DNA from: Adineta vaga
Lineage: Eukaryota; Animalia; Rotifera
NCBI GenBank assembly: GCA_021613535.1
Contig: CP075495.1
Location: 6,634,001 to 6,698,000 of the forward strand
DNA length: 64,000 nt
Direction: 5' to 3'
This document shows, piece by piece, positions 1-64,000 of the stretch. Both the position numbers and the translations under genes were made by a program. The notes under the pieces are model-generated. The model had not been told where the DNA came from. It ran no database searches and saw only the letters and a program-made list of their open reading frames with translations. Position 1 is the first letter of the stretch; every line of letters begins with the position of its first letter.

Positions 1-1087
1 TACATATGATACAATTCTTTAAATGCGGAAAAAACCTTTACCCTATGTCTTTTTTTCTTTTCTATGATAAGTATCTTTAATAAGGCAAACGGTTTTGAAT
101 CATATTAGAAGTTATTCATGCTTTGAAAATATCACACTTGTTTCATTGAAGTTATTTCCTCTTATGTAATAACCATAATTTTGTTCATGAAAATAGATAA
201 AAGCTTGACCTTACGAGAAAAAGAATAACATTGTATGTCAAGGAAAATCAAGTTATGATTTTCTTTTACAGAGATTGAATTCAGTTAGTGTAAATGTAAA
301 TTAATCAAAATATTTCAAAATTTGTGTAAACGTAGTTACAACCGAAAATTTCCGTAAAAGTTTCTTTTACTTGATTTCGTGATGGTTGGATGGCGCTCGT
401 TGACTTTCGTGAAATTTCTCGTTTAAGTGTGAAACATACTTTGACTTATGTAATTCGACCCGATCTATTCAACCATTACAAAAGAGAAATATGTATATAT
501 CTTGTTGATACGAAAATTTTCGTTTAACCTGTATCTCTGAGCTATGACACGAAAGGTTTATTCGAGAAAAATACATGTCATGTATTGCATTAATTACGTT
601 AGAATGAAAGTGAAAATAATAGACATGTAAGATAGTATATTAATAAGTATTTTATATAAAAGAAACAATTTGTATTAGAAAAGAAAGGTTACAGTATTGT
701 AAAATTGCTAGTACGGGTCGTTGGTTTTCGGCAAGGTTATGTATAGATCGATATTTCAATGACTTATGCCTTCGAAGTTCAGAGTACTACGTATGACTTT
801 TCAACAAAAAAAATCAACAATGAAATTTTTTAATAAAATATATTGAAATATAAAATATGACATTTTTAAGCAATAAAATATTGAATAAATTATTCCTACT
901 CATAAATAAATGTCATTCTATCATGATTGTATAAATGAGGAAATACTTCACATTGTTATCGTGATGTTATTGACATCCAGATGTTATGGCTTTTCATCAG
1001 TAATCTAATACGTAATTATGTTTTGTTCAGATAGAATCTATTCTGTACAGGAATATTGAAGGAATGTGATTTTTCTCCTCTTTTTAG

Positions 1088-2926
1088 AGCAAAGCCGTCG
1101 AGATGATATGGAGTCGCTTGGTTATGTGCTGATGTATTTCAATCGTGGTAGTCTTCCTGTATGAATGAATGATTAAATACATTTTTTCCATCTAATTAAA
1201 ACTATGGTTTCTCTTCTAGTGGCAAGGTTTAAAAGCTGCAACGAAACGACAAAAATACGAACGTATAAGTGAAAAGAAAATGTCAACACCAATTGAAGAA
1301 TTATGTAAAGGATTTCCTGGTAAATAACGTATTTACTCGGTAATTGAAACTGGTCGTTATTTTGTATGTTTTATTTTAGCTGAATTTACTACCTATCTTT
1401 CTTACTGTCGCTCGTTACGTTTTGATGATAAACCAGATTATTCGTATGTTTTAACTGAAAAAATTTTCATTTTAAATTTATTTCCTTTCTTCTATTAGCT
1501 ATTTACGACAATTGTTTCGTAATTTATTTCATCGTCAAGGTTTTACCTATGATTATATTTTCGATTGGAATATGCTCAAATTTGTATGAAATATCATTTA
1601 TTTTGTTTTGTTTTTAGTTAATCATATTATATTCTTATTTTAGAGTGGACAACGATTTGATACGAACAGTGCTAATGAAGGTTCAGCTAATAAACTTGAA
1701 ACAAATGGTTTTTCAGCACCACCACAAGGGCCTCAGCCAATGTATAATAACAATCAAGGTGAGTTCAAATCGATGAAAATATTCTTTTCTTTTTCGAGAA
1801 GACATTTTCTTCTTCATATCTTAAAACTGATATTAAAAGTAAATTTTCCTAATAAGAATAGAAAGTCTCGATATAAATGGTCGACCCACCTTCGGTCCAT
1901 CGTTAAGTATAAATGATGATAATGGATATGTGACTAACAAAAAACTCGATAATGACGATAATGGGCATATGACTAACAACAAAAGTGATGATGATGATGA
2001 TGAAGATGATAAAAAAGTGTACCGTTCATCTTCATATGCTCATGATGCAAGAAAACTTTATAAATCATCATCCAATATCAATGATGTTAGTAAACTTTAC
2101 AAATCACCATCTCATCTTCATGATCGACGCAAACTTCATAAATCATCATCGAATCTCAATGATCATAGTAAAAATTCCAGTTTGGCCTATGAACAATACA
2201 CTAAAACGCCATCCAGTTCCAATGTTTTTAGCCGTCTTATGCATAGTGAGCCGCATGTTCAAATAAACGCAAATACTCATCAACAATAAACAGCTGCTTT
2301 TTTACTATTACATTCTCTTTTTTTCTCTGTCTTACCGCTGCTCTCGTCGCATTGGTTTTTATTCAAGGAATCTAATATTCTCTCTAACTGATCAATAACA
2401 TTTCTGAACTAGATGAATACTTGCACATACATAGATATACAGATATATTTTTGATTTTGAATATATATTTTCTATTTTCTTTAGACTTTAATGAGACTCA
2501 ACCATCATTGATCAAATCCAGAATGAAATAATTATAATTAGAATATTAAAAAAAGATACAGAAAGAGAGAAAAAGAGAGAGAGGTAGTGATATTGAATAT
2601 TTTATGTGTGTAAAAGCTCTCCTTCGATGATACACATCACTTATAGACACACATTACTTACACGCCTTATGCCTTCTTCAATGCTTTTCATTCATTTTCT
2701 ATCTCTTTTCTTTCGATTCGCTTTATTGCTCTTAAATTTGAATTTCTTAAGAAACAACAGTTCGATTAATAATCATGTAATTTATTTGATTTTAGGTGTA
2801 TATCGACGAACTCCTAAAGATGTCAATCAAATACAATTGTCACATTCGGCATCCAATAATTCCAAACAACAACTACCACCCAATGGTACAGATCGGTCAT
2901 CATCAGCACGTGCCACTAAAAAATAA
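1088..2926 (+). CDS. CSNK1D/E: Casein kinase I delta/epsilon, 3' half (5' exons not found in this window); two candidate alternative last exons (1862-2289 and 2796-2926)
   Basis: Exons 1088-1158, 1220-1319, 1380-1443, 1499-1583, 1644-1758 splice to [56 protein letters not shown]...[28 protein letters not shown], the delta/epsilon-type kinase C-lobe. Confidence 0.95.
1912..2172 (+). repeat. Degenerate 39-bp (13-aa) coding tandem repeats in the CK1 proximal last exon
   Basis: [13 protein letters not shown] / [13 protein letters not shown], then [13 protein letters not shown] / [13 protein letters not shown] / [13 protein letters not shown] / [13 protein letters not shown]. Confidence 0.8.
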
Positions 2927-5361
2927 TGACGTGCTTTAGTTTGTCTTTTTTTCTGTATCCTTTCTTTTTCTCTTTTTCTGTGTACAGCGCTTGTTCTACA
3001 TTATTTCTTTCTCTTTCCGCGTTTTTTGTCTCATTTTCTTGAACTTGTCTTTTATAAAAAACAAATGAAACAGAAAACGAAAAAAAACCCACTTCGATCA
3101 TCTTTCGGTAAATTGTATGTTTCTATCAATGAGAACAAAAGGAATTTTTATCCTTGCGTGCGCGCGACGATCTGTGAACAGTGTGTGCATAGTCGATCGC
3201 AGTTCTTCTTTCTCTCTCTTCTATTCATTCGATTGTTTTGACAATCAGCATCGATTTTCTTCCATCAATCATTTTCTTGTGTGAATATAAACGCACACAT
3301 TTTACTTTTTTCTTGTTTTCTTTTCAATTTTTTGCAGGCACACTCACACACTCATTTACATATATATATATATATATACAAATACATTATATTCATCTTT
3401 GTTCTCGAATTTTTCTTCTTTTCGATATCTAATTGTTGTACTGCTGATGCTGATCGTCGTCCTTTCTTTTTTTGTGTCCTTTTCTGTTTCTTTATGTGTG
3501 CAATCGAAGTTACACAAACCAACAAAATATTATTCGTTTCTTTCTTTTTCTTCTCTTTTCTTTTGATTTAAAAGATCACATTCATGATGTCAGAAATAAA
3601 AGAAAACAATATATACATAAATAGAGATTTCTGTTATAGTTCTTATAGATAACAGACAAACTCTTGCATGACAATATCCTATGTCATTGTGTGACACGTT
3701 TTCTAGACAGAATGATATATGACATAAATGCATTGATTTATTCATTAATATCTATTTTTGAGATGAATTGATATAGAATATCATGTTTAAAAAAAACATT
3801 CCTTGTTTAGTAATGAAATAAGAAATCAATTGAAAATGAATTCATATTCTCTAAATGTAAACATATTAATACGAAACCATCGAATCAAGAGTATTTCATA
3901 TATGTATTCAATTAATTGAAGTTTTGTTTAGGAAATTTGTAATAGATATGATATTGTAAATAAAGTTTTTTTCAGTCGCAATTCATCAGCATTACCTTGA
4001 AAAAAGAAACTTGTACATGCATCATGATCAATTTTTTACGTTCTTACCGATTTGTATAGATAGTTTTTACACTTCGTTTGCCGGTATTTTGACTCATGAT
4101 CACACGTCATTAAACGGTTTTTTCATGATCAATTTGTGTGAAATACTAATGTTTGTTATTGTTTTCTCTTCTTATATTCAACGATATAAATATACAACTT
4201 TTTCGGTGAACATTCTTATGTTTTACAATTACATACGTGATTTTGATTATTTTATAAACAAATCATTTCTTTTACATTTTTTTTAAAATGAGTTTTTGGT
4301 ATGGTATTGAACGGTATGTATTGATCACAGTTTGAAATCGAATTATATTTTGTTTATACGCTTCGTTTTTCTGCAGAACATACAATCAATTTCATCGATT
4401 CACACATCAATGGAAAAATCGTCATTTTTCTCAAGCGAATCATTACTATAATCAGTATCACTATCAATACTAACGAATGATTTTTAAAGTGAAAAGAAAT
4501 TTGTTTTTAACAAATGTACACTTCATTACTCGTTTTTACGGAAATAAAGATGTCATGATATGACTTAATGTTACGTTTATTGATATTAAATCATATGTAC
4601 ATACATCAGGCGGCTTTTCAACGTGATTTTGATAAATGTACTCTAAGATACAAGAGATATTTTTATTGTTTTGAAAACAAAATGAGTGATGAAATTTGTG
4701 CCATTTTGACAGATCAATGTATATAGTTTTCATTTAACTTTGATGACATAAGTTGACGAGATTATGATCGTAAAGAAATTGAATGCATAATTAAATAGTA
4801 TTTCTATCATTTTAAGTAAAAAAAACTTCTGTTACATGTCATCAATCAATTTATTATTAGAAGAACGTGAATAGAATATTTGAAAGAAGAGTATTTTGAA
4901 CACGAACTTATATGAACAATATAAAAGGAATCAACTACATGGAAACAAATTGAAGTTGTGATTTAAATGCACACAATACATCAATGAAATACAAAGCAGC
5001 ATCATGTTTATGTATGGTATAAATATATTTAAAAAATGATATTGAGAAAATCAAAAACATTCTTTCTGGAATACTTTGAGATGACTTTCGAATTATTTAT
5101 GAATGTTAGTGTTATTCTTATGGAAAATAACAAAACAAAGAAATATTTGTAGACAGATGAATCATTTTGAAGTTACATATGGATGGATTTACGAACGAAC
5201 TGACTGAAAATGGACGCCACGTGCTAAATGAATAATAGAAAGAGAGAGGAAGAAAACGAATGAAGATGGTAAAGAAATCTGTTCGTTCATACAATCCAGT
5301 TCGAGTGGACAAGACAAGAGCACAACAACGACAAGAATTAAAGCAAAAAAAATAGTTAACA

Positions 5362-6613
5362 ATGTATGCACGAGGACGAAATAGTGAGTTATTTTGCTTT
5401 ATTTAAAAAAAATTATTCTATTGATATTTATAGACATCAGTATACAATCACAATATAGTGAAGATGAACACGAAGAGTAAATTCAATATATAATGAAATC
5501 AATAAAACGAATTTTTCTTTTATAGATCATCGACTTCAGGCTTTACTTTGGTAATGTTGATTGTACACAATCTAGATCATATGATGCAACCACATGAATG
5601 GGAAACATTATTAACACGAGAAATTCATGGTGCTAGAGTATGTTAGCTGAATATTTTTGTTATCAAAATATATGTGAATATGTTTAGATTTTGGGTGTAT
5701 CTGTTGTTCGTGAACAATCATCTTCGCGTCCGTGGGGCGAAGGAGAATTAACGGCATATATATTTACTCGACATGATGCACCACTTATTCGACAATATCT
5801 ACATAATCGACGTCTCGGTTTTCGACGTTTACATGTGGATGCTGTTGCTAGTGAAGGTGGAATTGAAGTGTTTCTTGTGTATGCATTAAAGAATGATAAA
5901 TAGTATTAATATGCATCAATGAATCTTTGTTTTCTCTCTGTTTTAGTCACAAAATTCTTCAATTACTGAAATTAAATCCACAAATGTCTGACGTAGCAGT
6001 TGAACAACGTATTAGCAGTTTCTTCCGACGGTTTGTTATTGATGACTTTTCTTTATACAAATGAATATTTGCTTCATTTTTCTTGTAGTATTCCACCATC
6101 CATACGTCCTCGTGATTATGATCGTACAGCTGTTATGCGTTTAATCAATGAATGTATGGGTTTACCAGCTTCTCCGCCCGTAACCAGTGAAGAGAGTGAA
6201 GTCGATGGAGATTCACCTCCTTCGCGTACTTCAACTACCACCGTTCCTCTTCCACCACCACCGCCACCACCAACGGTTTCAATACCAGTACAATCACAAT
6301 CGACGTTAACTCCACAACAACAACAGCTACCACCGCCACCGCCGCCGCAGCAACAATCTCAAATCCAAATTCCAACCCAAATACCTCAGCAACAACAAGA
6401 ACAACCAGTCTTCAATCCTCAATTAATAACAATCGATGAACGTACATTACAATTACATTTTACTCCACTTTATTTTGGTAGAAAAATACAACTAAATTAT
6501 CGTTTTAAAAACTGATCTTTATTTTATTTTCATATTTAGATCTGTTGGATGCTATGGCTAATATAAAAAATAACAATGAATATCTACAATTAACAAATAC
6601 TGGACTTTTCTAA
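5362..6613 (+). CDS. Small RRM-like protein resembling the second RRM of MARF1/Limkain-b1, with Pro/Gln-rich tail (6 exons)
   Basis: Phase-consistent GT-AG splicing gives MYARGRN...LIVHNLDHMMQPHEWETLLTREIHGARILGVSV...LHNRRLGFRRLHVDAV...poly-P/Q...LTNTGLF*. Family call is from remembered motif similarity. Confidence 0.65.
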
Positions 6614-8152
6614 CTAAGAGAAGAGTTTTTATACTTGATTTTTTCAAAATATTTATCTAAACATGGTCATCAGATTCTTTTTCTTCTTTGATTGACTATA
6701 TCACGTATGTATGCCATGCAATACTGTCCTCTTCTTCTTCTTCTTTCTTTTTTCTTCGTTGTTGTTGCAGTATATTTTATGGTGTATTAGTCAGATAAGC
6801 ATTTAGTCGTTGTTGTGATATGGCATTGTCTCATCTTCTTTTTCACTTTTTATTTTTATTTTTGGCTAAATCTTTTTTATAATCAAACATAAACATCACT
6901 GATACAGAGATAATTTTAACTAATGTCTGAAATTGATTCTCAAATGATATGAACGAGATTGTACCTTAATCCTATGAAATTAAATCATGTGGTACAAATG
7001 CTTTGAGTAAGTCCTAATGATCTTACAATAGCAAAGTCTATTTTTTTCATTTTAAAAGAATGTACTCTCAAATTTCATCCGAAATACAGTTAACTACTTG
7101 TAATCTTACAATATATTTAAAAAGAAACCTTTCAAGTTTTCAGTAGATATTTGTTATTCATTCGAGATATAATTTTATTTCTAACAAAATTGACATTATA
7201 TAACCATGATTTACTTCATTTTCGATTCTTTGTTTTATTTGTCACAAAAATATATTCAAATAAAAATAGAACAATCTTATCAGTGCTCTTGTTAAAACAA
7301 CAAAATGAGTCAATACACATGTAATATCAATTATATAATCAGTAAGAATGAATTATATTTTAAATACTAACATCTGCCAATAGATTTCATAAGAAACTGA
7401 AGTAAATCTATTATAATCTCGAACTTTTCGCTTTATTGAAAGATAAGAAAGAGTAACGATTTTATTAGACATGTAAAAAAAAGTACATCCGACGACTTGA
7501 TATCAACGACACCTATTATGCGCAACTTATTCATCGAGATCTCTATATTTGTAAAAGATATTGAATAATAAAAGGTATTAAGGAATAAGAGAGATGAATT
7601 TATATACAAATATATTTATATATTCAGTTGAATAACGAAAATACTACTCACTCGTCGTATTGTTTGATATCATTGTCTCTAAAAATTATCCAATCAGTTT
7701 TACTACGCTGTACTCTTTGAAACAGTGCTTCGATGTTCGAACTGTAGGTGTACACAGCATAAACAAAATGTACAGAATATATATCTATTTCGTCTTAGTT
7801 ACACGCTATTTTAAACAAGACTTTTTGCTAGTCTTTTGTGGAAGGAGTTATTTTGAGAAAAATTCATGCCTACATCGTATTCTATTTCTTTAAAAGATAC
7901 AAACTCAAATAAATGATGAAAGAGTATTGTTATGTAATATGTTTTATTTTTCAATGATCTTACTTTTTTTTTCTTCATTCCACTTTATTATCTTTGACAA
8001 CATTTCTAGATATAAATCTTTATAACATCTACAAATACATTATTAAGAGTAAAACAGTAGACTGCCGTTGCCATAACGATCTCAATATTGATGTTTTCAG
8101 TGACTAATCTAACATTGAACGAAAAATATTTACATTAAATACAAAAATAGAT

Positions 8153-8941
8153 ATGCAAATAGACGATTATTTTCACTCAACAGATGTTTATCCATATCGA
8201 CCAATTAAACCAATATGGATGATTTTTTTCATGAGTTGGTCATTTATATTCTTTTTTTTTGTTAACAAAAAAACAAAATCCACGTATAAAACTGATTGGT
8301 TAAAACAAAATACTTTACTTAGCTTTATTCATTCGACAATCTGTTCAATATTGATCATTATTGCTGTTATACGCGCACCGGAAATGTTCAATGATCCATT
8401 GTCACATTCCAATTTTTTTAATTATTCATTAATTGCATTTAGTATTGGCTATTTTCTCTGGGATTTTTATGATTGTTTAAAAAATTCAGTTTCATCTATT
8501 GTTCCTATTCTTTTTCATCATATTGTTGTCATTACATTTCTATCTCATGTTCTTCTTCGTACACGTAATGTTGGTTATGCACTCTATGCTCTTTCACTTG
8601 AAATTAACAGTGTATTTTTACATGCTAGACGACTTCTACGTTGGTATTCGTCAAATTTTCAACAAGTTAAACTTCTACAATTCTTTATTGACGTTGGAAA
8701 TTATATAACATTTATTATATTTCGTTTTGGCATTGTTTTTATTGCATTACGTACATTATTTTTGCAACGAAATCGATTTGAACCATTTATATATCTATTT
8801 ACTGTCTTATGTGTGTGTGCAATTGGAATATTAAATGTTGTCTTATTCTATCGTTTATTGAAAAATCAAGTTAGTCCAAAGACAAAATCTAACGAGAAGA
8901 AATCCATGACTGACGATGATATTCTAATGCCAAGCAAATAA
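8153..8941 (+). CDS. TLC (TRAM/LAG1/CLN8) domain membrane protein, TLCD1/2-like, intronless
   Basis: 262-aa hydrophobic ORF with SFIHS, FSIGYFLWD, HH, LEINSVFLHAR and FR motifs typical of TLC domains. Confidence 0.88.
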   Translation: MQIDDYFHSTDVYPYRPIKPIWMIFFMSWSFIFFFFVNKKTKSTYKTDWLKQNTLLSFIHSTICSILIIIAVIRAPEMFNDPLSHSNFFNYSLIAFSIGYFLWDFYDCLKNSVSSIVPILFHHIVVITFLSHVLLRTRNVGYALYALSLEINSVFLHARRLLRWYSSNFQQVKLLQFFIDVGNYITFIIFRFGIVFIALRTLFLQRNRFEPFIYLFTVLCVCAIGILNVVLFYRLLKNQVSPKTKSNEKKSMTDDDILMPSK

Positions 8942-9870
8942 ATTAAATGCAAACAAAAAGAACAATAGTATATGAAAAGAGAAAGTCCGATGTTTCAAGA
9001 TGAAACACAAGTTTAAACGTTGTGAATATCATGAATCGAAAGAACAGTGTGCATTCATTTGTTTTTCTCAATTTTATATAAAGATTGAATTCTATTCGTT
9101 CAAGAAAAAGATCAAACGTTATTCTATTGAACATATTTGAGACGTAATTGCCTGATGATTAAGTTTTCTTTATTCGAATTTGATTTTCCGAAAATTCATA
9201 GTAATAAATCATTGGAATGCTTTTTAAATAACTTCGAAAAAACAAAAGAGGATTTCAATTGAATAAATCATATTGTAGATATGAAAAAGGAGTTAATTGT
9301 CTCATCGTAATTACATTCTAATACGAAAAGAAAAGGAGAGAGAGAGAGAGAAACGTTTGATTAGTCAATTGTCAAGAATTCAAATTCAAATTGAAAGATC
9401 GACTCCCATTGGAAAACTCGTTTAATCATAAGATGATAAGTGCTAAATGACAGAGTGATCAAATCAATTTCTTTTCTTCTTCTTCGTCTTTCTTTTTTTT
9501 TTGGTTCGTTTCATGTCATAAAAAATTAATGATGACAAATCAAAAAGACAAACTATAGAGATGTTCTCTAAACATTTCTTTTCTTTTTTTTTCACAGTTT
9601 GATGTTAGTCGTTGTTGATCTCTCTAGAGAAGAAAAGACAATATCTGATTGATTAGATCGAATGCATTCTTTTTTTTTGGCACACTGTCTTTAATTTGAT
9701 CGGCCATGTTGCTTTAATTTGTTAAATATGCTCACCACATTCTGTCATCTTATTTATCCGAAATGAGAAAAAAAAGAGAGCGAGAAATAAGCAAATATAA
9801 ATTGATTACTAACGACAATAAGTCAAACATTGTCGTCATTTAACAAGACAATAAAAGAATAGAAAATCAT

Positions 9871-11225
9871 ATGGATCATTCACATACAAATTACTTTCTA
9901 CCTTTTGATGCTGCCTCGTACTTTGATTCAGCAGCGGCGGCAGCAGCAGCAACGTATAATCCATATACAGATTTTTATTCACACCCACAATCAACAACAA
10001 GTTCATCATCAACAGCTACTTCCTATCATCAAATGTATCGAACAACGCCAACAACTTTACGGCATCCATCAAGTTTCTATTCAGCTACAATGCAAAGTTC
10101 GTAAATTTAAATTCATCTTTCTTTTATCTAAAGAAAACATATGTTTAGGTCTCCAGTCATCTTATAAAATATTTGGCACATCACAAAATGATTCCAATCC
10201 GACATCATTTCTTGCATCATCAACAACTCCAACTGCATTTTTACATGATAATAAACGAAAACAACGACGAATTCGAACAACATTTACTAGTTTACAATTG
10301 AGAGAATTGGAAAAATGTTTTCAACAGGTAAGCATAAACAAATTTTCTTGTTTCCTATTCAATGTATTGATTTCGATAGAAAAGAAACATGCTTCGAGTC
10401 GTCTCAATAGTTCTTATAGTAATGTGAAGTATTTAAACAGACAACGATTGTGAGATAGATAGGAAAATATTATGATGGATGCAGAAGAAGTGATTCAATT
10501 GTAGGAATTGTTATGATTGAATTGAGATATGAATTTGTTGAATGTTCTTAATGACAAATGATTTGTATCAAAGAAAAGTTACTTTAAAATCTACTATATA
10601 TGTTTTATCTTTCTATTCATAGACTCATTATCCAGATGTTTATCTACGTGAAGAGATTTCACTTCGTATCGATTTAACTGAAGCACGAGTTCAGGTAAAT
10701 CAGATTGATTTCTATTCTCAATTTCTAAGAAATATAAATTCTAGGTTTGGTTTCAAAATCGTCGAGCAAAATGGCGTAAACAAGAACGACAGAAGCAATC
10801 AGTTAAAACAAAGAATACGAATACATCATCAAAAAGCAATAAGATTGCAATAGTTGATACAAAAAAGCAACGTATGTATATTGATCATCAAATATGACTT
10901 TCTTTAATTCATTACATTCTTATCACAAATTGCAATGCATTTTTCTCCTCTCTGATTTAAATAATTTGAAATATATCATATATCGAGACGTCGTTGTTTT
11001 CTTGTTGAACAAGATAATTAAAATTTGTTGTCTAGTCAATGATAGATGTAGTCAACATACTATTTGATTTTCTTCATAGATAAAGATCTTCCAAATCGAT
11101 ATCCTCCTATTGTTAATAACGATGAAGAAACCAAGCATTCAACTTGTTTTAATGAACAAACTACAACACCAACAGCATCAACAATGGTTTATACATCACC
11201 TGATATAAAATATAATTCATTTTAA
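9871..11225 (+). CDS. Phox2: Paired-like (Q50) homeobox protein Phox2 (5 exons)
   Basis: Homeodomain [24 protein letters not shown]|[24 protein letters not shown]|[15 protein letters not shown], with the PRD-class intron between codons 46 and 47. Exons about 9871-10100, 10150-10327, 10623-10694, 10745-10871, 11080-11225. Confidence 0.92.
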
Positions 11226-13113
11226 TAATAATGAATAAAAAAAGAACGCAACATTTCTTTTAAGTACTCATTGTATTTCTAGTCTATCAATATTTGTTTA
11301 AATTGTCTTCCTTTTTTTTTCTAAATGTTGTAATTGATATTTTATATTGAATGAAAAGAAAATATTCATTTCATCTTAAAGAAATTGAAAAAAAAGCGAA
11401 AGACTAGTTTGATAAAATCTTTCATATCGTTAGTCCGATCAATATTATTTCGAATAAGAGGTGACATAGTATGAAGAACGAATATGATAGTAACAATGTG
11501 AACATTTACAATATCATACTTATTTATCTTTCTTTCTTATGAAAAGATAGAAAGAGAAGAATTCATTGTATTATTATCGTTTTCATTATCATTTTGTTAA
11601 ACTTGTTTGAGTGCAAGACAGAGATATTCAAATTTTCTAACTTGAAGGTAAAGGAATACTTCAAGATTGAAAAAGAGAGAGAGAGAGAGACAGAAAGAAA
11701 GAAAATAAATTATTGTCCATTATATAAGCATTTTCCTTTCAATAGCGCAATCAAAGCAAATTATAACCAGAAAAGAGTCCTCGTTGTTCTACCTGACATA
11801 TCTGACCATGAAAAAAAATCGCATCCTAGTTCGTCCTGTACACGTATAATAAAAGGTAACAAAATCAATGAACGAAGACAAATGAATGAAAGAAAAAAAT
11901 TAAAGAATGTATGGTTCACATGAGCAAGGATGTTTGCTTATTGATAAATACGAACTATATAGATAGAACAAATAACGATCGATCTGTCATCATAATCCAT
12001 TGTGTTTGATGACAATAATTTGAATGCATCATCTATTTTTTATCAGTCTTTGTTTTATGTTATACGATTTCGTTTAATTTCATCATCATTGTATATACAT
12101 TGTCTCTCTCGTTTCTTTATTTGACAACAGCTAGTTTATGAAAGATATTTATCATATTATATGACAATGTAGGTCTGCTTTAATTTGCATACATATATAT
12201 TTAGATATTCATAAATCTCTAGATGAATAAGAGACTAACAGTGACGGAAAGAGGTCTTTTTCGGTCAAGAGTATGTCTATCTTATATTGATTTGAAGGCA
12301 AACATTCAATAAGGACATGTCATAATTAGAGTATACTGATGTCTAGGTTTTTTTCTTCATTTTAGTTGCATTTCATTCCCATGTCCGAAGCTTGTAATAG
12401 TCGACGAAGGGAAGTACCTGTTAAATGTCATAGCAAGTACGAAAGAGAAAGAGAGAGAGAGAAATAGAGAAAGAAAGAATATGAACGAAGGTGTTCGCTA
12501 TGCATATCAAAATATATTTTTATATGCACATACATATGAGGTGTTGAAATAGGACAAAAAGAAAAAGAGAAGAATGAATAAACTCTTGGTATATTTCTAT
12601 ATATATATCTATATACATAGGTATATACATACATACATGCATACACATATATATGTAGACACATATTCTAACTGTTGAATTCCATTCTTTTGATAATGCA
12701 TATTTAAATCAGTTAGAGTTAGTCAGGTTTGCTTTTTGTATACAAATATGTGTATACAGTATTTCAATTTGTAATCAAAATTTTACTCTATTATTTTTAT
12801 ATGATGTTTTTTTTTAATTTAGACGTTATTTATTTATCTTAATATCATTAACTTGACAGTACCAACAATAAGATTAACAAAAGAAATAAATATACATATA
12901 AGCGTCTCAACAAAAGTGATAAATGAAGGATCATTTATATAATATTAACTAACGAATATAAGCATGAAAGGAGAAAAAATACAGTATAATGAACAAGTCA
13001 AATATATGATATAACCTTATTAATACATTGTCGTTCTATTGAATATATAAATATACATTCGTATATAATAATTCATCTGAACGACGTTTGACAAGATATA
13101 TTCATCAATAAAT

Positions 13114-16100
13114 ATGGTAGCAAAAACTCAACCTGCTATTCCTCCGCCACCACCGCCGCCACCGCCACCACCACCACCACCTATTCATCTAGAAACTATT
13201 TATGAGGAATCAGGCAGTAGTTTTACTTCATCATTTGTTGATATTCATTATCAACAATTACGCAATCAGCAAAAATCACTAATTGGTAGTACTGTTCAAG
13301 GGACTCATGGTCTCATTAGTGCTCGTTCAATACCATCAGTTGATGTACATCGACGTCGACGAGCAAGTGAATATCAAACAAAACCACCTATTGAAGTTCG
13401 ATTTCGTGATGGAACTAAACGTTATATTCAACCATTATTAACAGGAACATCGATGATAATGAATAGAAGAAAATATTCACCAGCTTCTTCTCGACATGAT
13501 TCATCGTCTTCAACAAAAAGTATTATAAAACATCGACAACTATTTAATCTTACACCGAAAAAAAAGAAAAAATTACCAGAAAAAGCCAAAATTATTCTTA
13601 CAATTATAACTGCAGAAGATTTAAGTCAAGCTGGTATAACACCACCTTCGACTTCCTCACCTGATGAGTCTGATACATTAGCATTTACAAAATCACATTC
13701 GAACTCATCCTTAGATACACTTAAAACAGTAACGGATATCTCATTCAGAGATGCTACTACAGGTCAGTAGATTGATTTCATTTTTTTCCTCTTCTTAACA
13801 CCTTAGTTCTATCAGAAATATCCAAACAAAAAAGTAAAAATTATTCTACATTTCCTTTCTCTTGACCTTGAATATGACAAAATCCGATCTTTCTTTCTTT
13901 CTTTTAAAAAAAAATTGCATCCTTGTTATGTACATCAATCGATAATACAACGAGCATATGAATATCCATTTTTTTTTGTTTCTAAGAGCAAGGTAATAGT
14001 CACCTTCATTCGAAACCTTCACACAATGTACATTAGCAATATCGAAATGGCTGCTTGTTCAGTCCTGTGCTTGAATGATATTCTTAACGTATTGCTACAT
14101 TGTGTTACAATTTCGTATAGATATTTAGAAGAAATATTCGCGTCATCGTCGCCGATATCTCATAAAGTGAACCGAATCTAGAAACGCCCTTTTGGAGTAA
14201 TCAAAGTTCGTCATTGAGAGATATTTAAATATTGATAGTAGTGTGAACTTGTTATTTGTCGAATGAAATGTTGAAAATTTTGAACGATAAAGTAAATTGA
14301 CATACCCCATCGTCGAGGTTTAGAGAGAAAGATTAATTTTAGGTATAACTACTGTCTGAGTGCATTTGCGTTCTCATTTACCTACTGATTGACGTGTAAC
14401 AAAAAGAAAATGTAAAGAAGAAAGATGTACGACACATTTTAATGAAGCAGATACGAAATTATTTGAGAAAATAATTTTGGTCATCTATAAAATACAGGAT
14501 TTTGTGTCAAGTAGATGTTAAAGTCGAGTTTTTCTTTCGTTATTGAATATATTTACAAAGACCTTGCGTCAATTTTCAAAAATTTTGTTTTGCAGATCAT
14601 GAAGATTCTATCTTTAATGAAGAATAAGTAAGAGAAAAGTTCATACAAACATGTCATATACTTCAAGATATCTTTTTATCATTCATCTTCTATAAAATAA
14701 AATACAATTTTAATTGATATTGTTCTTATCTGAACAACCAATGATAAAATATATAAACGCTATATAATTGCTGATCTAAATGATTGTATGTTTTGCTTGA
14801 TACTTATCATTTGAATGAAATATCAATATCCTATCAAAGGAGATCTTCCTTTCTTTCTCACTATGATAACATATTTCTATATTGATACTTACGTAATATT
14901 GAACTTTGTCTAAAGATAATTTTCGTATATTATATTCTAGTACCAGTAGAAGATTTATCAGTAGCAACTGTTCCATCAATAACACTTCAGAATACTGCAC
15001 CAATTATGGACATTTCTTTATCGAATCTTCATTTTTCTGATGCATCTCGAAATCGTTCTCAGTATCATAAAGAATTGAGGCATCCTTTACACGTTGATAC
15101 TAGTCGTAGTCAAAGTTTACCACACAATCGCATAGTGTCTCAAATACACAGCGAACATCCACGATCGATGAAGGATCATTAATTAATTCATTAATTCAAT
15201 CATCGGAAAAAGCTTTTCCTTCACTTCATATTACTTTAAAAGGCGATAAGAATAACAAAAAATCATCATCGAAAGTAACTCAAGCATATAATTCGAAGAT
15301 TTCATCGAAAACTAATCATGAAACAACGAACAGTGAACAAAAGTATTCTCTTCAATCACAAACATCAACATCATTAGGTACAAGTGGATCTCGGAGTGCT
15401 TTTCGACCATTCCTCAAATCAGTAGGTAATTATCCACAATCACAAATATCATTTAATATCAATTCACGATCACAAATTTCAACACATCAAATGTTACAAA
15501 AGTAAGTTGATCTTCGATATGAATATTTTTTTGTTATATTTCTTAATTCATAGTTTATCACAACCACCACCATCATCATCATCATCTCATCATCATCAAC
15601 AGCAACAACATCAAATCCTTTCGTCATCTCAATCTCAGTATGAACAATATCCACATGCAACATATACTAATACGATACAATTCACATGGCAAACACCTTC
15701 AACACATTATGATCGTCGTTCACTCAGTTCCGATGCACCAAAACAATCATTAAATTCATTTCTATCGAATCAAATGTTGTCAGATAATTTAATCAATTCA
15801 ACTCCACATATGGTAAATTCTCGCAAAAAAAATTTGTGTCGAATAATTATTTCATTGAATATTTTAGGATACAACACATTATTCTCAGCCATCTATGTTG
15901 AATATGGTCGATAATTCTTATAATTCATCAACTATACCAACCGATCAATGTTCCGATCCACATCGTCATATGGTTAACGTTGATCCTAGTTTACAATGGC
16001 ATAGTGTGACATCAAAATCTTTATATGATGTTCCTCGTCTATCCGATCAATATTCAAATATTCCGTTACGTATAACTATACCAGAAGGAACACCAACACA

Positions 16101-16299
16101 TAATCAGAAATGTCTTCATAAACATGATGTTCAATTAGAAAAACGTCTTTTAGATGCCGGTTTATCACCTGAAACAATTGCACTTTATGAGCGAATTCTC
16201 GAAGTTGCTGATATTCGTCAAAAACGTCGAACACAACCACCATCTGCAATTATGGATCAGTATCAAAATAAATCATTGCTATCAGTAGTAAAATATTAA
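13114..16299 (+). CDS. Uncharacterised low-complexity (Pro/Ser/Gln-rich) protein; model uncertain, may be two genes; frame break near 15120
   Basis: ORF 13114-13762 ends at a phase-1 donor compatible with the acceptor at 14940; downstream exons (to 15501, 15554-15812, 15868-16299) splice in frame. No recognisable domain. Confidence 0.55.
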
Positions 16300-18693
16300 T
16301 GTCATATTTTTCGATTTTATTCCACTTTCTTTTACTTCTTTTTTTCTCTTCGTCTTCACTCTGTTGTTTATGTCAAACAAATGAACGAGAAGACAAACTT
16401 CTCGTCTAAATTATATACATATATATAGATATTTATTTGTGTCACTTTCTATGTGCATGTATACTGTCAGGGTTTGTTCGTTTGTTTGTTTTTATTTTTT
16501 ACAACAATTTCGATTTTCTTTGAGATATATACATCGTACTTGTTTGTATTATGAACACATTAGATTAATTTCATGCACTTGAAATTGGTACGGGAATTAA
16601 CCGTATGAAGAATTCGAAATTTTGTAATAAAACTTACAAAGAAAATCAAGTAAATTTTGATGAAAAAGAAAATGTAATTTAAAAGTAAAGATTAATGAAC
16701 AATTTTGATATGAATAAGATATGTAGTTCATTTGATTTAGAAGAGGATAACTGATCTTATTTATTTAATGTAAAAAATGAAAGATTTTTCATGCGATAAT
16801 ATATTTTCAAAGTACTTACAATGAATAAATTTCTTTTCGATGATTTCCCTTGTGATATATATGGTTGACTTTATTGTTAATTATTTGTTTGTCTTATATA
16901 GAAATAAATAAATATTCTGATCAAGAAAAGTACTAATAGGGTTTGTTTTTCTTTAAATTTAACGAAATTCAAATTGATTGATTTCTTCAATATCCCATGG
17001 GCTATTCATTATGCACATAAAGCTAGTTCAGTTAGACTTACAATCTAATTTGTATTTGTATAGTTTTGATCGCTGTTTGCAAGACTTCTATACAATAGCG
17101 AAAGGACTGTTTTTTTTTCTAATCATTTCCTTTTCAAAATGAAAAATACTATTTGAAAATAACAAACAAAAAAAAGAAACTTTCTAAACAATGTTAAATT
17201 TACGTTAATGATACTCTATTCATTCAACTTATTGTATGGATTCTATAAATAATTTCCTCTAATTCCCATTTGATTCTTATCTTTCGAAGTATTGCTAAAA
17301 ATAAGTGAACTCTCCTTACGAAAGGTAATTATATTCACTTTGAATGTATCATTTATTTTTGAGTTATAAATAGAAAGAAATGATAGAGTTTTCTTAGTTT
17401 TAAACGTAATTTCGAATATGATTTTATTTAGTCACGTAGAGTCTATAAGTCATTAGATTAGTCAATGGTAAATGCTGATATCTATAGACCATTAACATTA
17501 GATCTATTGACATATGTTGAGAAAAATACGAAAATTCGAAGTGTCAAAAGATGAATCGATATTGATCACTAATGTTATTTTGTTGTTTTTTTTTGTAGGT
17601 GCTTTTAGAAAAAAAAGAAGAAGAAGAAAAAAATTCATATTATTTTATTACCTATAACCCTCTTGCACTTTTTTCTTCTTATTCTTTCTTTGACGAAGTT
17701 CTTGACAAATTCATATATACGACATTGACGAAACTTCGAATGTTTTTTTACTATTCGCTTAATCATTTTAGGCATATATAGTCACTAGACATCCTTCTGT
17801 TTGCAATGCTCGTGTTTCACTCTTTCCTTGCATAACAATATAACTAAACACACACAGAGGCATGTAGTGACAACGGCAACGAACATCAAAAGAAAAAAAA
17901 GGAATGAGAGAAAGAAAAAGAGTCATTTTTTTTCTAAATGATGTATCGAATAGTAATCGTAGTATTCTTTTCAGATTATCATCAAATCTATGAGTAGCTT
18001 AAAGTTTATCGAACGAAAGTATTAGACCATCTATTTAACAACATACAAGAGAAGAGACCAAACATCCAGATTATAGTATGTAATACATTTCTTTCTTTCA
18101 TATTCTAACATATCTATCAACCTATCTTGTCTTGTCTTTTTCGACTACATGTTCTATTTAGTTACATACTGACAGTAATTCATTACTGTTTGCATTATGA
18201 TGATGTATAGAAATGTCTATACAAGTCAGTTTCTTGTTTTTTCTCTCTGATAAGTATACTATTTCAAGAATGATAGAATAATATTCGACATGTTGAAGAT
18301 TGCAGCCTTGAAGAATGTCCTTTTACTTTTTTCTTGTTTCTTCTCTCGCATCTTACTGATTTACGAAGGAGAAGAAAAACGAATACTTTATTGTGTTGTA
18401 TACTAATGAAATAAAAATTCAAAATTATCTGATCTTTAAATATCGATTTGAGTAAATATTGTTTTAAATACATTTTTTTTCCACAAAAAATATAACATAT
18501 TACTAAAGGTCATGGAAAACAAATATAATCATCTACGTAACTTTATATCTATACATATTTGAAAGTTTCTTGAACATGACGAATTCTTTTCTTTTTTTTG
18601 TTTTGAAAAAGTTAACAAGAATATTAACCTATTCATAGAAGATTAACATAACTGACATGTTCTTTATAGTTTAATAGCGAAATTTCATCCATA

Positions 18694-21600
18694 ATGGCAA
18701 GTGCCAATATTCAGTCTGTATATGCAACTGCTTCGACAATGGTATGTATCTACGTTTTTTTGTCAAAGGAAATTTTATTTCTTCGAATAGATATCGAAAA
18801 CAATGGAAGCTATTGCAACAAATTTACAGAATAGTTTTACTGTCGATCCATCGAATATGAATGCTGAATCATCATCTATATTAGGTTTCAATGATACACG
18901 TGATTCTCGAAAAATCCAAATGCCTGAAACACGAATAGGTTTAGGATCAACAGAAGGTGATTTAATTTCAATGATGAAAAAATATTTGGAAATTGTCGGA
19001 TTAGTTTTCTTTGTTTGGTTACTTGGTAAGTAGATATTCAATATTTGTGTTTACTACTCGAGAACGATTCTCTATTTAATTCTATTGATTGACTTCTAAA
19101 AGAAAACTTTGAGTATACTCGAATCTGAATAAGAAATTTCCGTATAACGAATAATCAATCAATGATTTATTATCGATATGTATCTTTTCGTATTTGATAA
19201 TATTCTTCAAAGTATTCAAATCTGTATAAAGTTTACATACTTAAAACAAAAAAGATCGACATGAATAACATACCCTCGAAATTCTTTGTATTGAAGATAC
19301 TTGAGATATTATTACAGAAATAAGATCGTTCGATTGTTGAGAGTTTGTTTCTTTTCAAATAAAATCAAAATTGTTATTTTTACTAGCTCAATGATCATCA
19401 TAAAAGATAGAATCTATTAAGGATATCGACGTGTTTGATAGAATTGTTTTGCATATAGAAATATTCTTTGCCTTAACATCCATCAATCATAATTAGACAA
19501 AATAAATATTTGTAGAGTAATATATTATAATCAATAACTTTCAAATAAATCATAAATTATAATGAATCGATTGATAAAATCAGATCTATGTACTACCAAT
19601 GAATTCCGATATGAAGTTATGCAAGATAGAATGTTATTTTATTAAGTACATACTGATCATGAGAATACTTTTGTAGTTACTACAATTGTGATTTAACTTT
19701 AGAAATGTAGAATTCAATGCGTGACAGAGTTTATCAATTCTTAACCTTCAAAATTTCCGGATGAAAAAATAATCTCCATTTGATAAAAGTGATGATCACT
19801 GGAAAATCTCTCCTATTATGATTAGTTAGTTCATTAAGTAGAAATATAATATCTTTCTAAATATAACGATTTCTTTATTTGCTATTTTTAGGTTATTTCC
19901 ATTTTAGTGTGTCATGGATATTATTAGCCGTATTTGTATATTTATTTCGTCAACGTCAACGAACTCAGTTCAAATTACGTCATCGAATGCTTAAAGAAAT
20001 CAATAATGATGAAGAAAAGTATGTCAAAGCTCGTTTAGATGAATTACCATCATGGGTAAGTAAAGAAAAATTGTTTTATAAGTATATGTATGGATATTTG
20101 TATTTACTAGGTATTCTTTCCTGATGTTGAACGAGCTGAATGGGTTAATCGAATAATTAAACAAGCATGGCCCTATGCAAATAAATATTTAGATAAAAAT
20201 GTATTTCATGATATAATGATTCCATTAATTCGAGGAACATCATCAGCTCTATCAGATTTTGCATTCGAAAGACTTGATCTTGGAGAAACAGTACGTTCTT
20301 TGCATTTTAGCAGCAAGATTGTTGTACATTTTTTGTGATTATGTTTCATTTTAGCCACCAAGAATTGGCGGTATTAAAGTTTATACGGACAATGTTCGAG
20401 ATCAAATTATGATTGATGTTGAAGTTTTGTAAGTTATTGAGAACTATAGAGTATTTTGTTTTCGTATAGTATATAAATGCATTTTTCTTGATAAGTTATG
20501 CTGGTGATGCACTTGTAAAAGCAAAAGTCAAAGGAATTGTTTGTGGAATCAAAGATATTCAATTTGTTGGTGACCTTCGCATTATTTTAAGTCCTTTAAT
20601 CAATACAATTCCATTGTTTGGTGCATTAACGTATTTTTTTCTAAAAAAACCCGTAAAATATCATTTCATATTATGTAAATTTGTTAAATGTTTCAATCTT
20701 TAGAGTATTGATTTCAAATTAACAGATGCTGGTACATTGGTTGATATTCCTGGTCTAAAGTATGAATCGATATCGAAAAGAAAATAAGAAATTGATGAAA
20801 TTATTGTTGTTTTTTCGAATAGTGATCTGATGCTTGTTCAAATCAATGACATTGTTGCATCATTAATGGTTCTACCTAATAGACAAGTTTTTCCATTAGT
20901 GAACGGTGTTCAAATTGGACATTTGAGATGGTCCAATCCTCAGGTTTGATTGAGAAAATCTTCTTGTTTAGAATAATCTTTTGCTGTTGTTGTTGTTGTT
21001 TTTCTATTAGGGTGTTGTTCGTGTGTATATCATTAGAGCACATGATTTGATTAAAGCAGATATAAATTTTCTTGGCAAAGGTAAAAGTGATCCATTTGTT
21101 AAAGTAAAAGGTATGAAAAGAGTCTTTTTTATCTCGAAAGAAAATTGGAAAATTATTCTTTTATTAGCACAAGGAAATATGGAATATAAAACAAAAACAA
21201 TCAATAATACTACGGATCCTGAATGGAATGAAGTAGATTTGTTATCGTTATTCTTTTTATTTCAGTGAATTCATTATTGTCTCTTTCTAATCAGGTATTT
21301 GAATTCGGTGTTGAACAGTACGAAAGTGATTTTGTCGAATTCGAAGTGTTCGATGAAGATCCTGGAAAAGATGATTTCATTGGAAGGTATTTGATTATTA
21401 ATTCAGAATGATACTGAAAATTGCTTCGTCTTTTTTTTCTTCTAGAGCTCAATTTCCTTTGAATGCTTTGATTGGTAAAGACTCTATTGATACAGTATGA
21501 TTTCCTTCTAATTTCGAAACATAAGGGATAGATGGAGTTTTTATCACTATTTCTAGTGGTTAACATTAAAAGATGTAAAAAAAGGTTCATTAAATGTTCG

Positions 21601-23480
21601 TTTACAATACTTTTCGTTGACGAAACAAAAATCTGCTTTGGAAATTGTAAGTTTAATTCAAATTTTCTTTTAGTTTCACAAAAATAATGAAATTTTAGAT
21701 AGAAAAAACGAATAGTCAAATGATCAAACGAGAGAAATTGTCGAAAGCTTTACTTGTTTGTTTTATTGATCGTTGTTTAAATCTTCCTGTAAGTACATAC
21801 AATCGAATCTTTCATATTGATGTATAAAATTTCAATGTCTAGCGTTCGAAAAAAACACGCCGTGAACCAAATCCATTTTGTCGAATAAGAGTCGAAGGAA
21901 GTCAAGCAAAAACTCAAGCTCTGGAAAGTCAAACAAATCCACAATTTGAACATGTTTCTCAACTCTTATGTGCAAATCCACTTCATGAAAAACTGCATAT
22001 TGACGTATGTGATGGACGAAATAACAATGATGTCATTGCATATTTTGAATTACCAATCAAACAAATCTATGATACAAATTCCATGACTATTGATACACAA
22101 TCATTCGCATTGAAAAGTTCATCAGAACCATTAGACAAAGCACAGATTCTGCTTCATTTATCATTGTTTGTAAGTTAATTTCTAACTGAACACGAAAAAT
22201 ATACTAAAATATCTTCTCTCTCTCTCTCATAGATTCTTTCTCCGGAACATTCATTAAATGAACATTGTCACAGTCCTGTACCACAATCACCATCATCAAC
22301 TAGTATACATTCATTTGATTATTTATCATCATCAACAACAAGTGAAATGCTTGATGCAAAACGTAGTACTGCAAAAGAATCACTGCAACAAACACCATCA
22401 GAAGATGAACAGAAATTAAAATCTATTGCATCTGTATTTCCATTTCAGGTAAGTGTTTTAGAATGTATGCGAATAATTAATCAGTTCATATGATATTGAG
22501 TATGGTAATATAGTAAGAAAACACTCGAATTTCAATCATTATATAGAATAGTATTAAAAATATGAATCGAAAAACGTATTATATAAGAGAGATGATCAAC
22601 GAGTACATGAAGATAACGAAAAACGGTGCTTGAAATAAGTATTTCTGTGCAGAAAATAATCAACTAATCGTTTTCTTTTTACTTAGTCAACTCCATCGAT
22701 TTCTTCTTCTCCTCGATCAGAACAAAGATTGCCCGCTGAGAAAAAATCTCTTGTAATCTCTGATGATCCTGATCTAAAGTAAGAAATAATGAATCATTTT
22801 TTCTTTTTAATTTCTTATTTATTTTCCTCAAAATAGAACAACAAAATATGGTAGAATCAAACTTGGTATTCGCTATACTGTTAATCGTAAATCATTGTCA
22901 GTCACTGTATTTTGCTGTCAGTAAGTTTCTTTGAAAGGAAACCGAAAAATAGATACATTTTATAAATTTGTTTCTTCAGAGATCTTATGAATGTTCATCA
23001 ACAACATCTACCTGATCCATATGTACGTATTTATTTGTTACCAGATTTTAAAAAAGATAAGAAGAAAACAAAATCCATTCATGACAATCTCAACCCTACT
23101 TATGATGATCTGTAAGAGGAGAAAAACAAAAAACGATTGATTAAAAGATAACAATAGATGTTATTTCTTTTTTAGATTCGAATGGTCAGCATCATTAGTT
23201 GATGTTCGTCGTCAACGTATTTCATTGAGTATTAAAAATAATTCACCTTTATTCGCCCAAGAAGAAACTTATATGGGTGATGTAAGTAAAAGAAAATTTC
23301 ATTGAATTATTTACCTTCTTTTCTCACTTCTTCCAGCTTCAAATCGATTTATCTAATCTTGATCCAGAAAAAACAAGTATCGCATGGTATGCTTTACAAG
23401 AACCGAATACTAGTGGTGGAGGTATTATTAAAATAAAATATGATATATTCGACAACTCTGAACCTCAGACACAATTATAA
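18694..23480 (+). CDS. ESYT2: Extended synaptotagmin (hairpin TM, SMP domain, three C2 domains)
   Basis: ELPSW|VFFPDVERAEWVNRIIKQAWP (SMP start), GVVRVYIIRAHDLIKAD...KSDPFV...FDEDPGKDDFIGR (C2A with acidic Ca ligands), PDPYVRIYLLPD (C2C); many short introns. Confidence 0.93.
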
Positions 23481-24224
23481 TAGCTGCCGTTTGTTCTTTC
23501 AAGCTTTCATGTAACATTCTTTATATTTTCGCATTTTTATCTATTTTCACATGCTATTGAAAAAAGTTTCTTCGATCTTTCATGTATTCAAGATTAGTTT
23601 AGAATATGAACCGATACGGATAACAAAAGAAAACCATAGTGAAACTTTCTTATTGATATTAATAAAAGAAACAGTGGAAAACTTTAATGATGGAAATTTT
23701 AAAATACTGTGCCTCGATTTTTCAGCCAGATCAATTGAGAATGTGTGAGTGTGCAATATTTTTCTAATGAAGAGAATGCTTCAATATTGAAATGTTTTCA
23801 AAGAACTTTGTTTGTTCAATTTTTGTATGCGCAAATAGTAAGATGATCATTAGTTTACTAATCATATCTCGACTATCACTAATAAGCATATGGTCATACT
23901 CTAGGTTATCCAATGAAAAGTAGTTTTGAGTATGTTCATTGAAAATCTTCATAAATAATCATGCTACAATTATAAATAACTGCCACTAATGAAAATATGT
24001 TTACTAAACTGTGAAATATACATTTTGACTGAATAGATTCAATTAAGAAAATATCTTTCAAGTATTTTATCAAGAAGAAATTTTCTTCTTAGTCTTTCAT
24101 ATCTATAAATAAAAGAATACGTCAATGTGATCTGTCATTTCTACAATCAAACTTTTGAAGAAACTATCGTTTCCATTGTCACATCTTCTATCAGTATAAT
24201 TTTTCTTTCGAAATAATTCGTGTA

Positions 24225-25357
24225 ATGCAGTGTAAAATATGTGGCAGTGTAGCTAAAGGTTATCATTATGGTGTTTTGACTTGTATGTCGTGCAAAGTTT
24301 TTTTTCAACGACATGTTCTAAATGATATTTATACAATCGAAGTAAACAAAATTTTTCTTTTATTACTAAGTAATTTTCTACTTTAATCATTTAGAAAATA
24401 GTTCTATGTCGTTTTTCGAATGGTTCATGTAAAATCAATGAAAGAACACGAAAAAATTGTATATCATGTCGATTAACTGCCTGTTTGAAAGCTGGTATGT
24501 GTCAACGACGACAAAAGTCATCAAAAACAAAATCCATATTGTCTTTACAAAACTGTCAGGATAATCAATTGCCAACATTGGATTTATTAAATGCTGATCG
24601 TTCATCATTAAATTCTTATCAATGGAATATTATTTCGAATATTACACATAAATATGATCTTTTATTTGAAGAACATAAAATTACTATCACTCAATTTCAT
24701 ATTCAAAATGAACAAAAACCTGTAAAACTTCGTTTAAAATTATCTAATTATACACAGATTGTTACGACTTATTTTACATTTATGGTTGCATTTCTTGAGC
24801 ATATTCCCGAATATCAATTATTCAATTCATCTTAACGTGAAATTCTTATTCATCATAATTTAATAACATTAACTGGATTAAATAGTCATTATTTAGCTAA
24901 TGCTACTGGTTACATTCCATATTTTGATAAAGATTATTCATCGATCGTGGAGATTCTCTATGGTAATGAAACGATTCTGAAAAATGAAAAACTTCGTGAA
25001 CAACTCGATGAAATCTTTCATAATAATCCTATATTAATCAAATTAATTCTTGTAATTTTTGCATTTGAAAACGTAACACCAGCTTTATTATTTTCCAATT
25101 CGCACGAAGATCAATTACAATCATTTTTTCACATGTTACATCAAAGTCAGAATAATTATGTTGATCTCCTATGGCGTTATATGTTATATCGATTTCGACA
25201 TGAAAACATCGTTATACATTTGTTTTCTCATATTATTTATAATTGTTTACGTGTACAAGACTTTTCATATCGAACAGCTGAACAAAATTCTAAACATAAT
25301 ATGATGTATGAAACTTTAATTGATCAATTTGAATCGAAATGTACTATGAATAATTAA
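24225..25357 (+). pseudogene. Divergent nuclear receptor (C4 zinc-finger DBD + LBD) with in-frame TAA at 24833-24835
   Basis: [29 protein letters not shown], intron 24342-24394, CRFSNGSCKINERTRKNCISCRLTACLKAGM; ORFs 24485-24835 and 24947-25357 share one frame separated by a single stop. Confidence 0.75.
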
Positions 25358-25950
25358 TTTTTCCCTGAATAGAAATGAATTTTATACTCAAAAACTTATT
25401 TTCATTCATGACTTTAATATTGTTTTTTTGGCGTAATAGAAACCTTTGTGCTGAAAATTTAATTATTTTTCTATTCTTATTTTTGTCTCACATAAGAATC
25501 GTATTTCTGCGTAAATAAAAAGAATAGCAACTAGTGATAATGAACTCTTCAAATGTAATCAGTTTGAATACATGTTGACAGTTTAATAATTTATAAAAGG
25601 AAATAGAAAGATTCAAATTCATATTAAAAAAAATGTATAGCGAGTATTTATGGATTACAAATGAAAAGAGATAAATAGAATAAAATAAATTGTTTCTCTC
25701 TTTTGTTTTGTTTAATCACTTATGTCAAAAACTTCTCGGGTGAAAAAAATAGGTCTCAATTGACAAAAGTAATTTATATTTTACTTCGCTGTTTCATTCT
25801 GTCAGATTTTGTTTTCATCAAAGAGAAGAAAAGGGTGTTTCACATATAGAAGTGATGAAAATTATAAACTAAAAGAAAAAAATAGATTTTCTTCATTTTC
25901 TTTACAGTGCCATTGGCAATAAGAAAAGAAAGAAAAGAAAGTTCAGCTCA

Positions 25951-26543
25951 ATGAGTATAAAGACAATCAGTTTTCCTCTTAACGATCGTCGTTCAAATCC
26001 AAAACTACCTGTGACTTCTCATTTATCATTAAAGAATCACCCACATCATCCTGCCCCATCTTTACAACATACAACAAGTAATAAGACACTTTTTCCAGTC
26101 GTATCAACAACTACGAATGGTAGTTCAAAACCTAGACCTTACCATTTAAATGATTTTGCTAATAATCATTTATTTATTGCTAAACGTAAGATAGCACAAG
26201 CTTTTCATGAACAATCAAATCGAAATGCTCAATCAACAAATGATCTTCTCTATTTATTCGATCAACAAGAATCGAAACCGAAAAATCGAACCATTAATAA
26301 ACCAAAACGACGAGTAAATTTTCATTCATTGAAATCTTTTGTCATTATTGATCTTCATCGCTTTATTTTCAGGAAAGTATGATGAATAAAAGTTCATCAA
26401 ATGATCAAAATATTCATTTATCTGTTCTCAATCTTCGTGTTAGTCCTCCCTATTCAACAACACAAACTCGCGCTCAATTATCAACAGGATTAATTCGACC
26501 TTTTGAATTATGGAGTGGTGTTAAGAATCTTTCTTCTGCATAA
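25951..26543 (+). CDS. Uncharacterised basic, Ser/Asn-rich protein (2 exons)
   Basis: ATG ORF, donor at 26313, TTCAG acceptor near 26372, in-frame second exon ending RPFELWSGVKNLSSA*. Confidence 0.55.
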
Positions 26544-26912
26544 GCTCAATAAACTCTAACTATTGTTAGTTCTGTATCTCCATTCTATATTTAATATAAT
26601 TCATCATTATGATTATTAAACACACAGTCATTTAACTATGATGTTAGTTTATCAAAGATAAATTCGCATACTTCTCACACTCTTGAGACGAAACATTTAA
26701 ACTATAAAAACATTGCAATGTGTTTTATGTAAACTAGAAATGAAATATCTTTTATATGATTGTTTATTTTTCGTTGAAGACAATGAAAACTACAATTTTA
26801 TTCATAGATTCTGATCTACTAGCAAATATGATAGATCTATTTCATAATCATTTGAAAAAAAAGTAAAATAAATACTTCTCTCTTGAGCGCTTAAATTTAC
26901 TTATACATTCAA

Positions 26913-29900
26913 ATGAAATCGAAAAAACGAGCTGAAATTCGTGATCTACATTCGAACGATGAATGGGATGTTATGCTCAATAAAGATGGTTTAAAATAAG
27001 TTCTTATAAATGAATATTTCATTCTTTCTATTAATGATCGTTTTCTTTCTTTTCTTTTTACAGTTATTGATATTTATCAAGAATGGGCAGGTGCTACTGT
27101 TGTCTTAGAGGATATATTTCTTAAATTGAAACGAACATTAATACATACGGAATATTTAACATTTTATTCTGCTAATTGTGAAAATGTTGATCTGTTGAAA
27201 CGTTATCGTGGTTATTGTGAACCATTGCTATTTTTCTATGGAGTATTTACTATGAAAATTTAATCTGATCAATTGATTTAAAAATATAATATTTTTTAGA
27301 ATAATGTTTTAGTACATATAGAACATCAAGTGAATGTTCCAAATATTGAGAAAGCTATTGAAGAACAATTAAATAAGGAATTGCAAGCAATGAAAGGAAA
27401 TCAAAAGCGTGAAGCAGTAAAATTGTTTTTAGAAATAAATTAAATAAAGATTGTCGATAATGAGATAGTTAAATGAATTATTATTAACGAAATATGCTGA
27501 ATATAATGGTACTCAACAAACAACACGTTCAAGTATTAAAGGATCAGTATCAAATGACCCAATGTGTAAATGATTGAATGATATGTATTTAAGAGACTCT
27601 ATTTAGTTTTACTATTTTATATAGTATACAAAGACGAATCATCAAGTTTACGAAGTTTATTATTGAAAACAGCAGAGAAAATCGATCAAGATTATTGGCT
27701 TAGTTCAGGTATCTTTGCTCTTATCATTGTCATCGATTTAACATGTCGATTCATTTTAGAACCGTATAGAATAGGTGTAGCACTTTTTGTTATAAAACCT
27801 GATCTACTTGCTAGTGGAAAAAAAGATGAAATTCTTGATCAGGTAGATAAAATCAAAGTGACAAATGTATTTCTCGAACGTTTTGAAACTTTTCTTTAGT
27901 TACGTCAAAGAGGATTTGTTATTCATACCCAGGCTGATAAATTACTAGATAACGAAGATATGATGAAAATCTTCCAACCAGTATTATTTGACTTTGACTA
28001 AATATTATTTTCCATGAACTATTTCTTTTTCAAAGGATCAAGACATTATCAAAGAATTCAATCGATTTATGTCGAGTGGTCCAAGTGCTTATGTAGTCGT
28101 ATCGAAAGGTTTCACAGGACGATCAACATCTGATGATCTTCGATCTATCATTGGTTATCATGATCCGGATATTGCAAAAACAAATCATTCTGAATCATTA
28201 ACTGCTATCTATGGAACAGATTCCATTATGAATGGATTTTATTCAAGTGCCAACAATCAAGAAGCACTAAAGTTGTCATTTCTATCATACATAACAAAGA
28301 TTTGATTGACAAGAATATTGATTAATAGGGATATTCAAATTGTTTTTCCAGATTATCAATATCCTTTAATTGACGGCAAATCTACTGATGAATACGTTCA
28401 TAAAACAGCGACATTATGTCTTCTTGGACCTATACAAGTACAGACAAAGAAAGGTATGCTCGAAAAATCTTTGTTTAAAATATAACTTTTGATTGATTTC
28501 AAAATAAAGATGCTATCATACAAGCAATAGTTAAACGTGGATTTGAAATACGTTATAAAAGAATGTATCTATTTCGACCGGATGAAGTTGAATCATTGTA
28601 TATTAAACATCGTAATGAAGAGTTTTTCAAAACATTAATTGATGCTTATACTGCGTGAGAAATAATTGAACACGAAACGATTTATCTATGTGTTCTTTAT
28701 ATTGTTAGTGGACCATGTTTATTACTTTATGTCGCCAAAGAGAATTGTGTATCAGATTTTAATGAATTTCTAGGACCATTTTCTCGTGAAGAATTTAGTC
28801 AAATACCTGGAACGTATGTTATTAGTCTGTTTATTATAATTGCATATAGATGTTCATCTTTTCTAGACTTCGACACGATTTCGATGAACCTTCAACACCC
28901 GTGGTAATGAAAAGTTTCGCATCATCTCAATAAAAACTTTCGAATTCAGACGACAATTCATGGTTCGGAAAGTATTATCGATGCACGAAAAGAACTTGAA
29001 CAATTCTTTTCATATCAACAAACACTAACTATTATCAAACCAGGTTTAACAATGAATCAAAAAGGTATTCATTATAAAACAAAAAAAGAATATTTCTTTC
29101 GCATATCGATCTATGTATCCTAGATGATATTGTTAGACGATTGAAATCCAATGGTTTTACAATTACGGCAAAAGAAACAAGACATTTAACAAAAGATATT
29201 CTGACACAATTCTATGCTCGACATCAAGGTTTACCATGGTTTAATGATTTTATTCAATTTATGAGCAGGTGGAGAAAAAAAATTGCTTTCATTTATATTG
29301 TATCGATATTTGATATGCTAGTGATACATGTGAGATATTAATACTCGCACGAGAAAATGCTGGTAAATGAACTTCTGTAAACAAAAATATGATTTATGAA
29401 GTTACTTGGAAAGACAGAAAGAAATTTGAAATTCTCATCATTTTTTAGTACAAGCTTTACGTGAAATAATGGGTCCGGTCGATCCTGTACGTGCCAAAAC
29501 TGATGCACCAGATTCGTATGTCTTTGATAAATGATAAACGTGAACTTTTACTCTTTTTTGTCTATTATTAATTGAAGAATTCGAGCAATCTATGGTTTAG
29601 ATATTATGCGAAATGGCTTACACGCATCATCAAATAAGAAACATGCTCGAGAAGAAATTCGTCTACTTTTTCCCGATTATATTTTTCTTAAAACTAAACC
29701 AATACCTTTTCATTCCAATGTTTCGTCTAGTTCAGTTCGATAATTTAGTTTTACGATTTTTTAATGATGATATACTTTTAGTTGACGCAACAGTTTTGAC
29801 TAATTTAACAATATCTGGTGAAAATGATTTGTATCATCTTGAATCACATGGTATGAAATTTTTCAAATGTCATAAAGAATGAATTTTGCTTATACATTTG

Positions 29901-32509
29901 AAGAAATTGTATATGAATTTTTTGTACATACTCGTTTAAATGAGAGTAAAAATGAAGATTCAGCTGTTTTTATTACATTAATTGGTAAAGATAATGAAAC
30001 AAAGAAATTTCTTCTACAGTTTTCGGATAATACAATTCATCCTTTACAATCGAATAAAATCGATATATTTCATTTTGTTGATCGTGATGTTGGTATTGTA
30101 AGTAATGAAATACAATGAAAATAAATCACAGAAAGTAGTAACTGGATTGTAGCCGAAAAATATTCGATTGTCACATGATGGACGAGGTTTTCCAAAGAAC
30201 TGGATTTTAGGAGATGTTGAAATAACAATGACGAATAGAAATAAAACCTACAGGTGACGTCATCTATTGTTATCATCGTTCTAAATCGAATAATATCAAT
30301 GTAGATTTGATATCAACGAATTGATCGATGAAGAAAATACAAAGTTGAATTATCCTCTGACAAATACCAAAGGTAAACTGACCGATATCGCAACACACCC
30401 TCAAGATTTTACTCTATTCATAGATTTTGAACCTATGAATAAAGGCAATTGTGTCATTATTATACAAACAGGCAGTGCTAAATATGCGAATACATTCGCT
30501 GATTGCAGGTAGAATCTTTATTTGCATATTTTCAAATAAACAAATTTTTTCATAGCATTCTTCTCTCGGGTTCTAAAGGTGTCTATGCCTTTTCTCTTCA
30601 TCAATCACTAACTAATCGTTTACCGTTTCAAAATCGTTATCGTGATATATTCCTTGTGGAAGTTGATGAACACTTAAAACAAATTGAATATATTGTTCTT
30701 GAACATAATAATGAAAATTCTTCACCTGCATGGTTTGTTGATTTTGTTATGATTAAATTATTGAATAACCAACAAGAATATTTGTATATATATATCATTG
30801 TAAACAAATGATCATTAGAATTGAATCAAATTTTTCTTTCTAGCTTTCCTGTCTATCGATGGCTTTCAATCGATTATCTTGATGGAAAAACGAAGATTAC
30901 ATTAGCAACAGATAATCAAAATATATCCTACAATGAAAGTTCGATAATCAATCATTCATAATAATTAAATATTGTTTTTGCTTTTCGTTCAATAGATCTT
31001 TTAGAAGATCGATCGAATCGTAAGTGTATACATCAATTTACAGGCTAATTCATTTTTTTGTAGTTATTCGATATGAAATTCATCTTGTAACTGGTTCGAT
31101 GTTTGATGCCGCAACCAATTGTCCAGTTTGGTTGACGATCAATGGTACAAGAGGATCGATTATTAATAAATATTTGGAAATAGCAGAAAATGAATCATAT
31201 CCATTTGAACCAGCAAATGATGATCTATTTATTTTATATGACGTCGATATTGGAGAAGTGTGTGAAAATAAAGCAACGAATGATCGTTGATGATTTGTTT
31301 GTAGATAGATAAAATGATCTTAGGTCATGAAAGTATTTCTGCGGAACAAGGATGGTTTGTTCAATCAATATCAATACATATACCATCGAAACAATTTCAT
31401 AGTGAAAAGTGAGCTAGAATAAATTGAAAATGAATATCTAGAATCTCTTTTTTGTCTAGATTTAAGATTAATAAATGGTTGAATTCAAAACGGATCGATG
31501 CTATACCATTAATTGAAGTTCAAGTACGAAAACCAATCAAATGTAAGATGATAAAAGAATCTAAATTTTGATTACATAGTTCAAATCAATAGCATATCTA
31601 TTCTATTCGAAAGATAATTGAAGAATGTCATTTTCTATCATTTTCTTATAGTACGTCGAAACATAAAAAATCAACGTACAGTTGTACCACAAGTAGTTTC
31701 TAACGCCACGCTTGTGTCAATTCATGAATATGGTACTGTCGCATTGATTTTCGTTCAACTCTTCATCAATAAATGTTACTCATATCTTGATTTAGAATCA
31801 TCATATACAATCTATATATTGACAGAAAATTTTCAGTCTGACATGAATAAACTAAATATTTTCATTGATTTAATTATGGATGAAACACTCTCAACTGGTT
31901 ATATGCGATTGAAATGTGATTTGCCAATTCGTGATAATATAGAAAACAATGTTTTATGTAAAGTTCAAGCATTTGGAAAAAGAATCGATAGAGTAAGAGA
32001 TGTTTTCATATTGTCCTATATTGATTCAATAAATTCTTATCGTTCAGATCAATGCAATACGTTTACTTATTCGTAAGTTAAGAGCAAATGTTAGTACAAT
32101 AGTTAATTTATTATGTATGTAGGTACACCTGATCAGAGAACATATTGGTTTCCTCGTTTTATTCTTATTACAGTCGATGAAACGGAAGAAATCTTTCAGT
32201 GAGTAATAGTTTGATAAATGCATATGTTTTCTATTTTACGATGAATATTTGCTAAGATTTCATAATTCCAAATGGCTTCATTATGCAAATAGTAATAGTT
32301 TCGGAGCAATTACTATTTATTTAAAAGTAGTTTCTCTCGAGTCTGTAAATCAAGATTCGAAAAAATTCATTCAATCATCATCCGATAACATTGAACAGAA
32401 GAAAAATCATCAAATTGAAAATCAATTAGGTTGGATAAAACAATCCTATACCAAAGAAACAGGAAATACTGTGATTGATAAACACTTGACGAAACAAAAC
32501 AAAGACTGA
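26913..32509 (+). CDS. NME8/TXNDC3-like protein (thioredoxin-like + 3 NDP-kinase domains) apparently fused to about 4 PLAT/LH2 domains
   Basis: Trx-like VIDIYQEWAGAT...RYRGYCEPLLFFYG; NDK motifs LFVIKPD, FMSSGP, TIHGS, TLTIIKPG, MGPVDP, RAIYGLDIMRNGLHAS; PLAT motifs VFITLIG, IRLSHDGRG, EHNNENSSPAWFVDFV, FPVYRWLS, YEIHLVTGSMFDAAT. Confidence 0.85.
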
Positions 32510-33286
32510 TATTTTGCTCTTTTCCTTTGTTTCAATTTAATGACAACTAAAATAAACTATATTTATTGGAAGAATGCATCTAGAAAACTGTTCTTCGAAT
32601 TCAGCTTCGTATTCAATCGATTAAATCATCGAAATCACTACTAGCTATAACCTTTTCGAATGAATTCATATTATTTTTATCATCTTCTCTTTGCATAAGT
32701 TAATAGAAAGTTTATGTCAATGAATAACATTCTCTTGCTCTCTCTTTTCACTTATTCTTTGTTCTTCTATCATCAACGTTCGATAAAAATTATATTCGCC
32801 ACTGCTCTCTTAACAATAACAACCATCTGTTCAAACAAAAAATATATAAAGTATTGATTTGAATTCAATCAAAATACTAACGCCATCTATTCACATGATT
32901 AAATTAGTTCGTTCAAATTTTTTATTTTTTATTAAAATACATTTCTTTTATATTCATGATTATTTTCTCTAATAAATCATATTATTTATCAAACCTCTAT
33001 TTAAACAAAGCTAAAAACGCTAATATAGAGAATAATACCTCGTTAATGGCCTCGGCCATTGTATTCTATTCTATTCTGTGTGTGCGCGCGTGTGTTGGCT
33101 GCCTTCATCTTCATCATATGTATGTTGTTTTTTTTTAAATTTCATATTTTAATTTTTTCTTTTAAATTTTTCTTTCTCGTAGTTCGTCGAATGTGAGCCT
33201 CCACTTACTGAAAAAAAACTTGTCTTACTAAAGCATTCATTGACAATAAATCCGTTTTTAAACGACCTAATTTCCAAATATCTAGA

Positions 33287-36200
33287 ATGTTTCTTCCACC
33301 CATTGGTCAACCACCAATCTCATCATCAATTCACGGCAATGAAAGTATCAATGGAACAAATATGATTAATACAAGTACTAGTTCATCAGGTTCATCAACA
33401 TCAAATGCAATGGGTCTTCCACCTCCACCTCATATGACATCGATGCCATCGACACCTCCTGGAAGTGGCATCATGACAATGCTTAATCCTCCACTTGATT
33501 TATCACCACCACCACGACCAGATTTCGGTCGTGAAGGTCGTTCAATAAAATTACGTGCAAATCATTTCTCCATTCGAATCCCTCCAATACTTATTCAACA
33601 TTATGATCTTAATATTCAACCAGATAAATGTCCAAAACGCGTCAATCGTGAAATTATTGATACAATGGTTAATAAATTTCAAAATATATTTAATACTCAA
33701 CATCCAGCATTTGATGGTAAAAGAAATCTCTACACAAAAGATCCATTACCATTTGGTCGAGATCGTATTGAACTTGAAGTCACTTTACCTGGTCCTGGAG
33801 AAGGACGTGATCGATGTTTTAAAGTACAAATTAAATGGGTCGCACAAGTTAGTTTAGTGAGCTTACAAGAAGCTTTACAAGGACATGGACCACCTGTACC
33901 AAATGAAGCTGTTTCAGCACTTGACGTTATTATGAGACATTTACCGAGTATGAAGTAAGTATTTGTTTGAGAATCAATTATTTCAACTATTGCTTCCTAT
34001 TTCATACTCTACAGAACTCATAGGTAATAAGTTTTCGAGCTTTTCCATTGACATTGAAAGACAAAATCTGTTTATATGCAACGAGAAATCTGCACATCAC
34101 ATTGATTTGAATTCTATTTAGATATACACCTGTTGGTCGTTCATTTTTTTCACCACCAGATGTTCAATACAATCCATTGGGTGGTGGTCGTGAAGTATGG
34201 TTTGGTTTTCATCAATCTGTTCGACCATCCTATTGGCGAATGTCATTAAATATCGATGGTATATAATTTTTTACTAAAAATGACTTTTTTTAGTCTAAAA
34301 TTCATCTTTGTTTCTTTAGTTAGTGCTACAGCTTTTTATAAATCACAGCCTGTAATTGATTTTATGTGCGAAGTACTCGATATTCGAGATATACAAGAAC
34401 AACGACGACCATTGAATGACGCACAACGAGTTAAATTCACAAAAGAAATCAAAGGTTTGACAATCAAATATTGAGAAAGAGTATCACACTTATATAGGAT
34501 ATGTAACGAATGATTTTCTCGCATAGTAGAACGTTAAAATAGATATAGTTATTATTTGAACAGATCGATAATAATAAGTGACTTTAAATACAAGGGAAGA
34601 AACGTTTCTATTGTTGAATGTTTACTTACGTTCGTATTAAATATTTTATCTTTTAATTAGGTCTTAAAATCGAAATAACACATTGTGGTAACATGAAACG
34701 TAAATATCGTGTTTGTAATGTCACTCGAAAACCTGCTCAATATCAAACGTAAGTTGAATAAATTCACTTTTGGATATGCGACTATTTTATTTTTATTCGT
34801 TTATCTGTTCAGTTTTCCTCTTCAACTTGAAAGTGGTCAAACAGTTGAATGTACTGTTGCAAAATATTTCTACGAAAAACATCATATGAAATTACAATAT
34901 CCTCATTTACCATGTTTACAAGTTGGTCAAGAACAGAAACATACTTATCTTCCACTTGAAGTAAGAATTTTCTCATGAAAATTATTCTTTTCTCTATAAA
35001 ATAAACTTTGTCTAGGTTTGTAACATTGTTCCCGGACAACGATGTATTAAAAAATTAACTGATATGCAAACATCGACAATGATTAAAGTATGTATTTGAT
35101 TCATTCATCAGTATTCCCTTTTTACAGATTTTTGTATCGCGAATTTATTAATATATATATATATATGTATAATATATTTTTGTAGTGGAGTGAGGTAGAG
35201 TGTTATTTATTCATATCGAATAAGCATGATTCTTTTCTTTGGAATGAACTTCTGAATACATAAATTTAATTCAATTCACATTGAGATCGTTCCTATCTAT
35301 ATGTTATTGTAGAGTCAACCCGATTCACCTCAGGTAAAACTAAAATCAATAAATAAACTCAACTTCTTACACATATATGCACTGTCTTTCTTCGCGTGCG
35401 CGAAATAGACGTCTGTTTTTATTTCTTTTTTGTCTAAGTAATGAAATTATTTGAGCACATGCGTAAATATAACCGCTGTTTTTCGTTTTGTTTGGGATGA
35501 ACTTTAAAAAGAAACGATCTTGTCCTAATTGGTCAAAATGTTTGAATGACAATAACAAAGATAGGAACGATTGATGTTAATGAAAATTTGATAATGAGAC
35601 TTGCGAAAAATTTAACAAACAATCAGCACGACTCTTTTCATCTTCTTTGTTATGTAAAATTTATTCATTTTCTTATCCATTAAACTTATAATAATGTTTT
35701 GGAACAACATATATTTATGTCTATTTTTAGGCAACTGCACGTTCAGCACCCGATCGAGAAAAAGAAATCAATAATTTGGTAAGTTTTATATTGATATAAT
35801 GACAAAGAATATCTTGTTGATGAATGGCATATTTTAGGTGCGCAAAGCGGAATTTAATAATGATGTTTATATAACTCATTTTGGAATTAATATTTTAACA
35901 AATATGACCGAAGTCATGGGTCGTGTATTAAATGCACCAAAAATTCAATATGGTGGTCGTGTAAGTCATAATCAATTGTATCTTTTATTGGATCATTTTC
36001 TATTTTCATCTTTTAGACTAAAGTCATTGTTACACCTAATCAAGGTGTTTGGGATATGCGTGGTAAACAATTTCATACGGGTATTGAAATTCGTACCTGG
36101 GCTATTGCATGTTTTGCACCTCAACGTAATTGTAATGAAGCTGCACTTCGAACATTTACTCAACAATTACAACGAATATCAAATGATGCTGGTATGCCTA

Positions 36201-38170
36201 TTGTTGGTCAACCGTGTTTTTGCAAATATGCAACTGGTATTGAACAAGTTGAACCGATGTTTAAATTTCTTAAAACATCATATAATGGTTTACAATTAAT
36301 TGTTGTGGTTTTACCTGGTAAAACACCTGTTTATGCTGAAGTCAAACGTGTTGGTGATACTTTAATTGGATTGGCTACACAATGTGTTCAAGCAAAAAAT
36401 GTTAATAAAACAACACCACAAACTTTATCAAATTTATGTTTGAAAATTAATGTTAAATTAGGTGGTGTCAATAATATTCTTGTGCCAAGTGCTCGACCTA
36501 TAAGTGTGTTTCGTGAACCGGTTATTTTTATTGGTGCTGATGTCACACATCCACCAGCCGGTGATCGATCAAAACCATCAATTGCTGCTGTAAGTTGTCT
36601 TTTTCGAAAAAAGAATTCTTGTTTCAGAATTAGTTTGATTTTTTTCATAAAAATTTAATAGGTTGTTGGATCAATGGATGCACATCCATCAAGATATGCA
36701 GCTACTGTTCGTATACAAATGCATCGTCATGAAGTTATTGCTGAATTATCAACTATGGTTCGAGAATTACTTATACAATTTTATAAATCAACACGTTTTA
36801 AACCAGCACGAATTATTCTCTATCGTGATGGTGTTAGTGAAGGTCAATTTGCTCATGTACTTGCACATGAATTAATGGCTGTACGTGAAGCATGTGTTCG
36901 ACTTGAAGCATCTTATCAACCGGGTATCACATTTATTGTCGTACAAAAACGTCATCATACACGTCTCTTTTGTGCTGATAAGAAAGAGCAGGTAATTTGA
37001 TAATATCAAAAACTTAGATGATCAAATCAATCAATATTGATAATTTTGAGCAGAGTTTAAAGTAGGGTTTAATATTTACAAGAACATCAAGATCTTATGG
37101 ATTTGATAGACACATTAAGACGTGGGCAATTCCTTTTCTTTAACTATACTAGTATCTTGGTATATGTATTCATATTCCATGAGAGATGAATTTTTGAATT
37201 TCACCAGTTTCTTTGCAAAACAACTCGTCAATTATCTAAGTAGAAAGAGAACATCTGTAAAATACCGGTAACTTGTAACACCACTAAATCTCTATAGAAT
37301 AAAGACATAAACAAGAAATTGTCATGAAAGTTGTTGTTTTGTTATTGTCAAACTGAATAGAAATTATGTAAACTGAGGTCACATGACATTAAATTTTCAT
37401 TTGTACGTGTCGAACATTGTCTGGTTTGAATTAACTTTTCAGGATAGATTGACATTATAAGCATATTAACTAGAAGTATTAATTAATTTCACCTGGAAAA
37501 TTATATGCGTCCTGACCTTTCATGATCAGTGGCTATGTTTAATATGTCGTTACCTTTTTACTTGATAATATTGTTTTTATAATGTCATCGTGTACAGTTG
37601 AAACTAATCGATGATTGTTTTTCATAGAACTCATGAATCAGTTCATTAATAGGTTATAAAATAAAATTTCTTTTAATTTAGTGTGGTAAAAGTGGTAATA
37701 TTCCACCTGGTACTACTGTTGATGTGGCTATAACACATCCAACAGAATATGATTTCTATTTATGTTCTCATGCTGGTATACAAGGTACATCTCGACCATC
37801 ACATTATCATGTTTTATGGGATGATAATCATTTTTCTGCTGATGAATTACAAGCATTAACATATCAATTATGTCATACATATGTACGATGTACACGTTCA
37901 GTATCTATACCAGCGCCAGCTTATTATGCTCATCTTGTTGCATTTCGTGCACGATATCATTTAATTGAAAGAGAACCTGAAAGGTAAATATTTTGATTGG
38001 AAATAATACTTATTACATATTCAATATTTGCTTTTTCTTTTCTCTTTAATTTTAGTAATGAAGGTTCACATCAATCATCCAATGGTGATTCTAATGGTCA
38101 ACAACAAATTCAATTGAGTCGTGCTGTTACTGTACATCCTGATTCGGCTCAAGTCATGTATTTTGCTTAA
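33287..38170 (+). CDS. AGO1: Argonaute, AGO (miRNA) clade, N-PAZ-MID-PIWI with intact DEDH tetrad; 12 constitutive coding exons plus a 5'-UTR intron near 33120-33183
   Basis: [97 protein letters not shown]-terminal VMYFA*. Confidence 0.98.
34015..34023 (+). other. Candidate 9-nt microexon in Argonaute (PSMK-THR-YTP)
   Basis: ttcctatttcatactctacag|AACTCATAG|gtaata; upstream intron would be 60 nt; frame preserved, no stop. Confidence 0.6.
35186..35194 (+). other. Candidate 9-nt microexon in Argonaute (WSE)
   Basis: atatttttgtag|TGGAGTGAG|gtagag, phase 0/0. Confidence 0.5.
35313..35333 (+). other. Candidate 21-nt microexon in Argonaute (SQPDSPQ)
   Basis: gttattgtag|AGTCAACCCGATTCACCTCAG|gtaaaa, phase 0/0, GC-rich island in an AT-rich intron. 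Confidence 0.6.
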
Positions 38171-41100
38171 TTATAAACAAAAACAAACAATGAATATTCT
38201 TTATCCTAAGACATGCTCATATCTATTCTATCTACAATGCTAGATCAATTTCTTTTTCTCTTGTTTTTATCTCAATAGATCAATTCAATGTGTGTTCTCG
38301 TGTAATTGTATCTCTTCTTGTCGCAATCTGCCGCAAAAAAATCAATGTCTTTTTTTCTCTCTCTTTCTCTCTCTCTTTTGCTCTTCTCTTTGTCTCGTCC
38401 GTATTGATCTCCTGTAAATATTTCAATCTTTGATTCTCTATTGTCTCCTCTTGTAAGTGCGCAATCGGAGTTGCAATAGAGATGCTCTTTGCTCTCTATC
38501 TTTATCCATCCGTCAAACTTGACTACTACTATTCATTATAGTTACATTTACAACAGTGCAATGATATACATACTTATATATATATATACATACATACATA
38601 CATATACACAGACGCACACACATCGCTTTCTTCTACGAGTAGAGCAAACATTAGGAAAAAAAATCGCTAAAAGTCTTCGTGTAGTATTTGCACTACTTTT
38701 TCAAATCTCTTTTTGTCTCTGTGTTTGTTCGTGTCGTGTAACAGTGTATATAGGTACCATCTTGTTTCTTTTCGCAGTGATGGGGGCGCGAAACATTCCC
38801 AAATATGTCACTCTGTTTCGTTTAAAAGTAGTGCTATTCCTAAACAGTGTGTGTGCGTATTTTTGAATCTTGTCGTCGTCTTCGTCGTCAATTTCCCGTC
38901 CTTCATTTTGATTAATTGCAATAACGAATGATTTCTAAACAAAACAAAAAAACCTCCAAAACCAAAGCAAAACATTAAGATCATCACTCTTTTCCTCCTC
39001 ATCTATTTCTATAATATTTAATGCAAAAAAAGAATAATCTAAATCTATTTCGATTTCTTTTCTTTACTTCTTCCTTCATACTCTTATCATATCTGTCTAT
39101 GTGTAGAAAACTCATTAATAATCTTTTTTTTCTGCTTCGTTTCTTTTTACTCATCAATACATCGATCCGCTTTCCGAATGACAAGAAAAACAAGCCCTAT
39201 TCTTCTTAATACATATATACATTCTATGTTTGAATCAATATGTGTGTATTTTTCCCTGTCTCTCTCTCTCTTTTTTCTTACTGCTCGCAACTAGATGAAA
39301 AAAGGCGTACAACTAACGACAAAACTGTGTACGTGTTTAACAGATGAGAGAAAAAATTATAATTCTTTCTGGATGTTCTTCTTTTTTTTCCTCTCACCAC
39401 CATGTGTGTGTGTGTATGCGTGTAACAAAATGAATTAATGTGAATGTGCCTCTTTTTTTTCCTTTCATTCTGTTCTTTTCACTATTTCATTCATTATTTC
39501 CTTTGTTGTTCTGATAACAAAGCGTACCAATGATATACTTACTTTGACTTAATCACTCATAGTGTACACAAAATAATATTGATGAAAATCAAAAAAAAAA
39601 ATTTCGTCAGAGCTTATTGAATTAAACTCACTGTACAACAGCAGCTGATATAAAAGATAATCAGATCGAACATATCGATGATTAATATTGAAAAAAAAGT
39701 TTGTTTTCTACTTGTTGGATGTACTAAGAGATTGAAGAGAGGAAAGGAAAGAAACATTTATGAAAAACATTGTGAAGGTTATGGATACTATTTTCCTTGT
39801 TTATGCAACCAGACGATTCGTCATCACCGTCAGAAGGCTATTTACAATCATTAATCAAAGAAAGAGAGTGAAATATCAGGTTATACTTTAAGAATAATCC
39901 GTATTATTCATATGTTTGATTAATTTTGAATGTTTAAATGAAAAAATGGCTTAGTTTATAGTAAGTTAAATACAAGTATATGTATGTAGGATATTCTTTG
40001 CTATATGAAAGATTGATTATAAATAAAAAGGTTTAATTGTAAATGGCCTTTGTTCGAATATCTATAGAAAATACACCTTTTTTTAATATCCATATCAATC
40101 AAATATTCATAAGTTTTTCTGTAGCCTTGGCTAAAAAGAATGCACATTGAACTTTAGTTGTACCTGTTTTATTTTCTTTTTATAAATATACAATATGTTA
40201 ATTATAAAAAGAGCGAGCGGAGAAAATGAAGAAAGTTTGATAATTATTATGCTTTGGTTGACAACAAGAATGCGTGAGAGAAAAGATGAGTAATGATATA
40301 TTTTTAAAACGAGGGGCGATTGCCAGCAGCTTGCCTTGATGTAATTAGTCTAAATTAACGGATATAACAATGTGTCAAATACTTTTCAAATTTTCTACTT
40401 ATTTTTTTAATAATACCGCATGATTTGAAAAATAGTAAACCGAAGAGATAGTTCGACACCTTCCTTGAGTTATTATAAATCTATCTATATATATATATAT
40501 GTTCTTTTCAATACCTAATTGATTACTTTTTTACGTATAAAATTGACTGAATCATTTTATCAAATTTCTATTGAAATTAGATGTTTTTTTTCAAAATGGA
40601 CCAAATATTTAGGCATGGAGTTGAGAAGCATAAAGTACATTAGATATATAATTAGAAAAAAATAGTATTATGAATAATAAATTAGTTTCTTTTTCTTTTT
40701 GCGAGACCTGTCAGTTTATCTTTGATTTCTTTTTGTTATTTCAGTTCTCTCTAGAAAGAAGTCATCTGGTATACGCGTACTTTTTTTTTGTGTTCTGCGC
40801 GTATATAATATGTGCATGCGCTCTCGCTCGTTTTTTATCACATTTTCATTGCAACTTTCATGGCGTGATGTATTTTTATTTATCTTCTAACATCACATTC
40901 TATTGGATCAATTATTACAAATACATAGTCCATCACAGTTAAGTAGTAGAAAATGTATTTCGTAGAAATAACTTGAATTGCATTCATCAGATGAAAAACT
41001 TTTGTCAGTTTTTATCTCTGGAAATTTATCGTCATTGGCTTATTCGATGGATAAATAATGTGTGTGTTCCTATGCTAGTAAAAGGACTAGTTGATTTAAT

Positions 41101-41460
41101 TGTGATCAATTGAAAGAGTTCTCCTTTTCTCGCCGACAGAAAATACATTCAATTTCAGTTACAAAGTCATGTATTTCTGAAAAATGCTCTGCTTTTTTTT
41201 CGGTACTTTCTTTATTCATCGAATATTTGATCACATAAAAATAAATTTTTATTTTTTTGTAGACAAAAGGATATCGATTCCTTCGATTCTTTTCATTTGA
41301 AAAAAGAAACATCGTCATAAAAAAAAGGAAAATAATCATTATTTTGCTACTTTACAATACTCCGTTTCTTTTGCTTTCATTCTATGACGCACATAATTGT
41401 CTAGCATGCATTCACTGCGTGCTCGAGTCGAAGTATACCCACGAACTCCAGCGAAGCAGT

Positions 41461-41470
41461 TATATAAAAA
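41461..41470 (+). promoter_or_regulatory. Possible TATA box of the NR1-type nuclear receptor gene
   Basis: TATATAAAAA flanked by GC-richer sequence and followed by a pyrimidine-rich leader and several apparent 5'-UTR splice sites before the ATG at 42350. Confidence 0.3.
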
Positions 41471-42349
41471 AATCGGCCTTAACGTCCCCATATGACCTCC
41501 TTTTGCTATTCTCTCGTTCTCTTTCTTACTTTTTACGACGTCGTCTGTTCCGATCGTGCTTTATAATTTCTCTCGCTCGTTTTGTCGGTTTTTCCTTTTC
41601 TTTTTCTGGGCTATTCTTCGATTCATACATCTACCTTGATGACTACTTACATAGTTACGAAACACTGTATTCATATATTATCTTCCGGATAAGTACATTT
41701 TACTTTTTTTTTCTTCTAAACTAACCGAAAATGATTACACACATTTTCGTTATGCATCGTTTTTTTTCTGTAATTTTGTAATGTTTCGTTAGATTTTAAT
41801 TTTGAAACAATCTTTGATACAGATGTTTTCGATTAGAAAATACTGTTTAATTTAAAAAAAGTATATTAGAAAAAAAAATCCGAAGAAAAAGAAATAGATC
41901 TTATATAACCGTCTATTCAACCGTATATAGATCGACTAAGTACATTGCTGATGTTTTTAGAAGTTCTCGTCGTGCTGAATCTATAGTGACGTTATTTTCT
42001 CTCTATTTTTTTTGTTCTCGTTCTTCTTCCTTTTCTCCTCTGAATATATCTATCGTCTCGCTTACATTATAATGACAGTCTGCAGACGAAATATAAGGAC
42101 GGTACATGTGACCCACATGTATGTACTTTTATCGCTACAATCATTTTATTCTTTGATTCATTGCTTTCATTTCGTTTAAACAGCAATTAAAGAAACTACC
42201 TTCAAGGTTTTATATCGAACATCGCCTCACATATATTCCAATGAAGGTATAAAACAACAAGCATATTTAATTTTGTTAATTTTGTTTTAGATCATACCGA
42301 TATATTTACAAATATTTATCGTACTTGAATTCTTTTCTTTCATTTAATC

Positions 42350-45300
42350 ATGACGGAAAGTCTAATGATTTGTAAACCAGATAGTGAAGATGAACTGACA
42401 AAAGTGCCAACTGCTGGATCATCATCATCTCGATCTAGTACTCCAACTAGTACATCGAAAAATAAAAGAGCACGATTAACCTTTCCATTTGGTGCATGGT
42501 AAATATTAGACTTCTTTTTCTTTTTTGCAAAAAAAAACAACAAATGCTTTCACAAATAATTTATGTGTTCGTTTTTCTTTTGATGAATTTTTAGTCGTGT
42601 ATGCTCAGATTCAGCAACTGGTATTCATTATGGAATTGCTACATGTGAAGGATGTAAAGTAAGTACTAATCATCGATAAACATTTAGCGAAAAACATCGC
42701 AATCATTCAGTTTCGTACCTTTTCCTTTTTGATTTCAATACAATCAAAGAAGTCAGACGATAGAGATTATTTTTGAATGATTCTTTTTGTATTGAAATTT
42801 CTTATAGTTTTCTTCTTTGAAAGTAATATATTTATTCTTATTTTAAGGGTTTCTTCAAACGAAGTATTCTTCGTAAAGAAAAATATCGATGCTATTTTGA
42901 CAATTCATGTCTGATTAACGTGAGTAATCGTAATCGATGTAAAGCTTGTCGATTTCGACGATGTATCAGCGAAGGCATGTCTGTTGATGGTACGATATTT
43001 GATGGTTTTTATTTTAAGAATATGTCTGTATTTGCTGTTTTTAGGTGTAAAAATGGGCCGAATACCAAAAATAGTTAAAGAAAGAGCACTACGCGAACAA
43101 AAAGAACAACAAATGAGACAAGAAGCACTTTTAATAGAAACCAATGAACGGCCAGATGAAGTTCATGCAAGAGAATCCTCATGTTCATCATTATCGGATC
43201 GTAGTATTGAAAATTACGATCCAAATCTAATGGAAATAGGTAAAGAAAAAAGCCTGATTATTTTTGTTATTATTCTTTGTCGGCAGGAAAGAAAAAAAAA
43301 CTATATTCATCGAGAAGAACGTCGTAAAAGACGACGAAAGAAAAGAGAATGTACCGAAAAAGAAGGGGAGTACTCGTGACTTCTCTTAATCGAGTTTCTC
43401 CATTATATATTCTTTGCAACTTTCTCGGTCAAGAGTAACGTCGGGTTTATTTTACATAAAGAAAAGATAAATACTATTTTTGCGCGAATAGTCTTTTTTG
43501 TTGTTGCTAAAACATGAATTAATCATTTGAGAGAATGTTCTCAATTGATGACTGATGATTCTACAGGAAATTATGTGGGTTTACTACGTAAAGTGTTGGA
43601 ATGTTAAATACAGAAAATGACGCCCGCTGAGGTTGATAGAGTATCATAATGAAATATTTTCCTCCATATGTTTTATACGTAGAGCTGTTAATTAACTTAA
43701 AAAAAGGTTATAAATAATAAATATAGATATTTAGACGTCTAGGACTTTTATCACTCGGAACAAACAATAAAACAATCATCAAGCTATTACTATTTATAAA
43801 CTATAAGCCTCTTATGTTGTAGACTCCTTGTAAAAGTTTTCTAATAGTTGTGTGCATGTATTAAGAAGCGAAAAGTATCAAATTAACATTTTTTTACTAG
43901 ATTAGCCTCACCAAGTTATAATGTCGCATCTGGCGGCACAGTACTTTATATAGTAAATTCACACTATTTCTAGAAGAATTTGTAGTGCTAATATTATTGA
44001 TAGGACAACAGCTAAAAGGCATTTCTTGTAATAAAAAAATATTATTTTTAAACAAAGTTCTTCTTGAATAAATTTCGAATAATATTTATTTAATGTATTA
44101 GGTTCACCTGTTCGACGACATCATGATGAACCCACAAAAATAGCTGCTAACCATATTCAACCATTCAATAATCAGCGAATAAAACGTTTACAAAAAATAT
44201 CTGAACATGATATTAATTCCTCATCTGTATTTCATAATCAATCAAAAAATGCAACAATAATCTATCAAACGAAATATCCAACATTTCTTCCACATGATTT
44301 TACATTAGATGAAACTATTGGATTAACCGAACATTCTACAAGTCCTTTATCATATGATGTATTTCAACACGTTATAACTGTATCAAATAAATTAAGTCAG
44401 AATAAAGCACACTTATTGGTTCAATTAGATGAAGATGAATTAACATTTATCAGGTAAAGATATTGTTTTCATTAGAGAAATTGAATTGATTTTCTTTTCT
44501 ATTGATCTTAGATTTCTTCGTTGGTCATCATATAATATTTTTGGACGATATTCCAAACGAGTTAAACAGTTAGAACTACGAATGAGTCATATGATTCAGG
44601 ATGGTATCAATGAATTTCCTGGTGATAATGGTACAAACGAAGAATTCTTTCAAGTTCTTCAAAGTTAGTTGACAAAGAACGACTTTTAGTTTCATTGACA
44701 TAGAAGTATTTTCTTTTTCTGTTTAATAGAAAGTCTCGCAGTTATTACTCGAAGCAATGTTTTTTACGCTCAAGAGGTATGTAAAGAAATTTCAAGGGAT
44801 TTTTCTAATCTGTTCTATTTTAGCTTCCTGGTATGAAAAATATCGATTCAAACGTTCTACAAAAACTACTTTTACGTCGATCATTTGATTGGTTTATTGT
44901 AAGGATTACTAAACACAAAATGTCGCTTAAATTCATCAGTTTTTTTTTATTTCAATTCTAGCTCAAATATAGTTCTTTATTGAATAAAAATGGTCAATTC
45001 TATTTTGTTTCATCGGATGGATTTCAATTTAGTCGTCAATGGATGAATTTATTCTACGGCATAGAAATGACAGATGCAATCTTTGAATTCAGTCAATGTT
45101 TACATGAATTGCATCTCGAAGAAACCGAACTTGCTCTTATTATACCTTTACAAATGTTACATTCAGGTTAGTATTCTTTATTAAGGTTCATGCTTTTTCT
45201 TTCTAATTAAAAAAACGTTTTTTTCGTCTATAGATTCAAGTATGCAAAATGAAGAAATCTTACGGATGTTACGTGCTTGTTATTTATATGCACTCTACGA

Positions 45301-45542
45301 AGAATTATGTCATAATCGTGGTGAAATAGAAGGAAGAATCGTTTGTAGTAAAATTTTACAGGTATATTTTCAATTTGAATACGATTAATAGGAAGAAAAC
45401 GAATTATATATTTAGATCCTTGATCAACTTATACCGATTAATGAATATTACGAAAAAAATATTGCATCTCGTGTTTTGCAAGGTAGGAAAGATGATTGTT
45501 TTCGAATTCATCACAATTCTTCTTTTTCTATTTTTAGTATAA
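42350..45542 (+). CDS. Nuclear receptor of the NR1 group (E75/Rev-erb/E78/ROR-like DBD)
   Basis: [29 protein letters not shown]...CYFDNSCLINVSNRNRCKACRFRRCISEGMS..GVKMGRIPK; LBD exons with FYAQELPG and LHLEETELAL; last exon contributes only 5 coding nt. Confidence 0.92.
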
Positions 45543-46593
45543 AACAATTATTCAAACATCCGGTTTGCTTTCCGATGATCTCAATCATTTTACATATTCT
45601 CACAGAAACTTACATGTTTTTTTTTGCCTTCGTTGTTTCGAGTTGTTAACTTTAGATTTTATCATCATTCACTTTCATATAGTTTTGAGATTCATATTCG
45701 AAAAAAGAACAGTGGCATATATTTTTTCTTTTTTTGTTGTTTAACTTTCCATTATAATGCTTACAGTATACAAAAAAACGAACAAATAAAAAACGGATGT
45801 GGACCCATAAATTATTGAATTGTTTTTTTTTCATTAGCAGCTTATCATTTTTATGACAAAGATGTATATTAATGCATCAAATTTGATTATGCTGTCAATA
45901 TCATATTTTGAGGGATTATGTTTTGTAGCTTAGGCTTCAGTACTTTATCAATTAGAAAACTATTTCAAGGTGATGCGAACAAATTGAGTACCTTTATTTT
46001 TAGCTCATGATAGTAAAAATAAAGAGAAAGCATGAGAGAGAGAAAGAGTGAGATAAGAATAGATATGGTTATTTTTATAGAAGTAGTGAAAAAGTCGTCA
46101 TTTCTTTATCAAATAATTATATTCTAGAATATATAGAATAGGAATCGTGAAAATCAAAATAAAGTATGTCAAAAATTAAAGTTGAATTCGTTTTCGTCGA
46201 TTAATTGTTTAAATAAATTTACATATATCTTCCAGAAAGTTCTGGTAGATATAAACAAAAGGTTTGGCTATTGCAACAATGTCCATAGTTGTCGAATATG
46301 AACTTTGAAAGAAACAAAAACAAATCTTATATTTTGAGTTTATTAACAGAAGAGATCTTAGAAATGTATAATTAGAAATTGCGTTTTTTCGACAAATATA
46401 TATATTCAGAAAAAATCAAATGAAAATTTATTTTCTTTGATTTGAAAGATGTTTTTTTTTCTTTCATTGGGCGTAATTAAGGGAATATATTGAAATTTAA
46501 TCAAAAGAAACTAAAAAAATATCGGATTCTTTTGTATTACTTTCATTTGTCTTTGAAAGCAACATTTCATTCAGACGAACAATCCGCTTCAAG

Positions 46594-49248
46594 ATGTCGA
46601 TTGATGTGACTAATCTTGGAACGTTAACTCCAATTCATACAAATTTTGGTAGCAATAAAGATGATCTTCTTGTAGTTGAATACGTGTACCACAAACGAAT
46701 ATAAAACAAACACTTTTTTTCAAATATGGTCAACTTTCTATACCTAAATGGGCATTGATTCCAGCAGCTATTTTAACATTTGGTTTAATCACAGCATTAT
46801 GTGCTGTGATTGTTAATGCTATTCTTTCACAAGCTGTAGCAACAGTTACATATTCACAAGAATGTGGTAAATTATCAAAATGTAAAGAAGGTGTAGGTTT
46901 GATTTGTGGATCTGGAGGACGATGTGTATGTCCAAGTACGCAATATTGGTACGAAAATAAATGTGATGCACAACCAACATATGGAGAAAAATGTAATCAA
47001 ACAACTGAATGTCGTACAGATCTTAATTTAGTATGTGCCGAATTTGATAATCTGTGTAATTGTCCAAATGCATCTAAAGTTCAAACATGTGATTGTCTTT
47101 CAACTTCATATTGGACTGGATCAATATGTACTGATCGAAGTAGTTTTGAAGGTAGGAAGAACAAAAACCAATATGTATTGAATTCAAATGAATATATGTT
47201 GTTTTTAGGTTCATGCAATGTTGTTGATACGGATTATCAATGTTTATATGATCTCTATTGTAATGGTTCAATGTGTATATGTGGACCCAATACTCAATAT
47301 TGGAATTCAACTGCTAATTCGTGTTTTCCTGTTGATGAATATCTTTCTCTTTGTGATCTAACAACATCTTATAGTTGTGATCAAAGTGCTGGATTGTATT
47401 GTTTAACACCTGGTCAAGGTTCACAATGTCCATTTAACGCTACTTCTTCTTCAACATCATGCGATTGTACTAATGGAACATATTGGAATGGCGGATCATG
47501 TGTTAGTAAAAAACTTATCAATACAGCTTGTTTTTGGAATTGTGAATGTGATAGTGATCGTGGCCTTTCATGCCTTAATATGACATGTCTTTGTCCGACG
47601 AAATACTATTGGTCAACATTGACGAATCCACCTGCTTGTGTACCACAAAAAAATTATACGGATACAACATGCTTTAATACAAGTGAATGTGATACAACAC
47701 AAGGTTTAACATGTTATCTATCTGGAACATCGTGTAATTGTCCACAACCTTCAGTAATTAAAATGTGTGATTGTTTAACAACTCAATATTATGATTCTAA
47801 TCTAACATCATGTCAAACACTTCAATTGTATAACGAAACATGTTATGGTAGTTACATGTGTGATAACACTGTCGGCCTTTTCTGTCAGACAAATGTAAGT
47901 AGTGCAACTAATTGTTCATGTCCAGAACCTATTCGTTTAAGTAAGTATCATATTATTATTGATAGTATCTATTGATAATATTCTTTAAGATATGTGTGAT
48001 TGTAATATCACATCCTATTGGGATGGTACTGCGTGTGTAGCACGTTTAGCACCAAATATATCATGTACATATGATTATGAATGTCAAGCTGGTTATGTAT
48101 GTATTGTGAATGAAACTGATATTGGCCATTTCTCTGATGTATGCCGTTGTCCACTAGGACAATATTATGTCAATGGAACTGGTTGTATACCATCGCTCAA
48201 TTATTCGGAACCTTGTGTTGGATCATATCAATGTTATGAAATATCACCACTTTATTGTCGTTATAATTATTCAAATGTAACATGTTTAGGTATAGGTTAT
48301 TTACCGGCATGTGATTGTCAAGATAATTATTATTATAGTAGCTTAAATCGTTCTTGTTTAGCACTTTTAAATCGGTATGAGACTTGTGAAGAACCCTGTC
48401 AATGTGTTCAACCATTTACTTGTAAACAAGATGATTTCAAGTGTGATTGTATGTATTTTTATAGTTCTTTAAATCAAACATGTGTTCAATATTTACAATA
48501 TGGTGACAATTGCTCAAGTACAGCACAATGTGAAAACACAACAAATGCTTTTATGATTTGTGATAATGGTGCATGCGCTTGTAATTCATCAGGTTATTGG
48601 AATGGATCACAATGTGTATTTACAACTAATTTTCGTATGACATGCACTAAGAAAAGTCAATGTTATGGGGATCTCGATTGTCGAACAATCGATTGTCTAG
48701 GTTCAGGTAAAGTGTGTGTATGTCCTAATGGTAAATATTTTTCAACAGTTAATACAAGTTGTGTACAATGTAATGGTAATGATGGTGATTATGAAAGAGA
48801 GGTTGTTTATCTTGCTGATCGGGATGTTTGCGCTGCGTTTCGTTCACCGCGTACCTCACCAAGTAGGACATATACTTCTGCTAATACAGATTGTTCCGGT
48901 CTTGTACCATTTGGATCAAATAATGTACCTTGGTTACTCAGTCTTCATACTGGATCTGATCTAAAATGCCTTAATCAAGTTATGAAATCCTTCGATGATA
49001 AAGCAACATGTTCGGATGAATTATACTATCTTGGTCTAAATAGTTCTACAGCATTATTCTTTGATGGAACTCCATATTATTCGATCTTTACAAGTCCAAC
49101 TTTCAGTGGATCAAATTGTCTTACCATATGTTTAAGTAATAAAGACAATGCTACTTTATCCGCTAAACCTTGCTCTGGTAATACTGGATGGTTTGATTCC
49201 AGTAGATATGGTGCTATTTGTGACTATCGGGTACCTTCATACATATAA
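46594..49248 (+). CDS. Type II membrane protein with many Cys-rich EB/EGF-like repeats and a C-terminal C-type-lectin-like domain; frame break near 46682
   Basis: N-terminal hydrophobic span, repeated CxC...YW.G..C....Y...C....EC units, many NxS/T sites, end YYLGLN...FFDGT...NCL...KPC...AICDY; introns about 47152-47209 and 47941-47989. Confidence 0.8.
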
Positions 49249-50246
49249 TTTGGAACCTAAAACTGAAATTCTTTTCGATCAATATTTAATTTGCTCTCGT
49301 TTTAACATACTTTCTACTCATTTATATTGTGGATTCATTTATTTGGTTTCTTTTTTATCATATTTTATTTATTATACTGTAATTTTAACTATGAGATCGC
49401 TTGTCAAAAAACAAATTCCTATATACCAAACATTCTTTACTCTTCTTCATTTCATTCAAATAAATAATTGAACGAAAAATCATTGTTTGCTTTGTTTTGA
49501 ATTTTCGAATAATGTTTTGATATAACGAAGAGACTAAGCCAATCATCTTGTATATTTTATTCTCAAGAAGAAATCGAAAGTATTCCACGCTTGATATAAT
49601 ATAGATTTCGTTTGATTATCAATACATGTTCCAGTCTTAACTTATTAATAAACAAGTAAAAATAGCAATCAAATTGTTTCTGAACTGCATCTTATTCTAA
49701 GGATATTATATCTTTGCTTTTGTACTTAAAAATTGATGATTGTGTGACAATCTATTATTAATCAAACAAGAAAAAAAGAAACTATTCTAATATAATCGCT
49801 TTTTTAATATTTTTATTCCGTAAGACATGCTTACCTTTCCTGTCAATCTATCTTCGAAAAGAAATCATCCAACAACATATACATATATATATATTATATT
49901 ATATTAACAAAAAAAATCATATATATTCTTTGCTTTTGATCTATCTGTAGACATGCAATCATTCAACCTTATTAATAAAGATTTAAACTATAAATATAAC
50001 GGAAAAGTAATAACATGCTTTGAAATCAGATCATATTATTGTATCAATAATCTATAATTTAAATATAAATTCTAATGACATGTCCGATTAGAAGAAAAGG
50101 TATAATTATTAAGCAATACCTTTCCTTTTTTTATTAAAAAAACGTTTTTGTCTAGTATCAATCGTCGATTAGATTTCATTCTTTCTCTTTCTATCTTTCG
50201 AGTAAAGTTTAAAAAAATATGTAAACATATATTTATTTCTATCTTA

Positions 50247-51577
50247 TCACGATGATGATGATGATGATGATGATGACGAACAACAGCAACAACAATAACG
50301 AGGAAAAAATGATTGATGAGTTTTTTTCTTTTTTATTTTTGTCTTTCTTGTTTTCATTCGACTATTAATTTCACGTACAATTTCGGCAAATGTATCATTA
50401 ACATTAATAGCTAATTTAGCTGATGTTTCAACATATGGACATGTCCATGATTGTGCTAAAGCAAGTGCATCATCGGGAGTAACTTGCCGTTGTAAAGTTG
50501 CATCACATTTATTTCCAACTAAACAAATAGGAACATTTTCTGTGCCTTTAACGCGTAGAATTTGTTCTCGAACAGTACGAGCATCGAGAAATGATTGCCA
50601 AGATGTTAAACTAAAGACAACAAGAAATCCTCGACCATTTTTTATATAAAGATCACGCATAGATGCAAATTGTTCAGTACCTAAATAATTGCATCATTGC
50701 ATAGATATAAAAATCGAAAATCAAACAAACCAGCTGTATCAAGAATTTCTAAATAAGCTGGTTCACCATCAACTTCAATCTCTTTACGATAAAAATCCTA
50801 AAAGAAAAACGGAAGAATAATTATTCTATATAATAATGAAATTGATTAGGAAGTGTCTCTTTCTTTCTTTCTTTCTTTCTTTAATCGATTTTGACATTAA
50901 GAAGCAACGGTCTTGATTTCCATGGAGAAAATATTATTTCGATATTTAGTTTTCTTTTCAGAGGAAAAAAAGAACTATTGAACTTGATGAGTCGACTATT
51001 TTTTCTTGTCTAGGTTCTCTAGTTGAACAGTACTAATCAATTCTAAGTTTTTTGCATATGATAATCTTTTCCTTTGCTTCGTTCTTTTTTTTTAATAGAA
51101 ATTATCAATCTCAATGATTGTCTATATCTTCACTTCATTAAAAAGGGATATGACATTTCTAATTCTACATGCAAAGTTGTTTTTATCAAAAATATTATTA
51201 AGCATTATAATTAAGTTATTTAAATCGAATTATTCTCATAAGATCTTCTCGAAACAATCTAATTTATATTGAAAAAAAAACATCCGTAGTTTCTTACCAA
51301 TGAAATCTATCCTTCGATTCTATACATTTCATTGCCTTCTACGTTTGATTTTCAAGGACAACTATTTTACAATAGAATGCATTCTCTCAAAAATAATTAT
51401 TCTAATGTTTTGTTTTCTTTTTGTTTTAGAAGAAAATATTCAAAAATTCTTATTGACGATACTTACTTCAATTGTTGGATCATATTTTTCCACGAATTTC
51501 GAATGACAAAATTGTACAGTTAACGCTGATTTACCAACACCACCTGGCCCAAGGACTACTACTTTATATTCTCTCAT
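50247..51577 (-). CDS. RAP2: Rap2-like small GTPase (exons 51577-51467, 50797-50731, 50680-50247)
   Basis: [23 protein letters not shown]...YDPTIE|[11 protein letters not shown]...ILDTA|[16 protein letters not shown]...NKCD...ETSAK. Confidence 0.93.
50250..50277 (-). repeat. (TCA)n coding microsatellite giving the terminal poly-Ser of Rap2
   Basis: Plus strand reads (gat) x8. Confidence 0.85.
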
Positions 51578-52837
51578 ATTGACAGCTAAACCGATGTGGC
51601 TGCTGTTGACGAGGTAAAAGCAAGCAGCTCATTAAATGTTACTGCGCATACTTGTCTACGTAGTGAAGGAGAAGTGCTTGTGTAGAAATATTAATGGACG
51701 TGTATATATAAAGAACAAAAATCTACAAAAAAAAAAGAAGAATATGATGATGATGATGATGATGACAACAAGTGGCAGCATGTCACACGTTTATACATTC
51801 TATAATTGTGTAAAGCAAAAATTTATGTCAATTTCTTTTTTCATTATTTTCTCTCTTTCTCTTGTTCTTTTTCTGTACAATACTTTAGTATAGCATATGA
51901 TTACGATTCTTCTTTCGTCGGAGATGATGAGGTTAACATCGAGAGCATTTAGAAGTTTTTATCAGCTAGATGAAGAAGAGTATTATATAATCTTACCGTT
52001 ATTATCACAAACGAAAAACGAAGTTGATTTCGTCGACACATTGATTAGAAAAAAAAAGAAAGAAAGAACTGACATTTTGACAAATATTCAAAGAGAAAGA
52101 AAAAGAAAAAAAGACAACTTGCACGCATGCACGGTATAGCTAAATGTCCGTATATATATATATACATATATGTATATGTATCATTACACACAAGATTGTA
52201 AAGAAGTATAAAAAGAAATAGATTCTTCTTTCTTTTTTGCAATATAAATAGTGCCGCTGACCTGATCGATGGCATCGATGCAAGCAAGCATTTCTACACA
52301 TACGTGGTGCAATAAAGTCATTGTCTAATCTTTTCTAATAGTAGAACAAGCAAGATATATACTTGCAGTATTGCTGTTGTTGAGACATCATTTATCAAAT
52401 TGAATATCGCTTGCAGTACAAGTGACAATCAATAGGAGTATATAATACAAATATAAGACATTCGATCTTTATCGTCTTCTTTCGTTGTCAATTTTTTCTT
52501 CTTCTCCTTCTCCTTCTTCTTCTTCTTCTTTATCGTTGTTGTAGCCGTTATTGCACACACCCTCAAGCATCGACATTTGAATATATTTCTCGCGCGTCTA
52601 CTTGCTTGTGCGTACGACTAATCGCTTTATCTTACTTACAACAACAATATAACTCGCCGCATATATATATATATATGTATACTAAAATGACATATGTATT
52701 TTAGCGAATATAAATATAGATGTATGGGCACAAGTGCATATGCGATAGTTGATGATCATTTTAGTGTATAGAATGTACAGCAAAAACTCTTGACCACTCT
52801 CACTCTCTTTTCTTCTTTATCGTTCATCATTACTGCA

Positions 52838-52882
52838 ATATATATATACATGTATATATATATATATATGAGTGTGTGTATG
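52838..52882. repeat. (TA)n/(TG)n microsatellite; similar tracts near 3361, 38577, 52151, 52661 and 59345
   Basis: Direct reading of dinucleotide runs. Confidence 0.8.
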
Positions 52883-54775
52883 TGGTTGAATGATTGCTTG
52901 TCTTTAGCAAAAGCCTTGAGGGCAGTTGATTGATCAATCGATCGATCATATCATTTCATTGATTATCTATCTTCTAGACGATCGCTACATGTTAGCCTAG
53001 TTTTTTTTTCTTCATATTTTAGTTAAATGAATCAATCATAATTGAAAAAGTCAGCTAATATATTAACCTTGAAAAAGAATTCTTTTTTCAAAAGGAAAAG
53101 AATGTCTTAATTGATATTTGATATAAAATCAATTTCTTTCTTTTTCTCTCCTTTTTTTCTCATAGTTTAAATTCGTCATATAATTTTGATCGTTTTTCAA
53201 GGTTTAACAGGAAATTATCAGCAATTTTTCTTTGTTCGTTGTCTATAGTCATTGAAGTTTACAATACATTGTCAGAAAAGGATAATGCCAAACTTCTATA
53301 CCGGATGTTCAATGATGACACTTTTGGAAATGAATTAAAAGAATAACTTGACTCATGCTTGCAATCCTCTTATTATAAGTTAAAACAAAAAAGAAAAGAT
53401 AGTGAAAATTCTAACAAGTACGATGTTTTACATCTTTCCAGAAGACTAGATAATAGAAATATTTGTTTATCAATCAATCATATATCAATTGATAAACAAA
53501 CTGTCGATTTTGATCAAGAAAGTAAACAATAATAAAAAAAACGAATTCTTCTTGAACATAATTAACAAACCAAAACTTAATCGGCCTGTTTTTCATATAT
53601 TATGCATTTGATGAAATGAACATTTTTATTTCAAGGAAAATTGATCTTTAGTTATTCTACAGACAAAATTGTGGTGATTTAATTGTGTACTGTAATTCCT
53701 TTGAAGCTATATGCAGATTTCATATGACATAATTATTTCTATTGTCAATTCCCTACAGAATATTTTTAGTGAACAGGAGTGGTGGTAGTAGAAGAAGGAG
53801 GAACAAGTAATAGTAACGGTCTTGTTATCATTATTAATGTCAAACAATGATCTCTCATTCATTGATATGTTGAAACATTGTTTACTCATTGGCATAGTCG
53901 TCGTCTCAGTTTTTGTTTCTATCTTAGTTAGGTTTTTTCCTGTTTCTTCCTTCAAATAAGATGACGAGAAATAAAAAAAAAATGGGAAATCTTTTCGGAT
54001 CCCTGCATATTCTCGACATCTTCTTTCTAGCACACGAGTAGAGCGAACATTGATGAGTTCGTTGAATGTGTAATGCGAGAAAGCAAGCAAGCGAATGCGC
54101 ATCGGATCTTCTTCTTTTTCTTCTTCTCCTCCATGAAAAAAAATGAAGCAAGGACGACTGATGAGAAAGAAAAAGCATTCCTACATTCTAATGCTTTTGC
54201 CGTTAGAATGATGCATCAATAATATAAAAAAAAAGGAAAATGAGAAGACCAACTAGTTTAGATGTCTATGTGAACCACTGTTAGAATAGTTGACTTTGTC
54301 TTGCAGAGTACTTCTTTTTTTCTTTCTCCCTGGTGATCATTAAGATATGCCCTTCTTTGTCTCTCTATGTGTTATATACGTGTAATTACAAGTGAGTTAT
54401 TAATAATAAACATGTGCAATGGAGAAAAAGCCAGAGATATCGATTGATCTAGTATATTTTTTTTAATACTTTTATTCTTACAAGTAAAATATGATTAAAA
54501 TGTGATTTTTATATCTCTTACAATATTTTTAGATATTAATTAGTATGTCACAATACGTGAATGTAGATCTTCATAGTAGAAAATACATGAATAAAGGTAA
54601 ATTGATTGTATGTCTTCTTCTACTTCATAATGTTCGATATTATTATCTACTGTTTGATTTATATTTAAAAACAATTGTTTAGATTATCAATACTAATAAT
54701 TGTCCTATTTGGACGTGAAAACATCGGATGTTCAATAGTAACAAACCACTCGTCGATAAGAAGTGATGCAGAAAA

Positions 54776-57700
54776 ATGCTTATACTTATTATTGCTCATC
54801 TATGGAGTTTCTGTATTGTTCTAACGACGTCAATAGTCGGTCAACAATCATTACATTCTCAAGCATTTGATGTTACAATCGGTAGATGATTTTTATATAT
54901 ATTTTTTTTGATCTAGAAAAAATTTGTTTCCTCTCAGGTGGCGTATTTACTGATCGAGACGAAGGCACTGATCGACAAAGTATGGAAAGTATATTTAAAT
55001 ATGCCATCTTTCATTACAATCGTTTGGCTAAAGATGCACATAATTTATTATTTAAAATTCGTATCCAAGAAGAAACATTAAGTTTAATTGCTGCTGATTC
55101 AGCTATTCAAACAGTTCAAGATGTTTGTTCACTTGTTCATCAACGTCATGTACAAGGTATATTTGGTCCACCCTATTCTGAAATAGCAACACTTGTTCAT
55201 TCAATATGTCATCATGTGAATATTCCATATATTAATGTTTGTTCATCATGCTATGATGTAGAAAATACTGATGATGATATCGATAATGAAACTGAACATA
55301 TTCTAAAATCAGATCGTATGTCAATTAATCTATATCCGTCCAATGAAGATTTAAATATAGCATTTCATAATTTAACACATAAACTTGGTTGGCAGAAATT
55401 TCTTATTATCTATGATGTTGAATCAGGTAGTAGAAAAGAAAACAAAAGAAAACTATGGATTGAAAAAAAAACCAAGCTATTTTTAGGTTTAACACGTTTA
55501 CAAAAATTACTTAATGATCCAGGTATAGATCAAACGGATATTCTTGTACGACAATTTACACATTATAAAGATCGAAGTGTCCTTATTGATGCAATTGGAC
55601 GAGATATATTCAATATTATTTTGGATTTAAATGATATTAATACACGAACTATATTGAAAATGGCATTACAAATGGGCATGATCAATTCAAATTATCATTT
55701 TATATTAACAACATTAGTATGTAGATGGAAATTTAGTCGTGCATTTGTTTTTCATTGAAATTTATTCGAATTCAACTTTTAGAATATTGAAACGTATGAT
55801 TTAGAAGATTTGAAATATAACTATGTTAATCTGACGGCATTTCGTCTATTCGATCGTCGTCATGCACGTGTACAAATGGCAATGGATTCATTTTTTGCAT
55901 TCAAAACTCTATCAAATAATGAAATTAATCGGCGATTATTCACAGTGAGTTGTTTTGTTAAATGAAATCAGAGCAAAACATGAAAGAATTTCTCTTTCGT
56001 TTATCATTACTTGAATCGTATAATGAGTTGTATTTAGACTTCAGTGGCACTGTGGACGGATGCATTATTAGCTTTTGCTTATGCTTATGATAAATTAATT
56101 GCATCACGGTCGATTCTTGGTAAAGAAATTATCCGACCAAATGTTTCATGTAGTGATGAACATAGTTGGCCATTAGGATTTGATCTACATTCGAAATTTC
56201 AACAAGTAGAACTCATTGTTCGTTGTGAAAATATTTTTATTTCATCAATTTTCAGATATCATTCGATGGTATTACTGGTAAAGTACAATTTACTGCGAGC
56301 GGTGAACGAACTGGTTTTGATCTTGATATTGTACATTTATCTGAAATTGGTTTAGCAAAAGTAATTAAAAACATACACAAACAAATCTTCATTTTCTTGT
56401 TTAGATTGGTGTCTGGTCACGTGAATACGGTGCAAATTATACATTAACATCAATGTCACGTAGCGGTTTATTCAATTCAACATTGATCGTTACTACTATT
56501 GTTGTATGTGATTACGAATCAAAGAAAAAGAAAGAAAACGTTTCGATTAAATAAATATTGCTTTTATCTAGGAACCTCCATATCTTATGTTTAAAAATAA
56601 TGAATCATTAAGTGAAGCCTTAAATCGAAATTTTACTAATAATGACTTCGAAGGCTTCTGTGTAGATTTACTTGATGAACTTTCACGTACATTGAAATTT
56701 CGTTATAAAATCAAACCAATTATTACTGAACGATATGATGATATGGTTGATGAAATTAGAAATAAAGTAAGGATAGACAAAAAGAAAGATAAGCAATCTT
56801 TTCATTTGATTTCTATTTAGGTTGCTGATATAGCTGTCGCACCATTGACAAGTAAGAGAAATTGTCTTTGAAATGAAATAAAGTTGATATGATTTGGACG
56901 TACAAAATTTTCTTTTAGTTAATTATGCTCGTGAAAAACAAATTGATTTTACCAAACCATATCTTAGTTTGGGTATTGCCATTCTATTTAAATTACCTAA
57001 ACCAGAAAAACCAGGCTTATTCAGTTTTCTTAATCCATTATCACTAGAAATTTGGGTAAAACATTTTGTTTTTATTTCAATAAATTCATGTCTTTTCTCG
57101 TATTTCTTTTATCAATTAGATATATACATTTGCTGCTGTATTTACTGTTAGTTTTATTCTCTTACTCATTGCTCGATGTTCGCCCGATGAATGGCGAAAT
57201 CCGTATCCATGCGATACAGAATATGATTATTTAGAAAATCGTTTTACTGTTAGTAATACATTATGGTTTTCAATTGGAACACTCATGCAACAAGGTAATT
57301 AGAAAAAAAAGATTGATGAATAAACTAGTTATCTATATTATAATCAAAAGGTTCTGATGTAAGTCCATCAGCAATATCAACTCGACTTGTTTCGGGTATT
57401 TGGTGGTTTTTTACATTAATTTTAATTTCATCGTATACAGCTAATTTAGGTAAAAGATATTTAATTTATTCTAGTGAATTAAAAAATTATTTTCATTTTA
57501 GCGGCTTTTTTAACTGTGGAAAAACTTGTTAATCCTATTGAAAGTGCAGATGATTTAGCTAAACAAACAAAAATTAAATATGGAGTCGTTCGTGGTGGTT
57601 CAACTGAACAATTTTTTCGAGTAAGATTTATTTGAGCGATTTCGTTGCAGATTTTATCTTCAATTCTATTAAGGAATCAAGTATTCCAACATATCAAACG

Positions 57701-59334
57701 ATGTGGAAATATATGAATAGTAATCCAGATGTATTCGTAAAGAATAATAAAGAAGGTATTGCTCGTGTTCAAGCTGAATCCTACGCATTTCTTATGGAAT
57801 CGACAACAATTGAATATACAGTGCAACGTGAATGTAATTTGACTCAAATTGGAGGTTTACTTGATAATAAAGGCTATGGTATTGGATTACCTGAAGGTAA
57901 AATTTCTGCTTGACAAAAAGAACTTGACTTTTTCACAGTTCAATGATCATAGGTAGTCCATATCGAGAACGTTTCTCGGAGATAATTCTTGATTTACAAG
58001 AAAAGGGTATTGTAAGTGATCATATAGAACTTTAAACATAGAAGAAAATAAGATTGTGAACTTTGATTTCAGATTCAAAAATCCGTAAATAAATGGTGGA
58101 AAAGTAAAGGCAGTTGTTCTTCAGAAAAGAAAGATTCTAGAGCAAATCCGTTGGGTGTTACTAATGTTGGTGGCATATTTGTTGTACTTCTCGGTAAAAT
58201 ATCATTTAATATTCTCTTTATTTTCTAATTTCATTTATATCTAGGTGGTGTTATTCTATCATTATTTGTTGCAATTCTCGAATTTCTATGGCATGCAAGA
58301 AAAAATCATGCAAATCGACGAGTAAGTCTATTCATAAGAATTACAAAATAAATTGAAATTATTAAACTCAACTATAGACCAATCGTTATTGAGTAGAATT
58401 CTATTTTTAATCTCTAGTTACATATATGTGTATGAACTCGTCGAACTTCTGCTTGAAAATAAAATCTTTCTAATCTATCAAATGAATTGCGTAGGAATGA
58501 TATTATCATGAAAGATTTTATGATTAATCAAAATATAAGCATAATATCTGAATGATAAAAAATAAAGAGATTGTTTTTTTTCATAATCCTAAGAAGAGAA
58601 ATATTTGATTAAAACTAATCCATCGTTTTCATAGAAGATTTATAATTGATGAAATCACAATGAATTTCTTTTCAATATTTAGCATTCAATTTGGTGGGAG
58701 TTAATCAAAGAATTGCGTTTTTCTATTCAATGTGGTGCTTCAAATCGTAAAGCATTAGTGACTCGTCGTTGTTCACAATGTGTTCATGATCATGAAGAAC
58801 TCGAACCTGTTACCACAATACAATCACATCATCTTCATCCACCAAATAGTCGGTTGTCAACAACTTCAAATAGTTTTTTGACAACACTACAACCATTAAG
58901 ACATCGAGGAACATCAGAACGAACATCTGATTTAGATAAATTTGATACACTATTAATGCTTGCTGCTGAACGTACAAGTCGTCATGATACGCATAATAAA
59001 CAACAACAACAATCACGTTGTTCATCAACATCATTACAGAGAAGACCTGTTCCATTATTAATTATTGAACAACAATCATCGAACCATAAGTCAGATGATC
59101 ATTCTCAACATGTACAATTTAAGAAAAAAGGAGGTATATGATTATATTTTCTTTGTTAATAAAACTCAAATTTAACTGAATATCATTATTCTATATTTAG
59201 GTCTATCGATATCAAGTAGTTTACAAATTCCTCACAATGAAGACAATAATGTTAGTCGTAATAGTACTGATACATCTTCTGGCTCCGTATCGTTAACGAA
59301 CCCTCGTCTTCCTTTGCGTGTTTCTCGATTGTGA
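54776..59334 (+). CDS. Ionotropic glutamate receptor, kainate/AMPA type (ATD, S1, M1-M4, S2, C-tail)
   Basis: Signal peptide; [89 protein letters not shown]; ends RVSRL*. Confidence 0.95.
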
Positions 59335-59584
59335 TTTTCTATCAATATATATATATATATACATGTGTGTGTATGTGTGTTTCAGTTGTTAATTGTTCAT
59401 TTCGTTTTTTTTCTTATCCTGGACAAATTAAATACACATATGAAAACTAGTTAGTATCAGAAATATAGTATGAAAACAAAATAATATTTTTTTCATTATT
59501 ATTCCGATATTAGATATAGACAGATATAATAATTGAATTGAATTTATTAATATATTTTGTCAAAAATAAATAAACATAATTTTA

Positions 59585-60559
59585 TTATTTATCTTCATCA
59601 GATTCGTTCTTTTGTTTTCCAGAAATGGATCGTATTTTGGACATCGTTAGTTCTGTCGAAGCACTGAGTGCTGAACGTAAAGAACTGGTAATCGTACTAT
59701 CATCTGAATTCACTTCATTTTCACTTAGAATATTTAGTGGTGTTTCATATAGTTGTCGATCAATTTTCACTACAGGTAATTTGAGATTTAAATCCATTGG
59801 TGGACATTGTTTTTTTAAAAATGGTTGAATATATCGTAGAAGAATTGTTTCCGTCATAGAATTATGATCTTCATTACGTAGTAAAACAAGTTTTCTTCCT
59901 TCAATATTCGAACAAGCATCATGGAGAATCTGAGAATGATTCGGAGGTATAAGAGTATCATTTTGTCCATGAATAAATAAAACAGGACATGTTATTTGTT
60001 TCATAGCTTCAAGATTATCCCATGAACGAGTACTTAATAAATAGGAAAGGACGCGAACTTTTTCTCGAACTAAATTACTAATTGCTGTATAAGGAGACTG
60101 TAAAATTAATGCTCCTATTCGTTGTGACGATGCAAGATGACACGCTGTGCCACTACCAATCGAATGGCCATATATAAGAATTCTTTCTACTGGCCATTTT
60201 AAAGTATTAACAACAAAATCAAATGTTTGTTCAGCATGAATGTTAATCGTTTGTTGATTCGGTGATGTTGCTGTACATAGACCATATGCTGGATATTCGA
60301 AACTTATTATATAAATATGTAAATTTCTACAGAATTCTGTTAATGTATAATGTATTGAACCAATATCACAGCCATTACCATGGCAAAAAATCATGAAATA
60401 GTCAACTTTTCCTTGAGATCTATCAGGTGAATAAAACATACATGGAATCGGTAATTCATCAGTCGATCTTCCAGGTAACCAAAATAGATTTGTTCGATGT
60501 GATTGGAATGTATAAGTCGGTGGTTTAGGTGCTGGAAAAAGAAATTTATTCAATAGCAT
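59585..60559 (-). CDS. ABHD17-like alpha/beta hydrolase (putative depalmitoylase), intronless CDS
   Basis: CHGNGCD, GHSIG nucleophile elbow, LILQSP, FIHGQND, DHN catalytic His. Confidence 0.9.
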   Translation of the reverse strand: MLLNKFLFPAPKPPTYTFQSHRTNLFWLPGRSTDELPIPCMFYSPDRSQGKVDYFMIFCHGNGCDIGSIHYTLTEFCRNLHIYIISFEYPAYGLCTATSPNQQTINIHAEQTFDFVVNTLKWPVERILIYGHSIGSGTACHLASSQRIGALILQSPYTAISNLVREKVRVLSYLLSTRSWDNLEAMKQITCPVLFIHGQNDTLIPPNHSQILHDACSNIEGRKLVLLRNEDHNSMTETILLRYIQPFLKKQCPPMDLNLKLPVVKIDRQLYETPLNILSENEVNSDDSTITSSLRSALSASTELTMSKIRSISGKQKNESDEDK

Positions 60560-60637
60560 GAAGTCAATCTGAAAAAGAAAATAACTACAAATGAAAAGTG
60601 TTTGTTATATTTTGAGAGAAAATTAACAAGAATCATA

Positions 60638-62041
60638 TCATAATATTGAACAACATGAACAACATTTTTTAGGATTGAAAGAATGATCAGTAGAACTAAG
60701 TGCTACTTCGGAAGCAGTTCCATCATGTATTGTTCGGTCAGATCGTAGAAGGGGTGCTGATTCATCTATTACCGATGAGTTATAAGTCATTGGTTCATCA
60801 TTGACTATTTGATCATTCGATATTCGTTCACTTGTTTGATTCATTGATGTAGACAAGAACATAGTATTGTCAATTTTATCATTCAAATTATTTGGAGAAA
60901 GATGATGAGACTTAAGATTATCATTGACTAAATGGTAGAAATGCAAAAAAAGTCATCATCAAAGATTACATATACTCTTGTTTTGGAAATAATCCAGATA
61001 GAAATCGATTTGATTTAACTATGTTAGATATATTCAAATGAAGAAACATAGGAAATCTAAACTTACATAGTTGTTGTTCATGAAAAATTTCATAATAACC
61101 ATCGGTTTGTTTCTTTAACATATTACATAGATGAAGAGAATGAAAATTTTCTATACCAAAATGATGATTATCATATTTTGAAGTCCAACATTGATCGATC
61201 TTTTTTACACCTAGGAATGAAAAAAAAATGTGCTTTTGGACTAGAAAATGATCTATCAAACCTTTTCGATGAAGATCGCGTGCTTTCGATAATTTAAATA
61301 ATGTTAAATGTGGATTAAATGGGCGAATATCGGTTGATATAATACCATTTTTCTCATACGTTTCACGACAAATTTCTTTGAAGAAATACAAAAAAAGATA
61401 ATTCATGGAATCAAATATATACATCATTGAACTATACCAGCAATACGTGCCAAAGCGTCAAGATGAGAATCTTTGACAGGATCTATATAGAGTACTTTAT
61501 TATTGAAATGAGAAAGACCAGTAAAGGTGATCTGTGGTGGTGATAGATTAGCTTGAGCAATTTGCTGACAGACATCAACAAGACTTTGTTGTGCTCTATA
61601 TCAAAAGAAAAGTAGAACATGATATGATGAAATAACTTAGAAACTCTAGTTTGATATATTCATTATTTAATCAATATTCTTAATTATTTCTAATTTTTAT
61701 TCAAAAATTAAAATGTGTTGATGAAAATAAACAAAATGAATCATTCAAACGTATATGTAAAAGGAAAAATGTATCATATTATTGAATTCTTTTTTAGTAA
61801 AAATTGTCTCACACTAGTTAGCTAGGTTTGTGCACTTTTCATTGATTTAAAAACTTTTCTTAAAATTAAAATTCATTACACAATGATCTAAATCATGTAC
61901 ATAATACCATCCTCTTTACAACATTTAATAGTACGCAATTGTTTCAAAGTCTGTTAGGGATGTGATAGAAATTAGTTTTCATTCGTATTGAGATAAAATT
62001 ACATTACAAACTGATTACCCTCTGACATCATCAATACTCAT
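60638..62041 (-). CDS. AKAP7-like 2H-phosphoesterase; 5' end uncertain, two possible last exons
   Basis: QITFTGLSHFNNKVLYIDP, RPFNPHLTLFKLSK, KKID...HHFGIE...LHLCNM...DGYY match the second half of the AKAP7 2H domain; exons about 61596-61438, 61378-61262, 61211-61067. Confidence 0.75.
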
Positions 62042-62269
62042 TTGTAATTACTCATAAAGAAAAAAACAAAGCCAATAGATTTTTGCGATCTATTGTAACA
62101 ATAGACTATTGAAGGTCGATTAAAAGGAAATTTGCACTTGCTTATAGTATAAGCTATTTCATCGACTAAACAAGCGACACGTGTCAATTTTTCTCATCTT
62201 CTTTCTATATATATATACTCGATAATAATCGATGCTCACCTCTCTTTCTTTATCTTATTATTTAAATCA

Positions 62270-63887
62270 ATGTCGTATATCTTGCTTTTCTTATTATTTG
62301 GATCAATAACATTAAGTTTTACTGAAATTTCTGCTAATTTTGAACGGATAAAAGAACGATTAGAATCTTCGGGAAAACAAATCTCTATCGTAGGCTACTC
62401 TCAACCACCTGAAGCAGCTTCTTATTTGAATCATGATTTAACACAAAATGTACCACATAAAGTCAATTTAACAAAAGAAATAACTAAAAGTATTCGTGAA
62501 TGGACTCCACGTCTTCTGGCACTTGATCCAACGTGTCCATATTATTTTTCAAAATTAACTGATCCATTAATACCTGAACAAGATCGTAATCTTCTGTCGT
62601 ATTTATTAGCAAGTAAGTTTCAATAAAATTAATTTAACTTATTATCATTTTCTCTCTTATTTGTTCTTTTTTTTAAGTTGAATCCAATAAAACACTTGAA
62701 TATCCATTCATTAGTATTCTACCCGATTCTTATCGTAATGCTGTGCCACTTCTATCGATTTTTCGTTGTCATCACTTAGTTTATCCAACATCAGATTCCT
62801 TTTTTCATAATGTTGAACTTATTATTGGACCTGGTAAAACTGAATTACCTTTCGAACAACAATCAAATATGTATTCACAATTGTTTTGTTCTCTCTACGG
62901 ATGGCCACAAGTTGTCCTTGTCGATCAATCAAAACAATCGACGACAACAACAACAACAACAACAACAACATTTAACAAAGAAAGTTTCCTTTCTCAAGAA
63001 AAATTCAATGGTATCGATTTTATTTCGACAAATTTAGCACCAGGTACTTGTCTCTATGTTCCACCTGAATGGGTTATTGGTGGTGAATTAAATAATAGTA
63101 TTTCATTAAGTTATACATTAAAAAAAATTGAGAAACCAGCTTCTGATGAGGAAACATTATCATGTACAAAAACTGGTAAAACAACAATCGATAATATTGA
63201 TTTTGATATTACAGATCAATTTAATATAACTGAAATTGGTTTAGTTGTTTATTTCTATCAATATCTTAATCCTCCTTTATTCGATCGACAATATACTGCA
63301 CAAGAATTCTTTCAAAATTTTCAGTCAGATCGAAATATTTCTCAATTAGTAATGAAATGGACACCGGCATTAATTGATTTGATTAATAATACACTTTTCC
63401 AACGACTTGATCTCAATAAAGATAATAAATTTAGTGTTGATGATTATTTCGAAATCAAACGATCAAATTTAATAAATTTACAAGAATCAGTTTTGGATGT
63501 TTTGGAAAAATTACGTGTAATTATTGTCGAACAATATCAAGAATTAAATGAAACAATATCAAAATTTAGTCAACAAGTTCGTGATTCTGCCTCTCAAGGT
63601 AATATGGTGAAGCAATCGAATCACTTCTAAATGAACTACCTGATACGATTAAAGAAAAATTAGGAGAACAAAATGCTGAGGTTAAAGAAACAATAGATAA
63701 AGTGAACAAAAAGAAAACAAAAAGACCATCAAGCACTAAACAACGTGTTCGAGAAGATGATGCTTCAGTCCTATTCGATGATAAACAAGATGAAGAAATT
63801 ATTTCAAATGGTGATCAAGAACAAGAAGAAGAAATAACTGCTGAACCAGTTGATAACGATACTGAACTTCATCGTACTGATTTATAA
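62270..63887 (+). CDS. Secretory-pathway protein: signal peptide, degenerate cupin/JmjC-like region, EF-hand, coiled coil, C-terminal RTDL; frame break near 63605
   Basis: MSYILLFLLFGSITLSF signal; NLAPGTCLYVPPEW; DLNKDNKFSVDD; intron 62613-62677; downstream frame GEAIESLLNEL...HRTDL*. Confidence 0.7.
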
Positions 63888-64000
63888 TGACAATAATGTG
63901 TTGATTTATCGTTTTTTCTTTCTCTCCTAGTTTTAATTAATAATAATTACATCACTAACCTTTGTTTGTCTTCGTCTGTTTTTAATGAAAATACCAGCAA

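Follow-up and report, generated by a model that had tools for sequence, protein, structure and literature searches.

We favor, with somewhat better than even confidence, a reading in which the AGO1-type Argonaute gene in this window (a 64,000-nucleotide stretch of the Adineta vaga genome) produces a canonical main mRNA, two of its introns (I1 and I6) house conserved low-abundance or conditional microexons that would give AGO1 variants, and the similar cassettes in I3 and I10 are chance occurrences. The three candidate exons, uE1, uE-a, and uE-b, are probably conserved, regulated, low-inclusion microexons, as suggested by their retention among bdelloid genomes. An earlier sequence-only reading had proposed that AGO is diversified by microexon splicing. 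This proposal is supported in part: for uE1, uE-a, and uE-b, the splice dinucleotides, the length divisible by three, and the flanking control elements are shared by the two ohnologs and by about 15 lineages of bdelloids, and two of these cassettes also appear in Rotaria gene models. It is not supported for I3 and I10.

The gene and its exons lie in the window as follows.

33287-38170, + strand: AGO1-type Argonaute gene, 12 exons and 912 codons (frame and phase checked).
33287-33954, 34122-34258, 34320-34454, 34661-34748, 34813-34960, 35016-35087, + strand: AGO1 exons 1 to 6.
35731-35778, 35838-35960, 36017-36589, 36662-36991, 37682-37983, 38056-38170, + strand: AGO1 exons 7 to 12.

Exon-by-exon Pfam matches, all above the curated cutoffs, gave the domain order ArgoN-ArgoL1-PAZ-ArgoL2-ArgoMid-Piwi, and the conserved contexts of the catalytic DEDH residues were found, at the level of sequence only, in exons 9 to 11. 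The protein is 98.2% identical to the Adineta steineri "Protein argonaute-1" and 95 to 97% identical to Rotaria AGO1. A PLAT-domain gene lies upstream, the same arrangement as in R. magnacalcarata (locus L107). Judged by its domains and these identities, the gene is an ordinary miRNA-class Argonaute, the AGO1 orthologue of a bdelloid rotifer. RNA contigs from four runs in four studies (X1, X17, X19, and X5) matched all AGO1 junctions exactly and joined exon 1 to exon 2, and exon 6 to exon 7, directly. Cassette sequence was absent from the AGO1 contigs of these runs, with zero extra letters at I1, I3, I6, and I10. Since all four long introns were skipped whole, the dominant AGO1 mRNA consists of the 12 canonical exons and contains no cassette. 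The bdelloid-like contig L039, which is spliced, has the canonical form too. Because RNA contigs lose rare variants, they bound cassette inclusion only loosely.

Introns I1 through I11 measure 167, 61, 206, 64, 55, 643, 59, 56, 72, 690, and 72 nt. The exon-intron model and the RNA contigs thereby bear out the description of seven short AGO1 introns and four long ones (167, 206, 643, and 690 nt) in the sequence-only reading. The cassettes that it named exist, in frame and stop-free, at 34015-34023 (9 nt), 34527-34532 (6 nt), 35186-35194 (9 nt), and 35313-35333 (21 nt), and it placed the introns correctly: I1 at the border of Pfam ArgoN and ArgoL1, I3 in the PAZ portion, and I6 in helix 7. We counted stop-free AG-3n-GT cassettes of 3 to 27 nt against dinucleotide shuffles and observed 2 versus 1.2 in I1, 6 versus 3.3 in I3, 8 versus 6.4 in I6, and 4 versus 10.9 in I10. 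Because these counts run at the shuffle rate, the statement that long introns hold cassettes is trivial for any long AT-rich intron. uE1, uE-a, and uE-b have AG/GT flanks, lengths divisible by three, and no in-frame stop; about 17 unconserved chance cassettes share all of these properties, and thus the AG-3n-GT criterion alone does not discriminate. Caution is warranted with a pattern that occurs at chance level: only cross-lineage comparison separates the three real candidates from the roughly 17 decoys.

This comparison covered the ohnologous AGO1 copy together with some 15 further AGO1 loci from bdelloids. I1 measures 157 to 190 nt in 11/11 bdelloid loci that have it, and I6 is present, at 260 to 808 nt, in each of the 15 bdelloid lineages with genomic sequence; a lineage poor in introns, from which I1 to I4 and I8 to I10 have been lost, still keeps it long. 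The two remaining long introns are the following.

34455-34660, + strand: intron 3, 206 nt; its cassettes, including the 6-nt cassette at 34527-34532, are not conserved.
36992-37681, + strand: intron 10, 690 nt, in PIWI; nothing inside it is conserved.

In relatives, I3 is 0, 48, 51, 62, 147, 206, 211, 337, 380, 594, 1029, or 2353 nt long, and its A and B copies cannot be aligned. I10 is 0, 54, 74, 203, 222, 263, 339, 669, 690, 1012, or 2798 nt long in relatives; its A and B copies show no similarity, and its cassettes are rarer than in shuffles. We rejected the I3 and I10 cassettes as microexons because they occur at a chance-level count and are unconserved, in introns that are short or absent in relatives. 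On this comparative evidence, both introns expanded in particular lineages, and chance produced their cassettes. The claim that AGO introns are long only where microexons sit accordingly fails for I3 and I10, whose lengths are not conserved. The sequence-only reading had called for an alignment of orthologous introns in search of conserved islands, and these appeared in I1 and I6, with nothing conserved in I3 and I10. It had also staked its case on inclusion in RNA and on conservation above that of the flanking intron: no cassette was seen in the RNA contigs of the four runs, yet uE1, uE-a, and uE-b are better conserved than the intron that surrounds them.

Three features mark I1.

33955-34121, + strand: intron 1, 167 nt, phase 2.
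34015-34023, + strand: uE1, 9-nt cassette, CAG-AACTCATAG-GT.
34037-34052, + strand: conserved intronic element GAGCTTTTCCATTGAC, downstream of uE1.

uE1 would insert T-H-R after a lysine at the ArgoN/ArgoL1 border. Ten lineages retain its exact 9 nt together with the AG and the GT while the inner bases vary, and the general form is AG-A(A/G)YnnnYAG-GT, which is stop-free because of the YAG consensus. The residues that uE1 would add are poorly conserved, and both of its splice sites are weak by PWM. Within the downstream element, GCT..T..ATTGAC is nearly invariant in I1 alignments. In one Rotaria magnacalcarata copy (L107), where uE1 is 10 nt long and decayed, the downstream element has decayed together with it.

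I6 contains the other two cassettes and several further conserved blocks.

35088-35730, + strand: intron 6, 643 nt, phase 0, interrupting helix 7.
35186-35194, + strand: uE-a, 9-nt cassette, TTTGTAG-TGGAGTGAG-GTAGAG, coding for W-S-E.
35224-35249, + strand: GCATG (35224-35228) and then the block TTCTTTTCTTTGGAATGAAC, downstream of uE-a.
35283-35312, + strand: left arm of a predicted duplex, covering the pyrimidine tract and acceptor AG of uE-b.
35313-35333, + strand: uE-b, 21-nt cassette, TTGTAG-AGTCAACCCGATTCACCTCAG-GTAAAA, coding for SQPDSPQ.
35391-35404, + strand: GC-rich palindrome TTCGCGTGCGCGAA, conserved in lineages with uE-b.
35549-35576, + strand: right arm of the predicted duplex, ACAATAACAAAGATAGGAACGATTGATG, identity 0.85.
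35610-35646, + strand: conserved island ATTTAAC..CAGCACG.CTCTT..ATCTTCT, about 85 to 120 nt upstream of the exon 7 acceptor.

The conserved blocks of I6 score 0.73 to 0.88 in identity and the cassette blocks 0.72 to 0.90, against 0.44 for the remaining intron, and every one of the 15 lineages retains at least one of uE-a and uE-b. uE-a is retained in 13 of the 15 and is almost invariant (the variants are TGC, TCG, or GGG), with an identity of 0.88 for the block at 35177-35199. Its few changes are non-synonymous, and its invariance is above what a coding 9-mer would need. uE-a was seen in none of the gene models or transcripts. The uE-a and uE-b donors, at the 34th and 73rd percentiles of constitutive donors, respectively, fall within the constitutive range and in the top 1 to 9% of intronic decoys. 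A GCATG lies 14 to 40 nt past the uE-a donor in 13/13 lineages that have uE-a and is found nowhere in I6 in the two lineages that lost it (0/2). The resulting GCAUG core resembles an Rbfox site; a six-frame search for Fox-1_C (PF12414) returned no match, and its controls were equally without match.

uE-b is likewise retained in 13 of the 15 lineages, 12 of which have a 21-nt form and one a 24-nt form, and never contains a stop; the sole length change is thus +3 nt, which preserves the frame. Its peptide follows the pattern SQxDSPQ or SQQELxQ across lineages, and its coding signal is weak (pN/pS of 0.46 in frame versus 0.58 and 1.36 out of frame). The left arm at 35283-35312 is the reverse complement of 35549-35576, an island about 240 nt downstream. 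For 12 of 13 lineages, the energy predicted for the duplex lies between −25 and −34 kcal/mol, compared to a shuffled median near −10. The duplex appears in both the MFE and the centroid folds (z = −2.6). Its arms lie 170 to 306 nt apart across lineages. Compensatory changes are few because the arms are nearly invariant; isolated matched changes occur in L032 (G-C to A-U), L107 (a matched TA insertion), and L020, and some lineages have mismatches.

Both I6 cassettes share one insertion site, between the equivalents of hAGO2 R366 and A367 inside helix 7, which places the I6 insertion point one residue past the I365 equivalent. Helix 7 (L356 to T368 of hAGO2) is conserved across eukaryotes, contacts the target at g6-g7, and shapes the speed and selectivity of seed recognition (PMC8632932). 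Among about 60 AGO transcripts from other animals and about 240 database proteins, we found no insert at either the uE1 or the helix-7 site.

Rotaria gene models, which are BRAKER predictions made with RNA-seq hints from the same species, include two of the cassettes. R. sordida CAF3634886.1 (P0247) includes uE1 as K-AYR-Y, and R. magnacalcarata CAF4057214.1 (P0246) includes uE-b as K-SQQDSRQ-A; the genomic cassette matches exactly in each case. The expectation that standard gene callers would miss such exons was therefore partly wrong, since BRAKER called uE1 and uE-b in Rotaria. At the position of I3, other R. sordida models include a 24-nt insert that is not conserved, indicating that BRAKER-type models can include lineage-specific or spurious microexons.

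The consistently large size of I1 and I6 across all bdelloid lineages would be best explained if these introns house three conserved alternative-exon modules, each with its own AG/GT sites, a fixed length divisible by three, and its own conserved flanks. The GCAUG after uE-a is the type of site by which Rbfox proteins enhance an upstream exon, and may act in this way here. A duplex of about 22 bp would lock the pyrimidine tract and acceptor of uE-b, leading to skipping of this cassette, and uE-b would be freed if the stem were opened or outrun during transcription. The cassettes could in this manner be conditional on cell type, stage, or stress and give rise to AGO1 variants with a changed helix 7 or N/L1 hinge. 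Together, the modules with their own flanks, the GCAUG, and the predicted locking duplex suggest that the cassettes are most likely low-abundance or conditional microexons; cassette inclusion, its regulators, and a changed AGO function are what we infer from them. A more specific version is tentative and, on balance, doubtful: minor AGO1 isoforms would have 3, 7, or 10 residues added to helix 7, the gate of seed pairing at g6-g7 and an element otherwise invariant among eukaryotic Argonautes, and 3 to the N/L1 hinge, with the GCAUG setting uE-a and the 22-bp stem setting uE-b, in a system that would predate the bdelloid genome duplication, be present in both ohnologs, and yield, out of a single near-invariant gene, up to eight forms with different target-recognition kinetics. 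If this is true, helix-7 inserts of 3 or 7 residues would be a natural experiment in which miRNA target recognition is tuned by splicing, and the pair of very short exons, with a single GCAUG and a single stem, would make a simple test system. Even if the cassettes are never translated, the long I6, the locked acceptor, and the Rbfox-like site would point to splicing-level control of a core miRNA effector in a short-intron genome.

In an alternative that we consider unlikely, though it deserves serious weight, the conserved AG...GT pairs and their flanks are ghost exons: elements of splicing or expression control that the spliceosome engages and that are not destined for mRNA, so that no protein isoforms arise. 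They might be decoys that slow or gate the removal of I1 and I6 and thereby set the AGO1 level, or helpers that allow a short-intron spliceosome to handle a long intron. Such elements would account for finding only the skipping form in the four RNA runs and L039, and for an uE-b acceptor buried in a strong predicted duplex; the extreme nucleotide invariance of uE-a, the poorly conserved uE1 residues, and the weak coding signal of uE-b fit constraint on RNA rather than protein. A decoy, however, does not need a length divisible by three, which all intact copies have, including the one with the +3 change; a GCAUG placed downstream typically marks an inclusion enhancer, and RNA-seq-guided Rotaria models include uE1 and uE-b. 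Poison exons are a separate case, and the cassettes do not belong to this class because all are stop-free and keep the frame.

It is improbable that the I1 and I6 islands act outside the splicing of this gene, whether as a transcriptional enhancer within the introns or as the precursor of a small non-coding RNA, with splice-like dinucleotides that are incidental. A splicing function is not evident for several of the conserved blocks, namely the AGCACG island, TGTTTGGGAT, and the TTCGCGTGCGCGAA palindrome, and the inverted repeat can be read as a hairpin precursor, but its arms, 170 to 306 nt apart, do not resemble those of a miRNA hairpin, Rfam has no match there, and I6 lacks RNA contig coverage in every run, the deepest included, whereas I10 is covered at low depth. 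The strongest blocks, moreover, coincide exactly with AG-3n-GT units that have good pyrimidine tracts and donors. Very improbable, finally, is an account in which every cassette is a random AG...GT pair, the long introns are ordinary AT-rich sequence, and their length drifts neutrally: it agrees with cassette counts that equal the shuffled expectation in every intron and is correct for I3 and I10, where neither length nor content is conserved, but the data on I1 and I6 refute it there, namely the conserved lengths of these introns, the three cassettes kept in about 15 lineages and both ohnologs, the co-occurring motifs, and the complementary arms.

The preferred reading, that I1 and I6 house conserved microexons, can be set against several known systems. 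Recursive splice sites, or ratchet points, are similar in being splice-site pairs inside long introns, here in a genome whose introns otherwise measure about 55 nt. We rejected this class: 9 or 21 nt separate the AG from the GT, so the two are not juxtaposed, and the exon-cassette junctions regenerate no GT donor, so the cassettes are not of the zero-length recursive type. Conserved bilaterian microexons (3 to 27 nt) are alike in size (9, 9, and 21 nt here), frame keeping, conserved splice sites, flanking intron that is better conserved than typical intron, and placement in a structured, critical protein surface, and differ in that the RNA contigs of this genome show only skipping of uE1, uE-a, and uE-b. 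We found no literature that pairs microexons with an Argonaute gene. A UGC that sits beside the acceptor, after the pyrimidine tract, is typical of SRRM4/eMIC-dependent neural microexons. In the window, the 35 nt that precede uE-a and uE-b contain no TGC, so these two cassettes lack that hallmark; a TGC is present but unconserved upstream of uE1, and some B-type lineages only have one upstream of uE-b.

Rbfox-enhanced cassette exons share with uE-a a downstream GCAUG, followed by GAAUG in many lineages; they have (U)GCAUG, whereas the flanking base at uE-a is A or C, which gives AGCAUG or CAGCAUG and not UGCAUG. Splice-site occlusion or exon looping by long-range intronic pairing is similar in its complementary conserved arms, one of which is here the pyrimidine tract and AG of uE-b; it differs in that covariation is thin in the bdelloid intron, where the duplex is predicted from sequence and folding. 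Among Argonautes, human AGO1 and AGO2 and Drosophila AGO1 have the same domain order and DEDH contexts as the rotifer protein, which is about 80% identical to the solved human AGO1 and AGO2 over N-L1-PAZ-L2 and carries the same helix-7 sequence as other animals (TSTMIK-ATARSAPDR, with the hyphen at the insertion site). The intron at this site is a feature of the bdelloid gene and is absent from some other taxa (L016, L021, and L022). The roughly 60 transcripts from other animals and 240 database proteins compared have no inserts at the hinge or the helix-7 site, whereas the bdelloid gene has conserved candidate inserts at both.

The window contains an AGO1-type Argonaute gene, which we read from the sequence with phase and frame checked for each exon. 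The same genome (100.8 Mb, six contigs) carries a second AGO1 copy on contig 5, the other of the two ohnologs left by the bdelloid genome duplication, whose protein is 98% identical over exon 9.

33287-38170, plus strand: AGO1-type Argonaute gene, 12 exons, 912 codons
G000:C5:11432500-11442499, minus strand: second AGO1 copy (L008)

Pfam searches of the exon translations matched ArgoN, ArgoL1, PAZ, ArgoL2, ArgoMid, and Piwi, and the DEDH contexts were found. Exon pieces of the window gene are 98% identical to Adineta steineri AGO1 and 95 to 97% identical to Rotaria AGO1; window exons were searched singly, and full-length queries were the open reading frame of contig L039 and database proteins. 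A PLAT-domain gene lies directly upstream of AGO1 both in the window (26913-32509) and at the Rotaria magnacalcarata locus (L107, 1-710), and this common synteny supports orthology of these two copies.

Introns 1 to 11 (I1 to I11) measure 167, 61, 206, 64, 55, 643, 59, 56, 72, 690, and 72 nt, exactly the lengths reported by the sequence-only reading. Its domain placement also agrees with our model: I1 falls on the border of ArgoN and ArgoL1, I3 within PAZ, and I6 in helix 7, where it splits the residues aligned to R366 and A367 of hAGO2 (helix 7, L356-T368; PMC8632932). I10 lies in PIWI. That reading had taken frame-keeping, stop-free cassettes in the long introns as candidate microexons. We counted every such AG-3n-GT unit of 3 to 27 nt and compared the counts with dinucleotide shuffles. 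The cassettes are present but no commoner than in the shuffles (I1, 2 versus 1.2; I3, 6 versus 3.3; I6, 8 versus 6.4; I10, 4 versus 10.9), so the pattern is a product of any long AT-rich intron, and we rejected raw enrichment as evidence.

We then compared the introns with those of the second copy and of about 15 further bdelloid-type AGO1 lineages, including R. sordida (both ohnolog types) and R. magnacalcarata; these loci came from exon-9 fragments in a protein collection, one metagenome scan, and named Rotaria gene records. An exon-based tree placed the bdelloid AGO1 set in one clade against two non-bdelloid relatives (L016 and L041). As a separator of A- and B-type ohnologs the tree was dropped, since only the B-type group was supported, modestly (82), and composition was heterogeneous. 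Short introns have reached saturation, with an identity of about 55%. I1 is 157 to 190 nt in each of the 11 loci with this intron, and I6 is 260 to 808 nt in 15 of 15. In contrast, I3 ranges from 0 to 2,353 nt and I10 from 0 to 2,798 nt in relatives, often at ordinary short size. The proposal that AGO introns are long only where microexons sit therefore fails for I3 and I10, while I1 and I6 are constant in being long. Likewise, aligning orthologous introns, which had been suggested as a check, recovered conserved islands and cassettes in I1 and I6 and no similarity between the ohnologs in I3 or I10. We rejected the I3 and I10 cassettes on this dissimilarity and because these introns are short or missing in relatives. 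Introns 3 and 10 of R. sordida L105 reach 2.3 to 2.8 kb, a lineage-specific expansion, and intron 7 is long (375 to 1,680 nt) in L008, L011, L105, and L109 versus 59 nt in the window copy.

Three candidate microexons are conserved (splice sites marked by hyphens):

34015-34023: uE1, in I1; AG-A(A/G)YnnnYAG-GT, exactly 9 nt in ten lineages, inner bases variable
35186-35194: uE-a, in I6; TTTGTAG-TGGAGTGAG-GTAGAG, nearly invariant, 13/15 lineages
35313-35333: uE-b, in I6; TTGTAG-21 nt-GTAA, 13/15 lineages, 24 nt in one, always stop-free

uE-a is absent in two lineages and uE-b in two others; thus, every lineage retains at least one of the two. Identity to the window sequence is 0.90 for uE-a with its splice sites and 0.72 for uE-b, against 0.44 for the rest of I6. 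Position weight matrices were built with about 100 constitutive sites taken from these genes. By these scores, the uE-a donor ranks at the 34th percentile and its acceptor at the 12th, and the uE-b donor ranks at the 73rd and its acceptor at the 7th; both sites of uE1 are weak, and unconserved cassettes mostly score far lower. Together with its donor, uE-a reads UGAGGUAG and matches the 5' end of let-7; because the downstream bases are unconserved and a hairpin partner is absent, we treat this resemblance as a coincidence with the donor site. We also rejected recursive splicing, on anatomy, and an Rfam search of 33000-38600 (E ≤ 1) returned only a noise match, so the long introns match no known RNA family.

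The conserved cassettes are accompanied by candidate control elements. Each of the 13 lineages with uE-a has GCATG 14 to 40 nt 3' of that cassette's donor, and the two that lost uE-a have it nowhere in I6. A Fox-1_C search of the genome gave no match, with controls equally silent. One bdelloid-type lineage from metagenome contigs (L026/L029/L030) has lost introns 1 to 4 and 8 to 10 and kept 5, 6, 7, and 11; its intron 6, of 260 nt, retains an intact uE-a together with the GCATG. A conserved island (35549-35576) is the reverse complement of 35283-35312, the stretch that holds the uE-b pyrimidine tract and acceptor. The two arms lie 170 to 306 nt apart across lineages, and for 12 of 13 lineages the predicted duplex energy lies between −25 and −34 kcal/mol, versus a shuffled median near −10. 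Folding of 35270-35600 gives the duplex in the minimum-energy structure and in the centroid alike (z = −2.6). Matched arm changes are few (L032, L107, and L020), the arms being too invariant for a real covariation test. A conserved pairing partner for uE-a was dropped, as the best partners vary in place and sequence among lineages. uE1 is followed by a conserved GAGCT..ATTGAC element, and the single copy with a 10-nt uE1 also has a decayed downstream element.

Other conserved blocks of I6 were also observed. A GC-rich near-palindrome, TTCGCGTGCGCGAA (35391-35404), stands out in this 28% GC intron and is kept about 60 to 100 nt 3' of uE-b in all lineages having that cassette; its sequence could form a 5-bp hairpin or be a dimer-binding DNA site. 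TTTGGRATGAA occurs twice, as TTTGGAATGAA after uE-a (35240-35249) and as TTTGGGATGAA about 160 nt after uE-b (35489-35498), and may be a repeated protein-binding site. A (TA)n microsatellite at 35140-35183, just 5' of the uE-a acceptor, is missing in other lineages and was left out of RNA contig placement as a repeat.

To relate these cassettes to transcripts, we used contigs from X1, X17, X19, and X5, four RNA-type runs that each belong to a different study. All eleven junctions were reproduced, I11 through matching loose ends, not a joint. All four long introns were removed whole, indicating that the dominant mRNA is without cassette, and in contigs spanning exon 3 to exon 9 the record coordinates left no extra letters between joints (the between-joint table was empty). 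Contigs drop rare variants, so a minor cassette-bearing isoform could escape notice. In X17, the deepest run, low-depth contigs cover I10 (37018-37645) at a depth of about 3 to 4 versus about 245 on exons (about 1.5%), and these contigs show several base differences as well as small indels. I1, I3, and I6 had no intron cover in that run. The I10 contigs could be a transcript of their own, or a retained intron 10 that belongs to a different strain or allele.

Cassette inclusion does appear in gene models of Rotaria, which were annotated by BRAKER with same-species RNA-seq aligned by STAR (PMC7943196). The runs listed in that paper include ERR2135448, SRR7962068, SRR2429147, SRR2430028, and SRR2430030. 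Within the 90% cluster of bdelloid AGO1 proteins, the R. sordida model CAF3634886.1 contains PSMK-AYR-YTPVG, including uE1, and the partial R. magnacalcarata model CAF4057214.1 contains TSTMIK-SQQDSRQ-ATARSAP, including uE-b. The genomic loci match both exactly (TATAG-AGCTTACAG-GT in I1, and the 21-nt uE-b), and a second model of that R. sordida gene is without the uE1 insert. No sequence including uE-a was seen. These models are suggestive of alternative cassette use, short of proof. At the I3 site, further R. sordida models, among them CAF0913523.1, have an insert of 24 nt, which we rejected because six other I3 sequences hold no counterpart to it. Three public R. sordida models (P0127, P0256, and P0257; 1,265 to 1,516 aa) join AGO1 to the zinc-finger nuclear-receptor-like gene that lies downstream, probably an annotation merge.

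These data are best explained by three regulated microexon modules in I1 and I6, whose presence would keep the two introns long. The modules are skipped in bulk RNA and would be included rarely or conditionally. They would predate the split of the two ohnologs and that of Adineta from Rotaria; GCAUG would promote inclusion of uE-a, and an occluded acceptor would keep uE-b out. In the main rival account, the conserved cassettes are ghost exons, acting at the RNA level only. This would fit the lack of cassette inclusion in this genome's RNA and the weak coding signal of uE-b, whose pN/pS is 0.46 in frame versus 0.58 for one out-of-frame reading, on too few sites to decide. However, cassette length is constrained to a multiple of three, the one length change (+3) keeps frame, and the Rotaria models include cassettes, all of which argue against this rival.

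Among about 60 AGO transcripts or loci of other animals and about 240 database proteins, none has an insert at the I1 or the I6 site, and we found no paper linking microexons with an Argonaute gene. The 244 matches to residues 385-441 of P0246, the R. magnacalcarata AGO1 model, include no helix-7 insert; these are 90%-cluster representatives of limited lengths and uninformative on isoforms. One database match, P0036, looks like a fragment derived from mammalian or human AGO2. Among the vertebrate AGO1/3/4 entries of the database, many isoforms (P0316, P0320, P0342, and similar) skip the exon after ...EEISRL; this skip deletes most of L2 and is unrelated to the helix-7 site of I6.

Follow-up and report, generated by a model that had tools for sequence, protein, structure and literature searches.

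Microexons of animals (3-27 nt) are often neural and dependent on SRRM4/eMIC or RBFOX, and a GCAUG downstream of an exon is the classic arrangement of an Rbfox enhancer. The looping-out of exons by long-range intronic RNA pairing is another established principle of regulated splicing. Tiny, optional, in-frame insertions occur in the miRNA-class Argonaute (AGO) genes of molluscs and nemerteans (Aplysia, Babylonia, Lineus, and Physella), where the variable sites lie at EIKG|LK (the exon 3/4 junction of the gene described here), after GGR, and in a mutually exclusive equivalent of exon 8. In human AGO2, helix-7 spans positions 359-369, and its I365 wedges in between guide bases g6 and g7; T357M, M364T, and A367P are pathogenic (neurodevelopmental disorder), and substitutions here alter target recognition (PMC7670403).

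The window analyzed here, a stretch of 64,000 nucleotides from the bdelloid rotifer Adineta vaga, contains an Argonaute gene with two cassettes in its sixth intron, one of 9 nt (m1) and one of 21 nt (m2). We consider these to be, probably, genuine and ancient cassette microexons that preserve the frame, are mostly skipped, are regulated, and insert in helix-7 of a miRNA-class Argonaute. They are like animal microexons in size, in multiple-of-three length, in canonical splice sites, and in conserved flanking introns, as well as in the GCAUG just 3' of the 9-nt exon and the insertion in a critical structured surface element. The bdelloid case differs in that inclusion is suggested by one gene model and the host intron is lineage-specific; moreover, UGC is absent by the 3' splice sites, and m2 is guarded by a predicted long-range duplex and not only by protein-binding motifs. 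Exon looping-out systems share with this locus the complementary conserved boxes around an alternative exon, one of them over the 3' splice site region, whereas the bdelloid duplex shows no covariation and is known here from sequence and predicted folds. The same structural element is involved in the human AGO2 helix-7 variants, and the insertion adjoins the positions altered in them; those variants are engineered or pathogenic point substitutions, whereas the bdelloid case is a putative natural, splice-controlled insertion of 3-10 residues.

A six-frame scan combined with manual splice-site placement gave a 12-exon gene at 33287-38170 on the + strand, in which every intron is GT-AG and the ORF of 912 aa is free of stops. 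The coding exons of this GT-AG model are:

33287-33954, + strand: coding exon 1
34122-34258, + strand: coding exon 2
34320-34454, + strand: coding exon 3
34661-34748, + strand: coding exon 4
34813-34960, + strand: coding exon 5
35016-35087, + strand: coding exon 6
35731-35778, + strand: coding exon 7
35838-35960, + strand: coding exon 8
36017-36589, + strand: coding exon 9
36662-36991, + strand: coding exon 10
37682-37983, + strand: coding exon 11
38056-38170, + strand: coding exon 12

The GT..AG junctions between 34454 and 36662 were confirmed with RNA contigs. Judged from its sequence, the product is a miRNA-class Argonaute (AGO1/AGO2-like, eIF2C). A bdelloid protein of the same length as the window model (P0247, 912 aa) carries the ArgoN, L1, PAZ, L2, Mid, and Piwi Pfam domains (PF16486, PF08699, PF02170, PF16488, PF16487, and PF02171), and its residues 351-457, the equivalent of exons 5-8, are 97% identical to the bdelloid cDNA contig L041. 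Adineta steineri and Rotaria species were the source of the nearest named proteins. Within the genome (100.8 Mb, six contigs), the gene lies on contig 2 and its ohnolog on contig 5; the published haploid assembly of A. vaga likewise consists of six scaffolds, with chromosomes 1, 2, and 3 homoeologous to 4, 5, and 6 (PMC8494291).

The introns of the gene are mostly 55-72 nt long; intron 6 has 643 nt and intron 10 has 690 nt. Intron 6, its flanking exons, and the cassettes read as follows:

35016-35087, + strand: exon 6, ending in ...QTSTMIK (ATG ATT AAA at 35087, then gtatgt); the last residue is the equivalent of human AGO2 R366
35088-35730, + strand: intron 6, 643 nt, phase 0, within the coding sequence of helix-7
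35186-35194, + strand: cassette m1, 9 nt, TGGAGTGAG = WSE, flanked by ttttgtag and gtagag
35313-35333, + strand: cassette m2, 21 nt, AGTCAACCCGATTCACCTCAG = SQPDSPQ, flanked by ttattgtag and gtaaaa
35731-35778, + strand: exon 7, opening with GCAACTGCA = ATARSAPDR...; the first residue is the equivalent of human AGO2 A367

Both cassettes are in phase 0, have AG/GT boundaries, and contain no stop, so that in-frame gains of +3, +7, or +10 aa are possible. The sequence thus reads exactly as the preliminary description of this DNA had it, both for the phase-0 cassettes WSE and SQPDSPQ, at the positions given there and with their three possible gains, and for an intron splitting QTSTMIK|ATARSAPDR. 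The cassettes also have the length and boundaries of alternative microexons (≤27-30 nt, a multiple of three, canonical AG/GT). A recursive splice site or recursive exon was rejected because neither cassette begins with GT (m1 begins with TGG and m2 with AGT).

The bare motif is found at chance frequency. The window contains 62 instances of YAG-N9-GTR, and shuffled sequence gives an expectation of 54.6; by chance, a 643-nt intron strand should have ~0.3 cassettes of one given length, and one to three when all in-frame lengths ≤27 nt are counted. These counts are what would be expected if m1 and m2 were functionless chance AG...GT pairs in an AT-rich intron, and the case for the two cassettes therefore rests on conservation. 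Both are embedded in blocks that are nearly identical between the ohnologs and between two families of bdelloids, whereas no alignment is possible over the remainder of the intron. Because of these conservation data, the chance reading is effectively refuted, and we give it a negligible probability.

The region of the bdelloid cDNA containing the junction aligned with residues 320-425 of human AGO2 without gaps (106 residues, E = 2e-47). The M, I, and K residues before the junction align with positions 364, 365, and 366, placing the insertion point between R366 and A367, and the bdelloid and human helix-7 sequences are the same but for N359M and R366K. The location of the insertion in helix-7, directly after MIK, had been proposed from the sequence beforehand and is borne out by this alignment to AGO2 366/367 together with the published limits of the helix (PMC7670403). 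AlphaFold was applied twice to P0366, the sole natural insert-bearing protein, whose sequence is truncated at 441 aa; the two alignments comprised 40 and 119 sequences. The mean pLDDT was 48, with values <50 over residues 389-441, and both models are uninformative about the insert.

Within the animals sampled, an intron at TMIK|ATARS has so far been found only in bdelloids. It is absent from >70 genomic ORF fragments and isoforms of vertebrates, arthropods, and others, in which the region is a single exon, and TMIK-ATARS is likewise uninterrupted in three metagenome/Logan loci and in annotated mollusc and nemertean isoform series. Short protein fragments were searched with a query from an unrelated animal (L020) in which exons 6, 7, and 8 are naturally fused; among the 78 of 120 listed sequences that were read, TMIK-ATARS was uninterrupted in all, and no bdelloid transcript fragment with an insert was present. 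Unlike the bdelloid cassettes, none of the variable sites of the mollusc and nemertean AGO genes lies at TMIK|ATARS. We found no paper on splice variants of Argonaute helix-7 in the literature searched, and no natural isoform altering helix-7 either there or among the isoforms of other animals that were aligned.

The contig-5 ohnolog carries both cassettes in the same places and with the same splice sites as the window copy, m1 being TGCAGTGAG (CSE) and m2 a 21-nt exon encoding NQQELLQ. The coding exons of the two copies are 83-92% identical, and their introns are 45-57% identical, which is what AT-rich DNA gives when an alignment is forced. When the ohnologs were scanned for conserved islands, four were detected in intron 6, a weak one in intron 1, and another weak one in intron 10; the eight remaining introns had none. 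Island 1 is a 21-nt block containing m1 and both of its splice sites (20/21 positions identical, TGC replacing TGG), island 2 is a 26-nt block with GCATG, island 3 (41 nt) takes in the polypyrimidine tract and the AG as well as the first part of m2, and island 4 (35546-35570) is identical at 24/25 positions.

For a wider sample, metagenome and genome contigs were reached from ORF fragments of exon 9, and named NCBI assemblies from cluster members. In addition to the ohnolog, both cassettes recur with the same boundaries and frame among ~20 other bdelloid loci (from A. steineri, three Rotaria species, and metagenome contigs); outside the conserved blocks, the intron sequences show no alignment among the loci. 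Wherever present, m1 is 9 nt long with AG/GT boundaries (both A. vaga copies, A. steineri, R. sordida, R. socialis, R. magnacalcarata, and >10 metagenome loci). Most metagenome loci share TGGAGTGAG with A. steineri and R. sordida, whereas R. socialis has TGT-AGT-GAG (CSE), R. magnacalcarata has TCG-AGT-GAG (SSE), and one further locus (L027) has TGG-AGT-GGG (WSG). The Cys of CSE is TGC in A. vaga contig 5, giving two codons for one residue, and no stop codon occurs in the WSE, CSE, SSE, or WSG variants.

The m2 cassette is 21 nt long, in frame, and stop-free in ~20 loci, with a sole exception of 24 nt (NPQDLLVQ, locus L024). This only length change is in frame, although the surrounding intron is full of indels. 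The m2 peptides that group with the contig-2 copy of the window are SQPDSPQ (with CCC in A. vaga and CCA in A. steineri and L027), SQQDSPQ, and SQQDSRQ, and those that group with the contig-5 copy are NQQELLQ, SQQELLQ, SQQELVQ, and SQQELPQ, the last with CTG-CCT, CTA-CCT, or TTA-CCA codons. The pattern S/N-Q-Q/P-D/E-x-x-Q is kept throughout, and the synonymous swaps across the loci are CCC/CCA, CAA/CAG, CTA/CTG/TTA, and CCT/CCA. A rough hand count gave ~5 synonymous and ~8 non-synonymous substitutions, a result that is suggestive without being decisive and does not clearly depart from neutrality; it is thus the frame, the length, and the avoidance of stops that carry the coding signal, not dN/dS. 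The preliminary description had also drawn attention to a two-proline peptide with an SP site in m2. This feature is not conserved, as indicated by SQQDSRQ in R. magnacalcarata and by NQQELLQ, SQQELPQ, and SQQELVQ in the other ohnolog clade, and a phospho-switch is thus unlikely as a conserved function.

Losses of the cassettes were observed for m1 in L036-40 and L024 and for m2 in L018/19 and L028. One lineage of bdelloids (L028, L031, and L032) has fused exons 1-5 and 8-11 but keeps introns 5-7 together with m1 and the GCATG. The genome duplication of bdelloids is reported, according to the listing of Hur et al. 2009 in PMC7943196, to be older than the split of the bdelloid families. Since both ohnologs carry both cassettes, the cassette system is old. 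The cassettes have kept their place, length class, and frame in the two ohnologs as well as across two families of bdelloids. Absence from homologous gene copies had been named at the outset as an observation that would speak against the cassettes; we examined such copies and found both cassettes in the ohnolog and across bdelloid species.

The conserved elements of intron 6 outside the cassettes are:

35221-35246, + strand: block downstream of m1, with GCATG at 35224-35228; conserved in the ohnolog and other loci
35284-35312, + strand: upstream duplex arm, spanning the polypyrimidine tract and 3' splice site of m2
35391-35404, + strand: GC-rich near-palindrome, TTCGCGTGCGCGAA, conserved, in the intron downstream of m2
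35449-35502, + strand: further conserved blocks, ATTTGAGCACATGCG..ATAACCGCTG and TTTGGGATGAA
35546-35572, + strand: downstream duplex arm, ATGACAATAACAAAGATAGGAACGAT, conserved and complementary to the upstream arm
35624-35636, + strand: conserved intronic block, CAGCACGACTCTT

All of the inspected loci with m1 have a GCATG 20-45 nt 3' of it, and the loci that lack m1 (L036-40 and L024) lack the GCATG as well. No UGC motif adjoins the 3' splice site of either cassette in the window. A Pfam search of the genome for Fox-1_C gave no match anywhere, and the controls were likewise without a match.

The segment 35546-35572 is the reverse complement of a stretch that begins ~28 nt before m2 and includes the 3' splice site of that cassette. 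The predicted long-range duplex is ~22 bp long, its arms are ~250 nt apart, and the first bases of m2 belong to it. An exact 11-mer and its reverse complement occur together in 10/10 aligned m2-bearing loci and in most others; the upstream arm is imperfect in L023 and in the 24-nt locus L024. RNAalifold gave an interrupted helix of 23 pairs, kept in 9-10 of 10 sequences, and the duplex is present in the MFE fold of the A. vaga RNA (z = -3.3). As all pairs are invariant, covariation lends the duplex no support, and the argument for it is that two ultra-conserved intronic islands are mutually complementary.

An inverted repeat of ~22 nt with its halves ~250 nt apart might also signify that intron 6 hosts a non-coding RNA gene (e.g., for a C/D snoRNA) or what is left of an inverted-repeat transposon, and that the conservation is due to that element. 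A weak Rfam C/D snoRNA match at 35540-35588 (19 bits, E = 0.57) points in the same direction, but it is far under the gathering score of 48 and at chance level. The search for an Rfam family in intron 6 was negative, with best matches of 19 and 17 bits vs gathering scores of 48 and 60. A MITE was likewise rejected: a whole-genome DNA search with the region found only the locus itself and the ohnolog, and a MITE origin is without support because the genome holds no other copies. Such an element would, in addition, leave the AG/GT boundaries, the frame, and the gene model with m2 unexplained, and we regard this explanation as very improbable.

The default mRNA skips m1 and m2. In the Logan contigs of three A. 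vaga studies, one contig of 943 nt each joins 35087 directly to 35731, with an intron depth of zero. Both cassettes are also skipped in the full-length cDNA contig L041, which originates from a bdelloid metatranscriptome, and the skipped form is known from four independent transcript sources. No inclusion was seen in the transcript-derived sequences (the assembled contigs and L041); as contigs drop minor isoforms, the skipping-only contigs are not evidence of absence. The contigs of run X5 end where exons 6 and 7 meet.

Among the annotated bdelloid gene models read, drawn from 40 of 150 cluster members, 10/11 skip both cassettes, and all ten are full-length. The exception is the R. magnacalcarata protein CAF4057214.1 (P0366), which reads TMIK-SQQDSRQ-ATARS and thus includes m2. 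The R. magnacalcarata models were generated by BRAKER 2.1.2, guided by RNA-seq from that species aligned with STAR (PMC7943196), and the presence of a 21-nt exon in an RNA-seq-guided model hints at, and does not prove, support by spliced reads. The 9-nt cassette m1 was included in none of the transcript contigs, cDNA, or gene models examined. The same data set contains two R. sordida models that are identical except for three additional residues (AYR) in one of them, where exons 1 and 2 join, which indicates that 9-nt exons are called in this Argonaute gene.

The predominance of the skipped junction, the only one in the transcript contigs and cDNA, could also mean that the conserved blocks act as RNA elements within the intron and are never part of an mRNA. 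Such elements might be pseudo-exons or decoy splice sites, U1-binding sites, and a structural duplex, and might aid the removal of a long intron, with the frame being incidental. Intron 6 is about ten times longer than the usual bdelloid intron, yet intron 10, which is equally long (690 nt), has no comparable islands. At the nucleotide level, m1 and its flanks are conserved beyond the need of a 3-codon peptide, m1 contains two tandem motifs resembling 5' splice sites (GTGAGG and GTAGAG), and the duplex takes in the first bases of m2, all of which would suit elements of this kind. They would not account for lengths that are always multiples of three, with a sole indel of +3 and no stops in ~20 loci, nor for an m2 sequence that varies while its peptide pattern stays and some of its codon swaps are synonymous. 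The occurrence of m2 in an RNA-seq-hinted gene model also argues against them, and we judge this explanation, the main rival, to be unlikely.

We return to m1 and m2 as cassette microexons, whose inclusion appears to be regulated and, in RNA from whole animals, minor. A factor acting on the conserved GCAUG 30 nt downstream probably promotes the 9-nt exon in the Rbfox-type fashion. The 21-nt exon may be held off by the duplex, which would bury the polypyrimidine tract and 3' splice site and loop the exon out; its inclusion would then need the duplex to be opened or outrun. We infer the repressive direction of the duplex from its geometry and from the predominance of skipping. Inclusion of the cassettes would add 3, 7, or 10 residues between the R366 and A367 equivalents, one residue past the I365 wedge. 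Such an insert should lengthen or kink helix-7 and change the presentation of the guide seed and the on/off rates of targets, and given the position of the insertion, an effect on helix-7 geometry and seed stringency can reasonably be supposed. More tentatively, helix-7 of the main miRNA Argonaute of bdelloids might be remodelled by splicing in particular cells or states, yielding RISC variants with altered seed-pairing kinetics or stringency that would have been kept since before the genome duplication.

Helix-7 is the element that lets Argonaute scan targets quickly via the seed. If the cassettes are translated, evolution has already run an insertion experiment on this element and has kept it for a very long time, and the bdelloid proteins would offer ready-made natural variants for testing how the length and rigidity of helix-7 set the seed rules. 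In addition, the locus offers a compact and testable example of a microexon guarded by a putative long-range RNA duplex. Translation of the cassettes would further mean that miRNA targeting is tunable at the level of the effector protein via splicing, and if the helix-7 switch is true, the choice of an exon would change the targeting rules of the whole miRNA repertoire.

Downstream of the 21-nt cassette m2, intron 6 of the Argonaute gene carries two sequence elements that are kept in all m2-bearing loci:

35391-35404, + strand, GC-rich near-palindrome TTCGCGTGCGCGAA
35449-35478, + strand, block containing GAGCACATGCG, located after the near-palindrome

These two elements may pair with each other. 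A bdelloid Argonaute copy found on three metagenome contigs (L028, L031, and L032, about 1218-4209) has exons 1-5 and exons 8-11 merged, resulting in two long ORFs. This fused-exon copy retains introns 5, 6, and 7, and its intron 6 includes the 9-nt cassette m1 and the downstream GCATG motif, without m2. The transcript contigs from run X5 (window 34962 and 35731) break at exon 6 and resume 3 letters ahead of exon 7, with a loose end reading CCT, as compared with CCC in the window. Strain variation could account for this, as could a graph branch arising from alternative splicing.

The Argonaute gene is flanked by the following genes:

about 24150-24400 and 42580-43080, nuclear-receptor zinc-finger genes, on both sides of Argonaute
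26913-32509, PLAT-domain gene, upstream of Argonaute

The same neighbors are present in Rotaria, where PLAT lies upstream in locus L107, and Argonaute is fused to a zf-C4 protein in R. sordida models (P0248). Intron lengths differ between the window copy and its contig-5 ohnolog L012, with 59 versus 375 nt for intron 7 and 690 versus about 1012 nt for intron 10. Additionally, the R. magnacalcarata protein P0361 has a 21-aa insert where exons 9 and 10 meet. This insert resembles the in-frame translation of a 60-70-nt intron that the gene model has retained.

We compared a series of mollusc and nemertean Argonaute isoforms (P0245, P0253, P0257, P0300-P0304, P0310, P0312, P0328, and P0333), none of which contained a helix-7 insert. 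Tiny inserts were detected at other sites, as represented by RW and VFS between EIKG and LK, and TAPQ following GGR. The exon-8 equivalent exists in two alternative versions in this series, and one Physella model has both in tandem.

A further candidate microexon was identified in intron 1:

34015-34023, + strand, 9-nt cassette AACTCATAG, bounded by AG and GT in the sequence

As read from the sequence, its inclusion would add THR between LPSMK and YTPVG. At the equivalent junction, the annotated R. sordida proteins P0367 and P0364, which are otherwise identical, differ by a 3-aa insert, AYR. The Argonaute gene may contain several microexons.
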